A DNA stretch of 64,000 nucleotides from a virus. Shown piece by piece: positions 1 to 64,000 of the stretch. The stretch lies in IMG/VR virus record IMGVR_UViG_3300036770_006330. One strand, given 5' to 3'. Below the pieces are notes generated by a model. It did no database searches and had not been told where the DNA came from. It saw only the letters and a list, made by a program, of their open reading frames with translations. Within the stretch, counting starts at the first letter, position 1, and each line of letters opens with the position of its first letter. The position numbers and the translations under genes are program-made.

Positions 1-1
1 T

Positions 2-1660
2 CAATACGGTGGCCGATTTACCGACTCGAGATTCTCTACTTGCGGCAAGCAGTTGTTTGACCTTCCGGGAATTATTGGGCGAACAATCGCACAGGCTCTT
101 CGCGGAACAGCAAGACCTTCGGCATTTCAGCAAGTTGCTGGCCGGCAAGTCGCGGCGATGTCCGTAACCGGCGACATTATTCAATCTCGCGCGCCACAGA
201 TTCCAAAGGTATCTACTGCAAATCGCCCGCGCCGAACAACGGAAGTTCAGAAAATAGTCGGACAGATGGCTGACGTTAACGATGCCTATATGCGGATGGT
301 TCGTCGTGATGGTTTTGTTCTCGAGCCAGTCGTAACCCCAGCAGTATTACGAACAGTTCCGGATAACAGAGACATGGAAGGCGCCACATTTATCATGAAC
401 GCGCTTACAGATGATGTTATTGGAAACGATGAACTTGGGCTTTTGTCCAACACTGGAGTAGAAAACGTAACCTATGTGCTCTCGGGTGGCTCAACAATCA
501 GCATCGGGAAAGCACGTCCATTGACCGTCGGAGAGCGACGAAAGCTGGGCAAAACCATTTCTGCCGCTGAAAAAATGCGCAAAACAGATGACCCAGTTGC
601 TCGGTTGAGATTTGTCACCCAAGAAATGGGCGATGCGATTGCCTACGAAGAGAATTTCAAGGGTATAAAAAATCCGAATGACATGATTACTGTAAATCTT
701 CCAGCTGGAAGAGGAAAACGAACAATGCGCAGATGGCACTATGACGCCTTCTATCGAAAGCGCAAGAAGTCAAACATGGTCGCTCGAGCGACACAGCTTG
801 AGGCCGTTCCAGAGGATGAGAAAATAAAAGACCTCGCGAGCGCCGTAAGACACTTGAATAATGGCGGTTCGCTGGAAAATATTGCTGCCACCGTTCGCTC
901 AGAGGCAATAAAACGAAGCAATATGTATAAGACCGGCAAAATCAAAAACGGCGTAATACTTCATGAACGAGCAGACGGTCAAACCGTATTTGAAATTACG
1001 CCAGACAACCAATATGAGCATCTTGGAGCGGCATTCGCATCTGAGCTGCAACGCTCAATGGGCCTTGCTGCTCCAAAAGTTAGATTGAGTGGCGCAGGCA
1101 AAAAGCGCAACTACATGTTGGGAGAGGCGCAAGACGTTGAGCCGATGTCGCAACAGGAAAGAGCCACAGATATTGCATCACTGCCCCCTGAAGATGTGCT
1201 TGGAATCGCCATATCCGACTTCTTGACTGATGCCAGGGATAGGAATCCCTCCACAATCGCACAAGTGAGAATTGGTGGCCGGATGAGGGCCGTTGCATCG
1301 ATGAATCCGAATGCTGGTCTCGCCGGCCTCAGTGCGCAAGAAATACGCCAAAGACGGCAATTGCAGCTGAACGAATTCTTTAACCGCCGTCAACAGGCAA
1401 CATACGAACAGTATTTTCGAAATCTAAAAGAGCAGCAGCGACGTAAGGCATTGGCTCTTTTTGAGCAGCTAATGGACAGGGCATCGGATTTTGATTACCG
1501 CCGATTCCAGCAGCAACTCGCGGTTGACGGGATGCTTTCCGAGGCTGAAAAACTCCACTTGCGAATAGTTGAGCAAATTTTTGAGCAACGGATAGAAATA
1601 CTTAAAGCGTCCTCCGGGGTATTTAAGCAAATAATGGGTCTAACAAATCGGACACAATGA
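2..1660 (+). CDS. Large head-region protein, 5'-truncated by the window edge; C-terminal HipA/PI3-PI4-kinase-like fold, probably degenerate
   Basis: The frame is open from position 2 (QYGGRFTDSRFSTCGKQLFD...). EHLGAAFASELQRSMGLAAPKVRL and AISDFLTDARDRNPSTI resemble HipA/PI3K-like motifs, but the Mg-binding Asp position reads ASMN. The stop overlaps the next ATG (ATGA). Confidence 0.6.
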   Translation, partial: QYGGRFTDSRFSTCGKQLFDLPGIIGRTIAQALRGTARPSAFQQVAGRQVAAMSVTGDIIQSRAPQIPKVSTANRPRRTTEVQKIVGQMADVNDAYMRMVRRDGFVLEPVVTPAVLRTVPDNRDMEGATFIMNALTDDVIGNDELGLLSNTGVENVTYVLSGGSTISIGKARPLTVGERRKLGKTISAAEKMRKTDDPVARLRFVTQEMGDAIAYEENFKGIKNPNDMITVNLPAGRGKRTMRRWHYDAFYRKRKKSNMVARATQLEAVPEDEKIKDLASAVRHLNNGGSLENIAATVRSEAIKRSNMYKTGKIKNGVILHERADGQTVFEITPDNQYEHLGAAFASELQRSMGLAAPKVRLSGAGKKRNYMLGEAQDVEPMSQQERATDIASLPPEDVLGIAISDFLTDARDRNPSTIAQVRIGGRMRAVASMNPNAGLAGLSAQEIRQRRQLQLNEFFNRRQQATYEQYFRNLKEQQRRKALALFEQLMDRASDFDYRRFQQQLAVDGMLSEAEKLHLRIVEQIFEQRIEILKASSGVFKQIMGLTNRTQ

Positions 1661-4600
1661 AAACCTCGACAGTTATCAGAGATAAGATTTCTGGTGCGCC
1701 GTTCGCCGTCATCGTAGGACCGGCGCAACCCCTGCGCGTCTTCGGTGCGAGCGGACAGGGTAGGGCATGGGCCGAATGGGCGGTTAAACAGCCATCGATG
1801 GACGCATTGCTTTCTTCTCTTGATGCGTCTCTTGTACACGAAAAAAACGTGCAGCTCACAACTGAGTTTTTGGACTCTATCGCCGACTCGTTTGACCAAC
1901 AGGTAATAAATGACCTGCGTGCCTTGGCGTCCCAAAAAGCCCTCGTATTGATAATGCAGACAAAATCCGACATTGGTCCGGAGCACAATGAGTATGAGCA
2001 GATGAACGAAACTTCTGAGCTCGAAGAAATCGACAACTGGCCAATTACTGATGCCGCATTGGCAACAATAGATGTTGCCTATAAGCAAATCGCAATCAAT
2101 TATAAAGCGCGGGCATTTGAGCTTGACACAAAACGAGCTGGCATCATGCTCCAGGTCAAAGGTGTTCGCGCTCTCTGGGACCCAAACATGCCCGGTGGTG
2201 GAGGTTGGAGATGCCCGGACGATACGCCGAATGGTGGACAATTCACCAACAGGCTTGGTCGCGGATGCACATTTGGAATGTTGAGGAGAATAGGAAGAAG
2301 TCTCGTTGCGGCATCATTGCGAGATATTTCAAAGGCAGTAGATGATGCGGCAAACATAGATTTGCCAACAGTGAACCGGGCTGGAAGGGCATTAACTTCC
2401 GCCGCTGACGCAAGAGATGCCAGACTGCAAAATAAGTTTAAAAACAGGGCACAACGAAGAGCACGAAAACTTGCTAAAGCAAAAGCACAAGAGCAGTTGA
2501 AACAAGGCGCAATTACGTGGAGACAAGCATATGAAAGTCTCGATAAGGATAGGACGCGCAGAGGAAGAGCTCGAATCGCAACTGCATTGGTCGCAAAGCG
2601 CATGGCAGACGATGCCGCAACTAGAGCATTTAATTCAGAGACAAGAAGGCAGCGGAGACGAGCTGGAAGAGGTGTTGAAAAAACACCGCCCCCATCACCT
2701 GGCGGCGCAGTCTCAACACAGACTGTGGTCCCAGGTCAACAGGGGGGACCGTCAAGAAGAGAAATACTCGCGGAACGGTTGAGGCGCACCGCTCAAAACA
2801 TAGTAGGTGAAGACCAGCAGCAGACACGCAGAATGTCTCGACGCGCTAGACGCGTCGCGCAACAACCCCAAGCTGAAGAACCTGTCGATACTGAATATAC
2901 GCCCCCGCAGTCGCCGGCTAGAGGTGTGCGCGGACAGACGCCATCACCTGCACCAATCGCCACGCGTTTTGCTCGTGGCGAAAATGAATCGCGCATGGGG
3001 GAGATACGAGCAATTCGCAGAGAACTAAGAGGGAGAACACCACGTAGCACAAGTCCATTGCGAGAGCGAATCGCAATGCGCCAAAGACGTCGAGCCGCAA
3101 GACTGCGCGGAGAGGCACCCGGGTTGGAGGACTATCCAGATTTTGAGGCAAGCCGTATTGAATTGCCAGACTTAAAAGGTGGACCACTAGAAGCAAACGC
3201 CTTCATGGGCAGGGGCCAGGATGCAAAACGGGTCGACCCAATTTTGCGAGACATTCCATCGCCTCCGGGGAGAGGAGAGGGCAGCTTTATACCTATAGGC
3301 GATACACCCGCTCGAGAAGAGTACGTGGAAAGAAGGCAAGAATGGCTCACTGACGAGAACCTAATTGGCCTAAACAATTTGCAGAAATTTTTTGAACATC
3401 GAGCTAGTCATGGAAAAATTCGAGAAGCTCGCTCGGACGACAGCACTAATGCAGAGCAAGTGGAAGATGCTCTCATCAATGCCGGCGAACTGCTGGACTC
3501 TTTCGATGCCAGCTCGCAAAATGAACTAAAAGAAATATACGAGAACTGGCAGCGCGAATTCAATGACCCAAACCTCCCTTCTCCGGAGGGATATGTATCC
3601 AATCTTGGGCGCACCATTTCCAGACAGGACGACGTTAATGGAATAAGCAGAACTGTTTTGTACGCTGCCGATGTTCCAGGAAATCCGATTGTCTACATAG
3701 AAGATTCAGATAAAGGAATAGCCCACCTGCTGGACACAAAGGGCCGTCACGTTCTTTCAATGTTCACCGACGATAACGGAGAGGTGCGTTTCATGTCTGG
3801 CTCTGCAGCAGCGGAGACTATCGCTAGACGTGGAATGCGTAGACCGATTCGTGAACGAATAATGGAAAGACTCAACAGAAGAGATTCCGACGGGTCGCCA
3901 GCGCAACAGATGTCATTGCGTGCTAGAAGAATTGCGGTTGAGCGTAGCAAAACTCGCTCTGGCCTAAGTTTTGGCAAGACAACAAGTGGCGATGTGTACC
4001 TCCCAGGCGACCATCTACTCGCCGAGCAGGACAGACTAATAATCGAAGCCAACATTCAGGACCAATTGGCACGATATAACGAATCATTCAGGCACAGACT
4101 GAATATTGCCGACCCGGACGAACCGCTATCGGAAGATGGAATACTTTCGTATATCGACGAACTAGCAAAAACTGATGCCAGACATGCCGGAATAATAAAA
4201 ACACGCCTGCACGATTTCCTGGTGCTAACAGAAATTGAAGAGACCGGAGATTTAAATTTCATTAATAATCTCAAGCCGTCAGCTAGGTCTCGAATTCTTG
4301 AGGGAACGTCCAGCTATACGAGGGGGAAGAGAAGCGGTAGGCAGAAATTTACCCCATACAGGCCTTCAGGCGCGCGCAATATAAATCCAGAGGATATAAC
4401 GCCGCCAATACTGGTAAATGCCCCAGTGAATACCATGGCGCCAATAAATGTACCAAGCACCGGAATTCCACTTACGCCAGGTCTTGGCAATCCTTCCCTT
4501 GGTATCAATTACGACCCTTCAAGTGGCCTATACATTGATTCAGCTACTGGATTGTTTGTTGAGGACCTAACCGGCCTTCCAATTGACCGCACCAGTGTGT

Positions 4601-7068
4601 ATGATGCCGTATCCAGACCAGACATGGATGCTGGAAACTATCCAATAGTTCGCGTCAGTCCTCCGGGCATTTTGCCGCCAAGATACGTACGTCTCGCTCC
4701 TGGCACAGACCCAGATGGTGCCGGAAAAGCCGGAACAAACAATGTTGTTGGTGTGGCGAGAAACTACAACGAAGCAATGGAAATGTTTGCGGTATCAGAG
4801 GCAGCATCACTAAAGCCAGGCTCATCCGAGGCTGCAGTAGCAAGAATACTTGGAAGAAGTCGTCCGACCATACTCCAAAATCAAACCACGAGAATCGATG
4901 CACGGAATCGAATGTCCGCAGCCAATACGGACCCAACAATTACGAGTCCAGACATGCATCCGGTAAAGAATTTTACACTTGGCGAATTGTTGAACATTGG
5001 TCAATCTTCTTCTGCAAGCGACATTATGACAACGCCAAAGGCCCAGCAATGGATTGAGGCCGGGGATGGAGATTTAAACAAGCCAATAGGTTCAGATTCA
5101 CGCCTAAGACCAGTTTTTGAAAAGCTTGGCATTGATATCGATATGCCGATTGGCGAGTTTTACATACCGTCTTCAGCAGAAACAAGCACGGATGTTACAG
5201 ACTCGATTGCATCACTGAACAGGGCACTTCAAGCTCAACACGTAGCTGAAATTGGAAATCGCATAACCGGTCTTCCGGCTTATGACGAAGATTCCAGACT
5301 GGTTGACCTATGGAACACGGCCGCTGACGACCTGGCTGCCAACTTAAAAGTTGCTCAGGTCGAAACGTCAAGAGCAGTTGATGAACTAACGCAAAATAAG
5401 AGAAATAAGCAAGGGCAGTGGAGACTGCTCAAGAGTGGCCACCAGGAAGAGCTTCTTTCTTCACTTCTAGAATCACACGTAGTGTCTAATCCAGTAGCAA
5501 TGCAGGCATTGGAGATAAGAAAGCGAAATGCTCTTGAGTCATCCGCGAATAAGCGAAATGCTCGCATTAGAGCCGCTCAAGCCAGAGCGGCAAGAGGCAT
5601 ACGAGCAGCAGGTTCATTCGATGACCAGCCAGACATTCTTGACCCGTGGGGCAGTTCAAATCCACCAGCAGCTCCGCGCTCTCTCGATGACATACTCAGC
5701 GTACATGTCCAGCACAAAGCAGAGGGTCTTTTCGAAAATCCATTCGTAAATGGAACCACTCAGCTATCAGATGAGCAGGTTGATGCTCTATCGAGCATGG
5801 GCGAGCTATACGACCTGCAGAGAAGTGGCAATCAAATGGGCCTCCCTGGAACCCCATACGATGGGGTCCAGTTTGGCGATATTCGAAAAGCAATGCTCGC
5901 CCATATGTGGCACTTTAATGGCTACAACAGCCTTCCGATTCTTGCAACAAAAGAAGAGATGCTTGCAGCTGCAGAGGGCCCTGTTACGCCAGAGGGAACT
6001 CAACCTGTATTTTTTATTGCGCGAGGCGTGCAGGGTAGCCCAGCTCAGCAAGTTCAGTTCATTACAGACATGCTCGGTGGGGATAGATTTGTTCCGGGCC
6101 AGGGTGGTCAGGTTGCCGGTCTTGGTGATTACTGGTCGCTTCAGCCCAGTGGCTGGTCGAGTTATCACGGCGGAAATGGCGGCACAGCAATCGCGATAAT
6201 CAGCCCACAAATGAATATTGTTTCGCGAGACGCACACCTCGAGCTATTCGGAACACAAAATGGCACTCCGCTCTATGAGTCAATGTGGTCAATATACAAC
6301 GCTATTGGAGCGCCAGATGCGCCAAATGGAGTAAATCCGTCGCACGGACCAGAAAGCAGATTTGGAATTACTCCGAATAGCATTCTCCCAGACCCCAAAA
6401 CTGGTCTGTTCACACAGGCACAGCTTGATGAGCTAAACGGCCACGTTGCTCGCCTTACTGCAGAAGGAACTCCTGGGCGTAACCTGAGAAATAATGCCGT
6501 GTGGAGCGATACCTCTGGATGGGGCGAAGCAACAATCGAGCGTTCGCTTACTACTGGCTCTCATTCTGGAACCCTAAAGCGCGCACTCACGCTAGACATT
6601 GTTGGCAATACCCCGGAAGAAAACCTAAAAGCTCAAGAGGCCATAGAGCGAAGAAAAGAAATCAATTCATGGTTTGCGCAACACCTGAGCTGGTTTGTTC
6701 AGCTAGCACAACTGCGTAGGGATGAGTCTTTGCCTGGCCAGGTAGGAATAGATAATAAGGCACACAATGCGAAACTAAATCGCGCAATGCGCTCACTCCT
6801 TTACATGGACCCAGACGTAAGAGCGGTATTGATGGGAATCGACGCTTATGCGGCAGATAGCGTTGGAATGGACACAGTTTTACGGTCCAATCTTTGGCAA
6901 GCAATACAACAGGGTGCAGGAGACAGAATTGTTGTCCTCAACAGAAGCGCAATGATTATGCACCGCGAACCAGTTAAAGTCTATAGCGACTGGACAAATG
7001 ACCTGTTGGCGATTAAACCACAAGTTCCCGGGGTAAACTCACCAATTGACGGAAGGGGTTGGAGATGA
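1657..7068 (+). CDS. Giant 1803-aa putative virion/internal protein with a C-terminal ADP-ribosyltransferase-like domain
   Basis: Long ORF with an Arg-rich low-complexity N-terminal half and a WRCP..GGQFT..C motif near 2206. The C-terminal FNGYNSLP...FIARG...G.G..AGLGDYW...LMGIDAY...IVVLNRSA pattern (about 5900-6950) resembles phage MuF/polyvalent-protein ART domains. Confidence 0.7.
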   Translation: MKTSTVIRDKISGAPFAVIVGPAQPLRVFGASGQGRAWAEWAVKQPSMDALLSSLDASLVHEKNVQLTTEFLDSIADSFDQQVINDLRALASQKALVLIMQTKSDIGPEHNEYEQMNETSELEEIDNWPITDAALATIDVAYKQIAINYKARAFELDTKRAGIMLQVKGVRALWDPNMPGGGGWRCPDDTPNGGQFTNRLGRGCTFGMLRRIGRSLVAASLRDISKAVDDAANIDLPTVNRAGRALTSAADARDARLQNKFKNRAQRRARKLAKAKAQEQLKQGAITWRQAYESLDKDRTRRGRARIATALVAKRMADDAATRAFNSETRRQRRRAGRGVEKTPPPSPGGAVSTQTVVPGQQGGPSRREILAERLRRTAQNIVGEDQQQTRRMSRRARRVAQQPQAEEPVDTEYTPPQSPARGVRGQTPSPAPIATRFARGENESRMGEIRAIRRELRGRTPRSTSPLRERIAMRQRRRAARLRGEAPGLEDYPDFEASRIELPDLKGGPLEANAFMGRGQDAKRVDPILRDIPSPPGRGEGSFIPIGDTPAREEYVERRQEWLTDENLIGLNNLQKFFEHRASHGKIREARSDDSTNAEQVEDALINAGELLDSFDASSQNELKEIYENWQREFNDPNLPSPEGYVSNLGRTISRQDDVNGISRTVLYAADVPGNPIVYIEDSDKGIAHLLDTKGRHVLSMFTDDNGEVRFMSGSAAAETIARRGMRRPIRERIMERLNRRDSDGSPAQQMSLRARRIAVERSKTRSGLSFGKTTSGDVYLPGDHLLAEQDRLIIEANIQDQLARYNESFRHRLNIADPDEPLSEDGILSYIDELAKTDARHAGIIKTRLHDFLVLTEIEETGDLNFINNLKPSARSRILEGTSSYTRGKRSGRQKFTPYRPSGARNINPEDITPPILVNAPVNTMAPINVPSTGIPLTPGLGNPSLGINYDPSSGLYIDSATGLFVEDLTGLPIDRTSVYDAVSRPDMDAGNYPIVRVSPPGILPPRYVRLAPGTDPDGAGKAGTNNVVGVARNYNEAMEMFAVSEAASLKPGSSEAAVARILGRSRPTILQNQTTRIDARNRMSAANTDPTITSPDMHPVKNFTLGELLNIGQSSSASDIMTTPKAQQWIEAGDGDLNKPIGSDSRLRPVFEKLGIDIDMPIGEFYIPSSAETSTDVTDSIASLNRALQAQHVAEIGNRITGLPAYDEDSRLVDLWNTAADDLAANLKVAQVETSRAVDELTQNKRNKQGQWRLLKSGHQEELLSSLLESHVVSNPVAMQALEIRKRNALESSANKRNARIRAAQARAARGIRAAGSFDDQPDILDPWGSSNPPAAPRSLDDILSVHVQHKAEGLFENPFVNGTTQLSDEQVDALSSMGELYDLQRSGNQMGLPGTPYDGVQFGDIRKAMLAHMWHFNGYNSLPILATKEEMLAAAEGPVTPEGTQPVFFIARGVQGSPAQQVQFITDMLGGDRFVPGQGGQVAGLGDYWSLQPSGWSSYHGGNGGTAIAIISPQMNIVSRDAHLELFGTQNGTPLYESMWSIYNAIGAPDAPNGVNPSHGPESRFGITPNSILPDPKTGLFTQAQLDELNGHVARLTAEGTPGRNLRNNAVWSDTSGWGEATIERSLTTGSHSGTLKRALTLDIVGNTPEENLKAQEAIERRKEINSWFAQHLSWFVQLAQLRRDESLPGQVGIDNKAHNAKLNRAMRSLLYMDPDVRAVLMGIDAYAADSVGMDTVLRSNLWQAIQQGAGDRIVVLNRSAMIMHREPVKVYSDWTNDLLAIKPQVPGVNSPIDGRGWR

Positions 7069-7469
7069 CGCGCAAACTTACTGCTGGGGACCTTGGGGTT
7101 GAGGACAGAAAGATTTTTGACCGCAACAACCGGTCAGTTGTTGAGTCGTATGAAGAACTGTACCATCTTGTAAATTTTCCTCCGTTTCGCTTGAGTGGCA
7201 ACTTTGAAAAAGCACAAAAATACATAATCGAGCTCAAAAGCGAATATCAGAAACTTCGGTCTAGTTCAGCAGAAGACCTAATCGACCCTGATTTCAAACC
7301 ATTTAAATCATTCATTCGCAAATATGCAAGCAATGTTGCAGAGGCAAGACGGTACGCAAAGAGCTCCAACAAAAACATCGTGCAAGCGCTTGATATGTAT
7401 GTTGCGGAAAATCCCGATTCCAATGTCGGAGACGACGAGTACTACCTACCAGAACAAACACCTTGGTGA
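7065..7469 (+). CDS. Hypothetical protein, translationally coupled to the ART-like gene (possible cognate inhibitor)
   Basis: ATG at 7065 overlaps the TGA of the upstream gene; about 134 aa. Confidence 0.65.
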   Translation: MTRKLTAGDLGVEDRKIFDRNNRSVVESYEELYHLVNFPPFRLSGNFEKAQKYIIELKSEYQKLRSSSAEDLIDPDFKPFKSFIRKYASNVAEARRYAKSSNKNIVQALDMYVAENPDSNVGDDEYYLPEQTPW

Positions 7470-7473
7470 TTGA

Positions 7474-9522
7474 ATGGAACTTGAGCAGCGTCCGGAAATT
7501 GCCAAGCGCAAGAAGAGGAAACGAAGGAAACTTCGCGGAGAAAGCGCTGAGCAGTGGGAGGAGCTTCGCGAAGGTGGCGTCGTTGGGATAGATAGCCTTC
7601 CAGGTGGAGGAATAGTCAGCGCACCAGTAATTTCTGGAAAAGCACTGCCGAGAATAGGCAGAAGATTGTCTGCCATAAAAAGAAGAGCGAAGATTTCCGA
7701 GCGCGACGGCGATGGTGATGGATTTAGAACAAATCCGTTAACAGGTCGCGATGACCTGCCAGTATTGCCAAATGTCCCCGGAATGGATGCAATATCTGGG
7801 GCAATACGAAGCGGAAACAACACTGAATATATCGGGGATGAAGGGCTAATAAAAGCGCAGGCTAGACAGGTTTCTGAATTCGAAAAATGGTCCAAGGGAA
7901 AACAGTGGAATAACTTTCATCGTGAACATTTTGACTGGTGGACCTTCCCAATCGACAAGGGAAGTAGTCATAGCGGGTTTGCTTACGACATCTCCGGAGA
8001 ACCACTGGAGCGCCTAAAACAGAACCCCAAATATCTCTCATCGATTTCACGTGCGGCTGAACTATATAACCGCAGTCTTGGCTGGGACCTAAAAAGTTCC
8101 AGGTGGATTGATTCACCAGATAAAAGTCGTGGTCAAAACGCGTCTCAATCAAACATAAATCAGCAGCGTCTTTTCAAAATTGGTAGGTCTTTACAGATAC
8201 ACGGCCTTGATAATGACTTTAATTCACACCGACAAATGGTTGAATCCCTAAGAAGAGCTGGGATTAGGGTTGGCAATGAGTCATATTGGGACAACCCAAA
8301 TGAGTTTGTCATGCGCTCACGATTCAAAGATGGTGACGGGTCGATTTCCGGAGCAATGTCAGGTATTGGAATTTCTCCAAAAGTGATGAAATTGCAACAA
8401 CATGACCCACGCCGCGACAAAGAATTTGTCGAGCTCCAGAAAGCCCGTGACGCCAGAAATGCATCCAGGGACCCATCTAAGGGTGACCTTACTTTTGACT
8501 GGAAAGATGATAATTCACGAACATCTTTCATACGGCGAATTTGGAAGAAGGCTTGGGAAAAAGGCGATGCAAAATTTAATGGAAAAATTAGCAACGGAGC
8601 CAGGTGGGATACCCAACATGCACACACTGGACTGGCCCCACAAATAGATGAAAATCTAAACTTGGTTGCTGATTTGGGATTGCACTGGGGGGTAGGGGAT
8701 AGAACCTACAGCGGTTTTTTTGACCAATACGGAAGTGTATTTAGGCATTCTCTTTCGCCACAAAATCCAGAAGGTGCAGCTGCCGAACAAGTCAGAGACC
8801 TAAAGGGGTATTTTGCACCAACAATAAATCCAGCCCTATATTGGCAAAGATTTGAATCATGGATTCGAAATCCATTCTCGGTGGTTAGGGACCCAAATAC
8901 TGGTAGAGATGTTGGTGTCCGCAAATACTTCAATAATGACAGAACCCTTCTTGTTCAAGAATTTGACAGAAGAATATCCAAGCTATATGACGCACTGTCT
9001 GAGGCGTCCGGCAAAGACATTGAGCAGCATAAATATATTCCATTGCCAGAATTCGACAATCCCAGACCACGCAGGGACAGTGTTCCGAATTTTATGATTA
9101 ATGACATCAAAAGACAGATGTCTGAAGCCATTGAAGCTATGAGCAAGCATTCAACACTAGAGGGGCTGCGCAAAAGGTTGTTAGACTTTTTCCAAACGCG
9201 AAATCAGGCAGCGTTGGCCGAGTCAATAACACCTGATTGGCTTGAAGATTACCTAAAATCAGACCACAAGAATTGGCTTGCTGAGCAACTGCGTCGCCAC
9301 CCAGACTTTTTGCGCGCAAGTTCACTGGACAGCCTTAGTCACGACAAGCTAAAAGAGTCTTCAGAGATGATGGAACTGGTATTTGATGAGGTAGCGCTTG
9401 CCGGAGGAGACCCAAAAAACATAGACCTAGCTGGCGATTTGGTAAGAAGCGTAATGACGGGTCTTTCGGAGGAACAAATAAAGAAGCTTTACGAAGATGA
9501 ACTTCGACGCAATAGAAATTAA
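7474..9522 (+). CDS. 682-aa modular protein with an OGFr_N/DUF1810-like domain
   Basis: Basic leader, DGDGDG motif, then HFDWWTFPID ... NQQRLFKIGRSLQIHG (compare OGFr_N HxYIQWLFP ... HNxLRITRILKSL). The domain is flanked by ISGAI (7792) and ISGAM (8344). Confidence 0.7.
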   Translation: MELEQRPEIAKRKKRKRRKLRGESAEQWEELREGGVVGIDSLPGGGIVSAPVISGKALPRIGRRLSAIKRRAKISERDGDGDGFRTNPLTGRDDLPVLPNVPGMDAISGAIRSGNNTEYIGDEGLIKAQARQVSEFEKWSKGKQWNNFHREHFDWWTFPIDKGSSHSGFAYDISGEPLERLKQNPKYLSSISRAAELYNRSLGWDLKSSRWIDSPDKSRGQNASQSNINQQRLFKIGRSLQIHGLDNDFNSHRQMVESLRRAGIRVGNESYWDNPNEFVMRSRFKDGDGSISGAMSGIGISPKVMKLQQHDPRRDKEFVELQKARDARNASRDPSKGDLTFDWKDDNSRTSFIRRIWKKAWEKGDAKFNGKISNGARWDTQHAHTGLAPQIDENLNLVADLGLHWGVGDRTYSGFFDQYGSVFRHSLSPQNPEGAAAEQVRDLKGYFAPTINPALYWQRFESWIRNPFSVVRDPNTGRDVGVRKYFNNDRTLLVQEFDRRISKLYDALSEASGKDIEQHKYIPLPEFDNPRPRRDSVPNFMINDIKRQMSEAIEAMSKHSTLEGLRKRLLDFFQTRNQAALAESITPDWLEDYLKSDHKNWLAEQLRRHPDFLRASSLDSLSHDKLKESSEMMELVFDEVALAGGDPKNIDLAGDLVRSVMTGLSEEQIKKLYEDELRRNRN

Positions 9523-9613
9523 TTACTTGACATGTATCTCGGCATAATCCACAAATTTGAAGTACTATTATTGAAGCACGGTTGGGGCAAAGCAAACTGC
9601 TGTTCCACATATT

Positions 9614-12600
9614 TTGTCGAAGAGTGCCATGGGTGAACTAAACAAAGAAACATCTGAACAGTCAAAAGCAATGCTCGGTGCGCCGCGTTTGCTGCGCCCT
9701 TCAGACCCAGACGTTTACGATAATCCGGAGTCAGCAAGGGTTAGGGCAAGACAAATCGGATGCATTGGAATACGTCGCTACAATAATCGCAATGGCGGTG
9801 TGTCGTGGATGCCATGCACAAATGAATCTGACTACAGACGCGTATCTGGTTTTGGACACTCCGGCAGAAGATTTAGGAGACAGCAACTAGAACGCGAAGT
9901 GCGAGAAATAATTGGGAGACGCGGCTCTCGCTCATTCTCGAAAAAGAGTGCAAATTATACAAAACCAGAACTCCGAGAACGTCTCAAGCAAAGGATAATG
10001 GCTGGCTCAAAGGGTGGAGCGCCAGGGCAGTGGTCGGCACGAAAAGCGCAGCTTTTGGCAAGCGCCTACAGAAAAGCTGGCGGCGGCTATAGGGGCAGAA
10101 AAACATCCAAGCAGCGCTCACTTTCTCGCTGGACAAAACAAAAGTGGCGAACAATTGATGGCAAGCCAGCACGACGCGGCAACGTTGTTCGCCGCTATCT
10201 TCCTGCAAGGGCATGGGGTAAGTTGACACCAGGACAACGACAAGCAACAAACCGCAAGAAAATCCAGGGCAGTAAACGCGGTGAGCAGTTTGTCGCAAAC
10301 ACAGAAGCAGCGAGAAAAGCTAGAAAGCGTTCTGTCGTAAGCAAGAAGCATGCAGAATTTTATGAAGACTTTGAGTTTAAAGCAGTCGGCAAGAAGCTTG
10401 GTCGAGCACTGCCCGGAAAGCTCGGACCAGGAGGTGGTTCTGGTGGCAGAAAAGCCAGACGAGTTGGTGCATCGCTCCGTGGGGCAATGGCGAGATTTGA
10501 CCCGAATGCAGTAGACGCTGACGCAGACAATATCGTACAAGAAGGAACAATTTATGAGCGTCCTGCTCCACCAAGAAGTGGTGCGGTTTCTTCGCTTACA
10601 AACATACGCGCTCCACAGATTCCTGAGCCGGAACGTGCATTTGGCCGTGCTGCACGCTCGAGTGACGGTCGCTTTGCTTCTCCTGCGTCGCGAGCAATTT
10701 CGTCTGGACGCTCTCGGGCTGAACGGGAAATAACTCGCGGTTCTAGAGCAACCCCAAAACCAAGAATTGTTCCAAAGACTCCAACGGCAAGACGTCTTGC
10801 CGAACAGGCAGGACAAACTGCTGTCCCAGCAGCAAGACGCGGTCGTATTACAGGAAGAAGAGACTACGCAGTTCCACAAGTTAGTCGGGATGTAAGAGAC
10901 TCGATAAGAGAACAACGCGCGGATATATATGAGAGATTCGCAACCGGAGATTACACAGTTCAGCAACTCGCTGACCAGTTTGATGTTGTTCGTGATGAAA
11001 TTACTTCATCTATTAGGGCTCATGAGAATTTCCGTAATTCAAATTTGCGAAAATTTAAAAAGGGAAGCCCGAAGCTTTACCAGGCAATTTCTGGATTCGG
11101 AAATTCAAGAGGAAGTTTTGATGAGGCGATAAAAGAAAGAAAGTTTAGTAATTGGGACGGTCTCGTAAGACACATATTCACCGACCCAAAACTCCGCCGC
11201 TCCGGAAAACACACAGATATGCAGAACGACCTTTTTAAGGCGTTCCCGGATGGCAAAAACCCAGACAAAGATTCAAACATTGAACTTGGATACCTGCCAA
11301 GCGTTCGCGGCGAATCACGCCCGCCAGTGAAGGCTTTCAATGACCGCAGAAGCCCAACTCCAGAATTTAGACCGCTTTCACTTTCTCCAAGACAGCCAGG
11401 ACGACTCGGCAGCGCATCCGATATAGCCGAGAGAGCCGGAAGGCGTGCAGCATTCAGAAGAGACTCATTGATTATTGATGCGATGCGCAGAGGAGACTCA
11501 ATCTCCGGAGCGATGTCTTCCGTGAACATGACTCCAGCGGAAGAGAGAGACTGGAAGCGCAAGGAATGGACCAGACAACAGCTAAAGAATTTTGCCCTGG
11601 ACCCTGATGTGAAAAAGAAATACCCAACCCTTGCAAATCAGCTTGGGGACGGCCCACTCATAGATGCAGTTCTTGGGCTGGACGGACTTGATGATGATTC
11701 GCTTGGGAATCTTTGGGACGCTACTGTTACGGAAATTTCAGCAACTCCAGGCTCAAAAGTTCCTGCATATCAGGCCAGACAAGCTCCTCTTTCCCCAAGG
11801 GAACTAGCAGCTGCATCAACAGTTAAACGCCCACTTGTTTCTGCATTCCTCGATGAATATAAGAAGAGTGCCCCAGGCGGCCAATTAGCCAAACTCGATG
11901 CATCGAGAATGACCGACGAAGACGTAGAGTCCTTCTACAACACATTTATTCTTCCGGAATTGATTAATAATGGAGCTCCATCCCAGCAAGACATAGAAGC
12001 GGCAGCAGCACTACCAGCTGTTCGTAGTCGACTTAATGAAGCTGAACAAATTCTTCTGAATGTTCCACTTGAGCTAAGGACCCTCGACCTTCGCATGAAG
12101 TTGGCGAGAAAGGCTCTCGAGTCTACGAACATAGACCCAGACAGCCCTGAATTTGAAGACGCTCTTCAAAAGCTGATTAATGACCAACTCGACCTTGAAG
12201 CTGTCCAATTTGCCGAAGACGTTGAGAAGTGGCTGCGCGGTGGATTCGATAGGCCGCGCCGTATACCAATTAATCCGATGACTGGACAAGAATACACGGA
12301 TGGCGAACTTGAAGCTCAAATCAATATAGTTAGGGACAATATTGAGCGACTTTCTGCCGACTTAGACAAAATGCAAATGGAAGAGCTTCAGCACCTTGGA
12401 TTTATTAGGAACATACTTTTCGACGCACTTATGCTTGAAGAGTTTTTTGCTGAAGGAGATGCACGAAATCTGGATAAACCAGTCGACCCACTAACTGGTC
12501 GAGAACTATCAATGCGTGAATACCTTGAATCTGCCTCATATCAATTAAATCAAGTCCCAATTAACCCGCTTACTGGCAAAAAATATACCCTACAAGAAAT

Positions 12601-15600
12601 GCGAGACCAAATTGCAAACCTCGATAATAGACTTGAAACAATCCGCACCGGAATGGGCATTTCAAAGCTAAACCAGATTGGCGGACAGCAGCAATTGCTT
12701 GGCGCACTCATGAAGGCAGCAGCGCAATTAGAACCTGACGATTCTGACATGCCAGACGATATTGATATTCCAGGCGATGGCGACGTAGATGTAATGGAAA
12801 TAGAAGACAAGCCAGATGCAGATGCAATCAACGAAATGCTTGATGCGTTCAAGGATTTTCTTGGCGATGCTGGAGATACAACTGTATCGATACGTTCTGA
12901 AGACATAATAAGAGCAAGACAACTAAATCGTCAACTTGAATCCATGCCAGACCCTCGTTCGACGGTCCCAGATACCGACGACTTCTGGAATGGCCTGAGG
13001 GACCAGGATGGGAATCCATTACCAGACTATGACGGAACAGCAAGTCACCCATTAAATTTTGGCCCAGATGGACAACCACTCAAGGTTGATGACCCAGATT
13101 TCATGCTTGCCGATTCCCTGTATCGCGAACACCTTGACCCAAACAACTATGAACTTCAGGAATGGATAAGCATTGATAATCCCCATCTTGGCGGAAGATA
13201 CACGGCGCCACCGAAAGAGCTGGTTAGCCGGTTCTACCAGGGCGACGCAGACTCAAAAGACCCAGAACAAATTGACAAACGAATCAGCTGGGACAGATTA
13301 ATTGGCTATATCCAAAGAACTGCACCCAATCTTTTCCGTCGCAACAAGAAGGGTGAACTTGTTGGAGACATGAATGAGTTGACAAGGAACGGAAACTACG
13401 GAGGCGCCAGCTTTAGTAATGCTCAATTCGACCCGAATGTTCCTTCTAGCGGATACCAGTTTGAAGCCCAGCTTGCGGAACTTAGGGATGCAACGATTGC
13501 TGCACAGAATGCTGAATATCTTTCGCAGGATGCGACTAGTGCCACTGCACGAGCACGGCTATGGGACCTTCACACACAGAGTGGCTTTACTCCAGATGAA
13601 ATAGCTTTTGACCTTGAGATAGTGGACCCACAAGTTGTTTCTACTGCGCTAATGATGCACGCTTCAGACAACAATGTCTCTTCATCTCAGCAGCGGCAAT
13701 TCATGAATATTGCGCAACAAGCAGCTGGTCCAAGACGGGCAACATATGACAAGAAGCGAGTTCAGCGCATTATTGATGAGCTTAGGGGCCTTGCCCGACT
13801 CAGTGGCTCAGGAGCAACCGACTCTCGCTCAATGGTTGCAGAAATTGACAGAGCAATAGCAATACAAGAAGACAGGCTTGCCAAGGTTCAAAGAGAGTAC
13901 GACAACTTCCGTGCCGAAACGCGGACACTGCAAAACATGCTGACTGGATTGTTGCTAACCCGCCCAAAGAACAGAAAAATGGTTCGGGATAATGATGGAA
14001 ATATTGTTCAGGATGGCTGGGACGAAACCAAAGAACCTCTAGCCAGATACCTAAATAGAATCCGCCTATGGGACGATGAATATATCGGCTCAACTAACCC
14101 TGTAACTGGAGAGCGTCGCATCGGGATGGTCACCTACCTGGTTAACCGAATGAAAGATATGGCTCGGATGACCGGAGACGATGGCGGAGCCTCAGCAACT
14201 ACGTTCATTGCTCAAGTTGCCCAAAGCAACATCGCAGGCCTGAGACAATTTAGGTCTGAAATTCAAGGTGTTAGCTCGGACGCCCAAAATGTTGGAATTT
14301 CTGGTTTCATGCGTTCCGGAAGCGCAATAAATAGAGCGGAGTTTGCTGCTCGACGCGGAGCGCGAAAAGCAGCATCTGGAAGATTCGACTTTGCAGACCC
14401 GAGAATACTTAAGCGATTTGATAACGCCGGCTACCCAGTGACTAGAAATATGGTTGGCGCTGCATCCGGTTTCAATCCGCAATATTCGAATTTCATTGCG
14501 GATGCAACAAGGGTAAATAATTTTAAATATGCAAATGGACCAGAGTTCAATTATTTAAATCCCAGAGAACAGCAGATAATTCGCGCACTTGATGACATGG
14601 GTGTTTCTGGCCCGGTCAGAAATCCGGCGCCTGGTGTCCGAGATGAAAACATTGGAAGACGCGTAAGAGACGCCATAGGAATGAACAAGAGGCCAATTAA
14701 GCGCTCTGGTCTTGACCTTACTGGTCCGGTAGAACCGAAGCGTAATCTTTTCAACCCGGAAACCTATGGCCGTCAATCGATGCGCAATAGAACAAGTATA
14801 AATATTGCTGGTCGGATGAGTTCGAGCAAGCCAGACATGTTAATGGAAATGGAAGTTGAGCAAGCGCCAAACGGTAAGTGGTATGTAGTAAACAAACATG
14901 GACAGGCGCTCATTGATTCTCCTTTCGATTCGATGTCGAAGGCAAAAGATGCAATGTACTCATTGCGTCAAACCATTCACGAAAAGGGACGAAGAAGGGA
15001 CCTCCCTGGAACCGTAGCCGAATGGGAGGCAACCGTTGCGGGAATGAAGCAGGTTGGATATCGCTCCCTTTCCCGCGAAATGCGAAATGCAATGGATGTC
15101 GCTCCAATTTCCGCAAATGGAGAAAAGAATCGCTTCATTTTTAAGATAGATGCTGGTCCGAAGCCACGAGCTGGCGACTCAGTTATTTTTAGACGCAACC
15201 CATCGACCAACCAACCAGAAGTTCTTTTGATTGGCCGAGCATTTGGCCCACATAGAACCGAAGCTGATGGGACCATGAGTCTTCCTGGTGGCCTGTTTGA
15301 TGCGGAGGCAGGAGACAAAGACCTAATGGACACAGCACTGCGTGAAGCAGTGGAAGAAATAGGACTTGACCAATCACGCCTACTAAAAGTCGAGCGTCTT
15401 GGAATTATTGATGCACCAGATTGGGACCCTCGGTTCTCCAAGGGCGTTGAGGTTGGTGGAATTTTTGTTGAGGTCCCAGGTGACTGGGAACCAACGGCTG
15501 GCGACGATGCTCTTTCAGCAAGATTTGTTCCATTATCAGATATTGCCAGTGGCGAGGTTCCACTCGGTTTCGGACATGCAGCATGGCTCGAGGCGGCATT

Positions 15601-18600
15601 TGGAGGCTCCGAAGACGAAGATATCGCCAAGCACACAACCGGAATAGCCCTTGCAAACAGGCTCTCCAGAGAGAGACAGCAAAGAATAATTGCGTCCGTT
15701 AACGAGGGTAGAAAGATTTGGAATAGGGATACACAAAAGCAAGCAATTACGCTATTCGACCAAGACAACCCAGAGCTTGGTTTATTCCCGGACGAAATGC
15801 CAGAACCAACCTGGGGATGGAGACCGACAGGCCCAGAGGCAGAAGCCAGAGTTGCCGAAGTGAGAAAACGAGTTCTCGCACAAGCCAAAGCAGAACTGGC
15901 AAAGCGAAATCCTCCAAAGGGTGGATTAGGAAGAATTTCTGGTTCGATGAAAGCCAGGGCATTAGAAGTTGATACACCGGATTTTGCCTACAGAATTTCT
16001 CCAGACGCCCGTGAGCGAATCGAGACAGATGTCATGTCGCTCAGACGAAAGGGCATGTCCGCTCGCTCAATCGCTGAAACTCTCAGCAATGTGTACTCGA
16101 TTGATGACTCAATGATTGTAGATGGCCTTGCAATTTCCCCGACAGACTCCCTGGTGAATGGCGTTATACGTAGTGCCAAAGACTCTGGCGTCAACCTGCC
16201 TGAAGCGAAAGATACATTTGATAGGCGGAACTTTGACCTCACGAGCGACGCAGCTCAGATGGCAATCAGCGGAATGGACCGTTCATCAATTGCCTCATAC
16301 CTAGATACATCTGACGCTAGGGCTTCGAGAATCCTAAATTCTCTTGGATTTGATGTTATGCCAGGAGATGGTTCACCTACCTCAATAGAGTCGAGCAGAC
16401 AAAAATTTGCAGACCTGCCTATCAGTAAGCAGCTATACATCGATTCCACACACCGAAGAATGACTTTATCTGAGCTCTCAAAGAAATACAAACTTCCAGA
16501 GTCGAGAATCAGGGAGTCAATTGAACAATACAGAACAATCGCTGAAAACGACTCGGACATGATTTCTAGCAAATACCGCTCCCTCATGAGAGACGGCGGC
16601 GAATCGGTTCTTACACCAGAAGAGATGAATCACGTACGCATGAGGCTTGACGGAATGTCATATTCCGAAATATCCTCAGCAATGGGCATTCCAGAAGGTG
16701 TCTCACGCAGACGCGAAGCATCTAGCCTTGCAAAGTTGCGTGCAATTGATAATGACGGATTCTATGAGGTTGAAAAAGAAAAAACCATTCAAAGACTTCG
16801 CTCGCTACCAGTAGCAGAGTACATGGATGAGCGTGCGCTTTCTTTTGCTGCAGCAGCTGGTTCCACCCCTCCGCCGGATGACCCGGATGACCCAAATAAA
16901 ATTACTCAAGCAGAAATAAGCAAACTTCAGAAGAAGTTTGCTTCCGCTCGCGACATGCGCGATTTCAGGAGTTCAGCAAAAGACGCATACATGCGTAATC
17001 AGTATCTTGGGCAAAGCGTAGAAGAAATTGCTGATATGCAGAATAAGTCGCCTCGCGATGTGCAGCAAGCAATACGCGCCTACGATAAAGCAGTACAAGA
17101 ATCGGACACATTGAGAGACAGAGCATTGAGGAGAGCGCTTGCATCTGCAGCTGATTCATTGTTCACTGAAAACGAACTGGCATTCATCAATATCAGAAAT
17201 GATGGTGCCTCGCTTGATGACGTAGCTAGATACTTTGGAACAGATAAAGCTTCGGTGAGAGCAAGGCAGATGATGCTCATGTCTCGCCTCAACATGAATA
17301 ACGGACTGGGTAGTTCAATTGACTCGGTTTTGGATGCAGACTCAAGAGACCTATACAATGAGCTTGGCGTGCCAACTAGCGCCAGTCGTGAACAGCTAGA
17401 AGACGCGATGCACGATGTTATTAAGACACACTTTGATAGGGCGCTACGCAAGGATAGAGATTCAAGAGAGATAATGCGCAAGGCGTCGGAGGCCTACGCA
17501 ATCCTGTCGAATGAAAATCTCAGAAATCTTTACGACAATAACGAGTTGTCGCCATCGAATGCCAAATCGTTCTGGGAAAACTACGACGATTTCACCAGCT
17601 ATGTTGACCCGTCAACTGGGCAAAGAAGACACCGGTCATTTGGCTATGCAATGAATGATGAACCATTCAAGTCTCGTGATGCATTTAGACTACCACATGA
17701 TACTGGCTCTGACGTAATCTCCGACGACATTGATGACGGTTTCCTTGGATTTACTCTAAATGATAATGTTTCTGATTCTTCAATAAGCGACATGATGTAT
17801 AGGAAGCCAATTCCTGGAACAAAAGAATGGCGTGATAAGAAACGCGATGCGCAAATTGCAATAAGTTCTGGCGACCCAAGATATATGTTTGACCAAGATG
17901 GTTTTATTGCTGGCAAGAAAATGTCTTTCGACCCACGATACGACGACCCAATGTCTCCCGACTACATCGGGGATAGGTTTGGTGGTCCAGCCAAGGGCGT
18001 GAGTCCATTCCAGAACATGGATTTTAAGCCGAAAAAAAAAATAAATAATTCGATATCTGGGAAGATGTCATCCAAATGGGATGACACTTACGAAAAATCC
18101 ATTGGAGTGAATCTTCCAAAAGCAGAATCTATCGATAACGCGGACACAACAAACATATCCAGTTTTTCTAAGTTTGCAAGCCCTGCGAAAAATGAGTCAT
18201 TCTTCGAAATGACTTCCACTTTTGGTGGCAAAACGCCAGTCAGGGAGAGCCGTTTCTGGGGTCTATATTTCCCTATCGCCGAGGCAATTAACAATTCTGT
18301 GACAAAGCGTAAGCGCAAAAAGGGTGAGAGAAAAGTATTTGTCAGTGTTGGCGGTGCCCCAGGCTCTGGAAAGACTTCAATGAGAACTGATGGGACTGGA
18401 GGCATCCCGTCTGTTAGCGACGCAGTTCATGTTGATGCCGACAAAATAAAACTCCTTATACCTGAAGCTCGCGCCATGCACGATGCTGGAAACCCAAATT
18501 GGGGAGATTCGGTTCACGAAGAATCGCGTCTAATTGCAGACCTCACATTGCGCATGGGCCTAGAGCAAGACCACGATATTGTCTACGATTCAACTGGTCA

Positions 18601-25667: not shown

Positions 25668-25942
25668 TCCGGTAATTTGCTCATTTGCGGCTTGAAGTAG
25701 CTGCCGTATTTTTCCCAATACAAAACAATGGATGGCTCGAGCATGTCTCGCCAGGATTCTTCGTGCGCTGAGCCAGACATAAGCCAACCCACGCCCTCAC
25801 TGGAGAGGATGGAGTGAGCAAGGCGAACTTGCTCTTGAAGTTTTTCAATCGTTTCTGCTGCTTGTGCCATGGTGCTGTAAATGTCCTCAGCCGAATCAGA
25901 CACGGTATGTGTACGCAGTCGAGAAATCAATTCAAAAGTCAT
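25664..25942 (-). CDS. Hypothetical protein
   Basis: AAGGAG RBS; AAETIEKLQ motif similar to the neighbouring gene. Confidence 0.65.
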   Translation of the reverse strand: MTFELISRLRTHTVSDSAEDIYSTMAQAAETIEKLQEQVRLAHSILSSEGVGWLMSGSAHEESWRDMLEPSIVLYWEKYGSYFKPQMSKLPE

Positions 25943-25956
25943 ATTTGCTCCTTTTG

Positions 25957-26028
25957 TGGGCGCTGAGGGTCTCGAACCCCCGACCTACTCGGTGTAAACG
26001 AGGTGCTCTACCACTGAGCTAAGCGCCC
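25957..26028 (-). tRNA. tRNA-Val(TAC)
   Basis: GGGCGCTTAGCTCAGTGGTAGAGCACCTCGTTTACACCGAGTAGGTCGGGGGTTCGAGACCCTCAGCGCCCA forms a cloverleaf. Confidence 0.92.
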
Positions 26029-26036
26029 GAAACCAA

Positions 26037-26210
26037 TTATTTCTTCTTTAGTGTTGCGCACTTCCAGCAGGTTGTGCTGAAAATTATCTCATTGTCAAGT
26101 TCAACCATGCTGATAACGCCACCAATTCGCTTGCCATCTTCGGCAATCATGGACTTATTGCAATCCGTGCACGTATTGGTGAACGTTGTCTTTGTCTCTT
26201 CGCGCGTCAT
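26037..26210 (-). CDS. 57-aa Zn-ribbon protein (below the ORF-track cutoff)
   Basis: Translated by hand: MTREETK..CTDC...CWKCATLKKK; GAGG RBS. Confidence 0.55.
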   Translation of the reverse strand: MTREETKTTFTNTCTDCNKSMIAEDGKRIGGVISMVELDNEIIFSTTCWKCATLKKK

Positions 26211-26218
26211 TTTTCCTC

Positions 26219-26401
26219 TCAGAATCCAGCTACTCGCTTCTCGAATTCACGAATGTTGAACTTTGGGTTTTGCTCTTGAATTCCCAATGCTACTGCACGG
26301 ACAACTTTCATGATGACGGCATATTTTGCTGGGTCATCGTGGTTGTCGCGTGCCATGTCCTTGAGGTGGCGCACCAACGAATTGATGTCGCGGTTGAGCA
26401 C
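26219..26401 (-). CDS. Hypothetical protein
   Basis: Coupled to the upstream ORF. Confidence 0.55.
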   Translation of the reverse strand: MLNRDINSLVRHLKDMARDNHDDPAKYAVIMKVVRAVALGIQEQNPKFNIREFEKRVAGF

Positions 26402-26640
26402 TAGTTCTGCTCGTCGGTGGTCTTCAACTCGGCAAGCTCGCGCTGGTAGAGGTCGTCAAACTCGTCTTTGTAGGTTTTCTGGAGGATGATGGAGGCGCGG
26501 CGGCGCGCTTCCTGACGCTGGCGGTTGGCAATCTTTGCCTTCTCTTCGCGCTCCTTCACTTCTTGCTTCGACAGCTTCTTCTTGCTGCGTCCACGGCTGA
26601 TGATTCCAGCCGCTTTCATTTGCTCATACTTGCTAGTCAT
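26401..26640 (-). CDS. Basic helical hypothetical protein
   Basis: AAGGA RBS, promoter-like sequence upstream, GC3-rich codons. Confidence 0.7.
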   Translation of the reverse strand: MTSKYEQMKAAGIISRGRSKKKLSKQEVKEREEKAKIANRQRQEARRRASIILQKTYKDEFDDLYQRELAELKTTDEQN

Positions 26641-26836
26641 GGGTATTCCTTTCGGTAGGTGTGTTATCTAGCAGTAGACAACCTAGCCAGTGGCTACGAG
26701 GATTGCAACTTTTTCTGGATAAATTTATTTCGAACGGTAGCCCTGATATTTATTGGGTTTTAGCCCTATTGTGACGAACGGCACTCTTAATCACTGACTT
26801 GTCTAATCGCAAAATGCCAGATAAATTTAAACAGAC

Positions 26837-27301
26837 ATGAGCAAGCACTTCGATATTCCAGGCCGGGTCTTTGACTTTCCTGCCGATTTGGCCTATGGTG
26901 AGCAAGGGGAAGAACTGGTTCGCCAGTTCCTATCAAGCATCTCCGGTGCCGACTTCGAAGTAAAAAGCGACCGCTACCGCAACGGCCGAATGGTCGTAGA
27001 AACAGACCAGAATCCAAAGGCCGCAAAAGACTCAACTGGCGCTCCGCTGTGGTTCAAAAGCGGTATCAATGTCACAACGGCTAAATGGTGGGTGTATATC
27101 TACTCACCAGAAGGCGCATTCGTCGTAGTGGATGTACAGCGCCTGAAGCGCTACTTGCGAGCCAACTCCCACCGCTTCAATGAGGGTACGAAGATTTCCC
27201 TCGGCGGCGCAGATAATCCAGCCAGAGGATTTCTGCTCATGCCAGAAGATGTGATGGAAATGCTCTACGACAAACAATACGACAAAAAGGAAACACAATG
27301 A
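26837..27301 (+). CDS. PD-(D/E)xK nuclease-like protein
   Basis: GEQGEELV...FEVKSD..GRMVVE...SGINVTTAKWW. Confidence 0.6.
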   Translation: MSKHFDIPGRVFDFPADLAYGEQGEELVRQFLSSISGADFEVKSDRYRNGRMVVETDQNPKAAKDSTGAPLWFKSGINVTTAKWWVYIYSPEGAFVVVDVQRLKRYLRANSHRFNEGTKISLGGADNPARGFLLMPEDVMEMLYDKQYDKKETQ

Positions 27302-27549
27302 CAAACGACGAAGCACTCCGCAAGTACCTAGGAATCGGGTTCGAAGACCTCGATGCACAAAAAGTCACCCAATGTCTGGTTGACGCATTCGTTTACCACG
27401 AAGGAATGGCAGACCTCTCGCTAAACACCATCAATAACAAATCGGCGAGTCCGGCAAGCACTGGCATTCTCTGGGATGCCTTCGAAACCAATAACGCACT
27501 TGCCTATGCCATGCGTGACATCTTGCTCAAGGGTTCAGAGAAGGAATAA
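27298..27549 (+). CDS. Hypothetical protein
   Basis: ATGA coupling and AAGGA RBS. Confidence 0.6.
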   Translation: MTNDEALRKYLGIGFEDLDAQKVTQCLVDAFVYHEGMADLSLNTINNKSASPASTGILWDAFETNNALAYAMRDILLKGSEKE

Positions 27550-27767
27550 TGGCCTTTTCGCCGAATCCCAAACGGGTAAATGTCACGATTCGCAATGTGC
27601 TGAATTGGTTCAAAGACGGCGAACGCTGCGTCATGCATAACAACGTCATCCCGCTTCAAGTAACTCGAATAAATCTATCCGAGGGCGACCTCGACGATTT
27701 AATTTTGCGGGGTGGGGGCAAGTATCCGCTCAACGGCGGCAATGACGTCATGCACGACAAACAGTAA
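27549..27767 (+). CDS. Hypothetical protein
   Basis: TAATG coupling; tail overlaps the convergent gene. Confidence 0.45.
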   Translation: MAFSPNPKRVNVTIRNVLNWFKDGERCVMHNNVIPLQVTRINLSEGDLDDLILRGGGKYPLNGGNDVMHDKQ

Positions 27768-28199
27768 GTCCTCGAAGAACAATTCCGGACTGCCGGATTT
27801 CCCGGCGCGGCTTGAATAAAAACTCTCGTAAGGCAAAGGTGGATTATCCCCAGAGTGGTGAGCACAGGCAGTAAAGAACCAACGACGGTCATCTTGTCGC
27901 AATCGCCCAGGGGCACCACACTTTTCACAAATAAACATCGAGGCAGTAGAAAAGCGAAGCACCACCTGGTCCAACTCTACCTGTTTGTTCTCATCTGAAG
28001 CGGAAAGATATACACGAAGTGCACCAAACTTCTCCTTCACCTGATAGAGACGATAATTCTCGTCAATCGAACACAGACGAAAGTGAAGAGCGAGCAGCAA
28101 TCCTGTCCAGCCCTCACCAACGGAAAGTACCGGAGGCCAAGGGTCAACAAAGCGTGACCTCATCTCGACGATGTCGGGGGATTCTGTAAAGCGACTCAT
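27699..28199 (-). CDS. Conserved phage hypothetical protein (QVKEKFGxLR...CExCG family)
   Basis: GEGW..L, YQVKEKFGALRVY, ICEKCGAPG, TAC..H. Confidence 0.7.
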   Translation of the reverse strand: MSRFTESPDIVEMRSRFVDPWPPVLSVGEGWTGLLLALHFRLCSIDENYRLYQVKEKFGALRVYLSASDENKQVELDQVVLRFSTASMFICEKCGAPGRLRQDDRRWFFTACAHHSGDNPPLPYESFYSSRAGKSGSPELFFEDLLFVVHDVIAAVERILAPTPQN

Positions 28200-28455
28200 T
28201 CCAGCAGCATATCGGATAAATCTATCCGGGAAATGATGGGTGAAAAATTCTTCTCCCGTCCCCCCACCCCCACCGGGGTACGCGGAAAAGTTTGGTATCG
28301 GGACTCGCGAGACCAGAACAGGCGCCCCACCCTCGACTAATTAATTTGCTGCTTTACACAATTCAAATCAGCCCAATCAAAACGCAATCTGCAATAGCGT
28401 TACTACTCGTCTGTTTTTATACAAACGTCAAAGTGTTTCTCTTCCTTGACAATCG

Positions 28456-29127
28456 TTAATCAAAGAGCTGACAGAAGAACCCCGCATTGTAGAGACCTGT
28501 GCTCAGAGTCTCATAATATGTCGCAGCGTCAAATATGTCGTTATCAGGCTCAGGCTCAATTGTCGTCAGCACTCTGTGAAACATGTTTGGATACATGCCG
28601 TTCTGGTCGCGCACCATAGATGAACCCGGATGATATTGCTCGTCATCCCACACCACTGCTCGTGGCACGTCATAGTGGTAAGGCTTAATCACGAACGTGA
28701 CATAACCGTCTTCCACGTGAGCCACAGTTAGGCATTCACTTACGCCACTATTGGGGTCAAGGAACGCATGCTTGAGCTCCATACCTTTGGTCTTCTCAGG
28801 GTCCTGACTGAAGTACCCCTCTGATATCAGCGTGACTGCATCGATGCCCCAACCCTTACGGGTGACAGCGAGAGCATCTGTCACCGCACTGAACCTATCT
28901 CTTTGGTTCAGCTTCTGTATGTCGTTCCTCAACTGGAGCATCACCCTGAGCCTGTTTGCACGCCATAGGAACAGGTTCATCGACAGGTCCTCGCCTATGC
29001 CGAACTCTTTGACGCTGTCGTTCTTGGCCTCGACGCCTGACATCAAGGCGAGCCCTATCTTGTCAAGACGATTATCGAAATCAGATAACTGCACACCCAA
29101 ACATACCAAAGCATTAGCTTCCGCCAT
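28456..29127 (-). CDS. Hypothetical protein
   Basis: 223-aa ORF with globular composition. Confidence 0.65.
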   Translation of the reverse strand: MAEANALVCLGVQLSDFDNRLDKIGLALMSGVEAKNDSVKEFGIGEDLSMNLFLWRANRLRVMLQLRNDIQKLNQRDRFSAVTDALAVTRKGWGIDAVTLISEGYFSQDPEKTKGMELKHAFLDPNSGVSECLTVAHVEDGYVTFVIKPYHYDVPRAVVWDDEQYHPGSSMVRDQNGMYPNMFHRVLTTIEPEPDNDIFDAATYYETLSTGLYNAGFFCQLFD

Positions 29128-29158
29128 AAGTGCCTACGGGTGTACTAGCGTCTTCTAC

Positions 29159-29395
29159 ATGACAGCAAAGAAGCCAACCAAGAAAACAACCAAGAAGACA
29201 GCGCCGAAGAAGAAGGCGCCAGCAAAGAAGGCTGCTCCCAAGAGCAAGCCGAAGGCTGAAGCAGTAGTCAATGAAAAGCTTGCAACACTGGCAACGCCAG
29301 TTGTCGAAGAGCCAAAGCATGGCACTGTGATTTACGCCGCAGACGTAAAGAAGCCTTCTACCAAGAAGAAGTTCTTTGCCTGGTTCCGACGTTAA
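29159..29395 (+). CDS. Histone H1-like Lys/Ala-rich protein
   Basis: MTAKKPTKKTTKKTAPKKKAPAKKAAPK repeats. Confidence 0.7.
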   Translation: MTAKKPTKKTTKKTAPKKKAPAKKAAPKSKPKAEAVVNEKLATLATPVVEEPKHGTVIYAADVKKPSTKKKFFAWFRR

Positions 29396-29739
29396 TCTTC
29401 GTCGTCAGGAATTTCGTGCTTTAGCTTGTCGCGAGCGGCAAGCAAGTAAATCGCATTCTCGCCAAGTGGCGTAATGCGCCAAGCACCCTCATATACCTCT
29501 TGAGCGAATCCACGCTTTGTGAGAGTCTTGAGAATTCGACCAGCCTCGACTGGACCCTTGAAGAATGCAGGAAACATCTTGCGTGTCTGTAAAGCCGTTA
29601 CGGGCTTACCTCGCATCATCTTTAGGTAGCAGAGCACAGAGCGTGTTGATGATGGCCCACGCTTCATGAAGGAGATGCTTGAGTACTCCTTCCACTTGGA
29701 GGGGTCCTTGATTACGTACACTCGCTTAGTTGCTGGCAT
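29392..29739 (-). CDS. Probable winged-helix protein
   Basis: ILKTLTKRGF...WRITPLGE wing signature. Confidence 0.55.
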   Translation of the reverse strand: MPATKRVYVIKDPSKWKEYSSISFMKRGPSSTRSVLCYLKMMRGKPVTALQTRKMFPAFFKGPVEAGRILKTLTKRGFAQEVYEGAWRITPLGENAIYLLAARDKLKHEIPDDED

Positions 29740-29792
29740 GTATTGCAGCATATCGACAGCACACATGTTTTCCACAGGTGTAAAATAGTTAT

Positions 29793-30110
29793 ATGTCTGA
29801 TGCCTTTTATACAAATGACAGAGTATTTGGCGACATCCCAATACTTCGAGCAGACAGAGAACCCTGCCTCGTCTGTGGACATCCTACGGGTGACTGTACG
29901 CCAGATGACCACAATCCACAAGATATTCACATTGACCTATCTGACAGCAGACTCGAGTCGCTGAAAAATGAAAAACTCATCTATGTTGACGAAACTATTT
30001 ACGGCGAACGACAGATAACTCCGTTTACTACTGCTAAGGTAATCCTTGCGAGAGCAGGAACGTACGTCACAGTTGACAAAGCAAGGGAACTTGGCATAAA
30101 AGTCAACTAG
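29793..30110 (+). CDS. Hypothetical protein (CxxCGH..GDC)
   Basis: Lies just downstream of a TAAAAT -10 element; probably leaderless. Confidence 0.65.
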   Translation: MSDAFYTNDRVFGDIPILRADREPCLVCGHPTGDCTPDDHNPQDIHIDLSDSRLESLKNEKLIYVDETIYGERQITPFTTAKVILARAGTYVTVDKARELGIKVN

Positions 30111-30177
30111 ACGCATCACTTTTGCGTCTCGTGTAAAATTGAAGTTTCCATCCAAGTCCTACAGAAAGAATAAAGAC

Positions 30178-32103
30178 ATGTCTTTGTTGACCCCAGAATT
30201 CATCGATACATACAAGAGCAAGACGTCACCTTGGGGTTTTGGTGGACTCGGAGAAGTTGTCTACCTGCGCACATACAGTCGACCAATCGAAGAGCTTGGT
30301 CGCAACGAGACTTGGACCGAAACCATCACACGGGCTATCAATGGCGCAGTCGAGATTGGCACGCCACTCACGCAAGACGAAGCAGAGAAGCTCTTCGACC
30401 ATATGTTCAATCTGCGCTGTTCCCTCTCTGGTCGTGCGCTCTGGCAGCTCGGCACGCCACTGGTGAAGAAGTTCAACGCAACGTCACTGAACAACTGCTA
30501 CTTCACGAACATCGAATCAATCGAAGACTTCGAGTTGTTGTTCGAATATCTCATGCTTGGTGGAGGAGTTGGCTTTTCTGTGGAGCGCTCCAAGATTCAT
30601 GAACTTCCAAAGGTAAAGACTGGCGTCAGCATCACGCACGAACGCTCCAATGACGCAGACATCATCGTTCCAGACTCACGTCAAGGTTGGAAGCGCCTCC
30701 TGCACGCAGTGTTGAAGTCATATTTCGACACGGGTAAGTCTTTCTCGTACTCCACGATTCTCATCCGTGAATTCGGCGCACCACTCAAGACATTCGGTGG
30801 CACAGCATCCGGACCAGGCGCACTGATTGATGGAATCGCAGATATCTGCAAGGTCATGCAGAATCGCGAAGGCAAGAAGCTCCGCTCAGTCGACGTACTC
30901 GACATCTGCAACATCATCGGCCGCATCGTCGTATCAGGCTCATCACGCCGCTCGGCACAGATAGCAATCGGCGACCCAGACGACGTTCTTTTCATCCGTG
31001 CCAAGAATTGGTCTACGGGTACCATCCCAGCATGGCGTGCCAACTCCAACAACAGCATCTATGCCGATGCCTATGAGGAAATCATGCCAGAACTCTGGAA
31101 GGGATATGACGGCTCAGGTGAACCGTATGGTCTCGTCAACCGCAAGCTGGCTCGCTCCTACGGTCGTCTTGGAGAGCGTGCAGTCGACAACTCAATCGAA
31201 GGCTTCAACCCATGTGCAGAGATTGGTCTTGCGGACGGAGAGTCGTGCAACCTTTCGACCATCTTCCTGCCAAACGTAGAGTCGCTTGCTCAGTTGAAGG
31301 AAATCTCAACACTGCTCTACAAGGTCCAGAAGCAAATCACACGCCTCGAATACCCATATGCCAAGACGACAGAAATCGTGCGCAAGAACGCCCGACTCGG
31401 TCAAAGCATCACGGGTGTCCTCCAAGTGTCTGAGGAAAAGGTCGCCTGGCTCGATGAGGCGTACAAGCACCTCAAGGCCTACGACGAGGCGTACTCACAG
31501 GAGCGTGGGTGGCCAGCATCGGTCCGCCTGACGACCGTACAGCCCTCAGGAACGCTCTCATTGCTCCCTGGCGTGACTCCAGGCATCCACCCAGGTTATG
31601 CCCGCTTCTACATCCGACGGGTGCGTTTTGGCGCCTCTGACCCGCTTGTAGAGGCATGCCGCAAGCGTGGCTACAAGGTCCAGTGGGACATCGGTATTGA
31701 CGGCCGCGAAGACCACACTCGCTACGTCGTCGACTTCCCATGCACGTCGCCAGATGGCGCGGTTCTTGCAGCAAACATGACTGCTGTCGAGCAGCTTGAG
31801 TGGGTCAAGAAAATGCAGACCGTATGGGCAGACAATGCCGTATCGGTCACCGTCTACTATCGCAAGGAAGAGTTGCCAGCAATCCAGGAATGGCTGTCAA
31901 AGAACTACGACAAGGGCGTCAAGTCCGTGTCATTCCTCCTGCACAGCGACCACAACTTCCCGCTTCCCCCATACGAGGAAATCACGGAGGACCAGTACGA
32001 GAAGCTCCTGAGCAAGGTCGACTTCACTGTGCCGCTTCAGACCTTCACGGGTGAGATGCTCGACCTGGATAACTGCGCAACAGGCGCCTGCCCGGTACGC
32101 TGA
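30178..32103 (+). CDS. nrdJ: Class II (B12-dependent) ribonucleotide reductase, monomeric type
   Basis: YLRTYSR, SLNNC, LMLGGGVG, RRSAQI, NPCAEI, TTVQPSGT, C-terminal CATGACP; no beta subunit adjacent. Confidence 0.93.
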   Translation: MSLLTPEFIDTYKSKTSPWGFGGLGEVVYLRTYSRPIEELGRNETWTETITRAINGAVEIGTPLTQDEAEKLFDHMFNLRCSLSGRALWQLGTPLVKKFNATSLNNCYFTNIESIEDFELLFEYLMLGGGVGFSVERSKIHELPKVKTGVSITHERSNDADIIVPDSRQGWKRLLHAVLKSYFDTGKSFSYSTILIREFGAPLKTFGGTASGPGALIDGIADICKVMQNREGKKLRSVDVLDICNIIGRIVVSGSSRRSAQIAIGDPDDVLFIRAKNWSTGTIPAWRANSNNSIYADAYEEIMPELWKGYDGSGEPYGLVNRKLARSYGRLGERAVDNSIEGFNPCAEIGLADGESCNLSTIFLPNVESLAQLKEISTLLYKVQKQITRLEYPYAKTTEIVRKNARLGQSITGVLQVSEEKVAWLDEAYKHLKAYDEAYSQERGWPASVRLTTVQPSGTLSLLPGVTPGIHPGYARFYIRRVRFGASDPLVEACRKRGYKVQWDIGIDGREDHTRYVVDFPCTSPDGAVLAANMTAVEQLEWVKKMQTVWADNAVSVTVYYRKEELPAIQEWLSKNYDKGVKSVSFLLHSDHNFPLPPYEEITEDQYEKLLSKVDFTVPLQTFTGEMLDLDNCATGACPVR

Positions 32104-32108
32104 TAGTT

Positions 32109-32426
32109 ATGGTTGAGGACGTAACGACAGAAGCCTTTCCGGCCTTCATCGAGAGCGACAAGCCAGTTGTCATCGACTTCTGGGCGCCATGGTGTAGCCC
32201 GTGCAAAGCCATGAAGCCAGAGTATGAGGCATTCGCAGAGGCCCACGGGCAACACTTCAAGGTTGGCAAAGTCAACATTGAGGACTACCCAGAGATTGCT
32301 CAGGTCTACAGCCTCTATAGCGTGCCGACAATCGTTCTATTCGAGAATGGGGAGCCCGCAAAGACAATTGTCGGAGCACGCAGTGCAAGCCAACTCGAAA
32401 AGGACCTTTCGAACTGGATTAAGTAA
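32109..32426 (+). CDS. trxA: Thioredoxin
   Basis: DFWAPWCSPCK and SVPT; directly after nrdJ. Confidence 0.92.
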   Translation: MVEDVTTEAFPAFIESDKPVVIDFWAPWCSPCKAMKPEYEAFAEAHGQHFKVGKVNIEDYPEIAQVYSLYSVPTIVLFENGEPAKTIVGARSASQLEKDLSNWIK

Positions 32427-32507
32427 TGCGCGTCTACATGTATGTAGCAGGCATTATCATCGGCCTAGCGCATGGAGTCTTTATTGGACTGCTGATTGCT
32501 CAGCGCA

Positions 32508-33278
32508 CTAAAAGTCGGCGTGAGACTGAATAAAGTTCATCAATCGTTCAGCAGTCGTATCGCCTTCATATACGGGCGAACTACGTAGGAACCGAATGAA
32601 CGAATACCAATCCTTCTGCTGGTCAGGATTGTCGAATACCAAGGTGTATTGAACCACTGCCTGCCCGGTTGACGCAGCGCCAACAGCAGCACTGCCACGG
32701 GTGACGGCATCAACGGAGTTAACTCCCTCTTTCGCGGTCAGCTTTGTCTCGCCATCGTCGCTCTTGGTTACATCCACCTTTTCGAGGTCAACTGAACCAA
32801 CAAACGGCGGGGGCACATAGCCGTTTTCAAGCTCGTCTGTGTCGTCGTCAGAGTTTCTGTCTGCCCATTCATCAAGCGCAGCCATCTCAAACTCGTCCCA
32901 CTTGAGCTCGGTCAACAACTCTGAATACTCAGTGCTGATTTGTGACAGCAGGTCAATCACCTGAGCCTGCTCTGAATGTCCCAATTCCATCGTGCGATTG
33001 TCTGCGAGCGCAAATGCCACCGCCCTGTCGTCATCCGCATCAAGAACCACAGCGGCTATTTCTGTCCAGCCAAGCTTCTTGGCTGCCTCAACTTGGTGGT
33101 TGCCGGCTATCACCGTGAAAGTTCCATCCTCGTTGTCTTTAACGACGATTGGCTTTACTTGCCCAAACTCTGCGTATGACGCAGCTATTGCGTCAATATC
33201 ACCCCTGCGCGGGTTGTTGTCTAATGGCACCAACGATTCAATCGATTTAGCCAGTTTCTTTATTGATTGGTGAATCAC
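32508..33278 (-). CDS. ParB/Srx-like N-terminal domain protein
   Basis: NPRRGD, GQVKPIVV, VIAGNHQ..A, ALADNR. Confidence 0.85.
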   Translation of the reverse strand: MIHQSIKKLAKSIESLVPLDNNPRRGDIDAIAASYAEFGQVKPIVVKDNEDGTFTVIAGNHQVEAAKKLGWTEIAAVVLDADDDRAVAFALADNRTMELGHSEQAQVIDLLSQISTEYSELLTELKWDEFEMAALDEWADRNSDDDTDELENGYVPPPFVGSVDLEKVDVTKSDDGETKLTAKEGVNSVDAVTRGSAAVGAASTGQAVVQYTLVFDNPDQQKDWYSFIRFLRSSPVYEGDTTAERLMNFIQSHADF

Positions 33279-33910
33279 TCTTCAGACTCTAGTTCAATGC
33301 CATCTTCAGCCGTTGGAAGCTCTCCCAGTGGCTGTGGCTCCAATTCTCCTGCTTTGCCGAGGATGCCATCAATATATTCCTTAGTGAGAACACCAGAGTC
33401 GCCCATAATCGCCAGCAGCTTGCGGGCTTCTGCCTCCGGGGAGAACTGGTCCTCAACAGACCTTGGTAGCGCACCAGCCAACGTAGAACGTATTGCGGGT
33501 GACTGAGAGACGTCCATCTGAACATTGATGTTGCTCTGCTCCATGCCGAGCAATTTGGAACGCCTATCGATGATTGAGAGCAGCGTTTGAACAGCCTTAA
33601 GGTCTGGTTCTACCTGAATCTCTGTTCCGTCATCGGCCTTTATCTTTCGATACTGCGTCAAGGGCCAGATTGCTTGCTGCAACGCGTCAAGGCGCTCCAG
33701 CTCCATGCGGAGGACCTCTGGGTATGCCAAAAGGGCTTCCTTGTTCATCTTCTCAAGCTGCCGGCGTACGGAACTGCCGACAGCGTTGGTCGTCATGCCG
33801 AATCTTCGGGCAATTTCATTAGTTGGTACGCCAGCCTGGCGCATCTTAAATATGCGCAGGTCTCTTTCAGCCAGGAACTCTCTGCTTACTGGCTGATTGT
33901 TTTTCGGCAT
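33275..33910 (-). CDS. HTH protein, terminase-small-subunit-like
   Basis: N-terminal HTH (RQAGVPTNEIARRFG), ELERLDAL, IIDRRSKLLG. Confidence 0.6.
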   Translation of the reverse strand: MPKNNQPVSREFLAERDLRIFKMRQAGVPTNEIARRFGMTTNAVGSSVRRQLEKMNKEALLAYPEVLRMELERLDALQQAIWPLTQYRKIKADDGTEIQVEPDLKAVQTLLSIIDRRSKLLGMEQSNINVQMDVSQSPAIRSTLAGALPRSVEDQFSPEAEARKLLAIMGDSGVLTKEYIDGILGKAGELEPQPLGELPTAEDGIELESEE

Positions 33911-33915
33911 ACTCT

Positions 33916-35658
33916 TTACTCCTTCATAAATTCTATAACCTCAAACGGCAGTCGCAGGCTACGCTTCATCTTTACTGGCCACGCGCGCTTGTCACGCGCT
34001 CCACGGAAGTGGCGCACATCGTAGACGTATCCCTCTGGATTCAGCGGGTCAGGAGTGATGGAGATTCCGAACTCTGGCCAGCGCGACCATACCGAGGAGC
34101 CAAACGGACGAAGTTCGCGGGTAGTCATGGAGGACCCAAGTGGGGCATGGTGCTCGAGCCAGAGAGCACACTCAAAGACGTCACGAATGCGGTCCAGAAA
34201 CTTAGCAACCTCGATTGCCAGTGCCTCGCTCGTGCGACTTCCATTATCGACATACGACTTATACAGCGGACCCATGCAAATAAGCTGCGGGCGAATCTGC
34301 TCACACAGCTGCTCAATGAATAGTCGGTCTTTGGTTGAGGTCAGGTCAAGGCCAGACGGATGGATATGCAGGTGGGCATCAACCGTCTTGGCATGCGACA
34401 TGCGGATTGCGTTCTCCATGATGCTGCGAGAAGTGCGACGAATGATACGTGCAGGGTTTTCAAGGTCGATTGTCAATGTGCGTATTGGGGCCATCGGCTG
34501 GAAGGTAAAGGGATGCAACCCAGCAGCAGATGCGATTGCCACCTGACGTGCGAGCATTGTCTTGCCCACACCCTCAGCGGCCACGACTATGACGCGCTCT
34601 TGCTTTTCAAGGAGACCAGGAATAACCCACTCATATGTGTCGTTATCAGCTTCGAGCAAGAACTCCTGCCAGTTGACAGTTCGTCCATAGTCTTCGAATG
34701 ACGTGGCGCTGAAGTTATTTAGCGCGAATGAAATTCGGTTCAGCTTCTGCTCAAACTCCATCCCATCGCGGTCGAGAATCTTGGTTATTTCTGCAAGTAA
34801 GTCATCTTCAACAGTCGGACCCTCATCATCTTGAATATCCTCAATGATGACCGACTCTGGCATGTCGCCATCTGTGAGCTCAACGATGCTTGCCTCTTCA
34901 ATCTCATGTCCAGCCTGAATGTGGTCGTAGGCGTCTTTGGAATACTTCGAAACCCACGCAGTCGCCCCAATGCCGGCGGCGCGCAATTCGTCACGAACAC
35001 TAAAAGCATGCACTTTGCCCACATCGTCGTTATCGGCAAGGATGTGCACATGGGAGGCGCCAGAAAGAGTCAGCGTGTACGACGGGTCCCAGCTATTGGC
35101 TCCATTGGTCATCGTCGTCGCTGGGATGCCGTAACGCTCGTAGATGATGTCAGCGTCTTTCTCGCCCTCAACCAGCCAAATATCCTCACCGGCGGCAATG
35201 GACTTGATTAGTTCTGGCAGTCGATACAAAACCTTGCGGGTGTCTTTGAGGTTATATATGTAGTTGCCTGGGGTCGTCGGGTCAGGGCGACGATGAGAAA
35301 ACGATTTGGAACCATCCTCGAGGCGATAGCGAAGCTTTTCGTACAGCAGGTTGCCATCTTCGTCACGATATTGATACGTCTTAACAAGCTTCTTATTCTT
35401 CTTCTTGTCGCGTGGCTCTTCGGTGCGCTTAAAACCGTCTTTTGCCAGATTGAGACCAACAGACTGGAATATCTTCTCTGCATCACACATCCCACGATGG
35501 CAATACACCATGCACTCGCCCTCTTTGCCGCGGCTGACAGCCAGCGACGGGTTGTGGTCATCATCGCGGCATGGGCACGACGCCATCCACTGATTGTCGT
35601 CAATCTTTTTGACGCTGTGAAGGCGCGCCAGCAGATTATCTACTGGGTCAGTCTGCAT
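33916..35658 (-). CDS. Primase-helicase (Zn-binding, TOPRIM and RecA-like AAA_25 domains)
   Basis: CPC.DD.NPSL..CH..C; LVEGEKDAD and LADNDDVG; AAEGVGKT, DLEN, LEHH, GSS. Confidence 0.9.
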   Translation of the reverse strand: MQTDPVDNLLARLHSVKKIDDNQWMASCPCRDDDHNPSLAVSRGKEGECMVYCHRGMCDAEKIFQSVGLNLAKDGFKRTEEPRDKKKNKKLVKTYQYRDEDGNLLYEKLRYRLEDGSKSFSHRRPDPTTPGNYIYNLKDTRKVLYRLPELIKSIAAGEDIWLVEGEKDADIIYERYGIPATTMTNGANSWDPSYTLTLSGASHVHILADNDDVGKVHAFSVRDELRAAGIGATAWVSKYSKDAYDHIQAGHEIEEASIVELTDGDMPESVIIEDIQDDEGPTVEDDLLAEITKILDRDGMEFEQKLNRISFALNNFSATSFEDYGRTVNWQEFLLEADNDTYEWVIPGLLEKQERVIVVAAEGVGKTMLARQVAIASAAGLHPFTFQPMAPIRTLTIDLENPARIIRRTSRSIMENAIRMSHAKTVDAHLHIHPSGLDLTSTKDRLFIEQLCEQIRPQLICMGPLYKSYVDNGSRTSEALAIEVAKFLDRIRDVFECALWLEHHAPLGSSMTTRELRPFGSSVWSRWPEFGISITPDPLNPEGYVYDVRHFRGARDKRAWPVKMKRSLRLPFEVIEFMKE

Positions 35659-35947
35659 TGCCGCCGACCTTGACCTTTCGACGTAGGCGTTTGCGCATGT
35701 TGGGAGTCGTGCCTCCCCAGATTCCTTGCAGGCTCGGATACTGCACAGCAAAAGCTAGGCACGCTTCTTTCGCATGACAGTTCTCGCATATCTCTCGCGC
35801 GCGCGCGATTTGAATCTTCACCTGTCGGTCTTGTCGCAGCGGCGGGAACCACCAGTCAGTTGGCATGCCACGACAGTCGCCCTGAAAGTCGGGCACTGGA
35901 ATTGGTTCTGGCAAGAAGTATTTCTGGAAGTTTGGCTCTACTGACAT
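35648..35947 (-). CDS. whiB: WhiB-family Fe-S transcription factor
   Basis: C...WWFP...ICENC..KEAC...GIWGGTT..R..LRR. Confidence 0.92.
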   Translation of the reverse strand: MSVEPNFQKYFLPEPIPVPDFQGDCRGMPTDWWFPPLRQDRQVKIQIARAREICENCHAKEACLAFAVQYPSLQGIWGGTTPNMRKRLRRKVKVGGNAD

Positions 35948-35997
35948 TGACCCCCCAAGTGGTGTTCCGGACAGCATACTGTCCAGAATTGGAAATG

Positions 35998-36480
35998 TCA
36001 AAACTTTTTGTAGAGCCTCCAAAGCAGATTGCGCATTCGACCGCGCACAATCTCCCTGGGCGTAGAACCGCGAGAGTATTTATCAGCAAATCGATAAAGC
36101 GAGGACTGTGACAAATGAGCTACTTCATGGATGAGTTTTTGGTATTCGTCTGAATTGACGTAGTACTCCCAAACGTCTTCATCGAACGTTTCATACCGGT
36201 AGAACATATAGTCATCAAGAGCTGACTTATCGGCTACCAGCTCAGTGCGCCATCCCATCTTGCGCTCGACGCTATTTAGAACTTCAAATAGAGTTCCAGC
36301 CCCACCAAACTCATAGGCGTTCTTTACGAAGGTACCGATTACCTTGCTCTCAAAAAGCGATTTATGAAGCTCTGACATCGCCTCATTGATTTCCTCTTCC
36401 GAGACGTCAAGCTCTTCGTCCTCATTGAGGTCAGTCAGCTCTTCGTCATCATCCCAATCGCCAGATGATGCTTCAGACAT
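35998..36480 (-). CDS. Hypothetical protein with acidic N-terminus
   Basis: Sits in the operon between DUF932 and whiB. Confidence 0.7.
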   Translation of the reverse strand: MSEASSGDWDDDEELTDLNEDEELDVSEEEINEAMSELHKSLFESKVIGTFVKNAYEFGGAGTLFEVLNSVERKMGWRTELVADKSALDDYMFYRYETFDEDVWEYYVNSDEYQKLIHEVAHLSQSSLYRFADKYSRGSTPREIVRGRMRNLLWRLYKKF

Positions 36481-36484
36481 GTGT

Positions 36485-37510
36485 TTATGATACCACTGCG
36501 CGGTGGGCAAGCAACTTCTTTTGTGTGATTGACGACGTGTCGTCCATTGACGCAATAGCGCTGGATGTCGCGTCTACAGAACGATAGAAATCAAGATATT
36601 CGACGATTGAGTTGTAAAGGGACCACCCATTAAACCCGTATTTGGCGCCGTTGCGCTCGTTCATGTAAAGAGAGCGAACAATGTTGTTGACTTCTTCGCG
36701 ATTCTTTTTCTGACGTTCCGTCTCTCCGGACTCCTTGGGGAATACGGCGTTAATAACGGCATCGACTTTTGTGCCACCCATTGGCGCCTTGATTGACAAC
36801 ATTCTCTCTGCCTCGCGCGAAAATGACTGAGCCCAATTGATGGACATGTTGAGAACCTCTCGAGCGTCCTCAATTGCCGAATCAACGTTTCGAGTGTGGC
36901 GGGCAGTGAACACGCGGGCAGCGCTCTTAAGTCCAAGAATCACTGTGTTGTTACATACTGCGCGAATATCAGTATTCGCATAGCGAATTGGCCACACACC
37001 GTCGTGACCGGATGACACCACCAAATACCTATCAATCTTGTCGTTGACGCCCTTTGGGTCGATGACGAGACCGTCTAGTTCGACTGTTGCGAAGAACCTT
37101 GCGCCGCCGCGCAACACGCCGACAGTGTCCATTACGGCATCACCCTGAGATGCGCCAACAATTGCAAGCGCTCGCTCCATTACTTCTCGATTTTGGCGAA
37201 CTTCGTAGCGGGTGCCAACAGTGGCAAGTGGAGTAAAACTGCCATCTGCGTTCTGGCGAACAGTGGCGCGGCTGTCTTCAATCATCACAACGTTGTTCTC
37301 GTTATCGCGAATCAAATTGCCGTACTCATCTACTGCGGCCACCCGAGTAAGCACGACATCAAAGTCTGCATCTGCAGCCCTAAGCATTGCGTCCATGGTT
37401 TGCAATCCGGCCATGGGCGTGCCGAGGCGATGCCATGGAGCCTTTCGGTCGCCCCCAAGCGCATAAGCCATTCGAGCTTTGCCTTTATTTATCTCGATTT
37501 CGTGGGCCAT
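36485..37510 (-). CDS. DUF932 family phage/plasmid protein
   Basis: MAHEIE, PWHRLG, Y.VRQN, SGHDG, RAVCNNT, RHT, GWSLYNSIVEYLD. Confidence 0.88.
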   Translation of the reverse strand: MAHEIEINKGKARMAYALGGDRKAPWHRLGTPMAGLQTMDAMLRAADADFDVVLTRVAAVDEYGNLIRDNENNVVMIEDSRATVRQNADGSFTPLATVGTRYEVRQNREVMERALAIVGASQGDAVMDTVGVLRGGARFFATVELDGLVIDPKGVNDKIDRYLVVSSGHDGVWPIRYANTDIRAVCNNTVILGLKSAARVFTARHTRNVDSAIEDAREVLNMSINWAQSFSREAERMLSIKAPMGGTKVDAVINAVFPKESGETERQKKNREEVNNIVRSLYMNERNGAKYGFNGWSLYNSIVEYLDFYRSVDATSSAIASMDDTSSITQKKLLAHRAVVS

Positions 37511-37659
37511 TTCAATTCTCCTGGACCTACCTTACCACCGCTTTTGTTCGTGTAGGCTTCTGTTGTCGCGCAAGAAGCGTTCCAACTCTCGCCGGACATT
37601 GGACGAACTCCGCGATAGGGGGCCGCTCCCATCTCCGCAAGGATTGGGGGCGGCCTCTT

Positions 37660-37971
37660 CTATTTCTTGTCTGGATTAATAAGACCGTCGAGAACGTCTA
37701 ACGCGTATTGCGTGAACTCTTTGATTTCCTCAGGAACAGACATTCCGCTCGTTGGTTCCCACTGGATTTTCATCATGTGCTGAAGCACGCTGCGATTGTT
37801 TATCGTGTCTCCACGCTCAACGGCGATATAGCCATCACGACGCCAGGAAGCAACCCATACATCAGTTCCGTCCTCATATACGTCAACAACTACTTGGTGT
37901 GTGTCGTAATAAATCACAAGTTGCTCCCTATCAGCTCTCCAAGATAAATCATTGTAAACACGAACGCGCAA
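37660..37971 (-). CDS. Hypothetical protein (start uncertain)
   Basis: ORF fills the gap and is followed by a hairpin at about 37620-37656. Confidence 0.5.
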   Translation of the reverse strand: MRVRVYNDLSWRADREQLVIYYDTHQVVVDVYEDGTDVWVASWRRDGYIAVERGDTINNRSVLQHMMKIQWEPTSGMSVPEEIKEFTQYALDVLDGLINPDKK

Positions 37972-38008
37972 AACGCAAACCCGCTAAGAATCGCACGACC
38001 TGCCTGCT

Positions 38009-38374
38009 TCATCGATTGTCTCCGCTGCCACCAAGCACTCCACGCTGAGCTCGAAATTCGAGCTTGTAATAGTTCTCTGCGAGTATTTCGCTCATATCTA
38101 CACCTATTTCAGATGCGAAAGCGGCTACATACCACACGACATCTCCAAGCTCCTTCAAAAGCGCCAGTTTTGCATCGTCAGAAAATGCCCCTGCGCTGTC
38201 GCGAATTACCTTTTTTACGATGCTCGCAACTTCTCCAGCCTCGGACGCGAGCCCAAGTGAGAGATAGTTGTAGGCGTGTTCGCGTGGGTAAATTACGAAC
38301 TGCTCAATCTTCTGTTGGTAATCGTCTATGTTGTCGATTGAGCGATACTCATTCTGTTCCTCTATGCGCTCCAT
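38009..38374 (-). CDS. MazG-like NTP pyrophosphohydrolase
   Basis: LGLASEAGEVA...KELGDVVWY...N..KL..R...GSGDNR. Confidence 0.9.
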   Translation of the reverse strand: MERIEEQNEYRSIDNIDDYQQKIEQFVIYPREHAYNYLSLGLASEAGEVASIVKKVIRDSAGAFSDDAKLALLKELGDVVWYVAAFASEIGVDMSEILAENYYKLEFRAQRGVLGGSGDNR

Positions 38375-38643
38375 TGCTGACCAGTCACTTTCTCGGCCTC
38401 TAATAATGATTCAATGAATTCAGAGACTGCTTGATGGAACTCATTGACTTTCATATTCTTTCGTAAGCCTTTCACAATTCCAACATTCTGGAGTCTTTTT
38501 ATAAGAATTTCGTTTTCTGATGAAGTGCCAACGTATATTATGATTTGGTCCCCACCATCCCATTTGGCATACCAAACTCTTGTTCCGTCACCATATTGGT
38601 CATACTCATAAACTTCGTATGTTTTTGCGCCTTTAATTGCCAC
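38362..38643 (-). CDS. Hypothetical protein
   Basis: GGAG RBS and GTG start. Confidence 0.6.
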   Translation of the reverse strand: MAIKGAKTYEVYEYDQYGDGTRVWYAKWDGGDQIIIYVGTSSENEILIKRLQNVGIVKGLRKNMKVNEFHQAVSEFIESLLEAEKVTGQQWSA

Positions 38644-38711
38644 GTTTTCTCCAGTTGCAATTGTGTTGGGAAATCATTACAATGAGTGACACTACTAGAA
38701 GGGATAACTAA

Positions 38712-39128
38712 ATGCAAACGTTCGTACCTTACGATTCATTCACCAAGTCGGCTGAATGCCTCGACTATCGCCGCCTCGGCAAACAGCGCGTTGAGACTCT
38801 GCAGATTCTCAAGAGCCTGACCATTCCTGGCTATGGGTGGTCGAACCATCCGGCGACCAAGATGTGGGAAGGACATGTGAACGGTCTCTGCGCCTACGGA
38901 ATCGATATCTGCAAGAACTGGATTGCACGTGGATACAACGACACCTGCCTCCAGAAAATGATGGACATCATCGACCCAGATTGGAATGACCTGCCCGCAT
39001 GGTGGGGAGACGACAATGTTCACGCCAGCCACCGAGCTAATTTGCTTCGCAAGCTTCCGGAGCACTATGCTCAATTCGGATGGAACGAGGACCCCTCACT
39101 GCCGTACGTTTGGCCTACATTGGTCTAA
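38712..39128 (+). CDS. Pyrimidine-dimer DNA glycosylase-like protein (MSMEG_6728 / T4 DenV-related family)
   Basis: MQTF.P...LDYRRLGKQRVETLQI...W.NHPA..MW.G...SHRANLLRK...YVWP. Confidence 0.85.
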   Translation: MQTFVPYDSFTKSAECLDYRRLGKQRVETLQILKSLTIPGYGWSNHPATKMWEGHVNGLCAYGIDICKNWIARGYNDTCLQKMMDIIDPDWNDLPAWWGDDNVHASHRANLLRKLPEHYAQFGWNEDPSLPYVWPTLV

Positions 39129-39217
39129 TCGTGCTAGCGACTACTGCTGTTAGCTATGTAATGCTAACCGCGTTGGCGATACGGAATATGTATCGTCGAA
39201 TATCCCGCTAATCACTC

Positions 39218-39290
39218 GGGCTAGTAGCTCAGTGGTTAGAGCAGCACTCTTATAAAGTGTTGGTCGCGGGTTCAATTCCCGTCTAGCCCA
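39218..39290 (+). tRNA. tRNA-Ile(TAT)
   Basis: GGGCTAGTAGCTCAGTGGTTAGAGCAGCACTCTTATAAAGTGTTGGTCGCGGGTTCAATTCCCGTCTAGCCCA; anticodon loop CT-TAT-AA. Confidence 0.9.
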
Positions 39291-39303
39291 CAAGGAGAAG
39301 AAA

Positions 39304-39495
39304 ATGAAACTTTGGAAAAAGAAACAAGACGAGCAGTTCATCACACTCGAAGAAGTGCAAAGCCTGATAGACGAAATGGTCGAGTATGGATTCGTCGAAA
39401 TATCCGACTACACAAAGAGCGGTGAGCCGCGCTATTCGGTAACCCCGCTTGGACGCATGGAGCTTGACTTGGCATTGGGGAATCTAAAGAAGTGA
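39304..39495 (+). CDS. Small hypothetical protein (wHTH-like)
   Basis: AAGGAG RBS; YSVTPLG motif. Confidence 0.6.
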   Translation: MKLWKKKQDEQFITLEEVQSLIDEMVEYGFVEISDYTKSGEPRYSVTPLGRMELDLALGNLKK

Positions 39496-40619
39496 CGCGA
39501 CAGCGCCTCTTTCTTGACATCAACTGTGTTGATGCCGCACGGGAGCGAATGCGCCATGTCTACGACACGTTCGACACGGTATGCGTGCAGTTCTCTGGCG
39601 GCAAAGATTCGACTGCGGTGCTCTACCTCGCTAAGGAAATACACGAAGAGCGTGGTCTTGGGCCTGTCAAGGTAATCTTCCGCGACGAGGAGATGGTGAG
39701 TCCGTCAGTTGTCAAGTTCGTAGAAAAGGTGCGCAACTACGACTGGGTCGACATGGAGTGGTACTGCCTTCCCTATGGGCAGGAGGTATGGGTGCTCGGA
39801 AGGCGGGAGTACTGCCTCATATGGAGCCCGTATAGGGCCTCAGAAGGCCGTCTCGTGCGCGAAATGCCTCCTTGGGCCATCAGGGCAGAGAACTTCGGTT
39901 TGGACCCTTCTAAAGTGCTCCCACAGTCTGTGGACTATTACACCATGCAGGGCAAGAAGGGGCGTGTTGCCTTCATCACCGGAGTCCGGGCAAACGAGTC
40001 GATGATTCGCTACCGCTCTTGCGTACAGAAACTGCATGAGAATTACATCGTTATTCCCTTCAAGATGAAAAAGAACATCCCTCTGCGGTTTGCAAAAGTC
40101 ATCTATGACTGGACGACCGACGATGTTCTCAAGTTCATTACGGAAGAGCACGGCGGCGAGTACTGCGAGTACTACGACATGGCGGCTATGACTGGTTCGA
40201 ATACTCGAGTTGGTATCCCGCTCCATGCGGTAGCAATTCGGCGCATTGGCGATGTGGTTGCAACCGAGCCGGAATTCTACGACCGCCTATACGAGTGCTT
40301 CCCACATATTGATGCGCAGCGACGCTGGTGGCCCGAGTATGACCTCGAGTCACGAATCATGCAATATGCATCAGATGGGTGGGACGGCATAAAGCGATGC
40401 ATTGAGGAGAATATGGCTACTCCTGGCCTGAAGAAACGAGCGATGGCTTTCTGTGCCGAGTTCCGCAAGAAGCACGCTCGCGACCCTCGCTCCTACCCGC
40501 TGCACTGGCTGGTAAGGAACTTGCTCATCCATGAGTTCAACATAACTTCAGTAAACCCAATCGGACCCGGTACGCGCGCGTACACGGTGCAAATGGAGCA
40601 AGAAGCTCAAGAAGCCTGA
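39492..40619 (+). CDS. PAPS-reductase-like PP-loop protein (IbrA/DUF3440-like)
   Basis: FSGGKDS, FRDEE, GVRANES..R, IYDWTTDDV. Confidence 0.85.
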   Translation: MTRQRLFLDINCVDAARERMRHVYDTFDTVCVQFSGGKDSTAVLYLAKEIHEERGLGPVKVIFRDEEMVSPSVVKFVEKVRNYDWVDMEWYCLPYGQEVWVLGRREYCLIWSPYRASEGRLVREMPPWAIRAENFGLDPSKVLPQSVDYYTMQGKKGRVAFITGVRANESMIRYRSCVQKLHENYIVIPFKMKKNIPLRFAKVIYDWTTDDVLKFITEEHGGEYCEYYDMAAMTGSNTRVGIPLHAVAIRRIGDVVATEPEFYDRLYECFPHIDAQRRWWPEYDLESRIMQYASDGWDGIKRCIEENMATPGLKKRAMAFCAEFRKKHARDPRSYPLHWLVRNLLIHEFNITSVNPIGPGTRAYTVQMEQEAQEA

Positions 40620-40837
40620 GGCTTAGGCTTTTTCTTTTTTGCTGGCTTAACCGGCTTGTTGAGTATCGCAAGCTGCCGGTCACACTCGGCAATAATTTTG
40701 TCTTGCTTCTTTATCTCAGCTTCTAGTTTGGCAATCTCTCGGTCCAACTGAAGCATCTCGCGGTCCATCTGTCGAATCTCTGCTGCGAGCTGCTTGCCGA
40801 GGTCTGGTTTCTTTGGGGCTTGTTCTGGTTGTGTCAT
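40607..40837 (-). CDS. Coiled-coil hypothetical protein
   Basis: Heptad pattern with a basic tail. Confidence 0.55.
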   Translation of the reverse strand: MTQPEQAPKKPDLGKQLAAEIRQMDREMLQLDREIAKLEAEIKKQDKIIAECDRQLAILNKPVKPAKKKKPKPQAS

Positions 40838-40850
40838 GGAACCATCATAT

Positions 40851-41306
40851 CTAGATGTCGATGACATTGTTGCTGTTTGTTGCCATCCGTCTTGCCGTGT
40901 CGGCATCGAGAAACACCACCACATACGAGAGGTGTACGCCGTCCTCATCCTGCTCCATCACCACATCAACCGATTCTGCCGGTATGCCCAGATGGTTCGC
41001 TATCCCAGCCCTTGTGAAGCCAATCTGCTGCTCGGTGTATGCGACGTCCTCGGCAATATCATCTCGCCACACCTCCTCGATTGGCGGCTCGACTATCGTC
41101 GGACGAGCCAAACTGGCTAAAACCTTCTCTGCTTGTTCCGCCTGAACACAACCCAAACATGAGAGCTTCTCGGTGCTAGCGGCACGCTTCCTCGTCTCGA
41201 TGTGACCGCACTCAAGCTTGTGTAGGTACTGGACCTTGCTCCATTCGCCGGCCTTGATTATTTCCAGGACTTTGCGTTGAGGAGCTGCTTTGCGGTTATA
41301 TTCCAT
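40851..41306 (-). CDS. Hypothetical Zn-binding protein
   Basis: LECGH...CLGC. Confidence 0.65.
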   Translation of the reverse strand: MEYNRKAAPQRKVLEIIKAGEWSKVQYLHKLECGHIETRKRAASTEKLSCLGCVQAEQAEKVLASLARPTIVEPPIEEVWRDDIAEDVAYTEQQIGFTRAGIANHLGIPAESVDVVMEQDEDGVHLSYVVVFLDADTARRMATNSNNVIDI

Positions 41307-41610
41307 ACTTCTCGAGCTCGTAGTCAATGAAAGCCTCGAGGTGGAGGGCATCAACCAGCTCCATGACACTCATCATCCCGATGGGAGTCTGCAGCATGGT
41401 CTTCTCGAGCTGCTCGTATACAAACCTGTCTCCATGAGCCTCTACGGACATTGAGGCAATAATGAACGACTGAATCGCCTGCTTGCATGCGGGTACAAAC
41501 TCGGTCGATACGGGTGGATAGTGGTTCGAAACAAGGTGAATCTCTAGCGCCTGCTCATAGGAAATATCTCCGCTTAGCGATGCTGCGTCATACGCGCTCA
41601 GATATCCCAT
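41296..41610 (-). CDS. Hypothetical protein
   Basis: GGAGG RBS; HLVSNHYPPV ... HLEAF. Confidence 0.7.
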   Translation of the reverse strand: MGYLSAYDAASLSGDISYEQALEIHLVSNHYPPVSTEFVPACKQAIQSFIIASMSVEAHGDRFVYEQLEKTMLQTPIGMMSVMELVDALHLEAFIDYELEKYGI

Positions 41611-41688
41611 ATGTCCTCCGATATGCGGCGAAATGCCCATCCCAAAAACAAACCAGCTGTAGCAACTAGTGCTACGACAATGATTCCG

Positions 41689-43632
41689 TCACGCATTTTC
41701 TGATGCCAACCCTTCGGCAAGGAAGTTCATGACAATCTGCTCTGGTCCCACGGTCAGTTCTCCCTCAATTCCTTCGGTTGCTGCTTCAACGATAGTGCGC
41801 TTTGTTGCAATGAGCTCGAAAATCTCTTCATCGATGGTTCCGGAGGCGAGCATGTAGGTCGACATTACCGAGCCCTTCTGACCAATGCGGTGACAGCGAC
41901 TGTAGGTCTGGTCGACATCTGCCGGTGTCCACGGCAACTCAACGAACAATACGTCCTGCGCTGCGGTCAATGTGTGGCCGGTCTTTGCGGCCTGGATGGA
42001 CAACACAATGACCGGTGCTTCGTCGATATCGCCGGCCTGGAACTTCGCCTTGGCGTCCTCAACGTCCTCAACGCTCATGCCGCCCTGAATCTTAAGGCCG
42101 CAGTAGTGCTCGGCTATCGCGTCAACGATGTCGCGATGATGTGCGGCAACAACGACCTTGTCTCCGGTGGCAATCTTGGAATCAATCCACTCATATACGG
42201 ATTCCATCTTGGCTTTAGCGGCGAGTCGACGGAGTACGGATATTCGGACAAGATGCTCATTGGATTCGGCTTTGATTTTCGCCTGCACCGCAGCTGACCA
42301 AATCGGCTTCCCGAGTTCGAGTGCAATCTCGCGGGCTCGCTTAGTGATGTACTGAATGATGTCCTCACGAGCTTCGTTGTACTCCTTCATGGCTGCTGTT
42401 GTTCCGGTAACCACAACCCGCGAGTGTCGAACGGCCGGCAAATCCTCAAGCACCTGGTCCTTGGTTCGGCGGATATAGCAGGTGGCACGAAGAGTGTCAT
42501 TCAGTTCCTCGAGGTTTGTAGCGCCGTCAATATGCCACTGCCCGAAACGGTCACGAAAAGCTCCGCAGTAACGGCGGTAAAACCCCCACAATCCACCGAA
42601 CTTATTGAGCTGCCCAAGAATGTCTAACTGAGGACCAAACTCAGCGGGACGGTTGGTGATGGGCGTACCGGTCAAACACAGAACCAGGCCGTCGTCAGCG
42701 GCTGAACGCGCCATCTTGATTGCGGACTTTGTTCGTTTCGCTGTTGGAGTCTTTGCATAATGGCTTTCATCAAACACGTAGCTCTTGAAACCGAGAAGCG
42801 ACTTACACCAATGGTCAATGTTTGAATAGCCGACAACGAGTACATCCAACTGGCTGCGGTCGGGTAGCTCGGAACGATTTGCGACCACCTCAACTCGGCG
42901 ATGCGGCAACCACTTCGCGAACTCCTTCTTCCAGTTCAATACGAGCCCCGGAGGACAAACAATCAGAGCCGGATACGTGCCGGCGTACTCGAGCGCGCCA
43001 ATCGCCTGAATTGTCTTTCCGAGTCCCATGTCGTCGGCGATAAACGACCGTTTTGCGTTGACTGCATAGAGAATTCCAGCTTTCTGGTACGGCAGCAGGC
43101 TTCCTTGCAGGGTGGGTATGTCCAGTTCTGCGGTAACCGACTTCGCTGCCGCGAGGGTTTCCGTGCGCTGCCGCTCAATTTCATCAGCCATCTCAATGAG
43201 TTCTTGGTCTACGGGCTGGTTGAAACGGTCCGCCCAGAGGAGTGCATGCCGAATCGCCGTCAGCGGCGCCCGCCAGGCCTTTGCTTCTCCATCCCATGTG
43301 ATACCCGGGACTCCTTTGACCGCCTTAACGAGTACGGGTTCATAAGCGAAACTCAGGTACACCCAGTCGCCGTCTCGGTACACGCCCTTCGGGGAAAAAG
43401 CCCTGCGGGGGGTAGCAAACGTGAGTACGTCGGGGTCAATGTGAAAGTCATACTTCGCTGCGAACTGACGTGCTTCGTCAAGGCTGTGGATTGGCACACG
43501 CCAAACACGGCTCACCCTGTCCCATTTCGCACCTTGTATCCGCTTTATCTCGGCAACCCTGTCTGCGTCATAAGGGAAATCCAGCACCAGATGGTCGTTG
43601 GAGAGGGTCAGCGTCTCGGACATCCTGTTCAT
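41689..43632 (-). CDS. SNF2-family helicase with two HARP-like repeats (SMARCAL1-like)
   Basis: Two F.Y...K...G..WD....W.P repeats; LLPYQ, ADDMGLGKT, DESH, LTGTP, QTYSRCHRIGQ. Confidence 0.92.
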   Translation of the reverse strand: MNRMSETLTLSNDHLVLDFPYDADRVAEIKRIQGAKWDRVSRVWRVPIHSLDEARQFAAKYDFHIDPDVLTFATPRRAFSPKGVYRDGDWVYLSFAYEPVLVKAVKGVPGITWDGEAKAWRAPLTAIRHALLWADRFNQPVDQELIEMADEIERQRTETLAAAKSVTAELDIPTLQGSLLPYQKAGILYAVNAKRSFIADDMGLGKTIQAIGALEYAGTYPALIVCPPGLVLNWKKEFAKWLPHRRVEVVANRSELPDRSQLDVLVVGYSNIDHWCKSLLGFKSYVFDESHYAKTPTAKRTKSAIKMARSAADDGLVLCLTGTPITNRPAEFGPQLDILGQLNKFGGLWGFYRRYCGAFRDRFGQWHIDGATNLEELNDTLRATCYIRRTKDQVLEDLPAVRHSRVVVTGTTAAMKEYNEAREDIIQYITKRAREIALELGKPIWSAAVQAKIKAESNEHLVRISVLRRLAAKAKMESVYEWIDSKIATGDKVVVAAHHRDIVDAIAEHYCGLKIQGGMSVEDVEDAKAKFQAGDIDEAPVIVLSIQAAKTGHTLTAAQDVLFVELPWTPADVDQTYSRCHRIGQKGSVMSTYMLASGTIDEEIFELIATKRTIVEAATEGIEGELTVGPEQIVMNFLAEGLASENA

Positions 43633-43723
43633 CGTACACCTCGGTAGCCCCGTTGACCCAGCCAGCAAAACCCCGTCGGACATCTGGTGCGCCGTCGGAC
43701 ATCTGACGACCTGCTTCACGGGC

Positions 43724-43762
43724 AAAAGAAAACACCCACCCTTTCGGGTGGGTGCGTTCTTG
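43724..43762 (-). terminator. Terminator closing the early-cassette region
   Basis: Minus strand: CACCCACCC-GAAA-GGGTGGGTG followed by TTTTCTTTT. Confidence 0.85.
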
Positions 43763-43824
43763 GGGGTACTTCGTTGGTTAGAAGAGGAAAAAGGCGATTA
43801 CTATCGCCAGCGCAAGTGTTTGAG

Positions 43825-43947
43825 TCACTTCTCAACACCCCACGCTTCTTGTTTCCACTTCGCCCACTTCTCACGCTTCGTGTGTACCCAATCTCCGAGT
43901 GGGACACCGAAAACGACTGAGAGTAGTATCAGTTGATACAACTTCAT
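43825..43947 (-). CDS. 40-aa membrane-type peptide (below the ORF-track cutoff)
   Basis: MKLYQLILLSVVFGVPLGDWVHTKREKWAKWKQEAWGVEK, with its own promoter TTGACT-N18-TACTCT at about 43977-44006. Confidence 0.55.
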   Translation of the reverse strand: MKLYQLILLSVVFGVPLGDWVHTKREKWAKWKQEAWGVEK

Positions 43948-44482
43948 CTCGCTTCCCTTTCTAGTAGGTACTTTTCAGAGTAGCGAAATGACTAGTACTA
44001 AGTCAAGCACTCTTGTACCTCGTTCGTCAAGTTCGCTCAGGTGACTTCGGGCACTTGTGCCCCAGACAGCGCAAGCCGAGTTCGTGCGTTCAGGCGACCA
44101 CGCACAGCGTTCCCACCCAAACCGAGTTCGTCTGCCATCACCAGACCCGTTTCAGCCAGCGAAGACCAGATGCTGATGTCTTCCAACGGGGCTCTTGGGC
44201 GGCTGTCCCACACCATCTTCTTTTGACGGTGGCGGATGAACCCCGACGGGTCGCCTGTTTAGACAATGGGTCTGCAAAAAGCAAGTTGCTCGCACCAGCA
44301 TAATGTCTGGACTGAGGAGAAGTTTGGACTTAGTCCAACTCTGGACAGCATCCACGTTCCAACTGGGACTTGACCCCAGAAGCCCCGCCATCTGGAGTCG
44401 CACGGGGACTGAGTTGCCCTTCTGGGGTGTTTGGGGGCAAAGAAAAACCCCGCCGAGTGGGGGTATCTCGGCGGGGTAGTCC

Positions 44483-44674
44483 TTATTCGGGTTGTGTCGT
44501 CACTCCCGAGAGAGCCCACCACAAGCGGAACGCTTGCCCGTGAACCTCACGGAGAGTTTCGGTCACCTCTTGCTCAGGGCTCGCCTCAACGTAGTCCTGA
44601 ATGATGTTGGCGAGTTGTCGTGCGACGCTCGCAACATCCAAGAGAGTGACTGACGACTGAGTTGGCTCAGTCAT
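44483..44674 (-). CDS. Cassette gene, hypothetical (63 aa)
   Basis: GGAGG RBS with its own promoter and terminator. Confidence 0.7.
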   Translation of the reverse strand: MTEPTQSSVTLLDVASVARQLANIIQDYVEASPEQEVTETLREVHGQAFRLWWALSGVTTQPE

Positions 44675-44955
44675 TAGTACCTCCACCAAGCAGGATAGTG
44701 GGGTACAAGTGGGACAGCAAGCATTTCCCGTGTGTTTGCCGTCACATACCAGCGCAAACGGTTGGGAGAGCCGTCGTCGAGCCAGCCGGCTTCGAGCAAA
44801 CCGGCTTCGAGCAAACCGGATGGTCTTCTTGCGGGGCTTCCGATGTCCCATCATCTTCTTCTGACGGTGGCGGAAGAGCAGTTCGCCCGTTCGGGGGCAA
44901 CAAAAAAAGGGGGCAAGCGCACCTCATTGGTACGCCTGCCCCCTTTCAGGGGGTA

Positions 44956-45297
44956 CTACGGATAGCGAAGTTCTGACTTTTTACGGCGAGTGAACGTGAG
45001 TGGGCTGTTTTCTAGTTCCTTTGTAAGTTGCCAGCGCATTTTTGGCAGACAACCACGCAGGTACTTTTGTAGTCGGGCTACGGCGTAGAGGCGCATAGGG
45101 AATAATCCGTATGCCCACTCGGGTAGCTCGTCTTTATCGTTATCAACGATGACCCAATACGGCTTCACTTTTCCGTACTCAATGCGGTTCACACGCCGTA
45201 TTGAGTAGCGCACCTGATTTCGGTGCGAAGTGTCGCCACTTTCGGGCGCATCGTCGCATTGACCGAAGTCAAAACGGGGTACGCCTTCTGTTTCCAT
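44956..45297 (-). CDS. Cassette gene, hypothetical
   Basis: Leaderless ATG with a terminator downstream. Confidence 0.65.
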   Translation of the reverse strand: METEGVPRFDFGQCDDAPESGDTSHRNQVRYSIRRVNRIEYGKVKPYWVIVDNDKDELPEWAYGLFPMRLYAVARLQKYLRGCLPKMRWQLTKELENSPLTFTRRKKSELRYP

Positions 45298-45950
45298 AGA
45301 GGTCACTCTATCCCACTTATGCCCAATGAGCAAGTTTTAGTTTGTGACCCACGACACGTTTTCCTCGGTCACGACCCCAACCACCGAGAGTGACCGCCTA
45401 ACCACGCCTGTTTGTAAGGGTTGCCTAACTGTTAGGTGAGCCTTACGTTGATTTATCACTAAGCCAGCCAGACCACCAGCGATGTCGAGAACTCCTCGCC
45501 AGCTCTGGGCTTCGCCACGGGGCTTCAGAGGCGAACGCGTGAAGAACTCCCAGTCGCCGTCGGGGGGCGGGCGCAGCACGGGAACTTATCCAATAAACCG
45601 TTTGGTTGCGGGCACAACCATCTTGCTTCACCCAAAGAAGTTGCCAACATACCGAGTTGATGTCGGAAAGTCAATGTCCCAGATGGCGACGCACGTCCTT
45701 CTCGAGAAGACCTCAAGAGCCCCGCAACAAACCGCCATCAAACCGACGGTGGCGGAAGAAGGACAAAAAAAATCGGGCGCCCCCGTTGCTGGGAACGCCC
45801 GACTTCTTTGCTTGATTTCAGAACAGCACTAGTGCTACTAGAACTGCGACTGCAAGTGACTGAATCACGACAGGTGCTTCCTTTCTGCCGTTACGCGTTG
45901 TAGTGATAGGTGACGCGCGAGCGTACACGGTCTTTTGGGAAATGTCAACT

Positions 45951-46187
45951 TTAGACGGACTTCTCCAACTCTTTCGCCAGAACGACGAGCGAATCGTCGT
46001 TGTTTAGGCGCGAATGGAACACAATGCGCTTGATGAGAAGGCGTACTAGCCACTTCAGTTGAGCGTTCTCTGCGAGCAAGTCGTCGCGCTCAGTGTCGCG
46101 CTTTGACTTCTCCTCGTAGAACTTCGCCCAGCCGACCCGGCGTGACGCCTCAAGCCCTTGTATGACTTGAGTAGTGGTGGTTTTCAT
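45951..46187 (-). CDS. Cassette gene, hypothetical
   Basis: AGGAG RBS; TTGACA promoter upstream. Confidence 0.7.
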   Translation of the reverse strand: MKTTTTQVIQGLEASRRVGWAKFYEEKSKRDTERDDLLAENAQLKWLVRLLIKRIVFHSRLNNDDSLVVLAKELEKSV

Positions 46188-46476
46188 GGTATCTCCTGTA
46201 GGTTCGGTTTCCACCCTTAGTTGACGGATAAGAGCACCGCTTGGTCAGTAAATGTCAAATGACATTGGACACATGGTGTTACAGCAGCGCCAGGTCGCCG
46301 TCGACAGCTGAGCTTGCGGCCCGGCCGGGCTCGAGGGACATCAAGCTCCCGGGACTTCGGTGCCGTCGGCAAGCGCTTCATCTTCTTTTGACGGTGGCGT
46401 ATGACGGGCACAAAGAAGAAGCCCACCCACCCCATAACGCAGGGCAGGTGGGCTTGCTACTTGGGCTAAGCGGTGA

Positions 46477-46890
46477 TTAGCAGCCCATACGCTGTTCGTG
46501 ATAGCGCTCGCTCGCCAGTTCAGACGCAGCGTGGCGGTACTCGGCAATGTAGTCCTGAACCTGTGCGGGTAGGGCTGACTCATTCAGGCGGTGTAACTTG
46601 CCCGAGCCATCGCAATACTCGCAGCGAGCGTCAAACGCACCTTGTGCGTAGTTCAGGCTGAACTCGTCACCGTGCGCTAGCAGTTCGTCAGTAGACATAG
46701 CGCCGAAGCGGTGAGAATGGAAGCCGTTACCACGACAGGTGTCGCAGATAACCCATTCCATCTCAAACTCAAACGGCAGCAGTTCGCCACGCTCAACGGC
46801 ATCAACTAGTGACTCCAATAGGCGTGACTCCGAGGTGTGTAATGCGTAGCGCTTAGCGCTAAGCAGTCCGTCATAGTCGATTTCTGGCAT
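46477..46890 (-). CDS. Cassette gene with DnaJ-type CxxCxGxG Zn finger
   Basis: CDTCRGNG and CEYCDGSG. Confidence 0.75.
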   Translation of the reverse strand: MPEIDYDGLLSAKRYALHTSESRLLESLVDAVERGELLPFEFEMEWVICDTCRGNGFHSHRFGAMSTDELLAHGDEFSLNYAQGAFDARCEYCDGSGKLHRLNESALPAQVQDYIAEYRHAASELASERYHEQRMGC

Positions 46891-47178
46891 AGATGACCCC
46901 CTTGGGTCTGATAGTAGGTAGTTAGATTTTAGGGGCACTAACGGCATAAGTCAAGAGCCGCAGCCGTGTTCGCCGACACACACCCAACGCCGCCGTAGGT
47001 CGTCGCCCGTCGGCTGTCCCCGCCAACCCCCTTCGGCAGTCCCGCCGCCGACGACGCAGATGTCTCGTCTTCTTTTGACGGTGGCGGATGACCGATTACG
47101 GGCACTAAAAAACCACCCCCACAACCGAGATTTATCTCAGCGCAGGGGTGGCTTAGAAGTCAGGCTATCGGGGTTTTG

Positions 47179-47673
47179 CTACACCGCAACCTGTGTGAAT
47201 GGGCAGACTGCCTGCTCTCCGAACACCTTCTCGTAGAGCCAGCGACCGTTTTGCCAGTCGGTTTCCCAGCCCCCATCTGAACCGATGTCTACGCACGAAC
47301 CGTAGATGACCTTCGCACGGATGAGAACGGCTGTTACGACCGTGTCATAGGGCTTCTGGTTCGTCTTACAGAAGTCAAAGATTTGGTGCTTCTTCTCACG
47401 GTCGCCTGCGTAGGCTTTCACCCACCACTCGGGCTGTTCGGGTAGTGCTTCCCACGAAAAGGTTTCGTGGTCTTGGTCGTTTAGTTCTTGACCATTGAAG
47501 CGAAAGTAGCCTTCGGTGAACTCAGGCTCCCCTTTCCCATCCCAGCCAGCGATGACTATTCCTTCCAACTTGGCTTGCTCGATGATTTTCTTAGCGTCAA
47601 GCGCTAGTTTCCCGAACATCCAAGCCGACCCGACATTACGTTTGTCTCGGGTGACGTAGTGCGTGTATCCCAT
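47179..47673 (-). CDS. Cassette gene, conserved phage hypothetical (MGYTHY...HETF...FCKT..KPYD)
   Basis: Recognisable motif set, with its own promoter and terminator. Confidence 0.8.
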   Translation of the reverse strand: MGYTHYVTRDKRNVGSAWMFGKLALDAKKIIEQAKLEGIVIAGWDGKGEPEFTEGYFRFNGQELNDQDHETFSWEALPEQPEWWVKAYAGDREKKHQIFDFCKTNQKPYDTVVTAVLIRAKVIYGSCVDIGSDGGWETDWQNGRWLYEKVFGEQAVCPFTQVAV

Positions 47674-47735
47674 TAGGTAGGTATTCCCCTTTCTTGTTGT
47701 AAGTCAGTCTAGGGGCACTTGGGGTATCTGTCAAA

Positions 47736-47936
47736 CTATCGGATGCGATTTGCTGGGTGGCGTTGCTTGGTCGCAGCCAAAGCATCGCAGTTCAGATGCT
47801 CGTAGCCGACCCCCCGCAGGTGCTTCACGGGAGTCCCGCCATCCATCTGGCAACCACAGTTCAGGCACGTGGCTTGCTTTGCCAGAACAACGACGACTCC
47901 GAGTTTGACTGGGTTATTGGTAATAGTTAGGTTCAT
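47736..47936 (-). CDS. Cassette gene, small Zn-binding protein
   Basis: CLNC...HLNC; leaderless. Confidence 0.65.
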   Translation of the reverse strand: MNLTITNNPVKLGVVVVLAKQATCLNCGCQMDGGTPVKHLRGVGYEHLNCDALAATKQRHPANRIR

Positions 47937-48189
47937 ACAAGCAACTTACCCAACACCCATAAAGAAGTCAAGTATTTCATCGCTGGCGAAGTTCTTATCG
48001 CCGTCGATTTCTCCTACCGGCTTAGTGCTAATCATTTTTGCGCCGGGGCTTGCGGGTTTCCTGAGTTCTTCTTTTGACGGTGGCGGATGACGGGCGTACC
48101 CCAGACCACCTACACGGGCTTGACCTGACCTACCAAATGGTCACGGGAAATGCTTGACTTTCATCCGTGTGGTTCGTAAGTTGGAATGT

Positions 48190-48471
48190 ATGCGTACACC
48201 TACCTATTATCTTGTCCGTACCTATGTCCGTGTGATTTTCTGGACTGCTGTCGCCTTCGGGTTGATTTGGCTGGTCAGCACTTCTGTCGGTTCGTGGGAT
48301 AAATACGAATGTGTAGAAACCAATGTGGTCGTTCAGCCCTACGACACAATGTGGGCTATCGCAGAGAAATACTGTGACGGCAACATTGAGGTCGCAGTAG
48401 CCGATTTGATTTCGGCGCACGGCTCTGCTACGGTTATCGTTGGGCAAACTATTGAGGTGCGTAATAAGTGA
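48190..48471 (+). CDS. Membrane-anchored LysM-domain protein
   Basis: N-terminal TM segment, then VVVQPYDTMWAIAEKY...IIVGQTI. Promoter TTGACT-N17-TAAGTT immediately upstream. Confidence 0.75.
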   Translation: MRTPTYYLVRTYVRVIFWTAVAFGLIWLVSTSVGSWDKYECVETNVVVQPYDTMWAIAEKYCDGNIEVAVADLISAHGSATVIVGQTIEVRNK

Positions 48472-48869
48472 CCGAACAAGATTTTGATAACAAGCGTTAT
48501 GGAGTGGTAGAGAGTGTTCGCCCTTCTTCCGTAATAAAGTGCGACGGTTGCGCCAAAGATGTACCGTGCTTTTCGCAAACAAACCTGCCCGAACACGGCT
48601 TCGTGCTTACGCTTGCGTCAATGGACTACTACGGTGGGTTCAGCGACTTTTTTGATGACGAGCCACCCAAGTTCCTGCTGTGCCACGACTGTTCGTTGGC
48701 ACTCATAACTGCTCTGCCGTTGGTCGCAGAACGCTTACCCCGAGGACTACACCCGTGCGACTTAGATACGCCGTGCTGCGACTATGCGTGGAAATGGATT
48801 AGCGACGGACAATGGAAAGACAACAACCTTCACTTTGCCAAAGACGGCAAATGGGTTCCTGCTTCGTAA
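48468..48869 (+). CDS. Cys-rich hypothetical protein
   Basis: CDGC, YYGGFSD, LCHDC. Confidence 0.65.
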   Translation: MTEQDFDNKRYGVVESVRPSSVIKCDGCAKDVPCFSQTNLPEHGFVLTLASMDYYGGFSDFFDDEPPKFLLCHDCSLALITALPLVAERLPRGLHPCDLDTPCCDYAWKWISDGQWKDNNLHFAKDGKWVPAS

Positions 48870-48924
48870 TGAACAGTATCGCTTTCTCTGTCGTGATTTT
48901 TTTGGTGCTGTTCGTTATCTTGCC

Positions 48925-49119
48925 TTAGTCAAAGAGGCTCATAGCCTGCTCTTTCGGCGGGCTTTCCACGCAGATGCCGTGTGCGTAGCGATACAACTTC
49001 TCTACTTGCTTGATACCACCTGTCTTGCCGACCTTCACCCAGCAAGTGACTTGATGCCAAGTTCCTTCGGCTGTCGGGTCGAGTGGATGTGCGCAGACGA
49101 CGCAGTTGTAGAGGTTCAT
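48925..49119 (-). CDS. Small Zn-binding hypothetical protein
   Basis: CVVC...HGIC; leaderless (TACTAT-N6-ATG). Confidence 0.65.
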   Translation of the reverse strand: MNLYNCVVCAHPLDPTAEGTWHQVTCWVKVGKTGGIKQVEKLYRYAHGICVESPPKEQAMSLFD

Positions 49120-49275
49120 ACCCAGATAGTATCAGCGGGGCTCCCGCCCCCGCAAGGGGACTTCTTCTAACGGTGGCGGATGAGTTGGTCGGGGAATAGA
49201 AAACGGGCAGGCGCACCATCTCGGCACGCCTGCCCGTTAGGGGGTTTGGGGTGTTGTTGGCGAGATAACTCGCTA

Positions 49276-49701
49276 TTAGTAGACGGTCTCCAAGTCGTCT
49301 GCGTTGGCATAGCGCACGGTGTATCCACGCCCCATAGGTACGTCGTGGTGTGCGAGGTTCAGGTGAAGCGTGTCTCCGCTAAGCGAATAGCGCAAGCGCC
49401 ACTCGGCATTGACAGTGACTGCGTGTATGAAGTCACGAACTTTATCCGCAACGAAGGTTCCGCCAACTGAGCGGTTCCACAATGGCAGTCCGTCTATCGC
49501 CCACACACGCTTACCGTGCGTTGCGAGTGAAGGGTTGTTATCCCACCACGCTTTGACTGCGTAGTAGAAGTTGTCTACTTGTTCATCCCAACAACTGCCA
49601 TCGCAGTAGTCAAGTGGTGTGGTTGTGTCGGTGTCTGGGTCGTAGTTAGCGCACGAACAAACATTCGTGAACTCACCATCCCATTCTGGTTTGTTTGTCA
49701 T
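49276..49701 (-). CDS. Cassette gene, hypothetical
   Basis: Leaderless; HHDVPMG motif. Confidence 0.75.
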   Translation of the reverse strand: MTNKPEWDGEFTNVCSCANYDPDTDTTTPLDYCDGSCWDEQVDNFYYAVKAWWDNNPSLATHGKRVWAIDGLPLWNRSVGGTFVADKVRDFIHAVTVNAEWRLRYSLSGDTLHLNLAHHDVPMGRGYTVRYANADDLETVY

Positions 49702-49990
49702 ACCACTATTCTGTCGCACTTTTGCCCCAATGTCAAGTGTTTGGTCGCAGGTCACTTGACTTCGTGCCGGCGAGAGGCTCAGTACCGGCGAGCAAGCCGG
49801 ATGTCTGGTCGAACCGGCGACAGCAACCCGACGACGCCGGCTCAACAGGATGCCGCCCTAGGCGGGGCTTCAGACCCGACGGCAACCTGTCTTGTTTTGA
49901 CGGTGGCGTATGAGCGTAGATAGCACAACGGGCGAGCGCACCCGAAGGTACGCCCGCCCGTAGTCGGGGGGATTTGGGGTTGTTAGGCGA

Positions 49991-50359
49991 CTACTCCCAC
50001 GATGAGAGGTCTAACACCATTTCGGCTAGTTGGTCGCAATAGACCATAGGCGTGCGAGCCTCAACGATTTCGGTATTTGCGTCTTTGCCACGCTTTACGA
50101 AACGGATACGGCTAACCGTGTAGGTGTCTGAGAAGTCAAGCACCACCTCAATACGACGGTCGTGCGTAATCGGCAACAGTACGCCGACATTCTCACCTTG
50201 TTCATCTTTTAGATAGGCGACACGCCCGCCCGACACGCCGAGCATCGTCATCATTCCTATTTGGTGTTTGATTTCGTTCACGTCGCAAGGGCGACCTTCA
50301 CGGATAAGAGAGAGAACAGTCGCCCCTTGACGACCGCCCCATTTGAGTGTTGTTGTCAT
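49991..50359 (-). CDS. Cassette gene, hypothetical
   Basis: Leaderless; SDTYTV..VYCDQL. Confidence 0.75.
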   Translation of the reverse strand: MTTTLKWGGRQGATVLSLIREGRPCDVNEIKHQIGMMTMLGVSGGRVAYLKDEQGENVGVLLPITHDRRIEVVLDFSDTYTVSRIRFVKRGKDANTEIVEARTPMVYCDQLAEMVLDLSSWE

Positions 50360-50404
50360 AGGTTCAGCGTACCACTTGTACCTCAGACTGTCAAGTGTTG
50401 TCGC

Positions 50405-50608
50405 TTAGGCGAAGCGTGGTTCTCCGTGAGGCGGGCAGTCCGAATAGGGGTTCTCGTTCCCCTCGTTATCTTCACAACCGCACCAACCGAATAGTTCTAC
50501 CTGAGTTTCGTGCGTCAGTTCTAGTAGGTCATCATACGAAGGCGACCCACCCAACTCGCTTATGACGATTTTCCAGAAGTCCACGAATAGTTGTTCGCTG
50601 TTTGTCAT
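50405..50608 (-). CDS. Cassette gene, small acidic protein
   Basis: Leaderless, with its own promoter. Confidence 0.7.
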   Translation of the reverse strand: MTNSEQLFVDFWKIVISELGGSPSYDDLLELTHETQVELFGWCGCEDNEGNENPYSDCPPHGEPRFA

Positions 50609-50816
50609 ACCTTCATACTAGGCATAAGTGTCTCAGTTGTCAAGTTTTGGTTGTCCCCTGTTCCCCGCCGTCGTTGGGACAGCAACCCCAACGGGGCTGC
50701 CGAACGGCGGGCACTTCTTCTTCTAACGGTGGCGGATGACTTCACGGGAGAAAAGAAAAGGGCGGGCGCACCGAGTTGGTACGCCCGCCCTTTGGCGGAT
50801 TACTGAGAGTTAGCGC

Positions 50817-51104
50817 TCAGTTGCGCCGCGCCTCAAAGGCGAATAGCCCTGCGAAGGGGTTTGGGTATCCGATTACATCATTTGCCCAGCGCTCAGCGTC
50901 GCTGTTTTGGGTTTCGCAGTCACGGAAGCGCTTTGCCGACGATAGGTAGGTAGCCCCATCACGGTCTTTGCGTATCGCAATAGCGAGTGCTTTGGTGATT
51001 TGGTCGTAATGAACGGTAATCGTGACTGTCGTATCGGGTGTACCCCACCCGTCTGCGACAACCCCAGTCACCGTGTATGTCGGTTTCTTTTTGGTGTTTG
51101 TCAT
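50817..51104 (-). CDS. Cassette gene, hypothetical
   Basis: Leaderless, with its own promoter and terminator. Confidence 0.7.
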   Translation of the reverse strand: MTNTKKKPTYTVTGVVADGWGTPDTTVTITVHYDQITKALAIAIRKDRDGATYLSSAKRFRDCETQNSDAERWANDVIGYPNPFAGLFAFEARRN

Positions 51105-51545
51105 AGCCTAAGGTTAGCCCACTACTGCCCCTAAGTCAAGTTTATTGGGTGTGACTTGCGCCGAGGCGTTGGCTTGGTAGGCGACCCTGACGACGGCAAG
51201 CCCAGACGACGACATCAGTCCCATCCGACAGGTCGGGAGCCCCGCCGGATGGCGGCGGCAACCCCAAAACGCGTTTCTCCTCAGCCGCAGCGCCCGTGTT
51301 GTTAGCGTTTTCGCTAACACTTATTTAGTGCTAAGTCAGCAAACCCTTATTTCACGCCACTCGACTTTTACCGCTTATCGAAGTTCTCGTTCGAGCTGGC
51401 GCCGTCGTCGAGCATCTTCTGGTGTCCCAGCGGGGCTTCGGATGTCCGAACACCTGTTCTTTTGACGGTGGTGGATGAGAAGGGGGTAGAAAGCAGAAAG
51501 CCCGCCACCCGATTACTCGGATGACGGGCTTCTGGATGGGCGTGA

Positions 51546-51977
51546 TTAGAGGCTGACTGTTTCCCGCAGGTACTTGTGCTTCTTGACTAACTTCCAAGTT
51601 GTCTTGTCCCCAACTACCTGAGCCTCATAGACGCAGAGTTTGTCGTCGGCTAGCAGGTAGAGGAACTGCGCCCAACCGAAGTTCTTGCTCTTGTCGGTAA
51701 AGAGGTGCGGTTTATCTTCCTTGTAGGCGATACCGTACCCATCCACGAGCGAGAAATCGTCGGCATTACCGTGCCACATCTCAGCGAGTTTGGTCTTGCT
51801 TGCGTAGATAGATGACCACGCATTTTTCATCAGGTTCTTGCGAGCCTGTTCCAGACCATCACGCCGTACGAGAAGCAGTAGGTCAGGTACTTTTGCGTCT
51901 GGGTATCCATCCCAATGGCAATAGCGACCTCGCCAACCGCCCTTGTGAGGCACAGCGATAATGCTACGAGTTGCCAT
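51546..51977 (-). CDS. Conserved phage hypothetical protein (MATRS.I...YCHWDGYP)
   Basis: Recognisable motif; GAGG RBS. Confidence 0.8.
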   Translation of the reverse strand: MATRSIIAVPHKGGWRGRYCHWDGYPDAKVPDLLLLVRRDGLEQARKNLMKNAWSSIYASKTKLAEMWHGNADDFSLVDGYGIAYKEDKPHLFTDKSKNFGWAQFLYLLADDKLCVYEAQVVGDKTTWKLVKKHKYLRETVSL

Positions 51978-52164
51978 TTAGCACCTCGTCTAGCAACTGA
52001 TAGGTGTCTATGCCCTCAATGAGAGACAGGTTAGACCCGCTATCCCATTTCACATTGAGAACACGGTCACCGAAAGCGTCGGTAAATGAACCGACCACCT
52101 CGCCCTCATCACCCGCCGTTAGACGGGTGTAAGGGTCGTAGGTGTGGACTAAGCGGATACGCAC
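51964..52164 (-). CDS. DUF4314-like protein
   Basis: RIRLV...DPY..L..GDEG.V...D.....VKWDSGS.LSLI.G.D. Confidence 0.75.
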   Translation of the reverse strand: MRIRLVHTYDPYTRLTAGDEGEVVGSFTDAFGDRVLNVKWDSGSNLSLIEGIDTYQLLDEVLNGNS

Positions 52165-52166
52165 GG

Positions 52167-52421
52167 CTATTCCCCGCCCTCATTATCCAAGATGAGGTTT
52201 GCGAAGAAACACTTGGAAGCGGTGTGTCCAATGGTGAGGGACATACCGCACACTCCGAGTGTGTCCAGCAAGTTCATAGCCGTCAGTTCGTCAAGGCTTT
52301 CCAACTCACGGAGTTTTTCCGTCAGTCGTTCAGCCATACGCATTTGGATGACCAGCGTTTCTTCTTCATCCTTATTGGCGAAGAAGTCCACCACATCCTG
52401 TGGGAACTGTGTGGTGTTCAC
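52167..52421 (-). CDS. Hypothetical protein
   Basis: GTGA coupling within the operon. Confidence 0.6.
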   Translation of the reverse strand: MNTTQFPQDVVDFFANKDEEETLVIQMRMAERLTEKLRELESLDELTAMNLLDTLGVCGMSLTIGHTASKCFFANLILDNEGGE

Positions 52422-52651
52422 TTGATACCGTCAAACAGACGGACAGGCTTGACCGACAGCGCAACGCACAGGCGAAGCAGGGTGTCCAGATTTGGCGAGA
52501 AGTGGTTGTTCTCAATGCGGTTCACCGTCTTGCGGTCAATGCCAGCAAGTTCGGCAAGTGCTTGTTGAGAGAGTTCTGCGTCAATGCGGAACTGACGCAA
52601 GCGGTCTGCGACCACTTTCTCCTTCTTGCTCTTGGTTGGTTTGGTTTTCAT
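52418..52651 (-). CDS. XRE/Cro-C1 HTH transcriptional regulator
   Basis: LRQFR....LSQQALAELAGIDRKTVNRIEN....PNLDTL..L..AL. Confidence 0.9.
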   Translation of the reverse strand: MKTKPTKSKKEKVVADRLRQFRIDAELSQQALAELAGIDRKTVNRIENNHFSPNLDTLLRLCVALSVKPVRLFDGIK

Positions 52652-52687
52652 TGGTTGTTTTCTCCTTGTTTGGTTTGGGTATTACAT

Positions 52688-53263
52688 CTAACAGATTTGG
52701 AAACCGCCACAGGCTTTCAGGAAGTTGGCGAACTCACGGATGTTGGCAAGATTTATGGAGTAGTTGGCTTCATTGGGTTCTGTTTCACCCTTGCCATTAC
52801 ATCCATTACAAGTCTGAGAGATTTCGGTCTCGTCTTTCTTGATGGGCAACTTCTTGTATTTCGGAAGTTTCTGCCCGTCACCCACGATGTCTGCCATTAT
52901 GTCGTAGTCGTATGGGTTGCGAGTTTCGCCCGTCTTGGTGTTTTTGTACCAAAGGCGCATACCTGTCGCCATACAATGCGAACACTTGCGCTTTGGCAGA
53001 GACTTGATGTAGTCGTTGCGCTCTTTGATGTATTGCTTTGCCGTGCCGTCTTTGAGCGAAGCGAGCAGACGCTTCCCCAACTCCTCGCTATCCCAGCCAT
53101 CCAAGCCGTCGCCGTCGTTTGAGTGGGCGTTCTTTACCTTGTCGCAGATTTCAGGTGCGACAGCCGAGCAGTAGTCCCACAAGGGATGCCACCACCAAAT
53201 GTTGTTGCGGAAGTATTCGCCACGCTCGCTCGTCGGGTTTTGCCCGTACACATCCATTCCCAT
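52688..53263 (-). CDS. Hypothetical protein with CxxCxxxG Zn finger
   Basis: MGMDVYG..YFRNN.W.W.PLW; CSHCMATG, CNGCNGKG; CGGF.I. Confidence 0.8.
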   Translation of the reverse strand: MGMDVYGQNPTSERGEYFRNNIWWWHPLWDYCSAVAPEICDKVKNAHSNDGDGLDGWDSEELGKRLLASLKDGTAKQYIKERNDYIKSLPKRKCSHCMATGMRLWYKNTKTGETRNPYDYDIMADIVGDGQKLPKYKKLPIKKDETEISQTCNGCNGKGETEPNEANYSINLANIREFANFLKACGGFQIC

Positions 53264-53568
53264 AGTTATTCACTCCTCGTTAGTAGGTGTACCACAAGTT
53301 ATCCGCTATTTACGCTTTCGTCAAGTCTTTCTGGGTGGCTTCTGGCACAGCCCACTTTGGGTATCGCCAGCGTTCGCCGTCGTTCACGCCGGTTCGCCGG
53401 TTTGCGCCACCAGCCGTATCAGCCGGGGCTTCGGGGTTGGCGCACATCTTCTTACGACGGTGGCGTATGAGATGGGGTACGACCCAACACACATCAGTTT
53501 CCAGACAGCACAAAGGGGCTGGCATACCCGAAGGTACACCAGCCCCTTGTGGGTGGGTTTTTGGGGGG

Positions 53569-54060
53569 TTAGTTGCCCTTGGCGAGCATTGAGCGAAGCG
53601 TCTGACGGAGAGCGTCGGCAAGAGTTCCCTTTGCCTGCCCGAAGTCAAGTACGGGTTCGTCATCACCTTGGAAACGAACTGACGAAACCATTTGGTTCGT
53701 CTTGGTTGCGAGCGTGGTTAGACGGACACGCTTGCGCTGTGGGTGCTGTGACGGTTGGCAGTTGTTTCCGTCATTGGGGCTAGCCCAACCGACTGTCTCG
53801 CAGACAAGAGCCACTTCGTTTTCAGCCAGCGTGTGAGTACGGGCAACATTTGCCAGACCTACATACACATCTGGGTATGCGTCTAGGTGACGAACGAAAC
53901 CGTCTGCCGACAGAGCGAACATCTGAGCAGACATACGCTCAAACTCGTCTAGTTTCTTGACGGTTGCCAACTCTTGTAGTGCCTTCTCTGCCGAAGTCAC
54001 CAAGCGTTCTAGGTCTTGGTGGTTCAGGCGTTTCTTTTCTGTTATTGGTTTCTTAGCCAC
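53569..54060 (-). CDS. Cassette gene, hypothetical
   Basis: GTG start with AAGGG RBS; PSQHPQRKRVRL motif. Confidence 0.7.
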   Translation of the reverse strand: MAKKPITEKKRLNHQDLERLVTSAEKALQELATVKKLDEFERMSAQMFALSADGFVRHLDAYPDVYVGLANVARTHTLAENEVALVCETVGWASPNDGNNCQPSQHPQRKRVRLTTLATKTNQMVSSVRFQGDDEPVLDFGQAKGTLADALRQTLRSMLAKGN

Positions 54061-54368
54061 TATTGCTTCCCTTCTGTGAGTGGTACTTACAAGGTACAGG
54101 TAGTAGCCACGCAAGTCAAGTTTCTTCGTGTGACTTGCGACAACGAGCGTTTAGGCAGACCTAACAAGCAGACCCAACGAATAGCACCTGCGCCAAACCT
54201 GCCCCACGCCGTCTGGGACACGACGACGGCGACATCACGGGTCGCACCACCGGGGCTTCGGGGCGACCCGTGTTCTTCTTGTGACGGTGGCGTATGACCC
54301 GTTCGTGGGTACGAGAAAGGGGCGCACCCCCTTTCGGGAGTACGCCCCTGTTGGCTGGTTGCTATCGG

Positions 54369-54728
54369 TTATTCGCCGTTGAGCAAGCCAGAAATGTCGT
54401 CGGGTACGCCTTCTTTGGCGACCAAGAGAGCGTTCGCCGTGACGCTGTATTTGCGAACCATCTTGCTGATGTATTCCTGCTTCGCTTTATCGTCGCCGTG
54501 AAGCATTATCGCTCGGGCTTCGTCTAGTAGTTGCTCTTGGGTGACTTCGCCCTTGTCCACCATTTGCTCTAAGGCTGTGATGAGTTCTCGGGCGATTACT
54601 GCGCTGTAAGTGCGAGCCATAAAGTCACGCACACGCTCGGGCATTTCCCCGTCGCCCTGTGTTGCTTCCCACACTTCTAGAAATGTAGGTATCGGGTTGT
54701 TCTTGTTCGTTTTGGGTGTCCACTCCAT
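54369..54728 (-). CDS. Hypothetical protein
   Basis: AAGGAG RBS; terminator downstream. Confidence 0.7.
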   Translation of the reverse strand: MEWTPKTNKNNPIPTFLEVWEATQGDGEMPERVRDFMARTYSAVIARELITALEQMVDKGEVTQEQLLDEARAIMLHGDDKAKQEYISKMVRKYSVTANALLVAKEGVPDDISGLLNGE

Positions 54729-54739
54729 TGTTGTTCTCC

Positions 54740-55387
54740 TTAGTTGTGCTTGGACATCTCAACCATTTGGCAGTATTTCACGAAAGCGTGAAACACATCT
54801 GGCACACGACCTTGCTGTGGCTCGGTTGCGTCGTAGTGAAACACATCTGCGTCATCTTCATACACAGGTAGTCCGTTGTCGCCGTACTTGTAGAACTGCG
54901 ACATAGTTGCGCTTTCGCCTGTCCACGCAAAGGCTGTGGCGATAAGACCTTCTTCCACATTTGAGAGTGGATTTTCGTGGAAGTCTTTTTCTAGCGCACC
55001 ACGCTCGTAGTCGCCGTCTTGGGTAAGTTTGGCGAGTTCCTTCTTTCCTTCTTCGTTGTTGCTCAGACGACGAGCGAAACCTTCCACAACGAACATCAGG
55101 AAGCGAAACTTGGTAAGACCACTCTCACCCAAGTCGTTGAGCATTTTTGGCAAGGCATCTACGGGGTGGTCGCCATTGGAGAGACACATCTCTATTACCT
55201 GCCCACCAAGACCTTCGTTGCCTTCGTCGTCTTTGATTTCCAGCCCAACGACAACCATTGGGTTCAGGTCTGTGTGTCCTTTGTTTTCTTCACACGCTGA
55301 CGACTTCATACCCTTCGTCAGTTCCATTGTGGAACGGAGTGCGTGTTCCAAGAGTTCCTTCTCGGACATACCTTCTAGGTCTGGCAT
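54740..55387 (-). CDS. Acidic hypothetical protein
   Basis: AAGGAG RBS; TTGACG promoter. Confidence 0.75.
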   Translation of the reverse strand: MPDLEGMSEKELLEHALRSTMELTKGMKSSACEENKGHTDLNPMVVVGLEIKDDEGNEGLGGQVIEMCLSNGDHPVDALPKMLNDLGESGLTKFRFLMFVVEGFARRLSNNEEGKKELAKLTQDGDYERGALEKDFHENPLSNVEEGLIATAFAWTGESATMSQFYKYGDNGLPVYEDDADVFHYDATEPQQGRVPDVFHAFVKYCQMVEMSKHN

Positions 55388-55451
55388 TAGTGATACTCCT
55401 TGCTTGTAGGTACTACTGAGTGTAGGGGGTACAGGGTACAGTCGTCAAGGG

Positions 55452-55721
55452 CTATTCGTCACCCAAGAGATTTCGCAAGTCGGTGTCTAGGTTCTGGGCT
55501 TCGTCTTTGGCTACTTGTTCTTCCCACTCGGCTATGCCCTTGTCGGTGTGCTTATTCAGCATTTCAGCCACTTCCAGCAGGCTTGCTATGTCCTGTTCCT
55601 TGTATTCATAGTCACGGCGCATAAGCGTCACCAGACGGTCTGAAATGGCTTTGTGGACTTCACACATCTGCTGAAAGGTGAGAGTGATAGTTCCTGTGTA
55701 GTTGCTCGGTTCGTGTTCCAT
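55452..55721 (-). CDS. Hypothetical protein
   Basis: Probably leaderless from ATG 55721. Confidence 0.6.
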   Translation of the reverse strand: MEHEPSNYTGTITLTFQQMCEVHKAISDRLVTLMRRDYEYKEQDIASLLEVAEMLNKHTDKGIAEWEEQVAKDEAQNLDTDLRNLLGDE

Positions 55722-55918
55722 ACCCGTACTACGCACGATTTCCAGAAAGTGTGATGCCCGTAGCAAGAAGTTTCCGACGGCACAGCGAACTGCGCCAGCC
55801 ACCAGAAGGTCGGTAGCCCCGTGCGCCATCTTCGCCAGCCGGGGCTTCGGTCTTGTTGCGACGGTGGCGTATGACCCGACGAGAGCGACGGGGGCAGTCG
55901 GCTGGCATAATGGTTGCT

Positions 55919-56074
55919 ATGGGAGAGCGAAAGATACGAGCCAAGTGGCTAGACGGAGAGCGTCAGGCGTTCGCAGACGGCTTGCGCTACCGTGCCGTGC
56001 GCTTCCAAGACCGTAGGAAGCAGACAGCCAAATACCTGTGCCGTCGCCAACCACGCTTCCCCGAAGGCGAGTGA
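55919..56074 (+). CDS. Small basic hypothetical protein
   Basis: CATAAT-N7-ATG arrangement; 51 aa. Confidence 0.4.
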   Translation: MGERKIRAKWLDGERQAFADGLRYRAVRFQDRRKQTAKYLCRRQPRFPEGE

Positions 56075-56162
56075 CGCAGTTCACACGACAAAGACTTGAC
56101 GAAGGCTATTGTCGCCTGTACGGTACAGAGTGCCATACACACCTACTAGGAAGGACTAGATA

Positions 56163-64000: not shown

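Follow-up and report, generated by a model that had tools for sequence, protein, structure and literature searches.

A putative tag-punctuated cargo polyprotein in the head module of an uncultured phage

The giant gene, its neighbour and their tags

The stretch of DNA analysed here (the window, 64,000 nucleotides at its full length) contains a giant gene that lies upstream of the major capsid gene, within the head module, and a 682-aa neighbour. Nine modules make up the giant protein, and these are set off by eight strict copies of a short peptide tag. The features are listed below, with equivalents in the relatives G1 and G4 where a comparison is needed.

7474..9522, + strand: 682-aa tagged neighbour, with one strict tag and one degenerate tag
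7792..7806, + strand: degenerate tag ISGAI (M replaced by I), residue 107 of the 682-aa protein
8344..8358, + strand: ISGAM, residue 291 of the 682-aa protein; equivalents are ITGAM (G4) and degenerate VVGRM (G1)
9614..20851, + strand: giant tagged gene (putative polyprotein), 3745 aa as an ORF from TTG; its N-terminal module, ended by tag 1, has a Cys-containing VSWMPCTNESDY domain and DUF5872-like parts
11501..11515, + strand: tag 1, ISGAM, residue 630, strict
14297..14311, + strand: tag 2, ISGFM, residue 1562, strict, in pLDDT<50 coil
14804..14818, + strand: tag 3, IAGRM, residue 1731, in a long pLDDT<50 coil directly ahead of the Nudix-containing fold
14819..15934, + strand: Nudix-containing module (Pfam NUDIX, residues 1857-1977)
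15935..15949, + strand: tag 4, ISGSM, residue 2108, strict
15950..18052, + strand: HTH/J-domain module with several sigma-70 region 4/HTH units (Pfam DnaJ, residues 2579-2641)
18053..18067, + strand: tag 5, ISGKM, residue 2814, strict
18068..19573, + strand: zeta-toxin-like P-loop kinase module (Pfam Zeta_toxin, residues 2895-3066)
19574..19588, + strand: tag 6, ISGRM, residue 3321, in pLDDT<50 coil
19589..19711, + strand: mini-module of 46 residues (KKSPRWSDSEI...), with a tag on each side
19712..19726, + strand: tag 7, ISGSM, residue 3367, in pLDDT<50 coil
19727..20353, + strand: ART-like module (phrog_4776, residues 3373-3577)
20354..20368, + strand: tag 8, VSGRM, residue 3581, at the C-terminal edge of the ART-like fold, pLDDT ~78
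20369..20851, + strand: last module, 160 aa, with a stand-alone homologue, P0009
21186..22544, + strand: major capsid protein gene, HK97-like, 452 aa (phrog_10), with its ATG after AAGGAG

The public gene call P0154 is 99% identical to the giant over the compared region. Because that call is 3740 aa long, the true start of the giant is likely the ATG at 9629 (3740 aa) and not the TTG at 9614. This single 3740-aa ORF brings together the Pfam families NUDIX, Sigma70_r4/HTH, DnaJ and Zeta_toxin and the ART-like PHROG family phrog_4776, the DnaJ match falling just under the Pfam cut-off. The J-domain has HFD in place of the usual HPD. No HExxH motif was found in the window's giant. The major capsid protein has a delta-like N-terminal domain of ~105 aa, at the end of which stands its sole G-x-M (KSIGQM/F, the slash marking the presumed cleavage junction). 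In the window's lineage alone, this G-Q-M capsid junction resembles the tag.

The strict motifs reported in the first-pass annotation were all recovered at their positions, 8 of 8 in the giant and also the ISGAM at 8344 in the 682-aa ORF. That annotation had further claimed that the motifs bracket recognisable domains, and this holds for the Nudix, sigma4-HTH/J, zeta-kinase and ART-like envelopes, all of which are uninterrupted. Every one of the giant's eight junctions carries the consensus tag, and the linker consensus around it is [G/S/N]-[G/S]-[I/V]-[S/T]-G-x-M-[S/R/G/A]. As read from the sequence, an Ile-Ser-Gly-x-Met tag is the mark of nearly every module boundary of the giant.

The weaker variants proposed as further copies mostly did not hold up. 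ITGRR, ISGFG and VAGMK, as well as an extra LRGAM, were ruled out as tags by alignment because they are not kept in relatives, whereas the position of ISGAI at 7792 corresponds in BLAST coordinates to true sites, ISGAM in G3 and ITGEM in G4. The IAGKKM at 17906 is VVGKNM and IVGRNM in the two relatives read, a G-x-x-M pattern unlike the tag. Two domain labels were compared with known families and folds. The OGFr-like domain that had been placed at 7792-8344 has no Pfam support, with no family matching residues 107-291 of the 682-aa protein at E up to 1; the same stretch recurs in the other tagged giants P0011, P0014 and P0019. The ART label is retained as ART-like only. The module has a weak fold resemblance to ARTs, which were the best rows in a Foldseek comparison with PDB (Vis, Tpt1, Rhs ART toxins and PARP10, none better than E=0.045), and its alignment (residues 3372-3585) retains YRG...SWT...RGExE, but no Pfam family was found for it. 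The model of residues 3300-3745 gave no significant match to PDB by Foldseek.

The motif [IV][SA]GxM was seen 8 times in the giant compared to 0.14 expected (2000 shuffles, none of which reached 8), and [IV][SA]GxMS was seen 6 times compared to 0.01 expected. ISG.M was also the top word of the giant in a blind gapped 5-mer count. The 682-aa neighbour has [IV][SA]GxM once, and a six-frame scan of the 64-kb window (ORFs of at least 100 aa) found no [IVL][SAT]GxM outside these two proteins. The comparison with shuffled sequence and with the other ORFs of the window thus bears out the suspected enrichment. In the complete relative G003 there are 20 tag sites in 5 proteins, and none in other ORFs of at least 100 aa.

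Conservation and shuffling at the junctions

The tag is present at the same junctions across 18 aligned homologues (28-83% identity) and ranks first among the 5-mers derived de novo in 17 homologous giants, so that the motif is conserved, as its proposed role demanded, at the same junctions in at least 17 homologous giants. At tag 2, the G and the G-F-M are invariant in 18/18 homologues. At least 90% of homologues retain the G and M of tag 4 within flanks that are rich in gaps, and this tag is where conserved collinear homology with G1 relatives ends. Within 12 residues of tag 5 there are over 15 BLAST homology ends, contributed by different relatives.

AlphaFold models placed 5 of the 6 modelled sites in coil with pLDDT<50 and the sixth at a domain edge, and tags 3 and 4 stand exactly on either side of a confident Nudix fold in the model. 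The expectation that the motifs would lie in disordered linkers therefore stands for those five sites, but VSGRM at residue 3581 was modelled as a short strand (pLDDT ~78) and is not clearly disordered.

It had also been predicted that homologous giants would swap modules at the motif, and three observations agree with this. Internal BLAST homology ends fall within 15 aa of a tag in 31 of 82 cases, compared to 6.3 expected; none of 2000 randomisations gave more than 15. This statistic is inflated, since related subjects do not contribute independent homology ends. In G4 the order of the zeta module and the ART-like one is reversed. In the 682-like protein of G1, a cassette consisting of a 47-aa peptide and an ART-like module is inserted between tags. 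The mini-module travels with the ART-like module in both G1 and G4. Outside the giants, there are 4386 relatives of the ART-like module, most of them stand-alone proteins of ~225 aa whose match coincides exactly with the inter-tag stretch, and the last module is found as a stand-alone protein elsewhere (P0009, 163 aa, 59% identical); the matches of both modules to stand-alone proteins run end to end. These modules are, on the alignments, moving among proteins as tag-bounded cassettes.

Gain, loss and permutation of modules at the tags could mean that the tags are DNA-level recombination signals, or scars of the shuffling, with no role in the protein. However, the nine 15-nt tag copies share on average 10.5 of 15 bases, with synonymous differences and no extended identity, and their 60-nt flanks are 28% identical, a similarity insufficient for homologous recombination. 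At the amino-acid level, on the other hand, the pattern is retained across homologues that are 28-45% identical. Recombination signals are thus a very improbable explanation. Because the DNA copies share merely what their codons require, the tag appears to be selected as a peptide, which agrees with the earlier claim drawn from codon differences among copies. The Ser codons in the tags are all TCN, but this bias was not significant, as TCN makes up 77% of the gene's Ser codons.

Lineage-specific codes and candidate readers

The S78 protease, the neighbouring protein A and the tape measure of this genome lie outside the 64-kb window, and these three were read in relatives that are 33-54% identical over the proteins used to find them. 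The complete relatives are ~160-kb contractile-tailed phages. No cultured near relatives were found by megablast, which gave tRNA matches only, and the major capsid protein reaches no more than 47% identity with its counterparts in Gordonia phages. Gene order in the relatives is portal-MuF, S78 protease, giants and capsid. The placement of the giant in a head module was therefore upheld, since the capsid gene is downstream of it in the window and the giants of relatives lie between the S78 prohead protease gene and the capsid gene.

In sister phages, whose capsid proteins are 72-81% identical, the tags are different ones, namely R[LF]SSG, GMRSR, GSKS[ST]T and SRSxR, at 10-17 copies per protein, and the code of the window's lineage, [IV][ST]GxM, is distinct from the R[LF]SSG and GMRSR codes. 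The same ART-like domain is flanked in other giants by SLSSG, GEAGM, DSGxM or GSKSST. The protease protein of the window's lineage is short (826-896 aa), unlike the giant chains of the sisters. Within one genome the tag is common to protein A, the 682-like protein, the giant, the C-terminal part of the protease protein and the tape measure, and therefore a trans-acting reader is implied. Because sister phages use other tags despite the similarity of their capsids, the pattern suggests one fast-evolving reader per genome, as is the case for viral polyprotein cleavage sites.

The sister codes also weigh on the idea that translation starts internally at the Met of the tag, or that this Met is left over from separate genes fused by stop-codon loss. 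There is an ATG in every tag of the window's lineage, often followed by Ser-Ser, the capsid protein likewise begins with Met-Ser-Ser, and the modules do occur as separate genes elsewhere. However, the upstream sequence (ATY-TCN-GGN-NNN) has no Shine-Dalgarno-like purine run comparable to the AAGGAG of the capsid gene, I-S-G is conserved as strongly as Met, and the sister tags RLSSG, GSKSST and SRSxR have no Met at all. An origin in translation starts or fused genes is hardly credible.

If the tag is read by a protease, the first candidate is the HK97-type (S78) prohead protease, which would cut the tags inside the procapsid as T4 gp21 and phiKZ gp175 do. A prohead protease was the cutter favoured in the first-pass annotation. 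Peptidase_S78/phrog_80 was found in the relatives G1, G3 and G4 and in five sister lineages, and it is the only protease present in every tag lineage. In relatives its gene stands after that of the portal and ahead of the giants and the capsid gene, and its own C-terminal extension bears the tags of its lineage (ITGKM/VSGRM in G1, ISGRM/VTGAM in G4). The tagged polyproteins of the sister lineages, 3381-4433 aa long, have S78 at their N-terminal end. The phiKZ prohead protease follows the rule S/A/G-x-E. For T4 the published rule is L/I-x-E, and G-x-M fits the P3-x-P1 layout of both. The single G-x-M of the capsid protein, placed where the delta-like domain ends, would also suit this enzyme.

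Three findings argue against it. Across the ISGxM, RLSSG, GMRSR and GSKSST lineages the tags differ wholly, while the S78 catalytic domain stays 66-72% identical and contains long invariant blocks. The presumed cleavage junction of the capsid protein, KSIG[QDE][ME]F, shows no change in step with the tags; it is also G-[EQ]-M in the RLSSG lineages and G-D-E in three others. The tag is enriched in the tape-measure protein of relatives, which is assembled in the tail rather than in the procapsid (3-4 copies compared to ~0.35 expected, P<0.01), and three tags are positionally conserved in the 1648-aa ORF that occupies the tape-measure place in the series sheath, tube, chaperone, ORF. The reading of the capsid G-Q-M as a tag cut by S78 was dropped because the junction is unchanged in lineages with other tags. 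Cutting by S78 is thus unlikely, although it deserves a hearing, and the prohead protease is doubtful as the cutter; judged from these comparisons, the capsid protease is probably not the enzyme.

The fast-evolving zincin of protein A is most likely a better reader candidate than the S78 prohead protease. Protein A of G1, G3 and G4 has a conserved zincin HExxH module, which is flanked by a strict tag on each side in G1 and G3 and only on the C-terminal side in G4, and which is merely 41-42% identical within the lineage. A search of the sister lineages did not detect the protein-A zincin of the window's lineage; these have HExxH motifs of other families, so that several HExxH families occur and no zincin family is common to all tag lineages. 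The case for the zincin as reader is thus a correlation of evolutionary rates and only that. An uncontrolled prediction of the complex between the zincin module of G3 and a tag-bearing linker of 40 residues scored 0.00, which weighs neither for nor against the zincin.

The comparative pattern requires a trans-acting reader, but not necessarily a protease. The tags could remain uncut and the protein work as a single chain; as conserved linker motifs they might carry a modification on Ser or be docking points for a phage factor such as the portal, the capsid interior or a chaperone of packaging or ejection. A conserved docking motif would yield the same comparative pattern, most tags are Ser-rich, and one polyvalent protein, the virion RNA polymerase of N4, undergoes packaging and injection at full length (PMC5512222). 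However, mini-modules of 36-54 residues have tags on both sides, the tags stand exactly at the starts and ends of stand-alone homologues, protease-like modules are bracketed by tags, and there is no evident need for nine unrelated enzymes to be linked in one chain. This makes uncut tags a rather unlikely account, and the tag is probably a protease cutting site, though a putative one.

The mechanism proposed here is as follows. Self-contained folds, which are separate genes elsewhere, would be strung together by flexible tag-bearing linkers, and the tag would be the recognition site of a single phage-encoded protease in each genome. The chains would first be loaded into the virion and then cut into separate proteins, whether still within the capsid or once ejected into the next host. 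Each sister lineage would have its own tag because reader and tags co-evolve. In the window's lineage the reader would most likely be the zincin (HExxH) module of protein A, itself bracketed by tags, with S78 less likely. The comparisons establish the statistics of the tag, its placement in linkers, its conservation, the shuffling of modules and the lineage-specific codes, and from these we infer cleavage, its enzyme and timing, packaging and injection; the cut point G/xM named in the first-pass annotation is a conjecture. On balance we favour the view that both the 3740-aa protein and the 682-aa neighbour serve an uncultured phage as tag-punctuated cargo polyproteins. A broader proposal is more tentative, namely that the whole group of ~160-kb uncultured phages may have a lineage-own code of 5-7-residue tags read by its own fast-evolving protease, that the chains and the tape measure may be turned into effectors, possibly after ejection, and that effector genes may be added between tags.

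Relation to known systems

Polyvalent phage proteins have been known since 2017, and how, where and whether they are cut has so far been a matter of general conjecture. A defined tag would provide exact and testable candidate cut sites, as well as a simple rule by which thousands of unannotated giant phage proteins could be parsed into modules, many of them functionally unassigned. It would also be a natural account of how phages build and reshuffle arsenals of injected effectors. A code change between sisters with ~75% identical capsids would exemplify protease-substrate co-evolution over dozens of sites, and cleavage after ejection, if it takes place, would amount to a new mode of timing effector activation.

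The closest comparison is with the polyvalent proteins of phages and conjugative elements, for which Iyer et al. 2017 predicted processing by zincin-like MPTases before packaging, in the head or after injection (PMC5512222). Like the giant, these are huge multi-domain proteins encoded among virion genes, with ART, Nudix-type, kinase, nuclease and DNA-binding modules and zincin-like peptidases nearby, and packaging, injection and proteolytic processing are predicted for both (PMC5512222). A zincin or peptidase in the same protein, frequent but not obligatory in polyvalent proteins, is absent from the window's giant. Iyer et al. 2017 defined the class by domain content and treated processing in general terms, and the word 'linker' is absent from the main text (PMC5512222). 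Here, by contrast, there is a defined junction peptide that is common to several proteins and differs between sister lineages. A limited literature search found no description of a junction tag in phage polyvalent proteins.

A second comparison is with the internal proteins and Alt of T4, processed by gp21, and the ejection proteins of phiKZ and SPN3US, processed by gp175/gp245, which are likewise head-module proteins with short repeated motifs. In the published accounts, the prohead protease gene is adjacent and ejection of the cargo along with the DNA is proposed, and the layout in the relatives described here is similar. However, that cargo is mostly single-module and its motif is the capsid's own cleavage site, whereas here many modules are strung together, the tag tracks neither the capsid junction nor S78, and the tape measure is tagged as well.

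The polyproteins of picornaviruses (3C) and potyviruses (NIa) have a short consensus at junctions in exposed linkers, with lineage-specific rules, and their cleavage is proven. Like the giant, RNA-virus polyproteins have a consensus at domain junctions, as though there were one reader per virus. The RNA-virus polyproteins serve genome expression, however, whereas in this dsDNA phage with ordinary genes the polyprotein is proposed to serve the loading of cargo.

Gene setting of the giant protein

The window belongs to a tailed, uncultured phage for which no close cultured relative was found, and its head-side genes and tRNAs are ordered as follows.

From base 2, plus strand: 552-aa ORF, open at its 5' end and first in ORF order
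After the 552-aa ORF, plus strand: 1803-aa ORF
After the 1803-aa ORF, plus strand: 136-aa ORF
7474-9522, plus strand, after the 136-aa ORF: 682-aa ORF
9614-20851, plus strand, after the 682-aa ORF: the giant ORF
9700-9830 (giant residues about 30-75): Cys-containing mini-domain ARQIGCIGIRR...VSWMPCTNESDY, a weak Pfam DUF3721 match
After the giant, plus strand: HK97-type major capsid gene (phrog_10, E=4e-61)
24830-24903, 25956-26028 and 39218-39291: three phage tRNA genes, Met-type (CAT), Val (TAC) and Ile (TAT)

The tRNAs, a ribonucleotide reductase, a primase-helicase and further replication genes lie 3' of the capsid gene. The CAT tRNA shares 86% identity with tRNAs from phiKZ-like phages.

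Related IMG/VR contigs were retrieved using the 682-aa protein and the N-terminal region of the giant as queries. Among the related genomes called here G1, G3 (G003, 160 kb) and G4 (G004, 169 kb), the latter two are complete by CheckV estimate. The order in G1 is a portal-MuF fusion, an S78 prohead protease with DUF6321, a 523-aa protein, a tagged neighbour termed protein A (2000-2600 aa), three proteins, a 682-like protein, the giant and the capsid gene. G003 has a sheath-tube-chaperone-tape-measure block and thus a contractile tail.

Junction tags and their conservation

The first-pass annotation described eight strict copies of an [IV][SA]GxM junction peptide (tags 1-8) in the giant and an ISGAM in the 682-aa neighbour, and all were recovered where it had placed them. 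Residue shuffling of the giant gave a mean of 0.14 copies and never reached 8 in 2000 shuffles, and the tag plus a following Ser occurs 6 times compared with 0.01 expected. ISG.M was also the most repeated word of the giant in a blind count of all gapped 5-mers, and across six frames of the 64-kb window (ORFs of at least 100 aa) even the looser [IVL][SAT]GxM was confined to the giant and the 682-aa protein. Codons do differ between copies as had been claimed: a mean of 10.5 of 15 bases agree, as much as the peptide demands, the flanks of the DNA copies are 28% identical, and no longer DNA repeat was found around them. Selection at the tags is therefore on the peptide. That the tags are DNA-level recombination signals, which would account for modules breaking there, is contradicted by the synonymous variation among copies and is highly improbable.

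Three weaker variants proposed in the annotation (ITGRR, ISGFG and VAGMK) did not hold up, as relatives do not retain them as tags; a fourth, IAGKKM, is G-x-x-M in both relatives read (n=2). ISGAI at 7792 is degenerate in the window itself, but BLAST coordinates place true G3 and G4 tags at this position.

The tags bracket domains, with no Pfam or PHROG envelope interrupted by one. AlphaFold models built on alignments of residues 1500-2150 and 3300-3745 covered six tag sites. In the first region all three sites (tags 2-4, residues 1562, 1731 and 2108) have pLDDT <50 and no secondary structure, in agreement with the predicted linker location, and tags 3 and 4 bracket a Nudix-containing fold (pLDDT 80-94). 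In the second, tags 6 and 7 (residues 3321 and 3367) lie in coil of pLDDT <50 and tag 8 (residue 3581) is at the extreme C-terminal edge of the ART-like fold, at a pLDDT of about 78. J-domains need an HPD motif to stimulate DnaK; that of the giant (residue about 2606, window about 17420-17440) has HFD, and the G4-type relative P0005 has HPD at the matching position.

Tags are present in every relative. Residues 1500-2150 were aligned across 18 sequences that are 28-83% identical to the window. There, tag 2 is invariant (G..GFM in 18/18), and at least 90% of sequences retain the G and M of tag 4, whose flanks are gap-rich and cannot be aligned. Per relative, the giant has 6-10 copies, protein A has 6 and the 682-like protein 1-2; the protease protein of G1 and G4 has 2 more in its C-terminal part. 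The complete G003 has 20 sites, all within five proteins, and its remaining ORFs of at least 100 aa have none. The logo of 72 sites reads [G/S/N]-[G/S]-[I/V/L]-[T/S/A]-G-x-M-[S/R/G/A]-[G/S/T]-[G/S], and [IVL][ST]GxM is the top repeated word in 17 homologous giants from a 5.8-billion-protein collection. Each genome has its own flavour: ISG in the window, ITG in G004 and L[ST]G in the homologue P0023.

Module shuffling and the tags of sister lineages

The first four modules of the giant are collinear in all relatives and content diverges beyond tag 4; as anticipated, modules move at tags. The window has a zeta kinase, a 46-aa peptide and then an ART-like module; G004 has a 48-aa peptide, the ART-like module and then the zeta kinase, and the BLAST alignment ends of these permuted modules coincide with tag residues. 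G1 carries a 47-aa peptide plus ART-like cassette inside its 682-like protein, between ARGSM, LTGKM and VVGRM, and this cassette looks to have been inserted at an already existing tag. Overall, 31 of 82 internal BLAST homology ends fall within 15 residues of a tag (6.3 expected, maximum 15 in 2000 randomisations), though the 18 subject relatives are mutually related, which overstates independence. The ART-like module has 4386 relatives, mostly stand-alone proteins of 205-260 aa that match exactly residues about 3371-3581 of the giant, and a 163-aa protein that stands alone matches the last module.

A conserved, tag-flanked peptide of 46-48 residues, KKxPRW[ST]DxEI, always sits directly ahead of the ART-like module (window 19589-19711; viral locus L002 about 10910-11050; G4 giant residues 2861-2908) and could serve as a pro-peptide, inhibitor or targeting piece. 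Protein A and other giants contain comparable mini-modules of 36-54 aa, likewise flanked by tags. A hypervariable, acidic, partly low-complexity insert within module 2 (window about 12300-12970, residues about 900-1120) forms a second class of homology breakpoint, without a tag.

That the tags are docking or modification motifs which are never cut would account for the comparative pattern. However, it accounts less well for the tag-flanked mini-peptides and the agreement with stand-alone gene boundaries, and we consider it unlikely. Our preferred reading, held with moderate confidence, is that the tags serve as sites of proteolytic processing.

Where giants have the ART-like or the N-terminal Cys-containing domain in common, the peptides repeated at their junctions differ.

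SLSSG: 11 copies in P0007
GSKS[ST]T: 15 copies over four adjacent proteins
R[LF]SSG: a single 4203-aa protein with 17 copies
GMRSR: two giants from the same genome with 12 copies each, and a third protein with 3
G[AE]EAGM, DSGxM, SSRSK and RxGLAS[ST]: other giants

Capsid proteins of the R[LF]SSG, GMRSR, GSKSST and SRSxR phages are nonetheless 72-81% identical to that of the window, so the virion core evolves far more slowly than the tag. The tag also switches at all sites of a genome together, a pattern that points to one trans-acting reader per genome, co-evolving with its sites. That the tags are internal starts, or relics of fusion, is contradicted by the lack of ribosome-binding sequences there and by the sister-lineage tags that have no Met, and is the least credible explanation. 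The gene for P0007, a polyprotein of 3631 aa bearing 11 LSSG tags (L040 6961-17856), sits outside the head module; its neighbours are early or replication genes (WhiB, AAA_25 helicase, SSB, thioredoxin), and tagged polyproteins are therefore not restricted to virion gene clusters.

Candidate readers of the tags

If the tags are processing sites, the chains would be loaded into the virion as long polypeptides, with the conserved N-terminal Cys-containing domain as a candidate targeting part, and a phage protease would then cut them at the tags, freeing the Nudix, HTH/J, zeta-kinase and ART-like modules and several of unknown fold. The Cys-containing mini-domain, a candidate for capsid targeting or anchoring, heads giants with different tags in at least 80 viral contigs (L046-L125). 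The 1803-aa neighbour has a related motif, RCP...FTN...C, at about residues 184-204.

The annotation had named the prohead protease as the cutter, and part of the evidence agrees. S78 is found in every lineage with an extension bearing that lineage's tags, and G-x-M follows the P3-x-P1 pattern of known prohead-protease rules, by analogy with which the scissile bond could lie after Met rather than at G/xM. In four sister lineages tagged polyproteins of 3381-4433 aa, with 5-17 tags each, have S78 at their N-terminus (L154 3965-16573; L155 3723-14705, minus strand; L156; L157), which supports capsid loading of joined cargo; the protease would bring its cargo into the procapsid. However, across lineages with wholly unlike tags the S78 catalytic domain keeps 66-72% identity and long invariant blocks. 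The capsid gene N-terminus (window 21186-21520) encodes a delta-like domain of about 105 residues ending KSIGQM|FVES, and this junction (KSIG[QDE][ME]F in eight related phages, G-D-E in three) looks like a G-x-E/M prohead-protease site that does not track the tags and is independent of them. Tags also occur in a Gly/Ala-rich protein in the tape-measure position (L024 6931-11877, minus strand, preceded by sheath, tube and chaperone; G1 and G4 have homologues), to whose tail-interior location a procapsid-enclosed enzyme would have no access. Three tags are positionally conserved in three relatives (3-4 observed, about 0.35 expected, P<0.01), with poor flank conservation at the second and third sites. 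These tags suggest that cutting may take place outside the capsid, perhaps after ejection.

A zincin (HExxH) module lies in protein A of G1, G3 and G4, with a strict tag on both sides in G1 and G3 and on the C-terminal side only in G4. It is 41-42% identical within the lineage and was not detectable by search in other tag lineages, which have HExxH motifs of different families. Given cutting, we rank the zincin first, S78 second and another or host enzyme third.

A literature search of limited reach found no description of a lineage-specific junction code common to several virion proteins. The tags offer exact, cheap and testable candidate cut sites and a parsing rule for giant phage proteins. 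Polyvalent proteins are a known class whose processing has already been predicted, and a zincin reader would fit, as a correlation only, the proposal of Iyer et al. (PMC5512222) that zincin-like MPTases process them.
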